The notes under the pieces: generated by a model
Told to the model about the DNA's origin: nothing
Database searches by the model: none
Seen by the model: only the letters and a program-made list of their open reading frames with translations
Made by a program: the position numbers and the translations under genes
Shown: one piece after another, positions 1 through 7,686 of the stretch
Layout: the number at the start of each line of letters is the position of its first letter
How positions within the stretch are numbered: position 1 is the stretch's first letter
Source: a virus
Taxonomy: Duplodnaviria; Heunggongvirae; Uroviricota; Caudoviricetes
Direction: 5' to 3' (one strand)
Length of the DNA: 7,686 bases
Virus record (IMG/VR): IMGVR_UViG_2740892258_000007

Positions 1-1
1 G

Positions 2-85
2 GCATTTGAAGAGATGTATGGCTCCCAGCTGGAGCTGATATTTCGTTTTATCGATCATGCGCTGGCAATAGGCGTACTGGCGTAA
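2..85 (+). CDS. 3' end of an upstream gene (partial, C-terminal ~27 codons, ...SQLELIFRFIDHALAIGVLA-stop)
   Basis: Open frame running in from the window edge to TAA at 83-85; 13 bp before the SD/ATG of the next gene. No family recognised. Confidence 0.3.
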   Translation, partial: AFEEMYGSQLELIFRFIDHALAIGVLA

Positions 86-98
86 GTGGAGAACGAGC

Positions 99-851
99 AT
101 GAACCTTGAAGCCTTACCAAAATATTACTCCCCAAAATCTCCAAAATTGAGCGATGACGCACCGGCGACAGGCTCAGGTGGTTTAACGATTACGGATGTG
201 ATGGCTGCGCAGGGGATGGTGCAGTCGAAAGCACCGCTTGGGTTTGCCTTATTCCTGGCAAAAGTTGGTGTTCAGGATCCTCAGTTTGCGATTGAAGGTC
301 TGCTCAATTACGCGATGGCAATGGATAACCCGACATTGAACAAATTGAGTGAAGAAACCCGGTTACAGATCATCCCTTACCTTGTGAGTTTTGCCTTTGC
401 TGATTATTCCAGGTCTGCGGCAAGTAAGGCTCGCTGTGAGCATTGTGCTGGTACTGGATTTCATAGTGTATTGCGCGAAGTGGTGAAACACTCCAGAAGC
501 GGGGAATCTGTTATCAAGGAAGAGTGGGTGAAGGAATTATGTCAGCATTGCCATGGTAAGGGAGAAGTCAGCACGGCTTGCAGAGGGTGTAAGGGTAAAG
601 GCATTGTCCTGGATGAAAAAAGAACCCGGCTTCATGGCGCGCCTGTTTATAAGATTTGTGGGCGTTGCAATGGAAACCGGTTTAGTCGTTTACCGACCAC
701 ACTGGCACGACGTCATGTCCAGAAGCTGGTACCAGACCTGACTGATTATCAGTGGTACAAAGGATATGCAGACGTCATTGATAAACTGGTAACAAAGTGC
801 TGGCAGGAAGAAGCATTCGCTGAAGCACAATTGAGAAAGGTGACGAGATAA
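99..851 (+). CDS. Q: Late-gene antitermination protein Q (250 aa, QuuQ-like as recalled) with four CxxCxGxG zinc-finger repeats
   Basis: GGAG 8 nt upstream of ATG 99. Four repeats CEHCAGTG, CQHCHGKG, CRGCKGKG, CGRCNGNR. Sits immediately upstream of a promoter plus intrinsic terminator (883-989) followed by morons and lysis genes, the canonical Q/pR'/tR' layout. N-terminus MNLEALPKYYSPKSPKLSDD matches my recollection of E. coli prophage Q homologs; not search-verified. Confidence 0.65.
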   Translation: MNLEALPKYYSPKSPKLSDDAPATGSGGLTITDVMAAQGMVQSKAPLGFALFLAKVGVQDPQFAIEGLLNYAMAMDNPTLNKLSEETRLQIIPYLVSFAFADYSRSAASKARCEHCAGTGFHSVLREVVKHSRSGESVIKEEWVKELCQHCHGKGEVSTACRGCKGKGIVLDEKRTRLHGAPVYKICGRCNGNRFSRLPTTLARRHVQKLVPDLTDYQWYKGYADVIDKLVTKCWQEEAFAEAQLRKVTR

Positions 852-882
852 GTGATTTTCACCGAAGATGGCGACATGATGC

Positions 883-911
883 TTGCATTTCTCAAAAAAT
901 ATGGATAAGAT
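883..911 (+). promoter_or_regulatory. pR'-like late promoter candidate (-35 TTGCAT 883-888, 17-bp spacer, -10 TAAGAT 906-911)
   Basis: Sigma70-like hexamers with 17-bp spacing, 30 bp after the Q stop and about 45 bp before a strong intrinsic terminator, as expected for pR' with its Q-utilisation region. Confidence 0.4.
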
Positions 912-957
912 TTTCCCAACGATGGGCTTTGTATGTCTACCGTTGATGAGTCCAAGA

Positions 958-989
958 ACCCGCCGCCGAGCGGGTTAAATTATTTTTTC
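958..989 (+). terminator. tR'-like intrinsic terminator
   Basis: Stem aacccgc (958-964) / gcgggtt (971-977), loop cgccga, followed by aaattatttttt. Confidence 0.6.
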
Positions 990-1005
990 TTACACGGGGA
1001 TATGG

Positions 1006-1536
1006 ATGTTATACCGAGATCTTTTGCCTATTTTCTCAGAAAGACCCATATTTAAAGCTCCTGAGGCTGAAAGAATACTTCGTGAGCAATATTCTATCGC
1101 CGCCCCCACTCCTGTAATTCAGGAGATTTATTATGGATTGGCAGGTTATGACAGATTTCAGGAGCTTTATGGGGATCTTAATATTGACCAAATCGAATGG
1201 AAATTGATTGAACTTCCCACTAAAAATTTTTTAACTATCGGGGATAATGCTACTTACCCTGATTTTTTGCATGAGGTCGTTGAAGATTTCACAACCCGTA
1301 AAGGCGATGTATTTATGGATGATGAAATAAAAGCGCATTGGTGTAATTTTGGCACATGGTGTGAACCTCCATTTTTTATAGATCGAGCTTTGCTGAAAAG
1401 TAATACAACAGGGCTTCATTTAATGGAAGGGCATACAAGAGTTGGAACCCTGTTAGGGGCAGTTAAGTATAACTTCGTTAAGCTTGCTAATACTCATAAA
1501 ATTTATTATGCGCAAGCAAAAGAATGTATTAAATAA
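1006..1536 (+). CDS. Hypothetical 176-aa protein, AT-rich moron; possible ParB/Srx-like fold (weak)
   Basis: GGGGA 5 nt before ATG 1006; uninterrupted ORF; clearly more AT-rich than the flanking Q and methyltransferase genes; followed by an intrinsic terminator. Segment PPFFID...TGLHLMEGHTRVGTLLGAV loosely resembles the strand-DGHxR-helix core of ParB/sulfiredoxin domains. Confidence 0.55.
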   Translation: MLYRDLLPIFSERPIFKAPEAERILREQYSIAAPTPVIQEIYYGLAGYDRFQELYGDLNIDQIEWKLIELPTKNFLTIGDNATYPDFLHEVVEDFTTRKGDVFMDDEIKAHWCNFGTWCEPPFFIDRALLKSNTTGLHLMEGHTRVGTLLGAVKYNFVKLANTHKIYYAQAKECIK

Positions 1537-1572
1537 GTTGAGTGAAATTACTGTTTTTTTTTAACAATACTT

Positions 1573-1595
1573 ACCGCGTTCTCGCGGTTTTTTTA
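1573..1595 (+). terminator. Intrinsic terminator after the 176-aa ORF
   Basis: accgcg (1573-1578) / cgcggt (1583-1588), loop ttct, then a run of 7 T. Confidence 0.6.
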
Positions 1596-1717
1596 TAAAT
1601 TAAACATTGGTGCAGTACGGTAAACACGCTGGTGGTCGTGAATACTGACTTTTTATCTTGCTGGCTTTTTAGACAAGAGTTATTGGTATGTCATGTTAAC
1701 CATGAAGGTAAAAAGAC

Positions 1718-1912
1718 ATGCTAAAACAGCAAGATATGACAGAAACGGCGAAAGTTGTTTTTAATGAATTAAACGGCAAACCGGCAACAGTCGGGGAGAT
1801 AGCACAAAACACATACCTTTCACGCGAACGCTGTCAGTTAATACTGACCCAGCTGGTTATGGCGGGGCTGGCAGATTACCAGTTCGGCTGTTACAGACGC
1901 CTTCAGCAATGA
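1718..1912 (+). CDS. Small winged-helix DNA-binding protein, PapI/FaeA-like (64 aa)
   Basis: Pattern ...NELNGKPATVGEIAQNTYLSRERCQLILTQLVMAGLADY aligns by eye with the PapI core (...[32 protein letters not shown]...). Size typical of the family. AAGG about 10 nt upstream of the ATG. Confidence 0.45.
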   Translation: MLKQQDMTETAKVVFNELNGKPATVGEIAQNTYLSRERCQLILTQLVMAGLADYQFGCYRRLQQ

Positions 1913-2061
1913 AGGGCTTTTAATTTGTGAAAATGGGCGGCTGGTGGGTGTTGGTAGCACCTGCCAGCCATTCGCTCATGCTTACTGGTCACAAGCGAAC
2001 CATGGCCCACTGCTTTAGCGCAAAAGCAGAGTGAGCCTACCAGAGTTACGCTTACTGATCC

Positions 2062-3123
2062 ATGAAAAACACTGTAAAAATAAACAGTATTGATTTAATC
2101 AACGCTGATTGCCTGCATTTTATTCAGTCCCTGCCTGATGATTCCATTGACCTGATTGTTACCGATCCGCCTTACTTCAAGGTGAAACCCAACGGTTGGG
2201 ACAATCAGTGGAAAGGGGACGAAGATTACCTTAAGTGGCTGGACCACTGTCTGGCCCAGTTCTGGCGGGTGTTGAAACCTGCCGGAAGCCTTTACCTGTT
2301 CTGTGGGCATCGCCTGGCATCTGATATTGAGATCATGATGCGTGAACGTTTCAACGTGCTTAACCATATCATCTGGGCGAAGCCGTCCGGACGTTGGAAT
2401 GGGTGTAATAAAGAAAGTCTGCGCGCATATTTTCCTGCCACAGAGCGCGTTCTGTTTGCTGAACATTACCGGGGGCCATATCGCGGCAAAAGTGACGGCT
2501 ATGTGGCAAAAGAAAGGGAACTCAAACAGCACATAATGGCACCGCTGATATCGTATTTCAGGGATGCTCGTGCCGAACTGGGTATAACGGCAAAACAAAT
2601 TGCCGAAGCCACAGGTAAGAAAAATATGGTTTCCCACTGGTTTGGTGCCAGTCAGTGGCAGTTGCCGAATGAGGCTGACTACCGGAAGTTACAGGCACTG
2701 TTTTCCCGTATAGCGGCAGAGAAGTTTCAGGAACAACAACTGGAACAACCACACCACCAGTTGGTGGCATCTTATGATTCACTGAATCGCAAATATTCTG
2801 AATTGCTGGATGAGTTTAAATCTCTCCGGCGCTATTTCTCCGTATCAGTCTCCGTGCCTTATACCGATGTCTGGATGCATAAACCCGTTCAGTTCTACCC
2901 GGGTAAACATCCGTGTGAGAAACCGGCGGATATGCTCAGGCAAATAATCAATGCCAGTAGTCGACCCGGCGATCTGGTTGCTGATTTCTTTATGGGATCC
3001 GGTTCCACAATAAAAGCAGCAATGGCGCTGGGGCGTCGGGCGTTAGGTGTTGAGCTTGAGACAGAGCGGTTTAATCAGACCATCCAGGAAATCAGTATGT
3101 TATCAGCAAATACAATTTTGTGA
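2062..3123 (+). CDS. Orphan DNA methyltransferase, beta-class N6-adenine/N4-cytosine family (DPPY motif, probably N6-adenine), 353 aa
   Basis: Motif IV DPPY near the N-terminus (LIVTDPPYF) and AdoMet motif I near the C-terminus (DFFMGSGST), the circular permutation typical of beta-class enzymes. No restriction endonuclease partner in the window. Weak SD. Confidence 0.85.
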   Translation: MKNTVKINSIDLINADCLHFIQSLPDDSIDLIVTDPPYFKVKPNGWDNQWKGDEDYLKWLDHCLAQFWRVLKPAGSLYLFCGHRLASDIEIMMRERFNVLNHIIWAKPSGRWNGCNKESLRAYFPATERVLFAEHYRGPYRGKSDGYVAKERELKQHIMAPLISYFRDARAELGITAKQIAEATGKKNMVSHWFGASQWQLPNEADYRKLQALFSRIAAEKFQEQQLEQPHHQLVASYDSLNRKYSELLDEFKSLRRYFSVSVSVPYTDVWMHKPVQFYPGKHPCEKPADMLRQIINASSRPGDLVADFFMGSGSTIKAAMALGRRALGVELETERFNQTIQEISMLSANTIL

Positions 3124-3365
3124 ATTAATTCAATTATTGGTGGGATGTCTGTGCCGTATAATGATTACAGATACAGTGTATCCTGCAATGCAGCAGGGCT
3201 GATGTGGTGGGTTGTACATAGCCTGCAAAGGATTGGCTTCATTAATTCATCGTTGATACAAGCGAGTCACGGTTGACCACGCCAACGGCTCATCGGTAAA
3301 AATCCGACACCGTGTCTTCTTAACTCACTTATTGTTTCCACCCATGTTTTTGGATACCTGCTGTA

Positions 3366-3404
3366 GCTGTCAGATTAGCGCGATAATCTGACAGCTTTTT
3401 TTTT
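3366..3404 (+). terminator. Strong intrinsic terminator
   Basis: 11-bp perfect stem gctgtcagatt (3366-3376) / aatctgacagc (3385-3395), loop agcgcgat, followed by 9 T. Confidence 0.65.
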
Positions 3405-3565
3405 ACAACGAATCCTTCTGATCTGCTTTTGCGGGGCTTTTTTGTATCCGCTCCATGCCCGGCGTATAAGCGGAGGTTGGTCAGTTTTCTAAAAATTGAA
3501 ATACCTCACAATTCAGCCAGTTAATGGTTGTTTGTCTGGCGAAGAGTTTGTAAATAAAAAAACGC

Positions 3566-3720
3566 ATGGTGAATCCCCCTAAGCGGCGGGGCGAATCAGC
3601 AGTCAGTTCTGGGATAATCGCGGGTTCGTATGCTGATGCCGGACTCACCGGGAGGCACCCGGCACCATGCATCATGGTCATCCCCTTGTATGATACCCCT
3701 CTCCGGAGGGGTATTTTTTG
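3566..3720 (+). ncRNA. Candidate structured small RNA (~155 nt) ending at an intrinsic terminator
   Basis: GC-rich block with no credible ORF. Long-range closing stem gcatggtg (3564-3571) / caccatgc (3665-3672); internal hairpin ccggg-aggca-cccgg; terminator with 9-bp stem atacccctc (3693-3701) / gaggggtat (3706-3714) plus T5. Weak promoter candidate upstream (-35 TTGTCT 3532-3537, -10 TAAAAA 3555-3560). Confidence 0.3.
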
Positions 3721-3721
3721 G

Positions 3722-3790
3722 ATAAAAAAGCCCGCGCTGGGAGGCACGGGCGGCAAGGAATAAAACGTGAAGAAATTTTCACAGGCGCAT
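3722..3790 (-). ncRNA. Candidate short minus-strand transcript (~60 nt) with its own intrinsic terminator
   Basis: On the minus strand: -35 TTGCAA, 18-bp spacer, -10 TATTAT (reverse complement of about 3786-3820), then hairpin gtgaa/ttcac (3776-3791), then terminator hairpin gcccg...cgggc (3730-3754) followed by 6 U (forward A-run 3724-3729). It lies back-to-back with the plus-strand terminator at 3693-3720. Confidence 0.25.
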
Positions 3791-3988
3791 AATAATCCGA
3801 TGTTGCCAGATTTTGCAACTGCATCATCTGGTTATTATGTGAGCTGGAAAATCAGATTCTGTATGGACTGAAGCCATGCTGTTATTTAGGGCCAAAGAGC
3901 TGGCTTTTTCCCGCCTTCTCTCCAGTAACGATTAATGAGAAAAGAATGAAATGCTTTTCCTGGGGAGGAGGGCAGTAGAAAAAAGAAC

Positions 3989-4043
3989 CCGCCAGCAAAA
4001 ATATGGGGGATGAACAGCTTTTGCTACTCAGGTTGCTGGCGGG
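3989..4043. repeat. 11-bp perfect inverted repeat with an internal competing repeat (possible alternative hairpins)
   Basis: cccgccagcaa (3989-3999) pairs with ttgctggcggg (4033-4043); the loop contains ttttgct (4017-4023), which can alternatively pair with agcaaaa (3995-4001). Confidence 0.4.
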
Positions 4044-4151
4044 TATGGTTCTTCATGAAATAAGAATGTTACGCGGTATTTTTAATGAAAATGATAATTA
4101 TTGTCAATTGGTTGTGCGTATTTTTTCATACATGACTGGTAAAGGTGATTC

Positions 4152-4187
4152 AGGCCATCAGAGTTTTGCTGATGGCCTTTTTTCTTT
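4152..4187 (+). terminator. Intrinsic terminator about 30 nt upstream of the pinholin start
   Basis: 10-bp stem aggccatcag (4152-4161) / ctgatggcct (4169-4178), loop agttttg, T-run 4178-4183. Confidence 0.55.
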
Positions 4188-4216
4188 CCGGTAGCACAGG
4201 TCTGTTGGGGCGGGAT

Positions 4217-4432
4217 ATGTATCAGATGGAAAAAATATCAACAGGCATTGCCTACGGCACCTCCGCAGGCAGTGCTGGCTACTGGTTTTTACAATGGCTT
4301 GATCAGGTTAGTCCGTCTCAGTGGGCTGCGATTGGTGTACTGGGAAGTCTGGTTCTGGGCTTTCTGACTTATCTGACGAATCTGTACTTCAAAATCAGAG
4401 AAGACAGAAGAAAGGCTGCGAGAGGAGAGTAA
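4217..4432 (+). CDS. S: Pinholin, phage 21 S21 family (71 aa, dual-start MYQMEK)
   Basis: Translation [71 protein letters not shown] is near-identical to S21 as I recall it. Two transmembrane domains, charged C-terminus, Met1/Met4 dual start. The longer listed ORF 4145-4432 is an upstream extension across the terminator hairpin and is not the real start. Confidence 0.85.
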
Positions 4433-4436
4433 TATA

Positions 4437-4781
4437 ATGGTCCAAAACTATGAAATGATTGTGAAAGGGATCCGCAATTTTGAGAATAAAGTTACGGTAA
4501 CTTTAGCATTACAGGACAAAGAACGCTTTGACGGTGAAATTTTTGACCTGGACATCTCGCTGGACCGTGTTGAAGGTGCCGCGCTGGAGTTTTATGAGGC
4601 AGCAGCCAGAAGGAGCATCAGACAGGTCTTCCTGGATGTTGCTGCCGGGTTATGTGGAGGGGATGAGCAGTCGCCGGAAAAGCGCCCCATAATTTTAGAG
4701 GCGCAGAGTGTGTGGATAACCTACAAAGGAAAACTGCCGGGAAGAATTACTGGTTCACTGAAGACTCCGCCGAAATGGTAA
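4437..4781 (+). CDS. orfA, hypothetical 114-aa acidic soluble protein in the slot normally occupied by the endolysin
   Basis: SD GAGGAGAG inside the 3' end of S, 7 nt before ATG 4437, so translationally coupled to the pinholin. A second copy (5356-5612) differs at about 12 nt with only 3 amino-acid changes, indicating purifying selection. No family recognised. Confidence 0.6.
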   Translation: MVQNYEMIVKGIRNFENKVTVTLALQDKERFDGEIFDLDISLDRVEGAALEFYEAAARRSIRQVFLDVAAGLCGGDEQSPEKRPIILEAQSVWITYKGKLPGRITGSLKTPPKW

Positions 4782-5019
4782 TTTCACCAGCATATTTTTC
4801 CTCCAGTAATACCGCCAGCCACTTGAAAGAATTTTGTTGTTGCTGGGACCATTTGGGATTGATTGATTCAAGCTGGAGCGATGCCAGTGTTGGTTGCATT
4901 TGTTCCTTGGGAATTGAGAATGCCAGATATGAAAATGCGACAGCAAGGGCATTTACATCATCCCGAAGCCTGGAAATGCAGTCGAGCAACTCCTGTAGAG
5001 AAATGGTGCTATTGTCCAT
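4747..5019 (-). CDS. orfB, hypothetical 90-aa protein, convergent with and 3'-overlapping orfA by 35 bp
   Basis: Minus-strand ATG at 5019-5017 preceded by AGAGAGGA with 7-nt spacing; an intact paralogue with the same RBS at 5578-5850. Helical-looking N-terminus (MDNSTISLQELLDCISRLRDDVNAL). The ORF track's 92-aa version starts at an upstream TTG; ATG is preferred. Confidence 0.45.
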   Translation of the reverse strand: MDNSTISLQELLDCISRLRDDVNALAVAFSYLAFSIPKEQMQPTLASLQLESINPKWSQQQQNSFKWLAVLLEEKYAGEITISAESSVNQ

Positions 5020-5124
5020 AAACAATCCTCTCTATTGTATTTAACTATTCCTTGCCTGATTCAACAGGCCGGGACAGATAAACATATCCAGGGTTCAGAA
5101 ACCGATAAATCCTGATAAATATCC

Positions 5125-5355
5125 ATGAACGCAAAAATCAGATACAGCCTGTCGGCTACTGTACTAGTGCTGATTGGTGCAGGCGCGTCTGCTCCTCAAA
5201 TACTTGACCAGTTTCTGGACGAAAAAGAAGGTAACCACACAACGGCATACCGTGATGGTTCCGGCATCTGGACCATCTGTCGGGGTGCCACGATGGTGGA
5301 TGGAAAACCCGTTTTTCCCGGTATGAAACTGTCGAAGGAAAAATGCGACCAGGTC
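5125..5355 (+). pseudogene. Endolysin 5' fragment R' (first 77 codons: SAR domain and E-D-T catalytic region), then out of frame into the orfA copy
   Basis: Codons 1-77 match the R N-terminus (5 amino-acid differences); after KCDQV the frame runs into orfA-derived sequence, giving a 55-aa junk tail and a stop at 5521-5523. Confidence 0.75.
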
Positions 5356-5612
5356 GCTTTGACGGTGAAATTTTTGACCTGGACATCTCGCTGGACCGTG
5401 TTGAAGGTGCTGCGCTGGAGTTTTATGAGGCAGCGGCCAGAAGGAGCATCAGACAGGTCTTCCTGGATGTCGCTGCCGGGTTATGTGAAGGGGATGAGCA
5501 GTCGCCGGAAAAGCGCCCCGTAATTTTAGAGGCGCAGAATGTATGGATAACCTACAAAGGAAAGCTACCGGGAAGGATTACTGGTTCCCTGAAGACTCCG
5601 CCGAAATGGTAG
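5343..5612 (+). CDS. orfA second copy, lacking the first 29 codons; possible re-initiation at a fortuitous ATG 5343 (AAGGA 5 nt upstream, within the R' fragment)
   Basis: In-frame homolog of orfA residues 30-114 with 3 amino-acid changes (G to E, I to V, S to N) and about 8 synonymous changes. Whether it is expressed is unknown. Confidence 0.35.
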   Translation: MRPGRFDGEIFDLDISLDRVEGAALEFYEAAARRSIRQVFLDVAAGLCEGDEQSPEKRPVILEAQNVWITYKGKLPGRITGSLKTPPKW

Positions 5613-6186
5613 TTTTGCCAGCATAATTTTCTTCCAGCAATGCCGCCAGCCACTTGAAAGAATTTTGTTGTTCCTGGGACCATTTGGGGTTGCGTGATTC
5701 AAAATGAATGGATGCCAGCGTTGGCAGCATTTGCTCCCTGGGAATTGATAAGGCCAGATGTGAAAATGCAACAGTGAGGGCATTTACATCATCCCGAAGC
5801 CTGGAAATGCAGTCGAGCAACTCCTGTAGAGAAATGGTGCTATTGTCCATAAATAATCCTCTTGATTGTCTTTACCTTTTCCCCGCCTGATTCAACAGGC
5901 CGGGACAGATAAACATATCCAGGGTTCAGAAACCGATAAATCCTGATAAATATCCATGAACGCAAAAATCAAATACGGCCTGTCAGCTGCAGTTCTGGCG
6001 CTGATTGGAGCAGGCGCATCAGCTCCTCAGATACTTGACCAGTTTCTGGATGAAAAAGAGGGTAACCACACTACGGCATACCGCGATGGTTCCGGCAACT
6101 GGACCATCTGTCGGGGGGCCACGATGGTGGATGGAAAACCCGTTTTTCCCGGTATGAAACTGTCGAAGGAAAAATGCGACCAGGTC
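5356..6186. repeat. Tandem duplication, copy 2 (831 bp)
   Basis: See copy 1; ends inside the intact endolysin gene at codon 77. Confidence 0.85.
5578..5850 (-). CDS. orfB second copy (90 aa), about 15 amino-acid differences from copy 1, concentrated in the middle and C-terminal half
   Basis: Intact ORF with conserved RBS AGAGGA and ATG at 5850-5848; N-terminal 25 residues identical to copy 1. Confidence 0.45.
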   Translation of the reverse strand: MDNSTISLQELLDCISRLRDDVNALTVAFSHLALSIPREQMLPTLASIHFESRNPKWSQEQQNSFKWLAALLEENYAGKTTISAESSGNQ

Positions 6187-6489
6187 AACGCCATTGAGCG
6201 TGATAAGGCGCTGGCATGGGTGGAGAAAAACATCAAAGTGCCATTGAGCGAACCCCAGAAAGCGGGGATCGCGTCATTCTGTCCGTACAACATTGGTCCC
6301 GGTAAGTGTTTCCCGTCGACGTTTTATAAACGAATTAATGCAGGTGATCGCAGGGGAGCGTGTGAGGCGATTCGCTGGTGGATTAAGGACGGTGGCAGAG
6401 ACTGCCGTATTCGTTCAAACAACTGCTACGGTCAGGTATCCCGTCGTGACCAGGAGAGCGCGCTGGCGTGCTGGGGTATCGACAGATAA
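5956..6489 (+). CDS. R: SAR endolysin (phage lysozyme with N-terminal signal-anchor-release domain), 177 aa
   Basis: Weakly hydrophobic Gly/Ala-rich N-terminus LSAAVLALIGAGASAP; catalytic triad spacing E-x8-D-x5-T in EGNHTTAYRDGSGNWT. Pinholin plus SAR endolysin is the established phage 21-type pairing. No SD before the ATG. Confidence 0.85.
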   Translation: MNAKIKYGLSAAVLALIGAGASAPQILDQFLDEKEGNHTTAYRDGSGNWTICRGATMVDGKPVFPGMKLSKEKCDQVNAIERDKALAWVEKNIKVPLSEPQKAGIASFCPYNIGPGKCFPSTFYKRINAGDRRGACEAIRWWIKDGGRDCRIRSNNCYGQVSRRDQESALACWGIDR

Positions 6490-6581
6490 GCAGAATATTT
6501 TGCTGAAAAATAAGGCATGGCCACGCGGGCGGATAACATGAAATCCTGCGAAGTGGCGAAACGTAAGTGAATAAAAGTAAA

Positions 6582-6620
6582 AACCCCGTTTGTTGGCACC
6601 AAGCGGGGTTTTGTGTTTCC
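6582..6620 (+). terminator. Intrinsic terminator downstream of the endolysin
   Basis: Stem aaccccg (6582-6588) / cggggtt (6604-6610) with possible inner extension, followed by ttttgtgttt; A-run on the 5' side so it may act bidirectionally. Confidence 0.5.
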
Positions 6621-6648
6621 TGACTCCGGAAAAGTCAAAGGAGAAAGT

Positions 6649-6786
6649 GTGTTTGATTTTAGCAAACTGATTCGGGAGATTCGAGTGATGGCTGAAAAAT
6701 TATCCACCTGGAAGTTCATTCTTATCTGGCTGGTGTTTGTGATTATGGCCTCTGGTTATTTCATCGGTCAGATACGCTGGTGGTGA
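6649..6786 (+). CDS. Small single-pass membrane protein (45 aa from GTG 6649, or 32 aa from ATG 6688), stop 1 nt before the Rz start
   Basis: AGGAG (6638-6642) 6 nt before GTG 6649; hydrophobic core [20 protein letters not shown]; TGA 6784-6786 then ATG 6788 of Rz, a coupled arrangement. Below the ORF-track size cutoff. Confidence 0.35.
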
Positions 6787-6787
6787 A

Positions 6788-6976
6788 ATGAACCGCGTAC
6801 TGTGCGTGGTCATCATTGCCCTGCTGGTGGCCTGTGGTGCGCTTAGTCTGGGGCTGAATCATTACCGTGATAACGCCATTACCTACAAAGCCCAGCGCGA
6901 CAAAAATGTCAGAGAACTGAAGCTGGCGAACGCGGCAATTACTGACATGCAGATGCGTCAGCGTGGAATGAAATAA
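6788..6976 (+). pseudogene. Rz: Truncated i-spanin Rz (62 codons; lambda-type Rz is about 150 aa); no embedded Rz1
   Basis: [59 protein letters not shown] closely matches the lambda Rz N-terminus as recalled, then diverges to GMK-stop. Downstream frames show no Rz or Rz1-like continuation. Confidence 0.7.
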
Positions 6977-7104
6977 ACCGGTCTATCCGTCCATTACCCT
7001 TTTAGCTGCGCTGTATCGTCGCCGTATTCCCGCATTAACCATGACCGTAGCCCGACGGGGAATTCCTTCTGCGTGAGTGTGCGGGAATAATTAAAAACGA
7101 TGCA

Positions 7105-7149
7105 CACCGGGTTTTTACCGCGTTAATGATTCGCGGATTTATCCCGGTG
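7105..7149. repeat. Nested palindrome (outer caccggg/cccggtg, inner ccgcg/cgcgg)
   Basis: caccggg (7105-7111) ... ccgcg (7118-7122) ttaatgatt cgcgg (7132-7136) ... cccggtg (7143-7149). A further 9-bp inverted repeat tattcccgc (7025-7033) / gcgggaata (7081-7089) lies upstream. Confidence 0.4.
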
Positions 7150-7306
7150 CGATGGTGGAAGAAACCGGAAGCTGTATTACAGAAAGTGCTACTACTGTAT
7201 CCCGATGCGATGTATGTAATGTGAGTCAGATAATGGCACAGGATGTGGTGATGTGGCAGTCTGGAACACAGGATATATTGTCAGAATAAGACCCGTAGGA
7301 ATAAAA

Positions 7307-7633
7307 ATGAAAAGACGCCTTTTACTACTTTTTCTGTTATCTGTCCTAGCAGTGGGATGCTCGCAGCAAAAAGCTGATGAGCCCCGGCAATTAGTGACGG
7401 TGTATCCACGATATCCGGAATATGCTGCAGCAAATTATATCAAGGGGCTGGTTGAGGTTAAGTTCGATATTGGTGCTGATGGGACTGTGACACGGATCGT
7501 TTTTCTCCGCTCAGAGCCTCATAATTTGTTTCGTGATGAAGTGGTGAAGGCCATGGCGAAATGGCGATTTGAAAAGAATCGTCCCTGTCAGGGAGTGAAG
7601 CGACAATTTATCTTTACGCCGTCACGTCCCTGA
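7307..7633 (+). CDS. Lipoprotein with a TonB C-terminal-like domain (108 aa)
   Basis: AGGA about 7 nt before ATG 7307; signal peptide MKRRLLLLFLLSVLAVGC with a lipobox-like LAVGC and Ser at +2; mature part YPEYAAANYIKGLVEVKFDIGADGTVTRIVFLRSEPHNLFRDEVVKAMAKWRFE aligns position by position with the E. coli TonB C-terminal domain ([54 protein letters not shown]). The listed ORF start at 7253 is an upstream extension. Confidence 0.7.
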   Translation: MKRRLLLLFLLSVLAVGCSQQKADEPRQLVTVYPRYPEYAAANYIKGLVEVKFDIGADGTVTRIVFLRSEPHNLFRDEVVKAMAKWRFEKNRPCQGVKRQFIFTPSRP

Positions 7634-7686
7634 TGCTTCCAGGTAGAGAGGGGCTGGAAGCAGGAGAAAAATGAAAGAGCCAGCGG

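Follow-up and report, generated by a model that had tools for sequence, protein, structure and literature searches.

Organization of the Late-Control Region

The window analyzed here, a stretch of 7,686 nucleotides (one strand, 5′ to 3′) from the viral sequence IMGVR_UViG_2740892258_000007, covers the part of an E. coli lambdoid prophage in which late control and lysis are encoded. Its genes follow in the order Q, ORF176, a 64-aa ORF (orf64), a DNA methyltransferase gene, the STnc100 sRNA, holin, lysozyme and the remaining lysis genes. The features used below are as follows.

99..851, + strand: Q antiterminator gene (PF03589, phrog_127), which defines the slot
883..926, + strand: lambda-type late promoter pR' (-35 TTGCAT at 883-888, 17-nt spacer, -10 TAAGAT at 906-911, 6 nt, AACGATGGG at 918-926)
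959-974, + strand: tR' hairpin CCCGC-6-GCGGG, with its U-tract interrupted by the cassette (TTAAATTATTTTTT, 975-988)
977..1606 (about), no strand assigned: mobile cargo cassette (moron) with leader, ORF and own terminator, delimited by the homology breaks against Ayreon and by the empty site of SfV
996..1000, + strand: G-rich Shine-Dalgarno-like element GGGGA, 5 nt before the ATG of ORF176, read from the sequence
1006..1536, + strand: ORF176 (ATG start, 176 aa), a member of phrog_8867 (function unknown)
1426..1440, + strand: codons for E141-G142-H143-T144-R145, the predicted GxxR phosphate-binding (P) motif, from conservation and AF2 secondary structure
1574..1594, + strand: intrinsic terminator of the cassette, CCGCG-TTCT-CGCGG followed by T7 (stem 1574-1587)
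1718-1912: 64-aa ORF (phrog_331, weak winged-helix hits)
2062-3123: N6/N4 DNA methyltransferase gene (PF01555), two genes downstream of ORF176

A search of the window for tRNA genes, which precede stx in Stx phages, found none, and a comparison of orf64 with lambda orf-64 revealed no relatedness.

ORF176 is an intact reading frame, the start codon of which is backed by the invariant residues M1, Y3 and L6 in 16 homologues. The element GGGGA is a plausible ribosome-binding site; the Shine-Dalgarno sequence attributed to the gene in an earlier note on this DNA is present, but it matches the consensus only partially. The same note described ORF176 as more AT-rich than its neighbours, and the base composition agrees: the GC content is 36.9% (GC3 28.2%) against 47.8% for Q, 47.7% for the methyltransferase gene and 46.5% for the window, and the lowest-GC stretch of 531 nt in the window lies within ORF176 and its 3′ flank. 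Many complete E. coli genomes contain the same DNA with 100% identity, and their annotation lists the product of the gene as a "hypothetical protein" (WP_000966854.1).

ORF176 Is Carried by a Mobile Cassette

Homology with the phages SfV and Ayreon breaks right after GCGGGTT (~976) and resumes at GCAGTACGG (~1607). The segment between these points has a GC content of 35.7% compared with 46.5% for the window. SfV represents the empty site, with both flanks joined, while in Ayreon, mEp460 and the Stx2c and Stx2k phages the same flanks hold another cassette, which encodes a 141-aa predicted lipoprotein and has its own terminator. Among 5,426 complete E. coli genomes, the flanks were present in 1,456 and ORF176 in only 90 (1.7%), always as a single chromosomal copy. 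Presence or absence between conserved flanks, an own terminator and a deviant base composition are all characters of a moron, in agreement with the earlier description of ORF176 as an AT-rich gene with its own terminator in a moron slot; the cassette lies in the interval between Q and the lysis genes. An own promoter, another character of morons, was not found, as no sigma70-like site was detected on the + strand in 800-2100.

The cassette resembles other lambdoid morons (stx and the lipoprotein cargo of Ayreon and mEp460) in its conserved flanks just after pR'-tR', its own terminator, its deviant composition and the existence of an empty site in a relative. It differs from them in having no promoter of its own and in an insertion point inside the U-tract of the terminator. 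Moreover, its cargo is a cytoplasmic protein predicted to be ParB/Srx-like, whereas theirs is a toxin or an envelope protein. It had also been proposed that ORF176 occupies the position in which Stx toxin genes sit in related phages. This requires correction: in the Stx2k phage, stx is located ~2 kb further downstream, after tRNA genes and in the same late transcript, and not in this exact slot.

Promoter and Terminators

The promoter upstream of the cassette has the same geometry as lambda pR' (TTGACT, 17 nt, TAAATT, 6 nt, AACGATGGG). By analogy with lambda, the element at 918-926 would comprise the transcription start and the sigma70 pause element. Lambda pR' does not need an activator and is active in lysogens. 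Given that no sigma70-like site was found in 800-2100 and that the ATG follows the cassette border after only 29 nt, ORF176 must be transcribed from pR' (883-911).

In SfV and Ayreon, the homologous counterpart of the 959-974 hairpin is annotated as the tR' terminator. In both phages, the stem is followed by T7, whereas in the window the cassette starts after two T's, leaving TTAAATTATTTTTT. Terminator strength was evaluated by the d'Aubenton-Carafa discriminant d beside a simple terminator scan. For tR' of the window, d was -22.6 (-25.6 in a second independent scan), compared with +26.1 for SfV and +24.4 for Ayreon; the simple scan nonetheless lists this hairpin as terminator-like. In a second E. 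coli allele, 95.9% identical, tR' is degraded further (d = -55). The terminator of the cassette itself, which the earlier note had recognized correctly, reached d values of +30.0 and +26.6 in the two scans and was terminator-like on both strands in the simple scan. ORF176 had been called the first late gene after tR'. By position this holds, since it is the first ORF after the 959-974 hairpin; functionally it is doubtful, because the U-tract is broken and d is about -23 against +25 in SfV and Ayreon.

Since the U-tract of tR' has been replaced by the insertion and the terminator of the cassette is strong, the first efficient terminator downstream of pR' probably sits behind ORF176. The self-contained cassette is inserted into the tR' U-tract, directly behind a lambda-type pR'. 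After Q antitermination, ORF176 would be strongly transcribed from pR'. With the old terminator crippled and the first good one behind the gene, low constitutive transcription of ORF176 from pR', in the form of a ~680-nt "leader", appears probable; judging by a scoring rule, the gene may thus be transcribed constitutively in the lysogen. This would not be a family-wide property, given that Klebsiella-type prophages have an intact tR' before the gene (d ~ +23). In Hafnia-type loci, the gene starts 35 nt after Q with no terminator between them, and a tR'-like hairpin is located ~0.9 kb further downstream.

The Protein Family

A word-indexed search returned ~20 clusters of homologues from Escherichia, Hafnia, Salmonella, Klebsiella, Citrobacter, Enterobacter and Kluyvera, with 47–59% identity. 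An exhaustive profile search among 1.84 billion representatives found 286 proteins at E ≤ 1e-3, including 138 at E ≤ 1e-10. These are representatives of clusters at 50% identity, so the family has at least 286 such clusters. The homologues extend across Proteobacteria, Actinobacteria, Firmicutes and Planctomycetes at 20–40% identity, and most are 165–185 aa long. All 117 sampled members matched phrog_8867 ("unknown function") and no other PHROG family. ORF176 itself had no match in Pfam (E ≤ 1), NCBIfam or PADLOC-DB v2 (E ≤ 1), which bears out the earlier statement that the protein belongs to no named family. Against Pfam, the hits among the 117 members were scattered and weak (CUE, DUF1281) apart from one genuine MMPL fusion, and none of them tells anything about function, and the C-terminal extensions of ~90 residues in longer members had no Pfam match. 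Searches of the literature for WP_000966854 and phrog_8867 found no mention of either.

Among the 117 diverse members, P34, W112, W118 and R145 are invariant, and Y55, W65, T117, P122, E141, G142, L149 and H164 are nearly so (E141 and G142 are at least 90% conserved). The block hLhEGHTRhGxLxG is retained family-wide. The earlier note had pointed to PPFFID and LHLMEGHTRVGTLLGAV near the C-terminus as a possible catalytic core; both are present, and together they form the most conserved part of the family. ORF176 is acidic (pI 5.4, net charge -6). Net charge in the enterobacterial branch ranges from -1 to -11, and the family has a median pI of 6.0, with values above 8 in only 7% of its members.

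Comparison of the two E. coli alleles gave a dN/dS of 0.33. All 12 replacements between them fall in residues 14-96, and none in 97-176. ORF176 is a real gene under purifying selection. Wide homologues, this dN/dS value and an unchanged C-terminal domain make it very unlikely that the ORF is not translated, a circumstance under which the earlier note would have given up its reading. That ORF176 is a spurious or decaying frame without function in AT-rich junk DNA has a negligible probability. The base composition, the bare "hypothetical" annotation, the lack of a curated family and the occurrence in 1.7% of complete E. coli genomes might suggest it; full-length homologues with ~50% identity in six other enterobacterial genera and with 20–40% across phyla, the selection data and a confident compact AF2 model refute it.

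Predicted Fold and the GxxR Motif

The AF2 model of ORF176, built on the alignment of 117 sequences, had a pLDDT of 93.6 and a pTM of 0.88. It contains four helices in residues 3-55, a strand at 63-71, helices at 85-97 and 106-115, strands at 123-126 and 137-141, a helix at 143-154 and a strand at 163-171. The prediction thus divides the protein into a helical bundle (residues 1-60) and an alpha/beta domain of ParB/Srx-like type (residues 61-176). In a Foldseek search, the best match to the model was sulfiredoxin with ADP; a weaker first model had already returned the same proteins. The model was more similar to solved ParB/Srx domains than to other folds, and the values of the fold comparison were as follows.

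PadC: 6.1
pNOB8 ParB-N: 5.7
Sulfiredoxin (plant): 5.6
Sulfiredoxin (human): 5.2
BrxU DUF262 domain: 4.5
SbnI: 4.4
KorB: 4.3
SerK: 4.2

The GxxR P-motif takes the form GERR in ParB, GCHR in sulfiredoxin and GQQR in DUF262. In the model of ORF176, EGHTR closes strand 137-141 and opens helix 143-154, the place expected for this motif. Mutation of the GxxR arginine abolishes NTP binding in ParB-fold proteins (PMC12704722).

At the level of sequence profiles, the picture is different. Neither ORF176 (E ≤ 1) nor any of the 117 members (E ≤ 0.1) matched PF02195, a profile which sulfiredoxins, used as a positive control, do carry; DUF262 was likewise matched by neither. Searches of PDB by sequence and HMM with two family profiles returned nothing. 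An hhalign comparison of the family with a sulfiredoxin alignment, the only ParB/Srx alignment compared, gave a non-significant probability of 0.3–0.4%, whether the whole, the trimmed or the C-terminal-domain-only family alignment was used. The path of this non-significant alignment pairs PPxF with PPID and EGHTR with GGCHR. The ParB/Srx-like domain suspected in the earlier note, which had proposed both profile HMM searches and structure prediction with fold comparison, is accordingly found at the level of the fold (AF2, Foldseek and the place of GxxR) and not at that of the profiles (none of the 117 members and not ORF176 itself). In our reading, the structural guess was right, as far as the model goes.

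Sulfiredoxin is a single-domain, soluble protein with no DNA binding, and it shares with ORF176 the core order strand, helix, PP-containing strand, strand, G-x-x-R, helix, strand. Its GGCHR contains the catalytic Cys, whereas EGHTR of ORF176 has His143 there; the catalytic Cys of FGGCHR is lacking in ORF176 and is not conserved in the family. Furthermore, no sequence homology is detectable (hhalign <1%), PF02195 is matched by sulfiredoxin and not by ORF176, and ORF176 has the additional N-terminal helical bundle of 60 residues.

With the N-terminal CTPase domain of ParB, PadC, KorB and Noc, ORF176 shares a GxxR P-motif at the equivalent place, and ParB CTPase-fold proteins are common on mobile elements and prophages (PMC12704722). 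Unlike ParB, ORF176 is acidic and has no HTH, dimerization domain or GERR box, no PF02195 or TIGR00180 match and, as read from the sequence, no ParA-binding motif (L/F/I)G(K/R)G(L/F/I). It does not show the combination of HTH, C-terminal dimerization domain, ParA motif and adjacent parA and parS that marks a canonical partition ParB.

The DUF262/GmrS-type domains (BrxU, SspE, GmrSD) and DndB also have an acidic-Gly-x-x-Arg sequence (DGQQR or DGQHR compared with EGHTR) and occur in defence-island contexts. Nuclease or DNA-modification modules accompany them, either as fusions or as pairs, and PF03235 or PF14072 detects them; ORF176, in contrast, stands alone and matches none of these profiles. 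The serine kinases SerK and SbnI demonstrate that a protein of the ParB/Srx fold can transfer phosphate to small molecules with no DNA involved. Both are larger than ORF176, have two domains and are encoded in metabolic operons; ORF176 has neither sequence similarity to them nor a metabolic context. Sulfiredoxin, SerK and SbnI are ATP-dependent phosphotransferases, and DUF262/DndB-type proteins are NTPase switches.

Because the features defining each of them are lacking, the family cannot be assigned to Pfam ParBc, sulfiredoxin, DUF262 or canonical ParB. We regard phrog_8867 as a ParB/Srx-like family that profiles fail to detect and that is distinguished by an N-terminal domain of its own and an EGHTR signature.

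Genomic Context of the Family

Q was located directly upstream of the gene in all 28 enterobacterial prophage loci (prophage-derived viral contigs encoding a close or a 50%-identical homologue) and ended 39–213 nt before it. These Q proteins belong to two unrelated families, the PF03589 type in the E. coli group and the PF06323 type in the others; the latter are only 28–70% identical to the Klebsiella-type reference Q. A PF01555 methyltransferase gene was present in 15 of the 28 loci and absent within 4.5 kb from the other 13; in Klebsiella-type prophages, the ORF176 homologue lies directly between Q and the holin gene. SfV and Ayreon both possess the same methyltransferase without ORF176. The connection with phage orphan methyltransferases drawn in the earlier note therefore proved unspecific.

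The distant members are found in other settings. An all-against-all BLASTP of the neighbours in 16 distant loci revealed no recurrent neighbour family, and the idea of a conserved operon partner was dropped. The start codon of one distant member abuts the stop codon of a type IIG (MmeI-like) restriction-methylation enzyme gene, and helicase and T5orf172 genes then follow. Another follows a complete retron II-A at a distance of 86 nt and has a type I HsdR gene in its vicinity; a third is separated from the upstream BREX gene brxL by ~0.9 kb containing two small ORFs, and integrase genes come after it. Other members adjoin integrase, transposase or P4-type primase genes. In total, 3–4 of the 16 distant loci are within a few genes of a known defence system, a raw count from a small sample.

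One member, carried by a Vibrio parahaemolyticus plasmid (locus L030), forms an integron cassette by itself, with attC repeats on either side and within an array of like-oriented cassettes. The family ORF (5995-6498) is situated there between repeat copies at 5846-5982 and 6496-6588, and the array includes at least 16 TAACAAA...GTTA repeats. Arrays of small genes also surround members in Psychromonas and Thalassomonas; the suggestion from such arrays that the protein is an immunity protein of a polymorphic toxin was rejected, because the fold is unsuitable and no toxin is adjacent. No ParB-like cassette was found in the integron-defence preprint. Of the 29 plasmid hits, 20 were on Streptomyces plasmids, and several were near record ends. 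Only one distant member was found among 2.9 million viral contigs, so association with phages is a peculiarity of the enterobacterial branch. Overall, the family looks like single-gene cargo that is sufficient in itself and is carried by mobile elements and variable islands.

Possible Function of ORF176

We tentatively prefer the reading in which ORF176 is an NTP-binding enzyme or switch acting alone on a non-DNA target in a conflict role, although we place it slightly short of an even chance. ORF176 would be a soluble, acidic protein that stands alone, with a helical bundle at its N-terminus followed by a divergent domain of the ParB/sulfiredoxin fold. The polar residues conserved around the GxxR motif (E141, H143, T144 and R145 together with H164, Y55 and T117) resemble an active site. 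An NTP could be bound via GxxR (G142-H-T-R145), aided by E141, H143, T144, H164, Y55 and T117, and then either hydrolyzed or used to pass a phosphate to a small molecule, a nucleotide or a protein; sulfiredoxin, SerK and SbnI act in this way. No dedicated partner gene would be needed, and the role would lie in the conflict between phage, host and mobile elements, as exclusion, defence or counter-defence. Given the pI, the net charge and the absence of a DNA-binding domain, a ParB-like DNA clamp or a DNA-coating nuclease is not expected, and a role in partition or methylation is less likely. Against the NTP reading stands the lack of any profile link to ParB/Srx (Pfam 0 of 117, nothing in the PDB HMM search, hhalign <1%). 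In a published survey, 28 ParB-fold proteins were purified and only 11 of them bound an NTP of any kind; neither binding nor specificity can be reliably predicted from sequence or AlphaFold3 (PMC12704722).

That ORF176 is instead a non-enzymatic binder, in which the scaffold and the conserved tryptophans bind, block or sense a protein (for example a host defence component or a phage protein, or in the role of an immunity-type protein) without nucleotide chemistry, appears unlikely. Small acidic binders are common among known anti-defence proteins, and ORF176 is likewise a small, acidic, single-gene product, often from arrays of small unrelated cassettes, with W65, W112 and W118 invariant or nearly so. 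The remaining 17 of the 28 ParB-fold proteins examined bound no NTP, which also fits a binder (PMC12704722). Yet conservation peaks at the GxxR loop and the Glu, His and Thr beside it, a pattern typical of an active site rather than of an interface; no conserved toxin or partner gene is found nearby, and a distribution over Proteobacteria, Actinobacteria, Firmicutes and Planctomycetes is hard to fit to one protein target. Quite unlikely, too, is a ParB-like nuclease, whose target would be the DNA of the host or of competitors in the lytic phase or else DNA entering the lysogen. DNA cutting has been reported for Osa and some "ParB-like nuclease" proteins, conserved E141, H143 and H164 could bind a metal, and the family occurs in defence-island contexts. 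However, ORF176 has a net charge of -6, its family is mostly acidic to neutral with no DNA-binding domain detected, and in BrxU, SspE and GmrSD the ParB-like domain is the NTPase while the nuclease is a separate domain. Moreover, a nuclease expressed unregulated from pR' would be toxic in the lysogen, whereas 90 complete genomes carry this gene stably.

The proximity of the late methyltransferase (2062-3123) raises the idea that ORF176 is its split-off ParB-like partner, which loads or targets the enzyme on progeny DNA, as is thought for fused ParB domains. Fusions of ParB-fold domains with PF01555 methyltransferases are common in phages and enriched in phages and prophages (PMC12704722), and a PF01555 enzyme is encoded two genes downstream both here and in Hafnia prophages. 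Distant members abut a type IIG enzyme gene or lie just downstream of BREX brxL, and some T-dioxygenases are reported to need a phage ParB-like protein (PMC13229309). Nevertheless, we consider this role decidedly improbable and reject it on the locus statistics, namely the 13 of 28 loci without a methyltransferase, to which the Klebsiella-type position between Q and holin and the presence of the enzyme without ORF176 in SfV and Ayreon can be added. In the window, the methyltransferase gene is outside the cassette borders, the distant loci have no conserved neighbour, and the protein is acidic.

Returning to the NTP-dependent reading, a more specific version of it, which we consider unlikely, is that phrog_8867 is an unrecognized, profile-invisible ParB/Srx branch and a one-gene NTP-dependent conflict module that in E. 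coli prophages has captured constitutive pR' transcription. Such a module could be a single-protein anti-phage or exclusion factor, or a counter-defence enzyme phosphorylating or hydrolyzing a host immune nucleotide or protein. Replacement of the tR' U-tract by the cassette, with its own terminator, would then provide expression in the lysogen for a cargo gene without its own promoter.

The fold itself, prophage cargo genes behind Q and ParB-fold proteins on mobile elements (PMC12704722) are already known. The 2025 census of ParB-CTPase-fold proteins started from PF02195 (PMC12704722), and a family without a PF02195 match would be missed by such a search; it is therefore very likely that phrog_8867 lies outside that survey. 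The family is also absent from the models of Pfam, NCBIfam and PADLOC.

The strict position behind Q and the broken U-tract of tR' raise the question of how cargo genes gain expression at the late-gene switch, a region that also controls Shiga toxin release. Defence and counter-defence functions that await testing tend to turn up in mobile and defence-neighbouring places such as those occupied by the family. Should ORF176 prove to bind an NTP or to have a phage phenotype, the family would represent a compact new type in the ParB/Srx nucleotide-switch repertoire.

Cargo Site Behind tR' and Late-Control Region

A gene other than ORF176 was found in the slot directly behind the tR' hairpin (977–1606 of the window) when related phages were compared. 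The features of the window and of the compared phage loci are as follows:

2771–3196 of the phage Ayreon locus (L002): alternative cargo, a 141-aa predicted lipoprotein (MKKVLIAAIGFCLVGC...), in the slot equivalent to window 977–1606
6965–8450 of the Hafnia prophage locus (L010): rearranged-looking late-control region
1718–1912 of the window: phrog_331, a 64-aa ORF behind the cassette; weak winged-helix matches of TrmB/MarR type
3535–3723 of the window, + strand: STnc100 sRNA (Rfam RF02076; 114.5 bits, E 3e-25)

The lipoprotein occupies the ORF176 slot in Ayreon, mEp460, and Stx2c and Stx2k phages, where it is accompanied by a terminator of its own, and no Pfam match was obtained for it. Since one site carries several alternative contents, the position directly after tR' is a hotspot for cargo, and at least three states of it exist: empty, occupied by the lipoprotein or occupied by ORF176.

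The arrangement in the Hafnia prophage was different. The end of Q and the start of the family gene (the ORF176 homologue) are separated by 35 nt, and no terminator was found in this gap. Beyond the family gene lies a 197-aa ORF in convergent orientation; its product has a hydrophobic N-terminus and no assigned function. A tR'-like hairpin (AAACCCGC...GCGGGTTT) with a T-run was found only at 8425–8445, and the stretch before it resembles the 3' end of Q from a Klebsiella-type phage, which suggests that the late-control region of this prophage has been rearranged.

In the window, positions 883–926 have exactly the layout of lambda pR', down to the 9-nt start and pause element AACGATGGG. This layout is found even though the Q protein of the window belongs to PF03589, a different family from that of the Klebsiella- and Hafnia-type Q proteins.

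Downstream of the cassette, SfV, Ayreon and Stx phages have the 64-aa ORF, conserved along with the flank. Lambda orf-64 matches it in length and position but is unrelated to it. The STnc100 sRNA lies between the methyltransferase and holin genes.

Family Members and Their Distant Neighbourhoods

About 15 family members (P0028, P0061, P0072, P0100 and P0110 among them) share a conserved C-terminal extension, helical and about 90 residues long, with the motif W-x-x-V-L-x-x-E-x-x-P-F-x-x-W-L..., which has no match in Pfam. Other members have N-terminal extensions, one of which is an MMPL-like membrane segment. The following distant loci were considered:

L030, 1–12486: integron-like array on the 57-kb plasmid pVPTW011 of Vibrio parahaemolyticus
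L007, 7001–8946, and L031, 5403–7831: Streptomyces family loci
L024, 6084–8531: complete retron type II-A in a Candidatus Accumulibacter MAG (PADLOC: NDT effector 3.6e-78, RT 3.7e-111)
L008, 4340–11890: tight gene string, all on one strand

The pVPTW011 array contains at least 16 attC-type repeats, and its cassettes encode RidA, nucleotidyltransferase, ASCH, PLD-like, GNAT, NUDIX and DUF5677 proteins and a Phd/RelE pair. In both Streptomyces loci, genes for a DUF6042 protein and a small AAA/zeta-toxin-like P-loop protein come after the family gene; in L031, the family gene is also preceded by a GNAT gene. No other neighbourhood was seen to recur, and the recurrence of this one may be due simply to close relatedness of the plasmids.

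Two of these loci place the family beside defence genes. In L024, the family member lies immediately downstream of the retron and is followed by a convergent 1069-aa ORF. This ORF probably encodes the R subunit of type I restriction that the pooled scan of neighbours picked up. The L008 string comprises a type IIG restriction-methylation enzyme, whose stop adjoins the start of the family member, followed by a 426-aa protein (weak LeoA-like match), a 640-aa DEAD/PbeA-like helicase and a T5orf172 protein. Together, these genes, the family member among them, could form a multi-gene defence operon.

Follow-up and report, generated by a model that had tools for sequence, protein, structure and literature searches.

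The window analysed here is a stretch of 7,686 nucleotides from the virus record IMGVR_UViG_2740892258_000007 (Caudoviricetes). It contains a small RNA (sRNA) gene that occupies the 'moron' slot of an ExPEC/APEC lambdoid prophage: the antiterminator gene Q, pR'/tR' and then three cargo genes precede it, the holin gene follows, and four terminators are found between the methylase and holin genes (Table 1). The sRNA locus is 100% identical in 122 E. coli genomes. Homologues of the RNA share the slot, with at least six Q types upstream and with holin or lysozyme genes downstream in 49 of 117 loci.

Table 1. Features of the sRNA locus; positions are those of the window.
Feature	Position	Strand	Details and basis
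Antiterminator Q	99-851	+	Pfam PF03589
Late promoter pR'	884-912	+	TTGCAT-17-TAAGAT-TTTCCC; pause element AACGATGGG at 919-927; comparison with lambda pR'
tR'	957-976, with T-run to 988	+	Terminator scan
Moron cargo	1006-3435	+	Two ORFs without known function, DNA methylase (2062-3123); terminators 3365-3396 and 3422-3435
Putative sigma70 promoter	3528-3556	+	-35 TTGTTT 3528-3533, 17-nt spacer, -10 TAAATA 3551-3556; predicted start about G3564
STnc100-family sRNA	3564-3719	+	5' structured domain 3564-3670, tail 3671-3691, terminator 3692-3719
P1 closing stem	3564-3571 / 3663-3670	+	GCAUGGUG / CACCAUGC; double-sided changes in 8/8 pairs
P2 hairpin	3575-3590	+	CCCCC 3575-3579, loop UAAGC, GG-C-GGG 3585-3590, bulge 3587
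X, pseudoknot 5' strand	3595-3601	+	AUCAGCA; pairs with P4 loop 3631-3637 (UGCUGAU)
P3 variable region	3602-3621	+	Followed by near-invariant GCG motif, 3620-3622
P4 hairpin	3622-3646	+	GGGUUCG 3622-3628 / CGGACUC 3640-3646; 11-nt loop holds X' (3631-3637)
P5 hairpin	3648-3662	+	CCGGG 3648-3652, AGGCA, CCCGG 3658-3662; carries near-invariant GGGAGGCA; stacks on P1 3' arm
Variable single-stranded tail	3671-3691	+	AUCAUGGUCAUCCCCUUGUAU; candidate seed / Hfq-contact region
Rho-independent terminator	3692-3719	+	GATACCCCTC 3692-3701, TCCG, GAGGGGTATT 3706-3715; T-run 3714-3719, 6 U
Convergent partner gene	3722-3818	-	Promoter TTGCAA-18-TATTAT 3818-3789; RNA of ~60 nt, ~3782-3722; 5' hairpin, linker, terminator 3751-3730
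Class II holin, first lysis gene downstream	4217-4432	+	Pfam PF04971; RefSeq annotation of identical locus

The sRNA gene is visible in the sequence as a GC-rich block of about 156 nt (3564-3719, plus strand) with a G+C content of 62.6%, compared with 40-43% in the flanks. By direct reading, GCATGGTG at 3564-3571 and its complement CACCATGC at 3663-3670 form an 8-bp closing stem. The original prediction, made from the sequence alone, had recognized the GC-rich block and had the 5' arm of this stem (gcatggtg) in place, but set the 3' arm 2 nt too far downstream, at 3665-3672. The local hairpin that it described (ccggg-aggca-cccgg) exists and lies immediately next to that 3' arm, and its canonical terminator with a T-run was found both in the sequence and by a terminator scan, with a stem of 10 bp. 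The MFE fold of the single sequence (-67.2 kcal/mol, z = -2.25) recovers the closing stem, the CCGGG hairpin and the terminator; six of 200 shuffles are equally good, and because the fold is only modestly better than shuffled sequences, thermodynamics alone is weak evidence.

A covariance-model scan of Rfam gave a full-length match to STnc100 (RF02076; 114.5 bits against a GA of 47, E = 3.3e-25, model positions 1-206 of 206), and our own covariance model R1 scores 3564-3719 at 96.4 bits. The RNA has the same helices, prophage late-region setting and promoter/terminator layout as STnc100 RNAs generally; it differs from them in its short P3 and its own tail sequence, neither of which contradicts membership. 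By these sequence comparisons the plus-strand block belongs to STnc100, a family of small RNAs from lambdoid prophages. The earlier reading of a structured plus-strand sRNA is thus supported by Rfam membership, strong covariation, conserved promoter placement and published data on family members, whereas its statement that no known RNA family could be recognized was wrong. Since the family is catalogued, the find is correct but already known rather than new.

Comparative folding of 105 distinct homologues yielded abundant compensatory changes, contrary to the absence of covariation that would have spoken against the stems. Standard pairs are formed in 91.5% of the pair cells as compared with 43-48% when the partners are slid, and double-sided changes are seen in 21 of the 25 pairs, values reached by none of 500 shuffles. 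Pair swaps are common in P1 (for example GC 73/AU 19 and UA 41/CG 16), and all seven pairs of P4 show double-sided changes. P2 is 99.6% paired, its register being backed by the rare variants CUUUC/GAAAG and UCUCC/GGAGA, and P5 is 99% paired among the 105 homologues; the invariance of both is partly a matter of ascertainment, because the homologues were gathered with search patterns that force parts of P2 and P5. This is partly relieved by the Rfam consensus and by 13 copies gathered without search patterns, 12 of which retain GGAGG; in the PasD RNAs the motif is present as GCGGGAGGCGCC. P3 differs widely in length and sequence between homologues, with C3621 invariant in alignment A1. A tertiary contact between the GC of the P2 loop and the GCG motif at 3620-3622 was considered and dropped, as the G position is occupied by an uncompensated A in Klebsiella-type copies.

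A further pairing, between the strand X that follows P2 and the loop of P4, crosses P4 to form a pseudoknot, which is not part of the nested consensus structure line printed by cmscan for STnc100. Column-wise counts in alignments A1 and A2 are unusable for this pairing because the linker between P2 and X varies from 0 to 8 nt, and the pairing was therefore assessed with a register-free best-duplex statistic with partner permutation. Among 95 distinct copies the mean longest run is 6.38, compared with 4.79 for permuted partners (maximum 5.13 in 1,000 permutations), and a duplex of at least 6 bp is found in 80% of copies as against 24% after permutation. The duplex free energy is -9.2 as compared with -5.9 ± 0.23 for permuted partners, and 75 distinct compensatory versions are seen. 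To judge from these sequences the co-varying pseudoknot would lock the 5' domain, and it is apparently unreported in the searchable literature.

The promoter TTGTTT-17-TAAATA, too weak for a strict consensus scan, which missed it, puts the start at about G3564; a weak upstream promoter starting transcription at the closing stem, as originally predicted, is plausible. Across genera, among 96 distinct upstream regions, the end of the best sigma70-like -10 element falls most frequently 4-7 nt ahead of P1. The copy in phage 933W has a promoter, TTGCCT-18-TAAAAA, of the same length and layout, and the 5' end reported for PasD1—estimated from RNA-seq and consistent with its size in Northern blots—is the first G of GCAUGGUG, behind TTGACT-18-TAAAAA. 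RpoD ChIP-exo peaks have also been reported at Salmonella copies. Two upstream terminators found by the terminator scan isolate the sRNA gene from the preceding genes. Terminators lie a median of 26 nt past P1 among the homologues, giving predicted lengths of 137-218 nt; a strict perfect-stem finder detects them in 55 of 105 copies, and the remainder probably have imperfect stems. Arrays of up to five STnc100 copies occur, each copy with its own promoter and terminator. We infer that in the lysogen the gene is driven by a sigma70 promoter of its own, that the RNA begins with the first nucleotide of P1, and that transcription ends at the gene's terminator after about 156 nt.

The neighbouring minus-strand gene converges on the sRNA gene and would encode a second short RNA. 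Its promoter and terminator were found by scan, the predicted RNA folds at -21.1 kcal/mol (z = -5.95), and the gene is conserved, -10 element included, in 13 phage loci. It matches the unnamed EPEC RIL-seq candidate E2348C_1409.E2348C_1408.IGR. A convergent dyad layout of prophage sRNAs has been described by Tree et al. 2014, and the anti-sRNAs AsxR (RF02703) and AgvB (RF02702) are likewise about 60 nt long, lie in the moron slot convergent with an STnc100-type gene, and have a terminator and poly-U. The partner is neither of these: its sequence is different, and Rfam gave no AsxR or AgvB match in the window (even at E<=10) or at loci L004-L006, while AsxR was found at 88 bits in the 933W control.

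Several relatives of the RNA are known to be expressed. Eleven STnc100 copies are transcribed in EDL933 according to RNA-seq, with STnc100_4 positive in Northern blots. EcOnc27/sRNA103 overlaps the Stx2-phage copy, found directly after stx2B, and has been confirmed by Hfq-CRAC and Northern blot; it belongs to the same family (207.7 bits for the 933W copy), occupies the same slot and is likewise convergent with a short minus-strand sRNA. Identity with it is about 72% and confined to the core, the tail and terminator being different; its partner is AsxR and its upstream cargo stx2, whereas a different short RNA and a methylase gene are found here. PasD1 and PasD2 (EcOnc13) of EPEC E2348/69 are more distant, scoring below the Rfam threshold (37.7 and 41.4 bits) with a truncated P5 and a shortened P2 loop, but they keep P1, P2, P4, the pseudoknot (AAUGAUC/GAUCAUU) and the GGGAGGC motif. 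They too lie between Q and an (esterase-)holin gene, with the 5' end at the first base of P1 and the seed in the tail before the terminator. Both are Northern-positive, Hfq-dependent and have RIL-seq targets, and their RIL-seq-supported seed, UGUGAG, lies in the same position as 3671-3691. The pair of PasD2 and the yjbJ 3'UTR accounts for 20% of CsrA chimeras, and PasD2 forms the most abundant CsrA ternary complex in EPEC. The Hfq and CsrA data are those of PasD rather than of the RNA at 3564-3719, the tail of which differs from those of both EcOnc27 and PasD.

The features of an Hfq-type 3' module, a terminator hairpin with a U-tail preceded by a single-stranded A/U-rich tail, are present in the RNA described here. 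Homologue tails are variable and AU- or U-rich, with a median length of 26 nt, and the reverse complement of the present tail is RBS-like (AAGGGGAUGACCAUG). A target search for the tail within the window gave a weak match inside ydfR and none that is convincing. We consider it likely, with a probability of roughly 0.7, that the locus encodes an independently transcribed, trans-acting sRNA of about 156 nt and of the Hfq type, in which the 5' domain is conserved and the seed tail varies. The 5' module would be a 107-nt multi-helix junction (P1, P2, P4 and P5) locked by the pseudoknot that X forms with the loop of P4, leaving no free 5' end because pairing begins at +1; the 3' module, the tail of about 21 nt with the terminator hairpin and U-tail, would be the usual Hfq-binding and seed module. 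Action in trans would most likely resemble that of EcOnc27/sRNA103 and PasD1/2, with Hfq on the 3' module and the tail pairing with mRNAs of the host or of phages; one scaffold would thereby be fitted with a different seed from phage to phage. Stability, protein recruitment or both would probably be the role of the 5' domain; CsrA is a candidate protein, since GGGAGGCA includes a GGA and CsrA has PasD2 as a dominant ligand. In the lytic phase, polymerase that has been modified by Q would simply run from pR' through the sRNA gene.

Other accounts of the locus were considered. The RNA could be a cis element of the late operon, RNA and back-to-back terminators insulating the lysis genes, or a site of mRNA processing or stability, with the free sRNA as a by-product. 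It always lies directly ahead of the (esterase-)holin cassette and behind cargo genes that have promoters of their own, which fits, as do terminators facing in both directions and numbering four between methylase and holin. We think this unlikely: a terminator alone would insulate, and the conserved promoter starting exactly at P1, the co-varying pseudoknotted domain, the arrays of copies each with its own promoter and terminator, and the Hfq and RIL-seq interactions of relatives would go unexplained. There is next to no chance that it is a Q-dependent late leader, the counterpart of the lambda 6S RNA or of StxS (described in a review as an Hfq-binding sRNA) terminated at tR'. Those RNAs are also short, terminated, constitutive transcripts of the late region of lambdoid prophages, the gene lies between Q and holin at a distance to holin similar to that of lambda tR', and AACGCATGG (3560-3568) is superficially like lambda AACGATGGG. 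They differ, however, in locus and origin and show no sequence similarity; the STnc100 promoter is a separate one, and neither the Rfam STnc100 model nor our own finds a match in the lambda region. The late-leader reading is refuted by the genuine pR'/tR' at 884-988, directly after Q and 2.6 kb upstream, with lambda-identical spacing and AACGATGGG; moreover, STnc100 RNAs occur with at least six unrelated Q types, and in 933W the RNA lies downstream of stx, with pR'/tR' annotated elsewhere. Equally hard to credit is a coding gene. ORFs of 65 aa (3566-3763, plus strand) and 91 aa (3481-3756, minus strand) exist, the latter entered as 'hypothetical protein' in some RefSeq records, with such an annotation at the locus in two identical genomes, and ribosome footprints occur on some EDL933 copies; but the 65-aa frame is not conserved among 105 copies, 86 of which have GTG or another codon in place of ATG and 63 a stop within 40 codons, the core length modulo 3 is distributed 24/39/42, and substitutions compensate one another within base pairs. 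A degenerate tRNA-like gene, akin to the tRNA genes often found just upstream in such phages (about 70 nt upstream in PhiR49_2), is very improbable and was rejected. Stacked on a 5-bp hairpin, the 8-bp closing stem does resemble an acceptor/T-arm stack, a hairpin begins 3 nt past the 5' arm, and GGGUUCG resembles the start of a T-arm. ARAGORN, however, finds no tRNA gene, in line with the original remark that no tRNA-like T-loop was apparent; Rfam gives no tRNA or tmRNA match, the 5-nt P5 loop has no T-loop motif, P3 is hypervariable with no conserved anticodon-like arm, and the pseudoknot is of a different topology.

Retaining the trans-acting sRNA as the preferred reading, we turn to its 5' domain, which has a second context. 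In 18 species the STnc100 fold forms the 5' leader of chromosomal kdgM-pectate lyase operons and lacks a terminator; this subfamily, seen in Klebsiella, Kosakonia, Raoultella and Citrobacter, also scores as STnc100 and is apparently unreported in the searchable literature. Because the same fold heads these terminator-less leaders, the 5' domain would have an autonomous function outside the seed model, and a pseudoknotted fold of near-invariant sequence would be superfluous for a mere scaffold or stabilizer, which argues in the same direction. We tentatively suggest, as a minority view, that the 107-nt 5' domain of STnc100 and PasD is an autonomous pseudoknotted module used both in prophage sRNAs and in kdgM leaders, perhaps a platform with high affinity for a protein such as CsrA or, less likely, a ligand sensor. 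On a closely related account, possible but somewhat doubtful, this protein-binding module is the functional core of the RNA, most likely binding CsrA through the GGGAGGCA hairpin as a sponge or guide while the tail targets; it overlaps our best explanation rather than excluding it. The fold is far more conserved than the tail, GGAGG is kept even where P5 is truncated (PasD) or its stem changed, PasD2 with the same fold forms the leading CsrA complex in EPEC, and the Rsm/CsrA system is a known pectinase regulator in related bacteria (PMC6418279). Against it, the CsrA ligand data concern PasD2, STnc100 proper being a candidate only, and the mechanism in the CsrA paper was shown for PasE and not for PasD. 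The motif here, GGGAGGCA, is not the A(N)GGA loop of the SELEX type. Conservation does not extend to a second GGA at the P2 bulge (A60/U22/C27), and the copy at 3564-3719 has one GGA motif only because its bulge is C rather than A. A small-molecule aptamer, perhaps related to sugar acids, that controls the terminator or a downstream mRNA appears quite unlikely. The complex pseudoknotted fold with near-invariant junction nucleotides, the kdgM leaders and the position of the RNA before the sialate esterase gene nanS-p in Stx and EPEC phages are in its favour; yet in phages the RNA leads into strong terminators whose sequences are unrelated and for which no alternative antiterminator pairing is conserved, what lies downstream there is a convergent gene and not an ORF under its control, the leader setting is confined to the kdgM subfamily, and the known riboswitch models in Rfam give no match.

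The finding mainly confirms that genuine structured sRNA genes can be spotted from raw sequence, relatives of this one having already been detected by Northern blot, RNA-seq, Hfq-CRAC, and Hfq and CsrA RIL-seq. The family is of practical interest in that STnc100 copies adjoin Shiga toxin genes, and variants at the promoter of the Stx2-phage copy have been reported as predictors of HUS (PMC12711010). The pseudoknot and the kdgM-leader subfamily suggest that the 5' domain does more than carry a seed, and they would sharpen experiments. If the autonomous-module view is right, the family would act as a 'programmable' scaffold that guides proteins, not as an ordinary sRNA working by base pairing, and evolution would have joined the 5' domain to interchangeable seed tails, sometimes arrayed up to five times.

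Scanned against Rfam 15, the entire window matches STnc100 (RF02076) over the full length of the model at 3535-3723 (+), with a score of 114.5 bits (gathering score 47, E = 3e-25). The candidate at 3564-3719 (+) is therefore an already known element, a member of STnc100: the original prediction's remark that it resembled no known RNA family is wrong, and its reading as a structured plus-strand sRNA, supported also by covariation among homologues, is right. ARAGORN detects no tRNA, in agreement with the reported lack of a tRNA-like T-loop. A 401-base segment spanning the element recurs with 100% identity in 122 complete E. coli genomes, and ExPEC/APEC strains are numerous among these (e.g. IHE3034, APEC O18 and PMV-1). 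More distant copies are present in 437 of 5426 genomes. A 65-aa ORF from an ATG inside the stem was rejected as not conserved, since its start codon varies; core lengths modulo 3 are 24/39/42, and a stop falls within 40 codons in 63 of 105 copies.

Features of the window and of its STnc100 RNA (P1, closing stem; partner, convergent minus-strand sRNA gene)
Feature	Coordinates	Strand	Basis or remark
Antiterminator Q	99-851	+	PF03589
Late promoter pR', TTGCAT-17-TAAGAT-TTTCCC-AACGATGGG	884-927	+	directly after Q
Pause element AACGATGGG	919-927	+	identical to lambda
Terminator hairpin after pR'	957-976	+	terminator scan
Cargo ORF, 176 aa	1006-1536	+	no Pfam match; between tR' and methylase
Cargo ORF, 64 aa	1718-1912	+	no Pfam match; between tR' and methylase
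DNA methylase	2062-3123		after two cargo ORFs of unknown function
Two terminators ahead of RNA	3365-3396, 3422-3435		terminator scan
Putative sigma70 promoter, TTGTTT-17-TAAATA	3528-3533, 3551-3556	+	start about G3564
P1 5' arm GCATGGTG	3564-3571	+	sequence
Hairpin CCGGG-AGGCA-CCCGG	3648-3662	+	sequence; abuts P1 3' arm
P1 3' arm CACCATGC	3663-3670	+	sequence; complement of 5' arm
Terminator, 10-bp, T-run up to 3719	3692-3715	+	sequence; terminator scan
Partner terminator	3751-3730	-	terminator scan
Partner promoter, TTGCAA-18-TATTAT	3818-3789	-	promoter scan
Class II holin	4217-4432		after RNA; then DUF1327/YdfR, lysozyme, Rz

Both arms of the closing stem are present and the 5' arm had been placed correctly, but the 3' arm is at 3663-3670 and not at 3665-3672. 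The local hairpin is as originally described; the terminator with its T-run (3692-3719), described with a 9-bp stem, has a 10-bp one, both seen in the sequence and recovered by the terminator scan; and the block is indeed GC-rich (62.6% G+C versus 40-43% in flanking sequence). A single-sequence fold reproduces closing stem, hairpin and terminator with a modest gain over shuffles (energy z = -2.25), so that thermodynamics by itself makes a weak case for a structured RNA.

Homologues were gathered by pattern scans of viral contigs and one genome per species; a covariance model was built from 61 representatives, and 110 matches (105 distinct) from 90 sources were re-aligned. Standard pairs occupy 91.5% of pair cells in the 105 distinct copies, versus 43-48% after shifting partners by 1-3 columns. 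The compensatory changes sought by comparative folding are found, with double-sided changes in 21 of 25 pairs, and none of 500 shuffles reaches the observed values. Covariation extends to all eight pairs of the closing stem (e.g. GC 73/AU 19, UA 41/CG 16) and all seven of hairpin P4. Hairpins P2 and P5 are nearly unvarying, which is partly ascertainment because the search patterns fixed parts of both; GGAGG in P5 is kept in 12 of the 13 copies found by the model only, and the published relative PasD retains GCGGGAGGCGCC despite a truncated P5.

Beyond the nested structure, the loop of P4 (X', UGCUGAU, 3631-3637) has its complement in the strand following P2 (X, AUCAGCA, 3595-3601); this pairing crosses P4 and is thus a pseudoknot. 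It was examined in 95 distinct copies with the register left free, because linker length varies, and with loops permuted among copies (1000 permutations) as control. The mean longest complementary run is 6.38 versus 4.79 in the permuted sets (maximum 5.13), 80% of copies versus 24% have at least 6 bp, and the mean duplex energy is -9.2 kcal/mol versus -5.9 +/- 0.23. In all, X and X' occur in 75 different versions, such as CCAGUC/GACUGG, UUUGAUC/GAUCAAA, AAUGACUG/UGGUCAUU and ACUGGAUA/UAUCCAGU, and the PasD counterpart is AAUGAUC/GAUCAUU. No earlier report of this pseudoknot was found in the searchable literature.

The putative promoter fits the consensus poorly, and a strict consensus scan of the window did not pick it up. 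Its predicted start coincides with the closing stem, as first proposed, and the placement recurs: across 96 distinct regions upstream of the RNA, the best-fitting sigma70-like element ends most often 4-7 nt before the stem. For PasD1, the published 5' end was estimated from RNA-seq and agrees with the Northern in RNA size; it falls precisely on the first G of GCAUGGUG, preceded by TTGACT-18-TAAAAA. Tails between stem and terminator are variable and A/U-rich (median 26 nt), and predicted RNA lengths are 137-218 nt. Read as its reverse complement, the tail of the window copy resembles an RBS (AAGGGGAUGACCAUG); no convincing tail target was found within the window.

Gene order, taken from the RefSeq annotation of the identical locus and Pfam scans, identifies the surroundings as a lambdoid prophage late region. 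A first hypothesis, that the RNA is the late leader, was ruled out by the genuine lambda-like pR'/tR' at 884-976 upstream; these sit right after Q, and the RNA therefore occupies the 'moron' slot downstream of them. The lambda promoter is TTGACT-17-TAAATT-TGACTC-AACGATGGG, with the same spacing and pause element, and the segment from pR' to the terminator (884-988 (+)) would yield a ~65-nt leader RNA, the predicted counterpart of lambda 6S RNA/StxS. Several other features were observed. A bidirectional terminator-like hairpin lies among the cargo ORFs (1573-1588). The lysis region (4437-6489) appears to have undergone a tandem duplication or recombination of ~830 bp: YdfR/DUF1327 has a second copy truncated at its N terminus (5343-5612), a lysozyme gene (5125-5523) matches the intact one (5956-6489) over the first ~77 codons only, and an antisense ORF is present twice (4747-5025 and 5578-5850). 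At the IHE3034 locus, which is identical in other respects, each occurs once. A weak, sub-threshold Rfam SgrS match at 4087-4183 (+) (24.8 bits versus 37) is mainly due to a strong hairpin (4152-4178) with a T-run just upstream of the holin start, which is probably just a terminator, to be read through by Q-modified polymerase.

Other phages carry the RNA in the same slot while Q proteins and cargo differ: the order is Q-pR'-tR'-tRNAs-stx2AB-[RNA]-nanS-p-holin in 933W, Q-tRNAs-[RNA]-holin in PhiR49_2 and Q-[RNA]-esterase-holin in PhiR12_1, and PhiR5_2 has two copies. With a small protein panel, at least six Q types were recognised upstream, and a same-strand holin or lysozyme homologue downstream in 49 of the 117 loci with enough sequence. 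Converging on the STnc100 terminator is the partner gene (3722-3818 (-)), predicted to encode a ~60-nt RNA with a 5' hairpin (fold z = -5.95) and conserved, -10 included, in 13 phage loci. It corresponds to E2348C_1409.E2348C_1408.IGR, an unnamed candidate from RIL-seq in EPEC for which the seed CUUGCG is proposed. Identity with AsxR/AgvB was ruled out by Rfam; in 933W, AsxR sits in the equivalent place. Of 55 copies, just 9 have a downstream minus-strand terminator by the terminator scan, and these include the inspected copies from E. coli phages.

STnc100 is a documented prophage sRNA family, with 11 transcribed copies in EDL933, of which STnc100_4 is Northern-confirmed (PMC5331693), and RpoD ChIP-exo peaks are reported for Salmonella copies. 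Convergent Hfq-binding sRNA pairs between moron CDS and lysis region were described in at least eight Sakai prophages (Tree et al. 2014, PMC4104026). The copy just downstream of stx2B overlaps EcOnc27/sRNA103, which is confirmed by Hfq-CRAC and Northern and, when over-expressed, raised fimZ and espA (PMC12711010, PMC7873438). Two variants downstream of stx2B that are reported to be HUS-predictive, +90 T/C and +103 T deletion (PMC12711010), map on 933W (locus L003; stxB2 end 4414, first base of P1 4518) to about 4503-4517, in the extended -10 region (TGtTAAAAA, 4503-4511) and the base just before the STnc100 start; by this mapping (+/- 1-2 nt) they would hit the promoter of this copy, not the RNA body. 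According to a 2026 preprint, EPEC PasD1/PasD2 and STnc100 share an ancestor. PasD1/2 are Northern-positive and Hfq-dependent, with RIL-seq targets and a seed, UGUGAG, in the tail just ahead of the terminator (PMC8550237 and supplements); where RIL-seq was done with CsrA, a single pair, PasD2-yjbJ 3'UTR, contributed ~20% of all chimeric reads.

Some prophages carry several copies: a Leclercia genome has four directly upstream of holin-lysozyme-Rz-terminase, and five copies occur in two Superficieibacter genomes. In loci L141 (3968-7918, amid IS elements), L198, L160, L197 (5466-6548), L155 and L143, 3-5 STnc100-type genes are arrayed within 1-4 kb, and every copy has a promoter-like element and terminator of its own; the array of L197 is directly ahead of holin-lysozyme-Rz-terminase, with an isrI-like RNA (Rfam 53 bits) between copies. 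Unexpectedly, 18 species representatives have a copy outside any prophage (loci L130, L137-L140, L144, L147, L152, L164, L168, L180, L183-L185, L188, L190, L200 and L208), namely in Klebsiella michiganensis, oxytoca, grimontii and indica, Raoultella, several Kosakonia, Enterobacter spp. and Citrobacter amalonaticus. Here a divergent luxR-family gene is followed by the fold and a kdgM porin-periplasmic pectate lyase operon, where kdgM begins 75-217 nt downstream of the fold and on its strand (in L152, from K. michiganensis, fold 1843-1973 and kdgM 2062-2763). L152, the sole non-prophage copy scanned, matches Rfam STnc100 with 85.7 bits. No U-tract terminator was found between fold and kdgM in these loci, where instead a CUGC...GCAG hairpin and a further stretch, both conserved, reach the Shine-Dalgarno sequence; the kdgM leader therefore seems to begin with the fold. 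P4 and the pseudoknot covary in this subfamily too. Klebsiella-type loci have a conserved inverted-repeat-like motif (TGTAAAAGT.ATTTTCA) upstream of the fold.

With family membership, structure, context and dyad established, the proposed mechanism is that the RNA would be transcribed in the lysogen from its own promoter, from closing stem to its own terminator. On the model of EcOnc27 and PasD, the tail together with the terminator/U-tail would form an Hfq-binding and seed module pairing with mRNAs in trans; the tail varies between phages and the 5' domain (3564-3670) is kept. RNase E/RppH decay is 5'-end-dependent, and the 5' domain, lacking a free 5' end, would thus be expected to protect the RNA. 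That this domain is conserved, pseudoknotted and reused as an mRNA leader suggests that it has a specific partner, for which the PasD2 data and the GGA in the invariant motif make CsrA the best candidate, a lead rather than a result. The residual value of the element is in the function of its conserved 5' domain, the pseudoknot, and the chromosomal kdgM-leader subfamily.

Follow-up and report, generated by a model that had tools for sequence, protein, structure and literature searches.

Adjacent diverged copies of a lysis-cassette segment in an Escherichia coli prophage contig match two prophage lineages and were probably joined during assembly

Introduction

The window, by which we mean the whole stretch of DNA analysed, is the complete 7,686-bp contig CVOH01000017.1 of the short-read draft assembly GCA_001245225.1, and its content is the late region of a lambdoid prophage of Escherichia coli. 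A segment of its lysis genes occurs twice in direct succession, and the two copies differ. A preliminary description, made from the sequence alone, read this as mosaic divergence in which one gene (orfA) is conserved and a second, antisense gene (orfB) is heavily substituted. It proposed either recombination between alleles from different phages or diversifying selection on orfB, as for a specificity or immunity determinant. The locus therefore raises the question of where the two copies come from, and whether they lie side by side in any phage.

Lambdoid phage genomes are mosaic through both homologous and illegitimate recombination (Hendrix, Juhala, Casjens and colleagues). Diverged neighbouring copies are also known as products of assembly. 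In false 'heterotype' duplications, two diverged versions of a region are assembled as separate contigs and become neighbours on one scaffold (Ko et al. 2022, Genome Biol 23:205, PMC9516828). They are then read as duplication or gene gain, and each copy carries its own single-copy k-mers (PMC9516828).

Composition and gene content of the window

DNA comparison with prophage loci divided the window into three end-to-end blocks, type A at 1-5354 (piece 1), type B at 5355-6965 and type A again at 6966-7686 (piece 3). The features are as follows.

99-851: antiterminator Q
Between Q and the DNA methyltransferase: two hypothetical genes
2062-3123: DNA methyltransferase
Within piece 1 (1-5354): STnc100
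4217-4432, plus strand: class II (phage 21 type) holin, 71 aa (Pfam PF04971 Phage_holin_2_1, E = 2.6e-35)
4437-4781, plus strand: ydfR/DUF1327 (orfA), full length, type A allele (PF07041, E = 1.9e-42; phrog_406)
4747-5019, minus strand: orfB, type A allele, 90 aa (phrog_2411, E = 1.6e-58)
5125-5354, plus strand: endolysin 5' fragment, type A, codons 1-77, ending at the left joint
5343-5612, plus strand: truncated 'ydfR ORF, 89 aa, from ydfR codon 30 (PF07041 profile positions 29-92 only)
5578-5850, minus strand: orfB, type B allele, 90 aa (phrog_2411, E = 5.5e-55)
5956-6489, plus strand: full-length endolysin, type B, a phage lysozyme with hydrophobic N-terminus (PF00959, E = 4.1e-24, residues 33-167; phrog_7)
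6788-6976, plus strand: Rz spanin gene, interrupted at the right joint after codon 59, 62-aa ORF
7307-7633, plus strand: TonB-family gene, in piece 3 after intergenic DNA

The full-length ydfR scored 143.9 bits against PF07041, for which the cutoff is 25, and belongs to that family. In RefSeq its homologues are named 'YdfR family protein', and the holin homologues in the matching loci are annotated 'class II holin family protein'. The type A orfB is convergent with ydfR, and the two genes overlap by 35 nt. Several of the ORFs were shaped by the joints between blocks. The type A endolysin fragment, whose match to PF00959 is limited to residues 33-77, continues out of frame to 5523 as a 132-aa chimeric ORF, and the 89-aa 'ydfR ORF, which was predicted by the gene caller, takes its start ATG from the endolysin fragment. 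At the position of the cut Rz gene, homologous loci have PF03245 genes of 153-154 aa. The lysis cassette of the contig includes a holin (PF04971) and an endolysin (PF00959), with Rz truncated at codon 59 and Rz1 absent; the parental type A and type B loci each have a complete holin-endolysin-Rz/Rz1 set.

The gene order follows that of a phage 21-type cassette (class II holin S21, SAR endolysin R21, Rz/Rz1) with a ydfR insert, which we take to be the arrangement of essQ-ydfR-rrrQ in the Qin prophage of K-12. A PF04971 holin, DUF1327/YdfR, a lysozyme with a hydrophobic N-terminus and Rz occur in the same order, and the RefSeq names of the homologues include rrrQ and YdfR. Unlike the Qin-type cassette, the contig has truncated forms of the endolysin, ydfR and Rz genes, and Rz1 and iss are missing. 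In addition, orfB (phrog_2411), which has no described function, lies antisense between ydfR and the endolysin gene R.

Differences between the two copies

The repeat is direct and ungapped and extends over 831 nt (4524-5354 versus 5355-6185), with 64 mismatches (92.3% identity). A codon-aware count agreed closely with the preliminary figures. Codons 30-114 of ydfR, for which about 12 nucleotide and 3 amino-acid differences had been reported, differ at 11 of 255 nt (12 when the stop codon is included) and at 3 amino acids, giving a dN/dS of 0.11. The orfB copies on the minus strand (4750-5019 versus 5581-5850), estimated earlier at 25-30 nt and about 15 changes in 90 residues, differ at 28 nt and 15 of 90 amino acids, with a dN/dS of 0.36. 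Endolysin codons 1-76 carry 18 nucleotide and 5 amino-acid differences (dN/dS 0.10), and four of the five amino-acid changes fall within the N-terminal hydrophobic (SAR) segment, where the description had placed most of them.

The orfB changes had also been called mostly nonsynonymous. This held for the raw counts (16 nonsynonymous versus 12 synonymous) but not per site, where pN was 0.077 and pS 0.195. Amino-acid-level divergence of orfB was five times that of the adjacent ydfR segment (pN 0.077 versus 0.015). Nonsynonymous divergence was unequal among ydfR, orfB and the endolysin gene (p = 0.007), and silent divergence was homogeneous over the three genes (pS 0.13, 0.23 and 0.24; p = 0.29).

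Three identical runs interrupt the substitutions: 4946-5022 (77 nt), which covers orfB codons 1-25; 5054-5140 (87 nt), which is composed of the 71 nt upstream of R and the first 16 nt of R; and 5287-5354 (68 nt). The first two correspond to the identical orfB N-terminus and the identical stretch upstream of the endolysin gene that had been noticed before. Three such runs, none shorter than 68 nt, exceed the chance expectation (permutation, P ~0.0003).

Assignment of the copies to two prophage lineages

Positions 1-5354 are 100% identical over 5354 nt to IHE3034 (NC_017628.1, 570927-576281) and to at least six other complete genomes, and they are 100% identical to the type A loci L002, L003, L005 and L006 across the overlap. 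The first repeat unit (4524-5354) is accordingly 100% identical to these four loci and 92.3% identical to type B loci. The second unit (5355-6185) shows the reverse pattern, with 100% identity to loci L009, L011, L012 and L013 and 92.3% to type A loci. Type B identity runs on for 780 nt past the end of the repeat, and the block 5355-6965 (1,611 nt) is 100% identical to UTI89, PMV-1, NU14 and at least 57 other genomes. It contains 'ydfR from codon 30, orfB, the full endolysin gene and the first 59 codons of Rz. The remainder of the window, 6966-7686, is 99.86% identical to type A locus L002 (1439-719), and 6966-7300 is 100% identical in strain N21. The switch from A to B coincides exactly with the repeat junction.

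The type A lineage is iss-bearing, with Bor/Iss and TonB genes downstream, and the type B lineage has DUF1398 and Nu1 genes downstream. The exact type A orfB protein was single-copy in 2151 collection blocks and the exact type B protein in 9727; both were found in standard cassettes (holin, ydfR, orfB, endolysin, Rz) in different prophage backgrounds. PMV-1 harbours both lineages ~840 kb apart, with type A lying at 0.575 Mb and type B at 1.417 Mb, and in this related genome each copy is therefore a separate locus, as is expected if a duplication is false.

Because each copy is 100% identical to a separate lineage, the 64 differences predate the adjacency of the copies. Judged from these sequence comparisons, the differences are allelic variation between two prophage lineages and not the product of evolution after duplication. 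The suggestion of alleles from different phages was right in substance, copy 1 representing one widespread lineage and copy 2 another.

A tandem duplication in place, followed by divergence in which selection diversified orfB as a determinant of specificity or immunity, would agree with the fivefold greater amino-acid divergence of orfB over the ydfR segment and with the variety of orfB in the population, where 27 DNA alleles encode 25 different proteins. We regard it as highly improbable. It calls for divergence after copying at one locus, and what was found instead were two single-copy lineages, with identity to each extending far past the repeat. The estimates of selection given below also speak against it.

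The two joints

The blocks meet at two positions.

5354/5355: left joint, codon 77 of the type A endolysin gene abutting codon 30 of type B ydfR; blunt, +831 nt out of register
6965/6966: right joint, codon 59/60 of type B Rz abutting type A intergenic DNA; blunt, -749 nt out of register

At the right joint, type A sequence resumes 140 nt past the 5' end of iss. No microhomology was present at either joint. Strain N21 has 1,226 nt between pieces 1 and 3, comprising the endolysin 3' end, Rz/Rz1 and iss, and it is these 1,226 nt of type A DNA that the contig lacks.

The left joint had no counterpart in 5,426 complete E. coli genomes, in the GTDB representatives, in IMG/VR or in JGI metagenomes, and no match spanning the right joint was found in the 5,426 complete E. 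coli genomes, GTDB species representatives or IMG/VR. The searches of the complete E. coli genomes used 60-nt queries and a stricter E-value. A genuine duplication would be expected to show its junction in independent genomes, and none in the collections searched did so. On exact look-up among 153 billion gene positions, the 62-aa and 89-aa junction ORFs were each found in one record only, CVOH01000017.1, and the 132-aa chimeric endolysin ORF matched no record.

Block boundaries and k-mers

Across the region, types A and B have exact runs of 124, 77, 87, 68 and 272 nt in common. The type B block starts inside the 124-nt run, 56 nt before the first A/B-distinguishing base (5411), and ends inside the 272-nt run, 56 nt past the last such base (6909). 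Spans of type B-specific k-mers match both block ends at k = 57 only. Since the block ends k-1 bases into both flanking repeats, it has the extent expected of a node in a de Bruijn graph, with k inferred to be 57. Its ends track the bases that distinguish A from B, which real breakpoints would have no biological reason to do. Within the type B block the internal shared repeats (68-87 nt) were threaded through, and the two longest (124 and 272 nt) were not.

Piece 1 crosses the 124-nt shared run unbroken, so the assembler resolved that repeat along the type A path. It stops at the last base of the 68-nt shared run, which is an A/B branch point (T versus C). For both the type B block and the end of piece 1, the edges coincide with those expected of graph nodes, as in a false duplication. 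All 57-mers of window positions 1554-7600 are present in PMV-1 prophage A, prophage B or both, with the exception of those that span the joints (55 novel 57-mers at the left joint and 56 at the right).

A/B k-mers do not account for position 6966 as the start of piece 3, and no repeat boundary was found at the expected place near 6966 in other prophages, where partial matches either stop 22 nt short of the joint or begin only at 7007. The first divergence of locus L001 is at 7023, 57 nt into piece 3, as compared with 56 expected.

Assembly artefact or real rearrangement

The assembled sequence leads us to conclude, with a probability of roughly 85%, that the tandem arrangement is an artefact of the assembler, the scaffolder or gap closure, which joined two co-resident prophages. 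In the mechanism that we propose, the type B node would lie between the longest two of the exact A/B repeats (124 and 272 nt), and the scaffolder would drop this node into a gap of ~1.2 kb between two type A contigs. Because type B sequence enters the cassette 831 nt ahead of the point at which type A ends, an apparent tandem duplication of 831 nt at 92% identity would result. We infer that the cell itself has no such joints. The premise of the preliminary description, that both copies are adjacent in one phage, is then probably false, as the joints resemble assembly node boundaries.

Alternatively, a 1.6-kb type B piece may have been inserted into a type A prophage by two illegitimate joins, replacing the endolysin 3' end, Rz/Rz1 and iss and creating a partial tandem duplication ydfR-orfB-R'. 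Both parental sequences do co-reside in genomes such as PMV-1, and three points count against an artefact: the contig is continuous, with no run of Ns at either joint, piece 1 crosses the 124-nt shared run without interruption, and the k-mer model leaves the start of piece 3 at 6966 unaccounted for. However, such an insertion requires two independent blunt joins without microhomology, and the insert would have to end by coincidence exactly k-1 = 56 nt past the outermost A/B-distinguishing bases on both sides. The joints were seen in no other genome or collection searched, and natural A/B recombinants, of which L001 is an example, are in register and single-copy. We therefore consider a real arrangement unlikely. 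It is a little less likely still that the joints are real in the sense that the cassette of this strain holds a 1.6-kb block from a second prophage, with two orfB alleles adjacent and Rz truncated. If this were true, the retained second allele might hint at an allele-specific role of orfB, for example in lysis control or phage-phage interference.

If the joints were made in assembly, the window would be the bacterial-paralogue counterpart of false heterotype duplications. As in the cases described (PMC9516828), two diverged versions are involved, here 92% identical, and each has specific 57-mers. Unlike those cases, which concern the haplotypes of diploids, the versions here are paralogous prophages of a haploid bacterium. 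The window also has no gap between the copies, and they were compared by sequence rather than by read depth or discordant pairs (as in PMC9516828).

A diverged tandem copy with a fast-evolving gene, when met in a short draft contig from an E. coli strain with multiple prophages, can consist of paralogous prophages stitched together in series, and to infer selection or neofunctionalisation from such a contig would mislead. A cheap check that can be reused elsewhere is to match the copies to single-copy lineages and to test whether the block ends lie k-1 bases inside exact repeats.

Selection and mosaicism in the population

Together, 93 loci and the two copies in the window gave 27 orfB DNA alleles. 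Across these alleles the dN/dS of orfB was 0.32-0.33, similar to the 0.36 of the copy pair. In orfB, dN was significantly lower than dS (p = 0.005). Variable sites clustered at third codon positions (13, 15 and 32 sites at positions 1, 2 and 3). Diversifying selection, which would give a gene-wide dN/dS above 1, was therefore not borne out either for the pair or for the alleles, and orfB is under weak purifying selection (~0.3), being less constrained than its neighbours but not diversifying.

The population dN/dS was 0.35 for full-length ydfR and 0.08 for the endolysin gene, from alleles extracted by fixed offsets from orfB, a few of which may be mis-extracted where the spacing differs. Strong purifying selection (dN/dS ~0.1) acts on the C-terminal part of ydfR and on the endolysin gene. 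As a whole, ydfR is no better conserved than orfB (0.35 versus 0.33), so the contrast of a conserved orfA with a substituted orfB reflects which segment is compared rather than the genes themselves, and it fails population-wide. A dN/dS in full-length ydfR as low as that of orfB, together with the low dN/dS and third-position clustering in orfB itself, also argues against duplication followed by diversifying selection.

Recombination among alleles, the other process that had been suggested, is pervasive. The 831-nt unit has 43 haplotypes, in which A-like and B-like blocks alternate, with an Rmin of at least 28. Locus L001 is a natural A/B hybrid, its core being type B and its flanks type A, in register and in single copy. 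This block-wise switching of ydfR-orfB-R alleles, in-register hybrids included, is like that of lambdoid mosaics; allele mosaicism is real and is ordinary lambdoid recombination. The joints of the window differ from these natural mosaics in being out of register and unique. The identical patches between the two copies are consistent with frequent homologous exchange between lambdoid phages, and constraint on the endolysin start region may be an added cause.

Evidence for orfB as a gene

The orfB region had been described as open in a plus-strand frame in both copies, which left the coding strand in question. The plus-strand frame is open in copy 1 (4712-5044, 110 codons), as stated, but in copy 2 it is interrupted by TAA at 5624-5626 and TGA at 5705-5707, and it is not conserved, with stops in 14 of the 27 natural alleles. 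In 26 of 27 alleles no internal stop breaks the minus frame, whose length is constant at 90 codons apart from two alleles that lose just the last one. The apparent dN/dS of the plus-strand frame is 0.30. That this frame is sometimes open and has a similarly low dN/dS is explained by the third codon positions that it has in common with orfB.

The evidence favours orfB as a real minus-strand gene. The protein covers profile positions 1-90 of the 90 in phrog_2411, making it a full-length member, and it is annotated as a CDS in RefSeq. An AlphaFold model (pLDDT 79.6) predicts three helices at residues 8-35, 38-52 and 59-77. We think it improbable that orfB is not a gene and that the region is non-coding or coding on the plus strand. 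Such a reading would fit the long open plus frame of copy 1 with its equally low apparent dN/dS, and also two null results. The protein matched no Pfam family, and a promoter and terminator scan of 4400-6200 found sites no commoner than in shuffled sequence and none upstream of orfB. Set against it are the stop-free minus frame of conserved length, the interruption of the plus frame in about half of the alleles, copy 2 included, the PHROG family and RefSeq annotation, the confident three-helix model, and remote homologues that keep the motif pattern.

None of the results points to a role of orfB in specificity or immunity. A Foldseek search of PDB and BFVD gave no fold match below E = 0.5, the genomic neighbourhoods of remote homologues gave no pointer to function, and nothing useful was found in the literature on YdfR/DUF1327. 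The biology that remains is modest, orfB being a small, narrowly distributed and weakly constrained antisense gene. Homologues with at least 71% identity were limited to Escherichia, Shigella and E. albertii. Beyond these, a few remote relatives, 81-97 aa long, with 30-38% identity and the same motif pattern, came from an exhaustive HMMER search; one of them adjoins a terminase gene, and one lies in a non-phage context.

Block boundaries

Recombination between type A and type B, two E. coli prophage lineages, has a natural example in locus L001, listed here.

NZ_CP082083.1, strain MS20654, 5338-6560: natural in-register hybrid (L001).

The flanks of this locus resemble type A at 97-98% identity, and its core, comprising ydfR, orfB and the endolysin gene, is type B at 99%; according to the RefSeq annotation, the lysozyme is frameshifted. 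L001 illustrates how genuine A x B recombination appears. The final type A block of the window starts (6966) 57 nt ahead of the cluster of differences in L001 (7023, 7027, 7030, onward), and this offset is 1 base away from the k-1 = 56 expected for a de Bruijn graph node at k = 57. This boundary might have been set by a third related prophage of the source genome.

At the left joint, most likely one of assembly, a truncated gene was called as follows.

5343-5612, plus strand: truncated 'ydfR ORF, reported by the gene caller as an 89-aa DUF1327 protein.

The start ATG of this ORF is taken from within the endolysin fragment, with AAGGA just 3 nt 5' of the borrowed ATG (both motifs within 5331-5345), and the annotated 89-aa protein is a consequence of the joint. 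Nearer the start of the window, those 57-mers between 359 and 816 that are absent from PMV-1, which carries both lineages, are explained by its Q antiterminator, frameshifted and split by annotation; the gene is uninterrupted in both the window and IHE3034, a genome with a type A prophage.

orfB alleles and remote relatives

The convergent orfB and ydfR genes share their 3' ends in both copies.

4747-4781 and 5578-5612, opposite strands: 35-nt 3'-end overlap of orfB and ydfR.

Within the overlap the final 11 codons of each gene are read from opposite strands, and two A/B differences were found there. The length of orfB was invariant at 90 codons apart from three alleles at IMG/VR loci: the L060 reading frame is interrupted at codon 35 by a stop, and those of L059 and L068 lack the last codon only. 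A relative with 38% identity, P0064 (Logan contigs L095/L096, 3001-3267), is likewise encoded opposite to the adjoining phage late genes, in a position upstream of terminase and two small ORFs. The relative P0070 (30% identity) has chromosomal surroundings in GCA_016865525.2 (L097), where obvious phage genes were absent.

Stretch between the methyltransferase and holin genes

One small RNA was identified in the window.

3535-3723, plus strand: STnc100 sRNA (Rfam RF02076, full-length match, 114.5 bits, E = 3e-25).

The sRNA sequence occupies part of a gene-poor stretch of ~1 kb, with the methyltransferase on one side and the holin on the other. No tRNA genes were found in this stretch of the window, whereas the type B prophage of PMV-1 carries tRNA-Ile/Arg/Arg at the equivalent place.

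Follow-up and report, generated by a model that had tools for sequence, protein, structure and literature searches.

A probable composite junction between a divergent small gene and an SD-less SAR endolysin in a lambdoid prophage of Escherichia coli

Lysis cassettes of the phage 21 S-R type encode a holin of the Phage_holin_2_1 family and a SAR lysozyme in one late operon, and the SD that serves the endolysin gene R is located in the 3' end of the holin gene. The Qin prophage of Escherichia coli K-12 carries the arrangement essQ-ydfR-rrrQ, which comprises members of the pinholin, DUF1327 and SAR endolysin families. In this prophage, ydfR (1640054-1640365) and rrrQ (1639524-1640057) overlap by 4 nt as ATGA, and the sequence CATAAATATCTATGA is part of the ydfR coding sequence (its 3' end). 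Lambdoid operons can also contain morons (e.g., bor and lom in lambda, and the morons of HK97), which are self-contained transcription units inserted between operon genes. Concerning the start of translation, SD pairing is dispensable for start-site choice in E. coli, and initiation is favoured when the sequence preceding the start codon is A-rich (Saito, Green and Buskirk 2020, PMC7043885). A literature search gave nothing on genes located between S and R and, among the matches listed, nothing on the function of YdfR/DUF1327.

Here, we analyse a stretch of 7,686 nt (the window) that represents the late region of an E. coli prophage, lambdoid and DLP12/Qin-like. It shares ~98% identity, over 95% of its length, with the DLP12-position prophage of extraintestinal E. 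coli (e.g., IHE3034). Our interest was in the non-coding gap that separates a small minus-strand gene, orfB, from the SAR endolysin. The explanation that we favour, to which we give a probability of about 0.6, is that this gap is a composite mosaic junction within a pinholin/SAR endolysin cassette, made of an SD-less R leader and the start signals of an orfB insertion.

Lysis cassette, tandem repeat and related loci

Genes follow each other in the order Q, methylase, pinholin, orfA (YdfR/DUF1327), orfB on the minus strand, and SAR endolysin. The RefSeq annotation of relatives has the identical order, given as class II holin, YdfR family protein, minus-strand hypothetical protein and lysozyme. 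From this gene order, R would be transcribed as part of the Q-dependent late operon. The features of the window are the following:

99-851: antiterminator Q
Between Q and the DNA methyltransferase: two small ORFs
2062-3123: DNA methyltransferase
4217-4432: phage-21-type pinholin
4437-4781, plus strand: orfA, YdfR/DUF1327 family
4747-5019 (second copy 5578-5850), minus strand: orfB, 90 aa, phrog_2411 (PHROG of unknown function)
5020-5124: intergenic gap, copy 1, from orfB to R'; 100% identical to the gap in the free-living phage Chlobot
5125-5523, plus strand: R', truncated SAR endolysin
5851-5955: intergenic gap, copy 2, preceding intact R; the same as copy 1 from 5885 on and as E. coli MS20654 throughout
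5956-6489, plus strand: R, intact SAR endolysin (Phage_lysozyme, 177 aa)
5081-5124 (copy 2: 5912-5955), plus strand: 44-nt R leader block, which holds both GATAAAT repeats and travels with R
4524-6185: gapless tandem repeat of 831-nt period (4524-5354 and 5355-6185), with 64 mismatches (92.3% identical)

The first-pass annotation had correctly placed the starts of orfB (ATG at 5019, minus strand) and of the endolysin (ATG at 5125) 105 nt apart, on the two sides of the gap 5020-5124. An endolysin ORF does begin at 5125, but it is a truncated copy: it retains ~76 R codons and, beyond the repeat junction near 5354/5355, continues through orfA-derived DNA in another frame. The intact copy begins at 5956. 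Likewise, the 85 nt described as identical upstream of both endolysin copies turned out to be a tract at 5054-5140 made of 71 nt before the ATG and 16 nt of coding sequence. Within the gap, the two copies mismatch at 5044, 5047, 5052 and 5053.

Copy 2 of the repeat matches the resident lineage (E. coli MS20654) at 99.0% identity, and copy 1 is 92.9% identical to that same lineage and 96.3% to phage Chlobot. Judged by these comparisons, the two copies stem from two prophage lineages and there was no fresh duplication, so that the match between their leaders would reflect conservation across the whole family and no constraint specific to this genome. We found the duplication junction neither in 5,426 complete E. 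coli genomes nor in IMG/VR.

In complete E. coli genomes, ~12,500 places match the cassette. We compared ~240 related loci in three sets: 79 loci, one genome per species, collected with an endolysin probe; 80 viral contigs collected with an orfB probe; and 80 viral contigs collected with an endolysin probe. Because these samples were picked by similarity to orfB or R, sampling accounts for part of the low diversity near those genes. The DNA upstream of R is highly varied. In the Qin type, ydfR overlaps R by ATGA, as in K-12; in a second type, YdfR is followed by a spacer of 50, 55 or 63 nt; in a third, a non-DUF1327 protein of 185-209 aa is followed by 36-65 nt; and in the cargo type, YdfR or an extended YdfR is followed by one of at least eight divergent ORFs, orfB included. 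These cargo ORFs start 104-130 nt from the R ATG and have dissimilar N-termini, and the two that were checked against orfB had no BLASTP or Pfam match to it. Upstream homology to the window leader is nested by architecture, extending over ~12, 14-17, 23, 44 or at least 71 nt. The 44-nt block is common to at least ten other architectures with unrelated upstream genes; it adjoins at least seven other divergent ORFs besides orfB, and it is also present in two loci (L171 and L174) that carry a co-directional YdfR alone, without a divergent gene.

orfB and the leftward promoter candidates

orfB looks like a real gene. Its ORF is intact in 46 of 49 distinct sequences, down to ~70% identity, and in the diverged lineages the plus-strand mirror ORF is interrupted; the dN/dS between the two window copies is ~0.3. 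An orphan, orfB is nearly confined to Escherichia and Shigella. Its 3' end shares 35 nt with orfA, with no terminator found downstream. The protein is predicted to fold as a three-helix bundle (pLDDT 82), which had no significant structural match in the PDB (best E 2.5), and its sequence had no Pfam, NCBIfam or PADLOC match. Family and defence searches with both orfA and orfB retrieved only DUF1327 and PHROGs of unknown function.

As orfB is oriented opposite to R within the late operon, it would need its own promoter. The signals that we considered on this side of the gap are these:

5026-5032, minus strand: orfB SD GAGAGGA, 6 nt from the ATG at 5019; duplex -6.4 kcal/mol
5034-5064 (copy 2: 5865-5895, with -10 GACAAT), minus strand: candidate orfB promoter P1, TTGAAT-19 nt-TACAAT
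5054-5069 (copy 2: 5885-5900): small palindrome GCCTG-ATTCAA-CAGGC, whose loop is the -35 of P1
5081-5109 (copy 2: 5912-5940), minus strand: candidate promoter P2 within the conserved R leader, TTTATC-17 nt-TATGTT

Sites were scored with a sigma-70 weight matrix built from approximate hexamer frequencies, and the promoter scores are therefore approximate as well. With this matrix, P1 scored 11.0, which places it in the top 0.01% of window positions and among the ~7 best sites. Its TTG and ACAAT are invariant in copy 1, in copy 2/MS20654 and in a third lineage (L157), and the spacer length of 19 nt is kept across these three diverged lineages, among which the spacer sequence itself differs at 8-10 positions. 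This 19-nt spacer is unusual, and the orfB leader that P1 implies would be only ~8-12 nt long. A stricter consensus scan returned no promoter in the gap, passing neither P1 nor P2. The palindrome around the -35 of P1 is not an intrinsic terminator, since no T-run follows it on either strand, and a terminator scan detected none in 5020-5124. We infer that P1 is the promoter of orfB; a moron would be expected to bring such transcription signals with it. The left half of the gap (5020 to ~5076) would then be orfB insertion DNA that contributes the orfB SD and this leftward sigma-70-like promoter.

A different assignment of the leftward promoter, which we consider unlikely though deserving of some weight, would make the 44-nt block two-stranded, serving as R leader on one strand and carrying on the other a shared promoter, P2, that drives whichever divergent cargo lies to its left. 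The -35 of P2, TTTATC, is the first GATAAAT repeat read on the minus strand; the A/T-rich second repeat would lie upstream of it, and a stem-loop would form near the 5' end of the mRNA. P2 scored 8.9 (top 0.04% of window positions), which is not significant alone; such a score is expected by chance ~0.3-0.5 times in 105 nt, as estimated from the score counts. Still, of 10 cargo-bearing architectures, 7 had P2 as their best leftward site; their cargo seems unrelated, and in most of them the cargo-specific DNA offers nothing better. A hairpin was predicted ~8-15 nt downstream of TATGTT in eight of the nine cargo-bearing architectures that we folded, and two leader types without cargo (L176 and L165) have lost TATGTT or lack the block altogether. 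Against this, conservation of the hexamers is uninformative because the whole block is conserved, and the cargo-bearing architectures share it by descent, so that they are not independent observations. Moreover, the block is intact in the two YdfR-only loci, where there is no leftward gene to drive, and in the phage-86 type a hairpin between block and cargo, followed by TTTTT on the minus strand, would terminate the transcript before it reached the cargo. The chance expectation, the occurrence of the block without a leftward gene, and this hairpin with its T-run are the reasons why we keep P2 as a minority possibility only. If the shared-promoter idea were true, it would offer prophages a simple way to express newly acquired genes.

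The endolysin leader

On the other side of the composite junction, the right half of the gap (~5081-5124) would represent the 5' leader and the translation initiation region that belong to the endolysin itself, A/U-rich and almost unstructured. In addition to the 44-nt block itself, it contains or borders three elements:

5113-5124 (copy 2: 5944-5955), plus strand: translation initiation core TGATAAATATCC
5104-5120, plus strand: pair of GATAAAT direct repeats with a spacing of 10 nt, forming a local 10-nt duplication within the R leader
5077-5083, plus strand: GATAAAC, at the left edge of the conserved leader; absent (..TTTAAC..) in phage-86-type and YdfR-only leaders

The endolysin indeed lacks an SD, as noticed at first pass. 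The best duplex of its upstream 20 nt with the 16S 3' end has an energy of +0.6 kcal/mol, weaker than ~93% of random 20-mers of the window (median -2.8), and the SD duplexes of the other window genes range from -2.4 to -9.5 kcal/mol. The latter value corresponds to orfA, whose SD, GAGGAGAG, lies inside the 3' end of the holin gene. The last 20 nt before the endolysin ATG are 75% A+T, the MFE of the region from -30 to +30 is -1.6 kcal/mol for intact R and -3.2 for R', and the early codons of R are A-rich (AAC GCA AAA ATC AAA). Single-sequence folds compared with shuffled controls were significant on neither strand (z -1.65 and -1.73). RNAalifold applied to 11 leader variants predicted only a 5-bp hairpin (-3.35 kcal/mol) with 0 compensatory changes; in rows 5-10 of that alignment the commonest R 5' sequence replaced that of the locus itself over the 31 nt following the ATG, which leaves the result unaffected because all predicted pairs are upstream of the ATG. 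Rfam had no match in the gap when the whole window was searched (maximum E-value 1), and in a permissive scan of 4950-5200 the best hit reached 13 bits against a gathering score of 70. From the sequence, we infer both the promoter assignment proposed above and the initiation mechanism at this gap, namely that ribosomes initiate on R independently of an SD, at an open, A-rich site. Phage Chlobot, which was isolated as a free phage, has the exact 105-nt gap and the identical gene order, so an SD-less R is presumably sufficient for lysis. For annotation purposes, the endolysin start at the ATG adjoining the leader would be correct despite the missing SD.

Two other sources of control or expression were tried and rejected. 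Pairing of the R leader with small RNAs (the STnc100 and SgrS-like elements of the window) was no better than that of shuffled leaders (p 0.15 and 0.10, respectively), and we found nothing in the literature on an sRNA at the R leader site. A rightward promoter producing a leaderless R mRNA was also discarded, as plus-strand sites scored at most 7.6 and their geometry puts no start at A5125.

The core TGATAAATATCC, that is, the last 12 nt of the gap, precedes the endolysin almost unchanged in most Escherichia-clade architectures. All Escherichia-clade R genes are SD-less, have an AT-rich ATATNY end (ATATC[C/T] or ATATAC) before the ATG, and begin with ATGA(A/G)C...AAAATCA. Over 55 distinct sequences from several architectures, diversity was 0.058 at positions -12 to -1 and 0.249 at third positions of R codons 11-100. 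In two loci (L003/L175) the leader has been replaced by GAATATTTAATATATCC, once more SD-less and A/T-rich, which argues for selection on the kind of sequence. By these comparisons, clear constraint exists only in the core adjoining the ATG; for the conservation from -44 to -13, a role in translation is no better an explanation than shared descent or a function on the minus strand.

This distribution of constraint bears on another alternative, improbable in our opinion, according to which the gap would be only spacer, its identity being due to recent shared ancestry and the frequent recombination of E. coli prophages, and would act as a homology patch at a mosaic boundary. The first-pass annotation had stressed perfect conservation amid diverged flanks. 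An identical run of 87 nt does exist, but it is the longest of four long ones in the 831-nt repeat (56, 77, 87 and 68 nt), and when the 64 mismatches were placed at random, 4% of permutations gave a run of at least 87 nt, so that within this genome its significance is borderline (P = 0.04) and the three other runs of 56-77 nt agree with a spacer. In the orfB-selected set, 9 of 71 sites of the proximal gap are variable, which is not clearly below the 38 of 238 in orfB (the difference is unlikely to be significant), and the nested end-points of homology are typical of recombination junctions. Nonetheless, a mere spacer fits poorly with a core kept despite unrelated DNA further upstream and ~4 times less diverse than R third positions, or with a replacement leader that has the same character, and viable phages must translate R from this start.

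The composite-junction reading accommodates the lack of an SD through the history of the cassette. The 3' end of the holin gene would carry an SD for whichever gene comes next, and in distant relatives this gene is R: in loci of Citrobacter, Enterobacter and Kosakonia, R directly follows the holin gene, whose last codons contain a GGGGTGA or GGAGG SD, and in one further locus (L080) the SD of R is likewise embedded in the holin 3' end. Where ydfR intervenes between the two genes, as in K-12 Qin, it would take the holin SD and R would be coupled to ydfR through ATGA. Further DNA inserted between ydfR and R would remove this coupling, whereas the R leader would move with the R gene whatever lies upstream. 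In the window, orfB separates ydfR from R, and R would therefore keep only the SD-less junction. SAR endolysins without a ribosome-binding site would thus be a legacy of ydfR coupling and, earlier, of an SD inside the holin gene.

We looked for remains of such coupling. An upstream ORF coupled to R was rejected: the frame that ends at the ATGA TGA is open only from 5060 and contains no ATG, GTG or TTG, and orfA ends 343 nt upstream of the R' start. As no canonical-start ORF ends at the ATGA, coupling to R has been lost in the window. We also considered whether the YdfR-only leader derives from ydfR codons, but give this no more than a remark: the 50-nt spacer (L171/L174) is in frame with the ATGA stop, an agreement expected by chance in 1 of 3 cases, and the 55- and 63-nt spacers of other types are not. 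A TTG-initiated ORF of 26 codons (5035-5115) is present in R's frame, with no SD and no independent support.

A bolder view of the 44-nt block, quite improbable as we see it, is that it may constitute a portable two-strand adaptor at a hot spot of moron insertion, its top strand ensuring SD-independent initiation of R and its bottom strand supplying one promoter to at least seven unrelated cargo genes. The block also places a stop codon in each of the three frames no more than 20 nt from the ATG (TAA at 5106, TGA-TAA at 5113-5118 and TGA at 5126), and thus ribosomes arriving from any upstream gene would terminate beside the start. If this were true, new cargo could be expressed from the prophage without bringing a promoter of its own.

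With regard to the GATAAA motifs, their positions had been given exactly: GATAAAC at 5077-5083 and GATAAAT at 5104-5110 and 5114-5120, all three again at +831. Across the window, GATAAAY occurs 9 times versus 2.4 expected, a count reached in 0 of 200 shuffles, and six of these nine occurrences are one triplet counted twice. GATAAAC sits 27 nt upstream of the first GATAAAT, and a regular phasing of the repeated motif is present. The proximal pair is a local 10-nt direct repeat, GATAAATCCT / GATAAATATCC, and only the proximal half-repeat ATAAATATC occurs in most architectures. A 23-nt piece with both GATAAAT repeats is unchanged in a Shigella flexneri locus (L005) and in an IMG/VR contig (L225), neither of which has orfB or a DUF1327 gene; since the repeats are kept there, and the block is kept in YdfR-only loci, they belong to the endolysin module and not to orfB or orfA. 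In our favoured reading they would be a local 10-nt duplication inside the leader. The proposal of the first-pass annotation, that the phased GATAAA(T/C) motifs are operators or RNA-binding sites through which the product of orfA (YdfR) or orfB controls the endolysin, is very improbable: although three copies of a 7-mer lie within 44 nt, the two nearest to the start codon being separated by one helical turn, the leader is conserved and the motif is over-represented in the window, the repeats persist unchanged without either gene and beside at least seven other cargo genes, the distal GATAAAC and the first GATAAAT are missing from several functional-looking architectures (L004/L165, Qin and L003), the few leader variants within the orfB family (L101, L141 and L142) fall inside the repeats, no DNA-binding fold or family match was found for orfB, and no RNA family or covarying structure was detected. 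The repeats should consequently not be annotated as an operator. The broader label of control region is fair in so far as the bases before the ATG are constrained and the gap very probably holds the start signals of orfB; the specific control by orfA or orfB that it had implied is unsupported.

Comparison with known systems

The gap is a fresh example of already known kinds of elements. Its composite origin would explain the missing ribosome-binding site in a family of SAR endolysins widespread in E. coli and Stx phages, which matters modestly, and it identifies the slot between ydfR and R as a recurrent landing site for cargo genes on the opposite strand.

The left half of the gap is best compared with the morons of lambdoid phages. 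Like these, orfB is small and narrowly distributed, lies on the opposite strand in a late operon and has its own SD and a promoter-like site, and its slot is occupied by at least seven other unrelated genes in other prophages; it differs in that no terminator was found downstream. The right half agrees with the initiation sites described by Saito, Green and Buskirk 2020 (PMC7043885) in the absence of anti-SD pairing, the A-rich upstream sequence and early codons, and the minimal structure at R. What they describe is a genome-wide tendency.

The closest described cassette is that of K-12 Qin, which shares with the window the pinholin, DUF1327 and SAR endolysin families as well as the SD-less ...ATAAATATC[T/C]ATGA... 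at the endolysin start. In Qin, the bases before R are the last ydfR codons, stop and start overlap, and the genes are translationally coupled; in the window, by contrast, orfB and 105 nt of non-coding DNA lie between ydfR and R. The phage 21-type S-R cassette has the same holin family and SAR lysozyme in one late operon, but there the SD in the holin 3' end serves R, whereas in the window it serves orfA and R has none.

Opposite-strand genes between ydfR and the endolysin

The slot between ydfR (orfA, encoding a DUF1327 protein) and the leader preceding the endolysin gene R is, from comparison of related loci, a recurrent landing site for genes encoded on the opposite strand. Besides orfB, a 90-aa ORF (window 4747-5019), it harbours at least seven other opposite-strand ORFs of 86-210 aa in related loci (L012, L172, L177, L179, L210, L223, L230 and L242, in the region ~100-130 nt upstream of R). 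Their N-termini are dissimilar and none of those checked contained a Pfam domain; the start codons of all slot ORFs lie 104-130 nt away from that of R. In the window, orfA and orfB are convergent, with 3' ends overlapping by 35 nt (4747-4781), and a scan of the window detected no terminator-like site for orfB on the minus strand.

The R leader carries stop codons in all three frames (window 5106-5128), at most 20 nt from the start:

5106, TAA
5113-5118, TGA-TAA
5126, TGA overlapping the ATG

Since we estimate the probability of three-frame stops arising by chance in a sequence with 75% A+T at ~0.1, this arrangement may be without meaning.

Small RNA-like elements upstream of the holin

Two matches to Rfam small RNA families were found between the methyltransferase and holin genes:

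3535-3723, + strand, strong full-length match to the sRNA STnc100 (114.5 bits, E 3e-25)
4087-4183, + strand, SgrS-like match, sub-threshold (24.8 bits versus a gathering score of 37)

The first is bounded at its 3' limit by a terminator-like hairpin (3692-3715) and, because it lies downstream of the antiterminator gene Q, may correspond to a short late-promoter-proximal transcript of the prophage. A good terminator-like hairpin (4152-4178), with a T-run behind it, closes the SgrS-like match, which lies directly 5' of the holin start and could be either a prophage sRNA or the late terminator.

The tandem repeat and the state of the lysis cassette

The endolysin region contains a long tandem repeat:

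4524-6185, tandem repeat with a period of 831 nt

Copy 2 shares 99.0% identity with the resident prophage lineage, whereas copy 1 is nearer to a different one (96.3% with phage Chlobot versus 92.9% with the resident). This discordance suggests that the repeat contains a fragment imported from a second prophage rather than one duplicated in place. Alternatively, the repeat may be an assembly artefact; its junction was absent from all other genomes searched (5,426 complete E. coli genomes and IMG/VR).

The truncated endolysin copy R' (5125-5523, + strand) retains the N-terminal SAR membrane segment, ~76 R codons and an intact leader, such that a membrane-targeted fragment could be made from the late transcript. 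The Rz spanin gene (6788-6976, + strand) ends after ~60 of the 153 codons of the reference RzpD of E. coli MS20654, and the window's ORF list holds no counterpart of the iss/bor lipoprotein gene annotated at this position in that strain. The lysis cassette is thus probably defective.

Follow-up and report, generated by a model that had tools for sequence, protein, structure and literature searches.

A predicted lipoprotein with a TonB C-terminal domain in the late region of a lambdoid prophage: a possible TonB-box decoy

What use might a lambdoid prophage have for a small protein that combines a predicted lipid anchor with the C-terminal domain of TonB and little else? The question is raised by a gene near the end of the window, as we call the whole stretch of 7,686 nt analysed here (Caudoviricetes; IMG/VR record IMGVR_UViG_2740892258_000007), which is the late region of a lambdoid prophage and contains Q, genes for a DNA methylase, a P21-type holin and a lysozyme, and a truncated Rz. 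As an object the gene was already known, having been annotated and listed as a moron, and its function is unstudied as far as the literature that we found: we found no study devoted to it, and the genome announcement of phage 21 is silent on it.

The gene and its predicted product

The open reading frame, of 108 codons, starts with an ATG at position 7307 and ends with a stop codon at 7631–7633 on the plus strand. The annotation of phage 21 places a ribosome binding site equivalent to the AGGA sequence of the window, and the G+C content of the gene, ca. 45 %, is slightly under that of its surroundings. The gene and the parts of its product are as follows:

7297–7300, plus strand: Shine-Dalgarno-like AGGA, 6 nt 5′ of the ATG, read from the sequence
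7307–7633, plus strand: coding sequence of the lipoprotein (108 aa), stop codon included, from the list of open reading frames and the sequence
7307–7360, plus strand: predicted lipoprotein signal peptide, residues 1–17, with lipobox L-A-V-G-C, from the sequence pattern and the conservation of the Cys
7361–7387, plus strand: short flexible tether, residues 19–27 (SQQKADEPR), with lower pLDDT than the domain, from the model and the alignment to TonB
7373–7615, plus strand: TonB C-terminal domain, residues 23–103, corresponding to residues 150–230 of E. coli TonB, from profiles, alignment and model

A lipoprotein was here expected to have a basic n-region followed by a hydrophobic h-region, with the lipobox [LVI][ASTVI][GAS]C among its first ca. 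35 residues. The N-terminus of the window protein, MKRR followed by LLLLFLLSVLAVG and C18, agrees with the lipobox rule as read from the sequence, and the protein, which begins MKRRLLLLFLLSVLAVG-C18-SQQ, has a basic n-region, a hydrophobic core, a lipobox and Ser at position +2. It thus shows the pattern of a substrate of SPase II and is a putative lipoprotein, with Cys18 as the predicted acylated residue 1 of the mature protein (LAVG/C18). This Cys is invariant in the nine lipoprotein relatives that were aligned (9/9), and the +2 residue, Ser in the window protein and Thr or Ala in other alleles, is Asp in no allele. According to the Lol sorting rule of E. coli, lipoproteins with no Asp at +2 go to the outer membrane, and for this reason the protein is predicted to be sorted there. 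The tether overlaps the domain, because its residues 23–27 already lie within the alignment to TonB 150–154, and its nine residues would set the presumed reach of the protein.

The initial annotation had read the protein as a lipoprotein signal peptide followed by essentially an isolated TonB C-terminal domain, and had proposed a search with the Pfam profile TonB_C (PF03544) as a check. The profile matched residues 33–99 (E = 7e-13) with 49.2 bits, against a cutoff of 24.6, and TIGR01352 matched residues 34–104 with 47.4 bits (cutoff 27.1). Additionally, a phmmer search of the PDB aligned residues 23–103 without gaps onto residues 150–230 of E. coli TonB (E ca. 1e-14), such that residue i of the window protein is residue i+127 of TonB, a numbering used throughout. 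Identity to the C-terminal domain of E. coli TonB (ca. residues 150–239; PDB entries 1u07, 1xx3, 2gsk and 2grx) is ca. 38–41 %, also gapless, with a predicted fold within ca. 1 Å, and the window protein ends four residues earlier.

An AlphaFold2 model built with 18 relatives had a mean pLDDT of 87.5, exceeding 95 at residues 31–100, and a predicted order of elements strand-helix-strand-strand-helix-strand. The modeled three-stranded sheet and two helices can be superposed on solved TonB C-terminal domains: with Foldseek, the rmsd was 1.0 Å (TM 0.92) for 2gsk_B, the TonB chain of the BtuB:TonB complex, and 0.9 Å for 2grx_C, that of the FhuA:TonB complex, the values for these two chains and 1u07 being 0.9–1.5 Å with a TM (target) of 0.90–0.92. 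TolA domains gave marginal matches only, and the model had no significant match in a viral structure library. These results indicate that the TonB domain, as predicted and modeled, is complete and not a fragment of the fold, and with the lipobox, the profile matches and the alignment they show that the initial reading of the protein was correct.

The window protein is not a member of the TonB energy transducer equivalogs NF008080–NF008084, against which it scored 45–69 bits (cutoffs 265–448) in matches that span just the last ca. 70–85 profile positions. Unlike TonB, it is devoid of the N-terminal transmembrane helix and of the proline-rich spacer, and no coupling to ExbB-ExbD is therefore expected; it is also predicted to be lipid-anchored at the membrane opposite to that of TonB.

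We then compared, in TonB numbering, 13 sequences of the lipoprotein clade with nine canonical enterobacterial TonBs. Residues P161, Y163, P164, A167, G174, V176, G186, P198, F202, W213, P220 and F230 are invariant in both clades, and aromatic residues are kept in both at positions 180 and 215. The window residues Y36, P37, F53, F75, W86, F88 and F103 correspond to TonB Y163, P164, F180, F202, W213, Y215 and F230, and the YP motif and the core aromatics are invariant or conservatively replaced across the 13 lipoprotein sequences. The last strand, the partner of the TonB box in the co-crystals with FhuA and BtuB (PMC9249621), is also retained (KRQFIFT in the window protein versus VVNILFK).

Arg166, present in 8/9 canonical TonBs, is replaced by Tyr in 11/13 sequences of the lipoprotein clade (Tyr39 in the window protein), and Leu170, present in 9/9, by Asn in 10/13 (Asn43), so that the window protein does not have the helix-1 pair Arg166 and Leu170 of canonical enterobacterial TonBs. 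Gly234, found in 9/9 canonical sequences, is variable in the lipoprotein clade, as are Arg158 and Gln160, the position of the latter being occupied by Tyr in the phage 21 allele and by Leu in the Stx-phage allele. Because Arg166 and Leu170 are replaced across the clade, the surface of helix 1 beside the TonB-box site differs from that of TonB and follows its own pattern of conservation, and it could have a different partner. We take Arg166 to contact the FhuA plug in 2GRX, and its loss would fit a protein that binds without having to transmit force, or one that binds something else. Q160L and Q160K are classical suppressors of TonB-box mutations; if this holds, position 160 tolerates change.

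Genomic position, occurrence and expression

Positions 1–5354 of the window are 99.98 % identical (blastn) to a prophage of E. coli IHE3034. Compared with this prophage, the window contains an imperfect tandem duplication of 832 bp (4524–5355 and 5355–6186, 92 % identity) and a divergent stretch without match, at ca. 6486–6845. A deletion of 746 bp took the 3′ end of Rz, Rz1 and bor/iss, and Rz is reduced to 62 aa, versus the 153 aa of the Rz of phage 21. The deletion junction was found in none of 5,426 complete E. coli genomes. The features upstream of the gene are:

6788–6976, plus strand: remnant of a truncated Rz (i-spanin), 62 aa, matching only positions 1–31 of 126 of the Pfam profile Phage_lysis
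about 6963–6965, no strand: junction of the 746-bp deletion relative to phage 21 and IHE3034, with GTG microhomology, from blastn of the window
7005–7180, no strand: conserved lambdoid non-coding block, a generic module boundary 5′ of the gene
7152–7289, plus strand: small upstream ORF, 45 aa, equal to CPT_21_72 as annotated in phage 21

In phage 21, in the IHE3034 prophage and in the ST131 prophage at icd, the order is lysozyme, Rz/Rz1, bor/iss (on the minus strand), a small ORF, the TonB-like gene, one or two small ORFs, and cos/terminase. The initial annotation had assigned the gene to the position where lambda carries bor; this is an artefact of the window, where bor was removed by the 746-bp deletion, since the intact relatives have bor/iss between Rz and the gene. 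The TonB-like gene is a second moron beside bor; several cargoes alternate in the gap that separates bor from cos, and this gene is one of them.

Bor/Iss is an outer-membrane lipoprotein moron of the same late-region gap, as predicted for the window protein, and the signal peptides are similar (…GC[AS]QQ). Nevertheless, the mature parts show no similarity, the genes are on opposite strands and their regulation in strain LF82 is very different. We rejected an identity as a Bor-like protein, the resemblance being limited to the signal peptides.

The frame of the small upstream ORF closes after ca. 21 codons in the allele of JLK-2012 and Stx phages, as read from the alignment, and it is probably not a conserved protein. 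The non-coding block at 7005–7180, with 110–170 bp conserved, occurs in 432 phage records including lambda, 15 of which carry the TonB-like gene, and is 93 % identical between alleles whose coding parts share 72 % amino acid identity. A role of this block as a regulatory RNA specific to the gene was rejected, because the block is generic to lambdoid phages, its fold z-score is just -1.8 and it contains no Rfam match. A consensus scan found no plus-strand promoter.

Five phages code for an identical protein, namely phage 21, ev017, Perceval and two ECOR-derived phages. It is labelled 'TonB C-terminal domain protein' in phage 21 (CPT_21_73), 'Partial tonB-like membrane protein encoded within prophage CP-933N' in ev017, 'TonB fragment' in the LF82 prophage Perceval and 'TonB family protein' in RefSeq (WP_000830178.1); under this last name, the exact protein is found on at least 1000 contigs. 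An allele with 72 % identity occurs in Stx1a phages and JLK-2012, and a homologue with 41 % identity in a Klebsiella phage. Among the 5,426 complete E. coli genomes, 1617 (ca. 30 %) contain the gene, which is full length in 1612 of them; when only the best place in each genome is counted, 1225 genomes have a copy with at least 95 % identity and 392 have one with 60–80 %. The gene is frequent among ExPEC lineages, ST131 and IHE3034 being examples.

PHROGs places the protein in phrog_1267, labelled 'Rz-like spanin' in the category lysis. This identity was rejected, since BLASTP gave E = 15 against the Rz of phage 21 and no alignment with Rz1. A search with the defence models of PADLOC-DB matched no family at E ≤ 0.1.

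Between the allele of phage 21 and that of the Stx phages (JLK-2012), dN/dS is 0.12, with dS saturated at 1.5, and the gene is under purifying selection. The sole experimental datum that we found is the RNA-seq of strain LF82, which has an identical gene, LF82_160/PERCE_65, annotated as 'TonB fragment'; in LB, transcription of this moron exceeds the prophage background 8-fold (PMC9928086). Its level is approximately constant in all conditions (log2 5.0–6.6), with the flanking lysis and terminase genes silent at ca. 2.3–4.3, and stays flat while bor is induced ca. 2^7-fold (PMC9928086). According to these published data, transcription of the gene in the lysogen does not follow that of its late neighbours, as expected of a moron. 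Selection and lysogen transcription thus support the proposal of the initial annotation that the gene is a prophage-borne moron, and the gene is real, conserved, expressed in lysogens and functional.

Relatives outside the phage 21 group

An exhaustive HMMER scan of 1.84 billion representative sequences produced 2795 matches at E ≤ 1e-3, and many of the best ones are proteins of 105–135 aa in which a single TonB C-terminal domain comes after either a lipobox or an ordinary signal peptide. A rough neighbour-joining tree places the phage proteins with enterobacterial lipoproteins (P0037 and P0039–P0042), apart from the C-terminal domains of canonical enterobacterial TonBs. Since another lipoprotein, P0139, falls inside the canonical TonB clade of this same rough tree, the topology suggests that the lipid-anchored form may have arisen more than once.

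The relatives with 42–49 % identity, from Raoultella, Shimwellia and Erwinia, occupy ordinary chromosomal loci and not prophages. In Raoultella, one locus contains EAL/GAF and GNAT genes and another lacZ-lacI and DUF1440; the Shimwellia relative adjoins yccA-type genes and that of Erwinia adjoins araBA. A separate clade, which includes a homologue with 41 % identity, is found in Klebsiella prophages, also between the lysis genes and the terminase. The lipoproteins from these chromosomal loci and from the Klebsiella prophages (P0037, P0039–P0042, L003 and L005–L008) have the same composition of lipobox, short tether and TonB C-terminal domain, and belong in the rough tree to the clade of the window protein, with which they share the motifs YPxYAxAN, SEPxHLFD and KWRFE. 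They differ from it in being just 42–49 % identical, in that several have a Fur-box-like operator, absent from the window allele, and in that most are outside prophages. The chromosomal relatives argue for a cellular role of the family.

The Fur-box-like sequences match 14–15 of 19 positions of the consensus and lie directly 5′ of the start codon; two independent lineages have them, one being the group of Raoultella planticola, Shimwellia and the Klebsiella prophages, and the other R. ornithinolytica. The core TGATAAT-N4-ATTATCA is conserved also in sequences with diverged flanks. The background for matches of 14/19 or better is 0.15 per kb, and the sitA promoter, used as a positive control, scored 17/19. 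The assignment of these putative operators to Fur is by consensus matching only. In the window allele the best match was 11/19, no better than in shuffled sequences.

Possible roles of the lipoprotein

The best-supported reading, which we hold tentatively and at somewhat less than an even chance, is that of a decoy, as put forward in the initial annotation: a TonB C-terminal domain without motor, anchored to the outer membrane, that would occupy TonB boxes non-productively. The protein would be an outer-membrane lipoprotein facing the periplasm, with the TonB C-terminal domain as its only folded part and unlinked to the ExbB-ExbD motor. It would bind exposed TonB boxes by beta-strand addition in the way of TonB, the boxes being those of the transporters and possibly also those of incoming group B colicins. 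Because the lipoprotein could not pull, this occupancy would be non-productive and would compete with the TonB of the host. The outcome would be a partial, dominant-negative dampening of TonB-dependent entry (T1, phi80, colicins), at the cost of some siderophore or B12 uptake.

A motor-uncoupled C-terminal domain has a precedent as a competitive inhibitor, the mechanism that we propose, in artificial periplasmic fragments of TonB. According to PMC9841981, over-expression of a TonB domain in the periplasm inhibits the import of iron by TonB-dependent transporters (Howard, Herrmann, Stratilo and Braun, 2001), and a TonB-box pentapeptide lowers killing by colicins and infection by phi80 (Tuckman and Osburne, 1992). 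Those fragments were soluble, over-expressed laboratory constructs, whereas the window gene is natural and moderately expressed and its product is predicted to be lipid-anchored and has a diverged helix 1.

The other systems to compare are Cor (from phi80, N15, HK022 and mEp167) and Llp (from T5), small superinfection-exclusion lipoproteins of phages, located at the outer membrane as predicted for the window protein. Both are lipoproteins of the inner leaflet that inactivate FhuA from the periplasmic side, for which acylation is needed (bioRxiv 10.64898/2026.03.26.714494). Their fold is unrelated to that of the window protein, whose significant Foldseek matches in the PDB are all TonB-type domains, and the predicted target of the latter is the generic TonB box instead of the periplasmic surface of FhuA. 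Additionally, phages with Cor or Llp use the transporter that they block, which is not the case here: the native receptor of phage 21 is LamB, and any exclusion would therefore be heterotypic, directed at other phages and group B colicins.

Several considerations qualify the decoy reading, among them the use of LamB by phage 21, the replacement of Arg166 and Leu170 across the lipoprotein clade and the lack of a match in PADLOC-DB. With ordinary chromosomal genes among its relatives, the family is no dedicated phage weapon. In ExPEC such as ST131 and IHE3034, which depend on TonB for siderophore uptake, the price of a strong constitutive block would also be high. The expression measured in the lysogen is only moderate and fits a partial dampening at most. 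If the protein does bind TonB boxes, entry through all TonB-dependent transporters would be dampened together by a single small protein, in classical phage 21 and in ca. 30 % of complete E. coli genomes, including those of ST131 and other ExPEC, where the gene lies beside the virulence markers iss and sitABCD. This would be a clear case of a phage using a copy of a part of a host machine as a competitive inhibitor. It would also affect phage therapy, since many therapeutic or temperate phages use FhuA, FepA, BtuB or CirA, as well as competition by colicins and microcins, the uptake of siderophore-antibiotic conjugates (cefiderocol, for instance) and the acquisition of iron during infection.

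A first alternative gives the family a physiological task: its members would act on TonB boxes by capping or parking them, either to brake the transporters post-translationally or for their quality control, and phages would have taken one copy as a fitness moron, present in phage 21-type prophages together with SitABCD, an Fe/Mn importer independent of TonB. We consider this unlikely, if well worth keeping in mind. The chromosomal homologues outside prophages and the Fur-box-like sequences before the start codon in two lineages point in its direction, while the window allele has no such box, the LF82 transcript did not respond to the conditions tested and the Fur assignment is a matter of consensus matching. 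The genes iss and sitABCD accompany the TonB-like gene in phage 21 and in the ST131 prophage at icd, and sitA is present in all seven phage records with the phage 21-type allele (7/7). Conversely, sitA is absent from eight phage records that have the 72 % allele, ca. 19 phage records carry sit without the TonB-like gene, and there is no sit operon near the copy of IHE3034 at the ompT site. An obligatory linkage to sitABCD was consequently rejected, the two being separable, and what remains is suggestive and explicable by common descent.

The decoy and this alternative can be joined in a broader proposal, which is speculative and on balance rather improbable. In it, lipid-anchored TonB C-terminal domains would be an unrecognised class of outer-membrane 'TonB-box caps', acting as Fur-controlled brakes in Klebsiella, Raoultella and Shimwellia, and one of them would have been co-opted by lambdoid phages as a broad, receptor-independent exclusion device by molecular mimicry. 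The lysogen would partly shut its TonB-dependent gates to rival phages, group B colicins and microcins, and SitABCD would keep up its metal supply.

A second alternative is that the TonB fold was kept for a different partner, such as peptidoglycan, an outer-membrane protein or a host factor, bound by the helix-1 surface with Tyr166 and Asn170, the gene being then an envelope or virulence moron like Bor/Iss. The substitutions on helix 1 are systematic across the clade, TonB-type C-terminal domains can bind other ligands, as in the structure of the FusB C-terminal domain with ferredoxin (9hi3), and the gene adjoins iss/bor in virulence-associated prophages. Against this, the protein keeps all the core features for strand pairing with the TonB box, and its flat expression is unlike the strong induction of bor; we find the proposal doubtful, though not far-fetched. 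If TonB boxes are not what the protein binds, the conserved surface of Tyr166 and Asn170 would point to another partner for a widespread family of enterobacterial lipoproteins.

The lipoprotein might also pair with the C-terminal domain of host TonB itself at the outer membrane and be dominant-negative by sequestration. The phenotype would resemble that of a decoy for TonB boxes; the sequence analysis gives this possibility no support, and we regard it as very improbable.

Finally, a dead fragment of a captured tonB or a lysis accessory, in line with the old labels in the CP-933N-derived and Perceval records and with the name of phrog_1267, is hardly credible and was rejected given the low dN/dS, the lipobox present in every allele, the 1612/1617 full-length copies, the autonomous transcription, the lack of similarity to Rz/Rz1 and the location of the chromosomal homologues away from lysis genes, phage 21 having in addition a complete spanin pair of its own.

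The sit/iss cluster and Fur-box-like sites

In phage 21 and in the icd-integrated ST131 prophage, a single element houses the TonB-domain lipoprotein alongside iss/bor and the Fe/Mn importer sitABCD:

L037 (phage 21), 7468-10917: element with sitABCD, iss/bor and the lipoprotein
L040 (ST131 prophage at icd), 2844-6293: element with sitABCD, iss/bor and the lipoprotein

The ExPEC chromosomal sit/iss cluster is therefore a phage 21-type prophage. A putative Fur box in the window (GAAAATGATAATTATTGTC, 4087-4105, + strand), situated directly upstream of the P21-type holin gene, agrees with the consensus at 16 of 19 positions, the known sitA promoter scoring 17/19 by the same measure; the IHE3034 prophage has the same site (L001, 7321). 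Additionally, a palindrome with the sequence TGATAAT-N4-ATTATCA, which matches the Fur box at 14-15 of 19 positions, is kept directly upstream of the start codon among the lipoprotein homologues of Raoultella, Shimwellia and Klebsiella prophages:

L005 and L006, about 5965-5990 in each: palindrome upstream of the lipoprotein homologue
L007, 5972-5990: same palindrome and position
L003, about 4925-4950: same palindrome and position
L029 and L034 (Klebsiella prophages): same palindrome and position

Its conservation suggests that, outside E. coli, the lipoprotein family would be under iron-responsive control.

Rearrangements in the lysis and spanin regions

Compared with phage 21 and IHE3034, the window has lost 746 bp, with a GTG microhomology at the deletion junction (6963-6965), a junction found in 0 of the 5426 complete E. 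coli genomes searched. The deletion cuts Rz short and also removes Rz1 and bor/iss, and thus the prophage copy in the window lacks the spanin pair. The lysis region contains, besides, an imperfect tandem duplication, which generates a hybrid ORF joining the lysozyme N-terminus to YdfR/DUF1327-like sequence, as well as a second copy both of the DUF1327 gene and of the ORF antisense to it. This duplication could have arisen by recombination between two prophages or could be an assembly artefact.

4524-5355 and 5355-6186: tandem duplication, 832 bp, 92% identity
5125-5523: hybrid ORF
6788-6976: truncated Rz, 62 aa

Two further features were located upstream:

1006-1536, +: ORF of 176 aa, with Q on one side and the methylase gene on the other
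3535-3723, +: match to the gammaproteobacterial sRNA STnc100 (Rfam, 114.5 bits; gathering score 47)

The 176-aa ORF has no Pfam match and is annotated in IHE3034 only as a hypothetical protein, and the STnc100 match falls in the non-coding stretch from the methylase to the holin gene. Whereas phage 21 carries two tRNA genes upstream of its holin gene, there are none in the window.

Other lipid-anchored TonB domains and neighbouring genes

The representative search also retrieved P0139, a 152-aa lipoprotein (YPAQAQALQIEGRVRVKYDV…) whose C-domain clusters with canonical TonB sequences, suggesting more than one independent origin for the lipid-anchored TonB C-domain. A gene for a DUF1440 (YagU-like) membrane protein adjoins the R. 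ornithinolytica homologue (L007, 6738-7301), and another is situated upstream of the homologue in the Klebsiella phage, at a distance of a few kb (L003, 1232-1858); its presence near both may be a coincidence.
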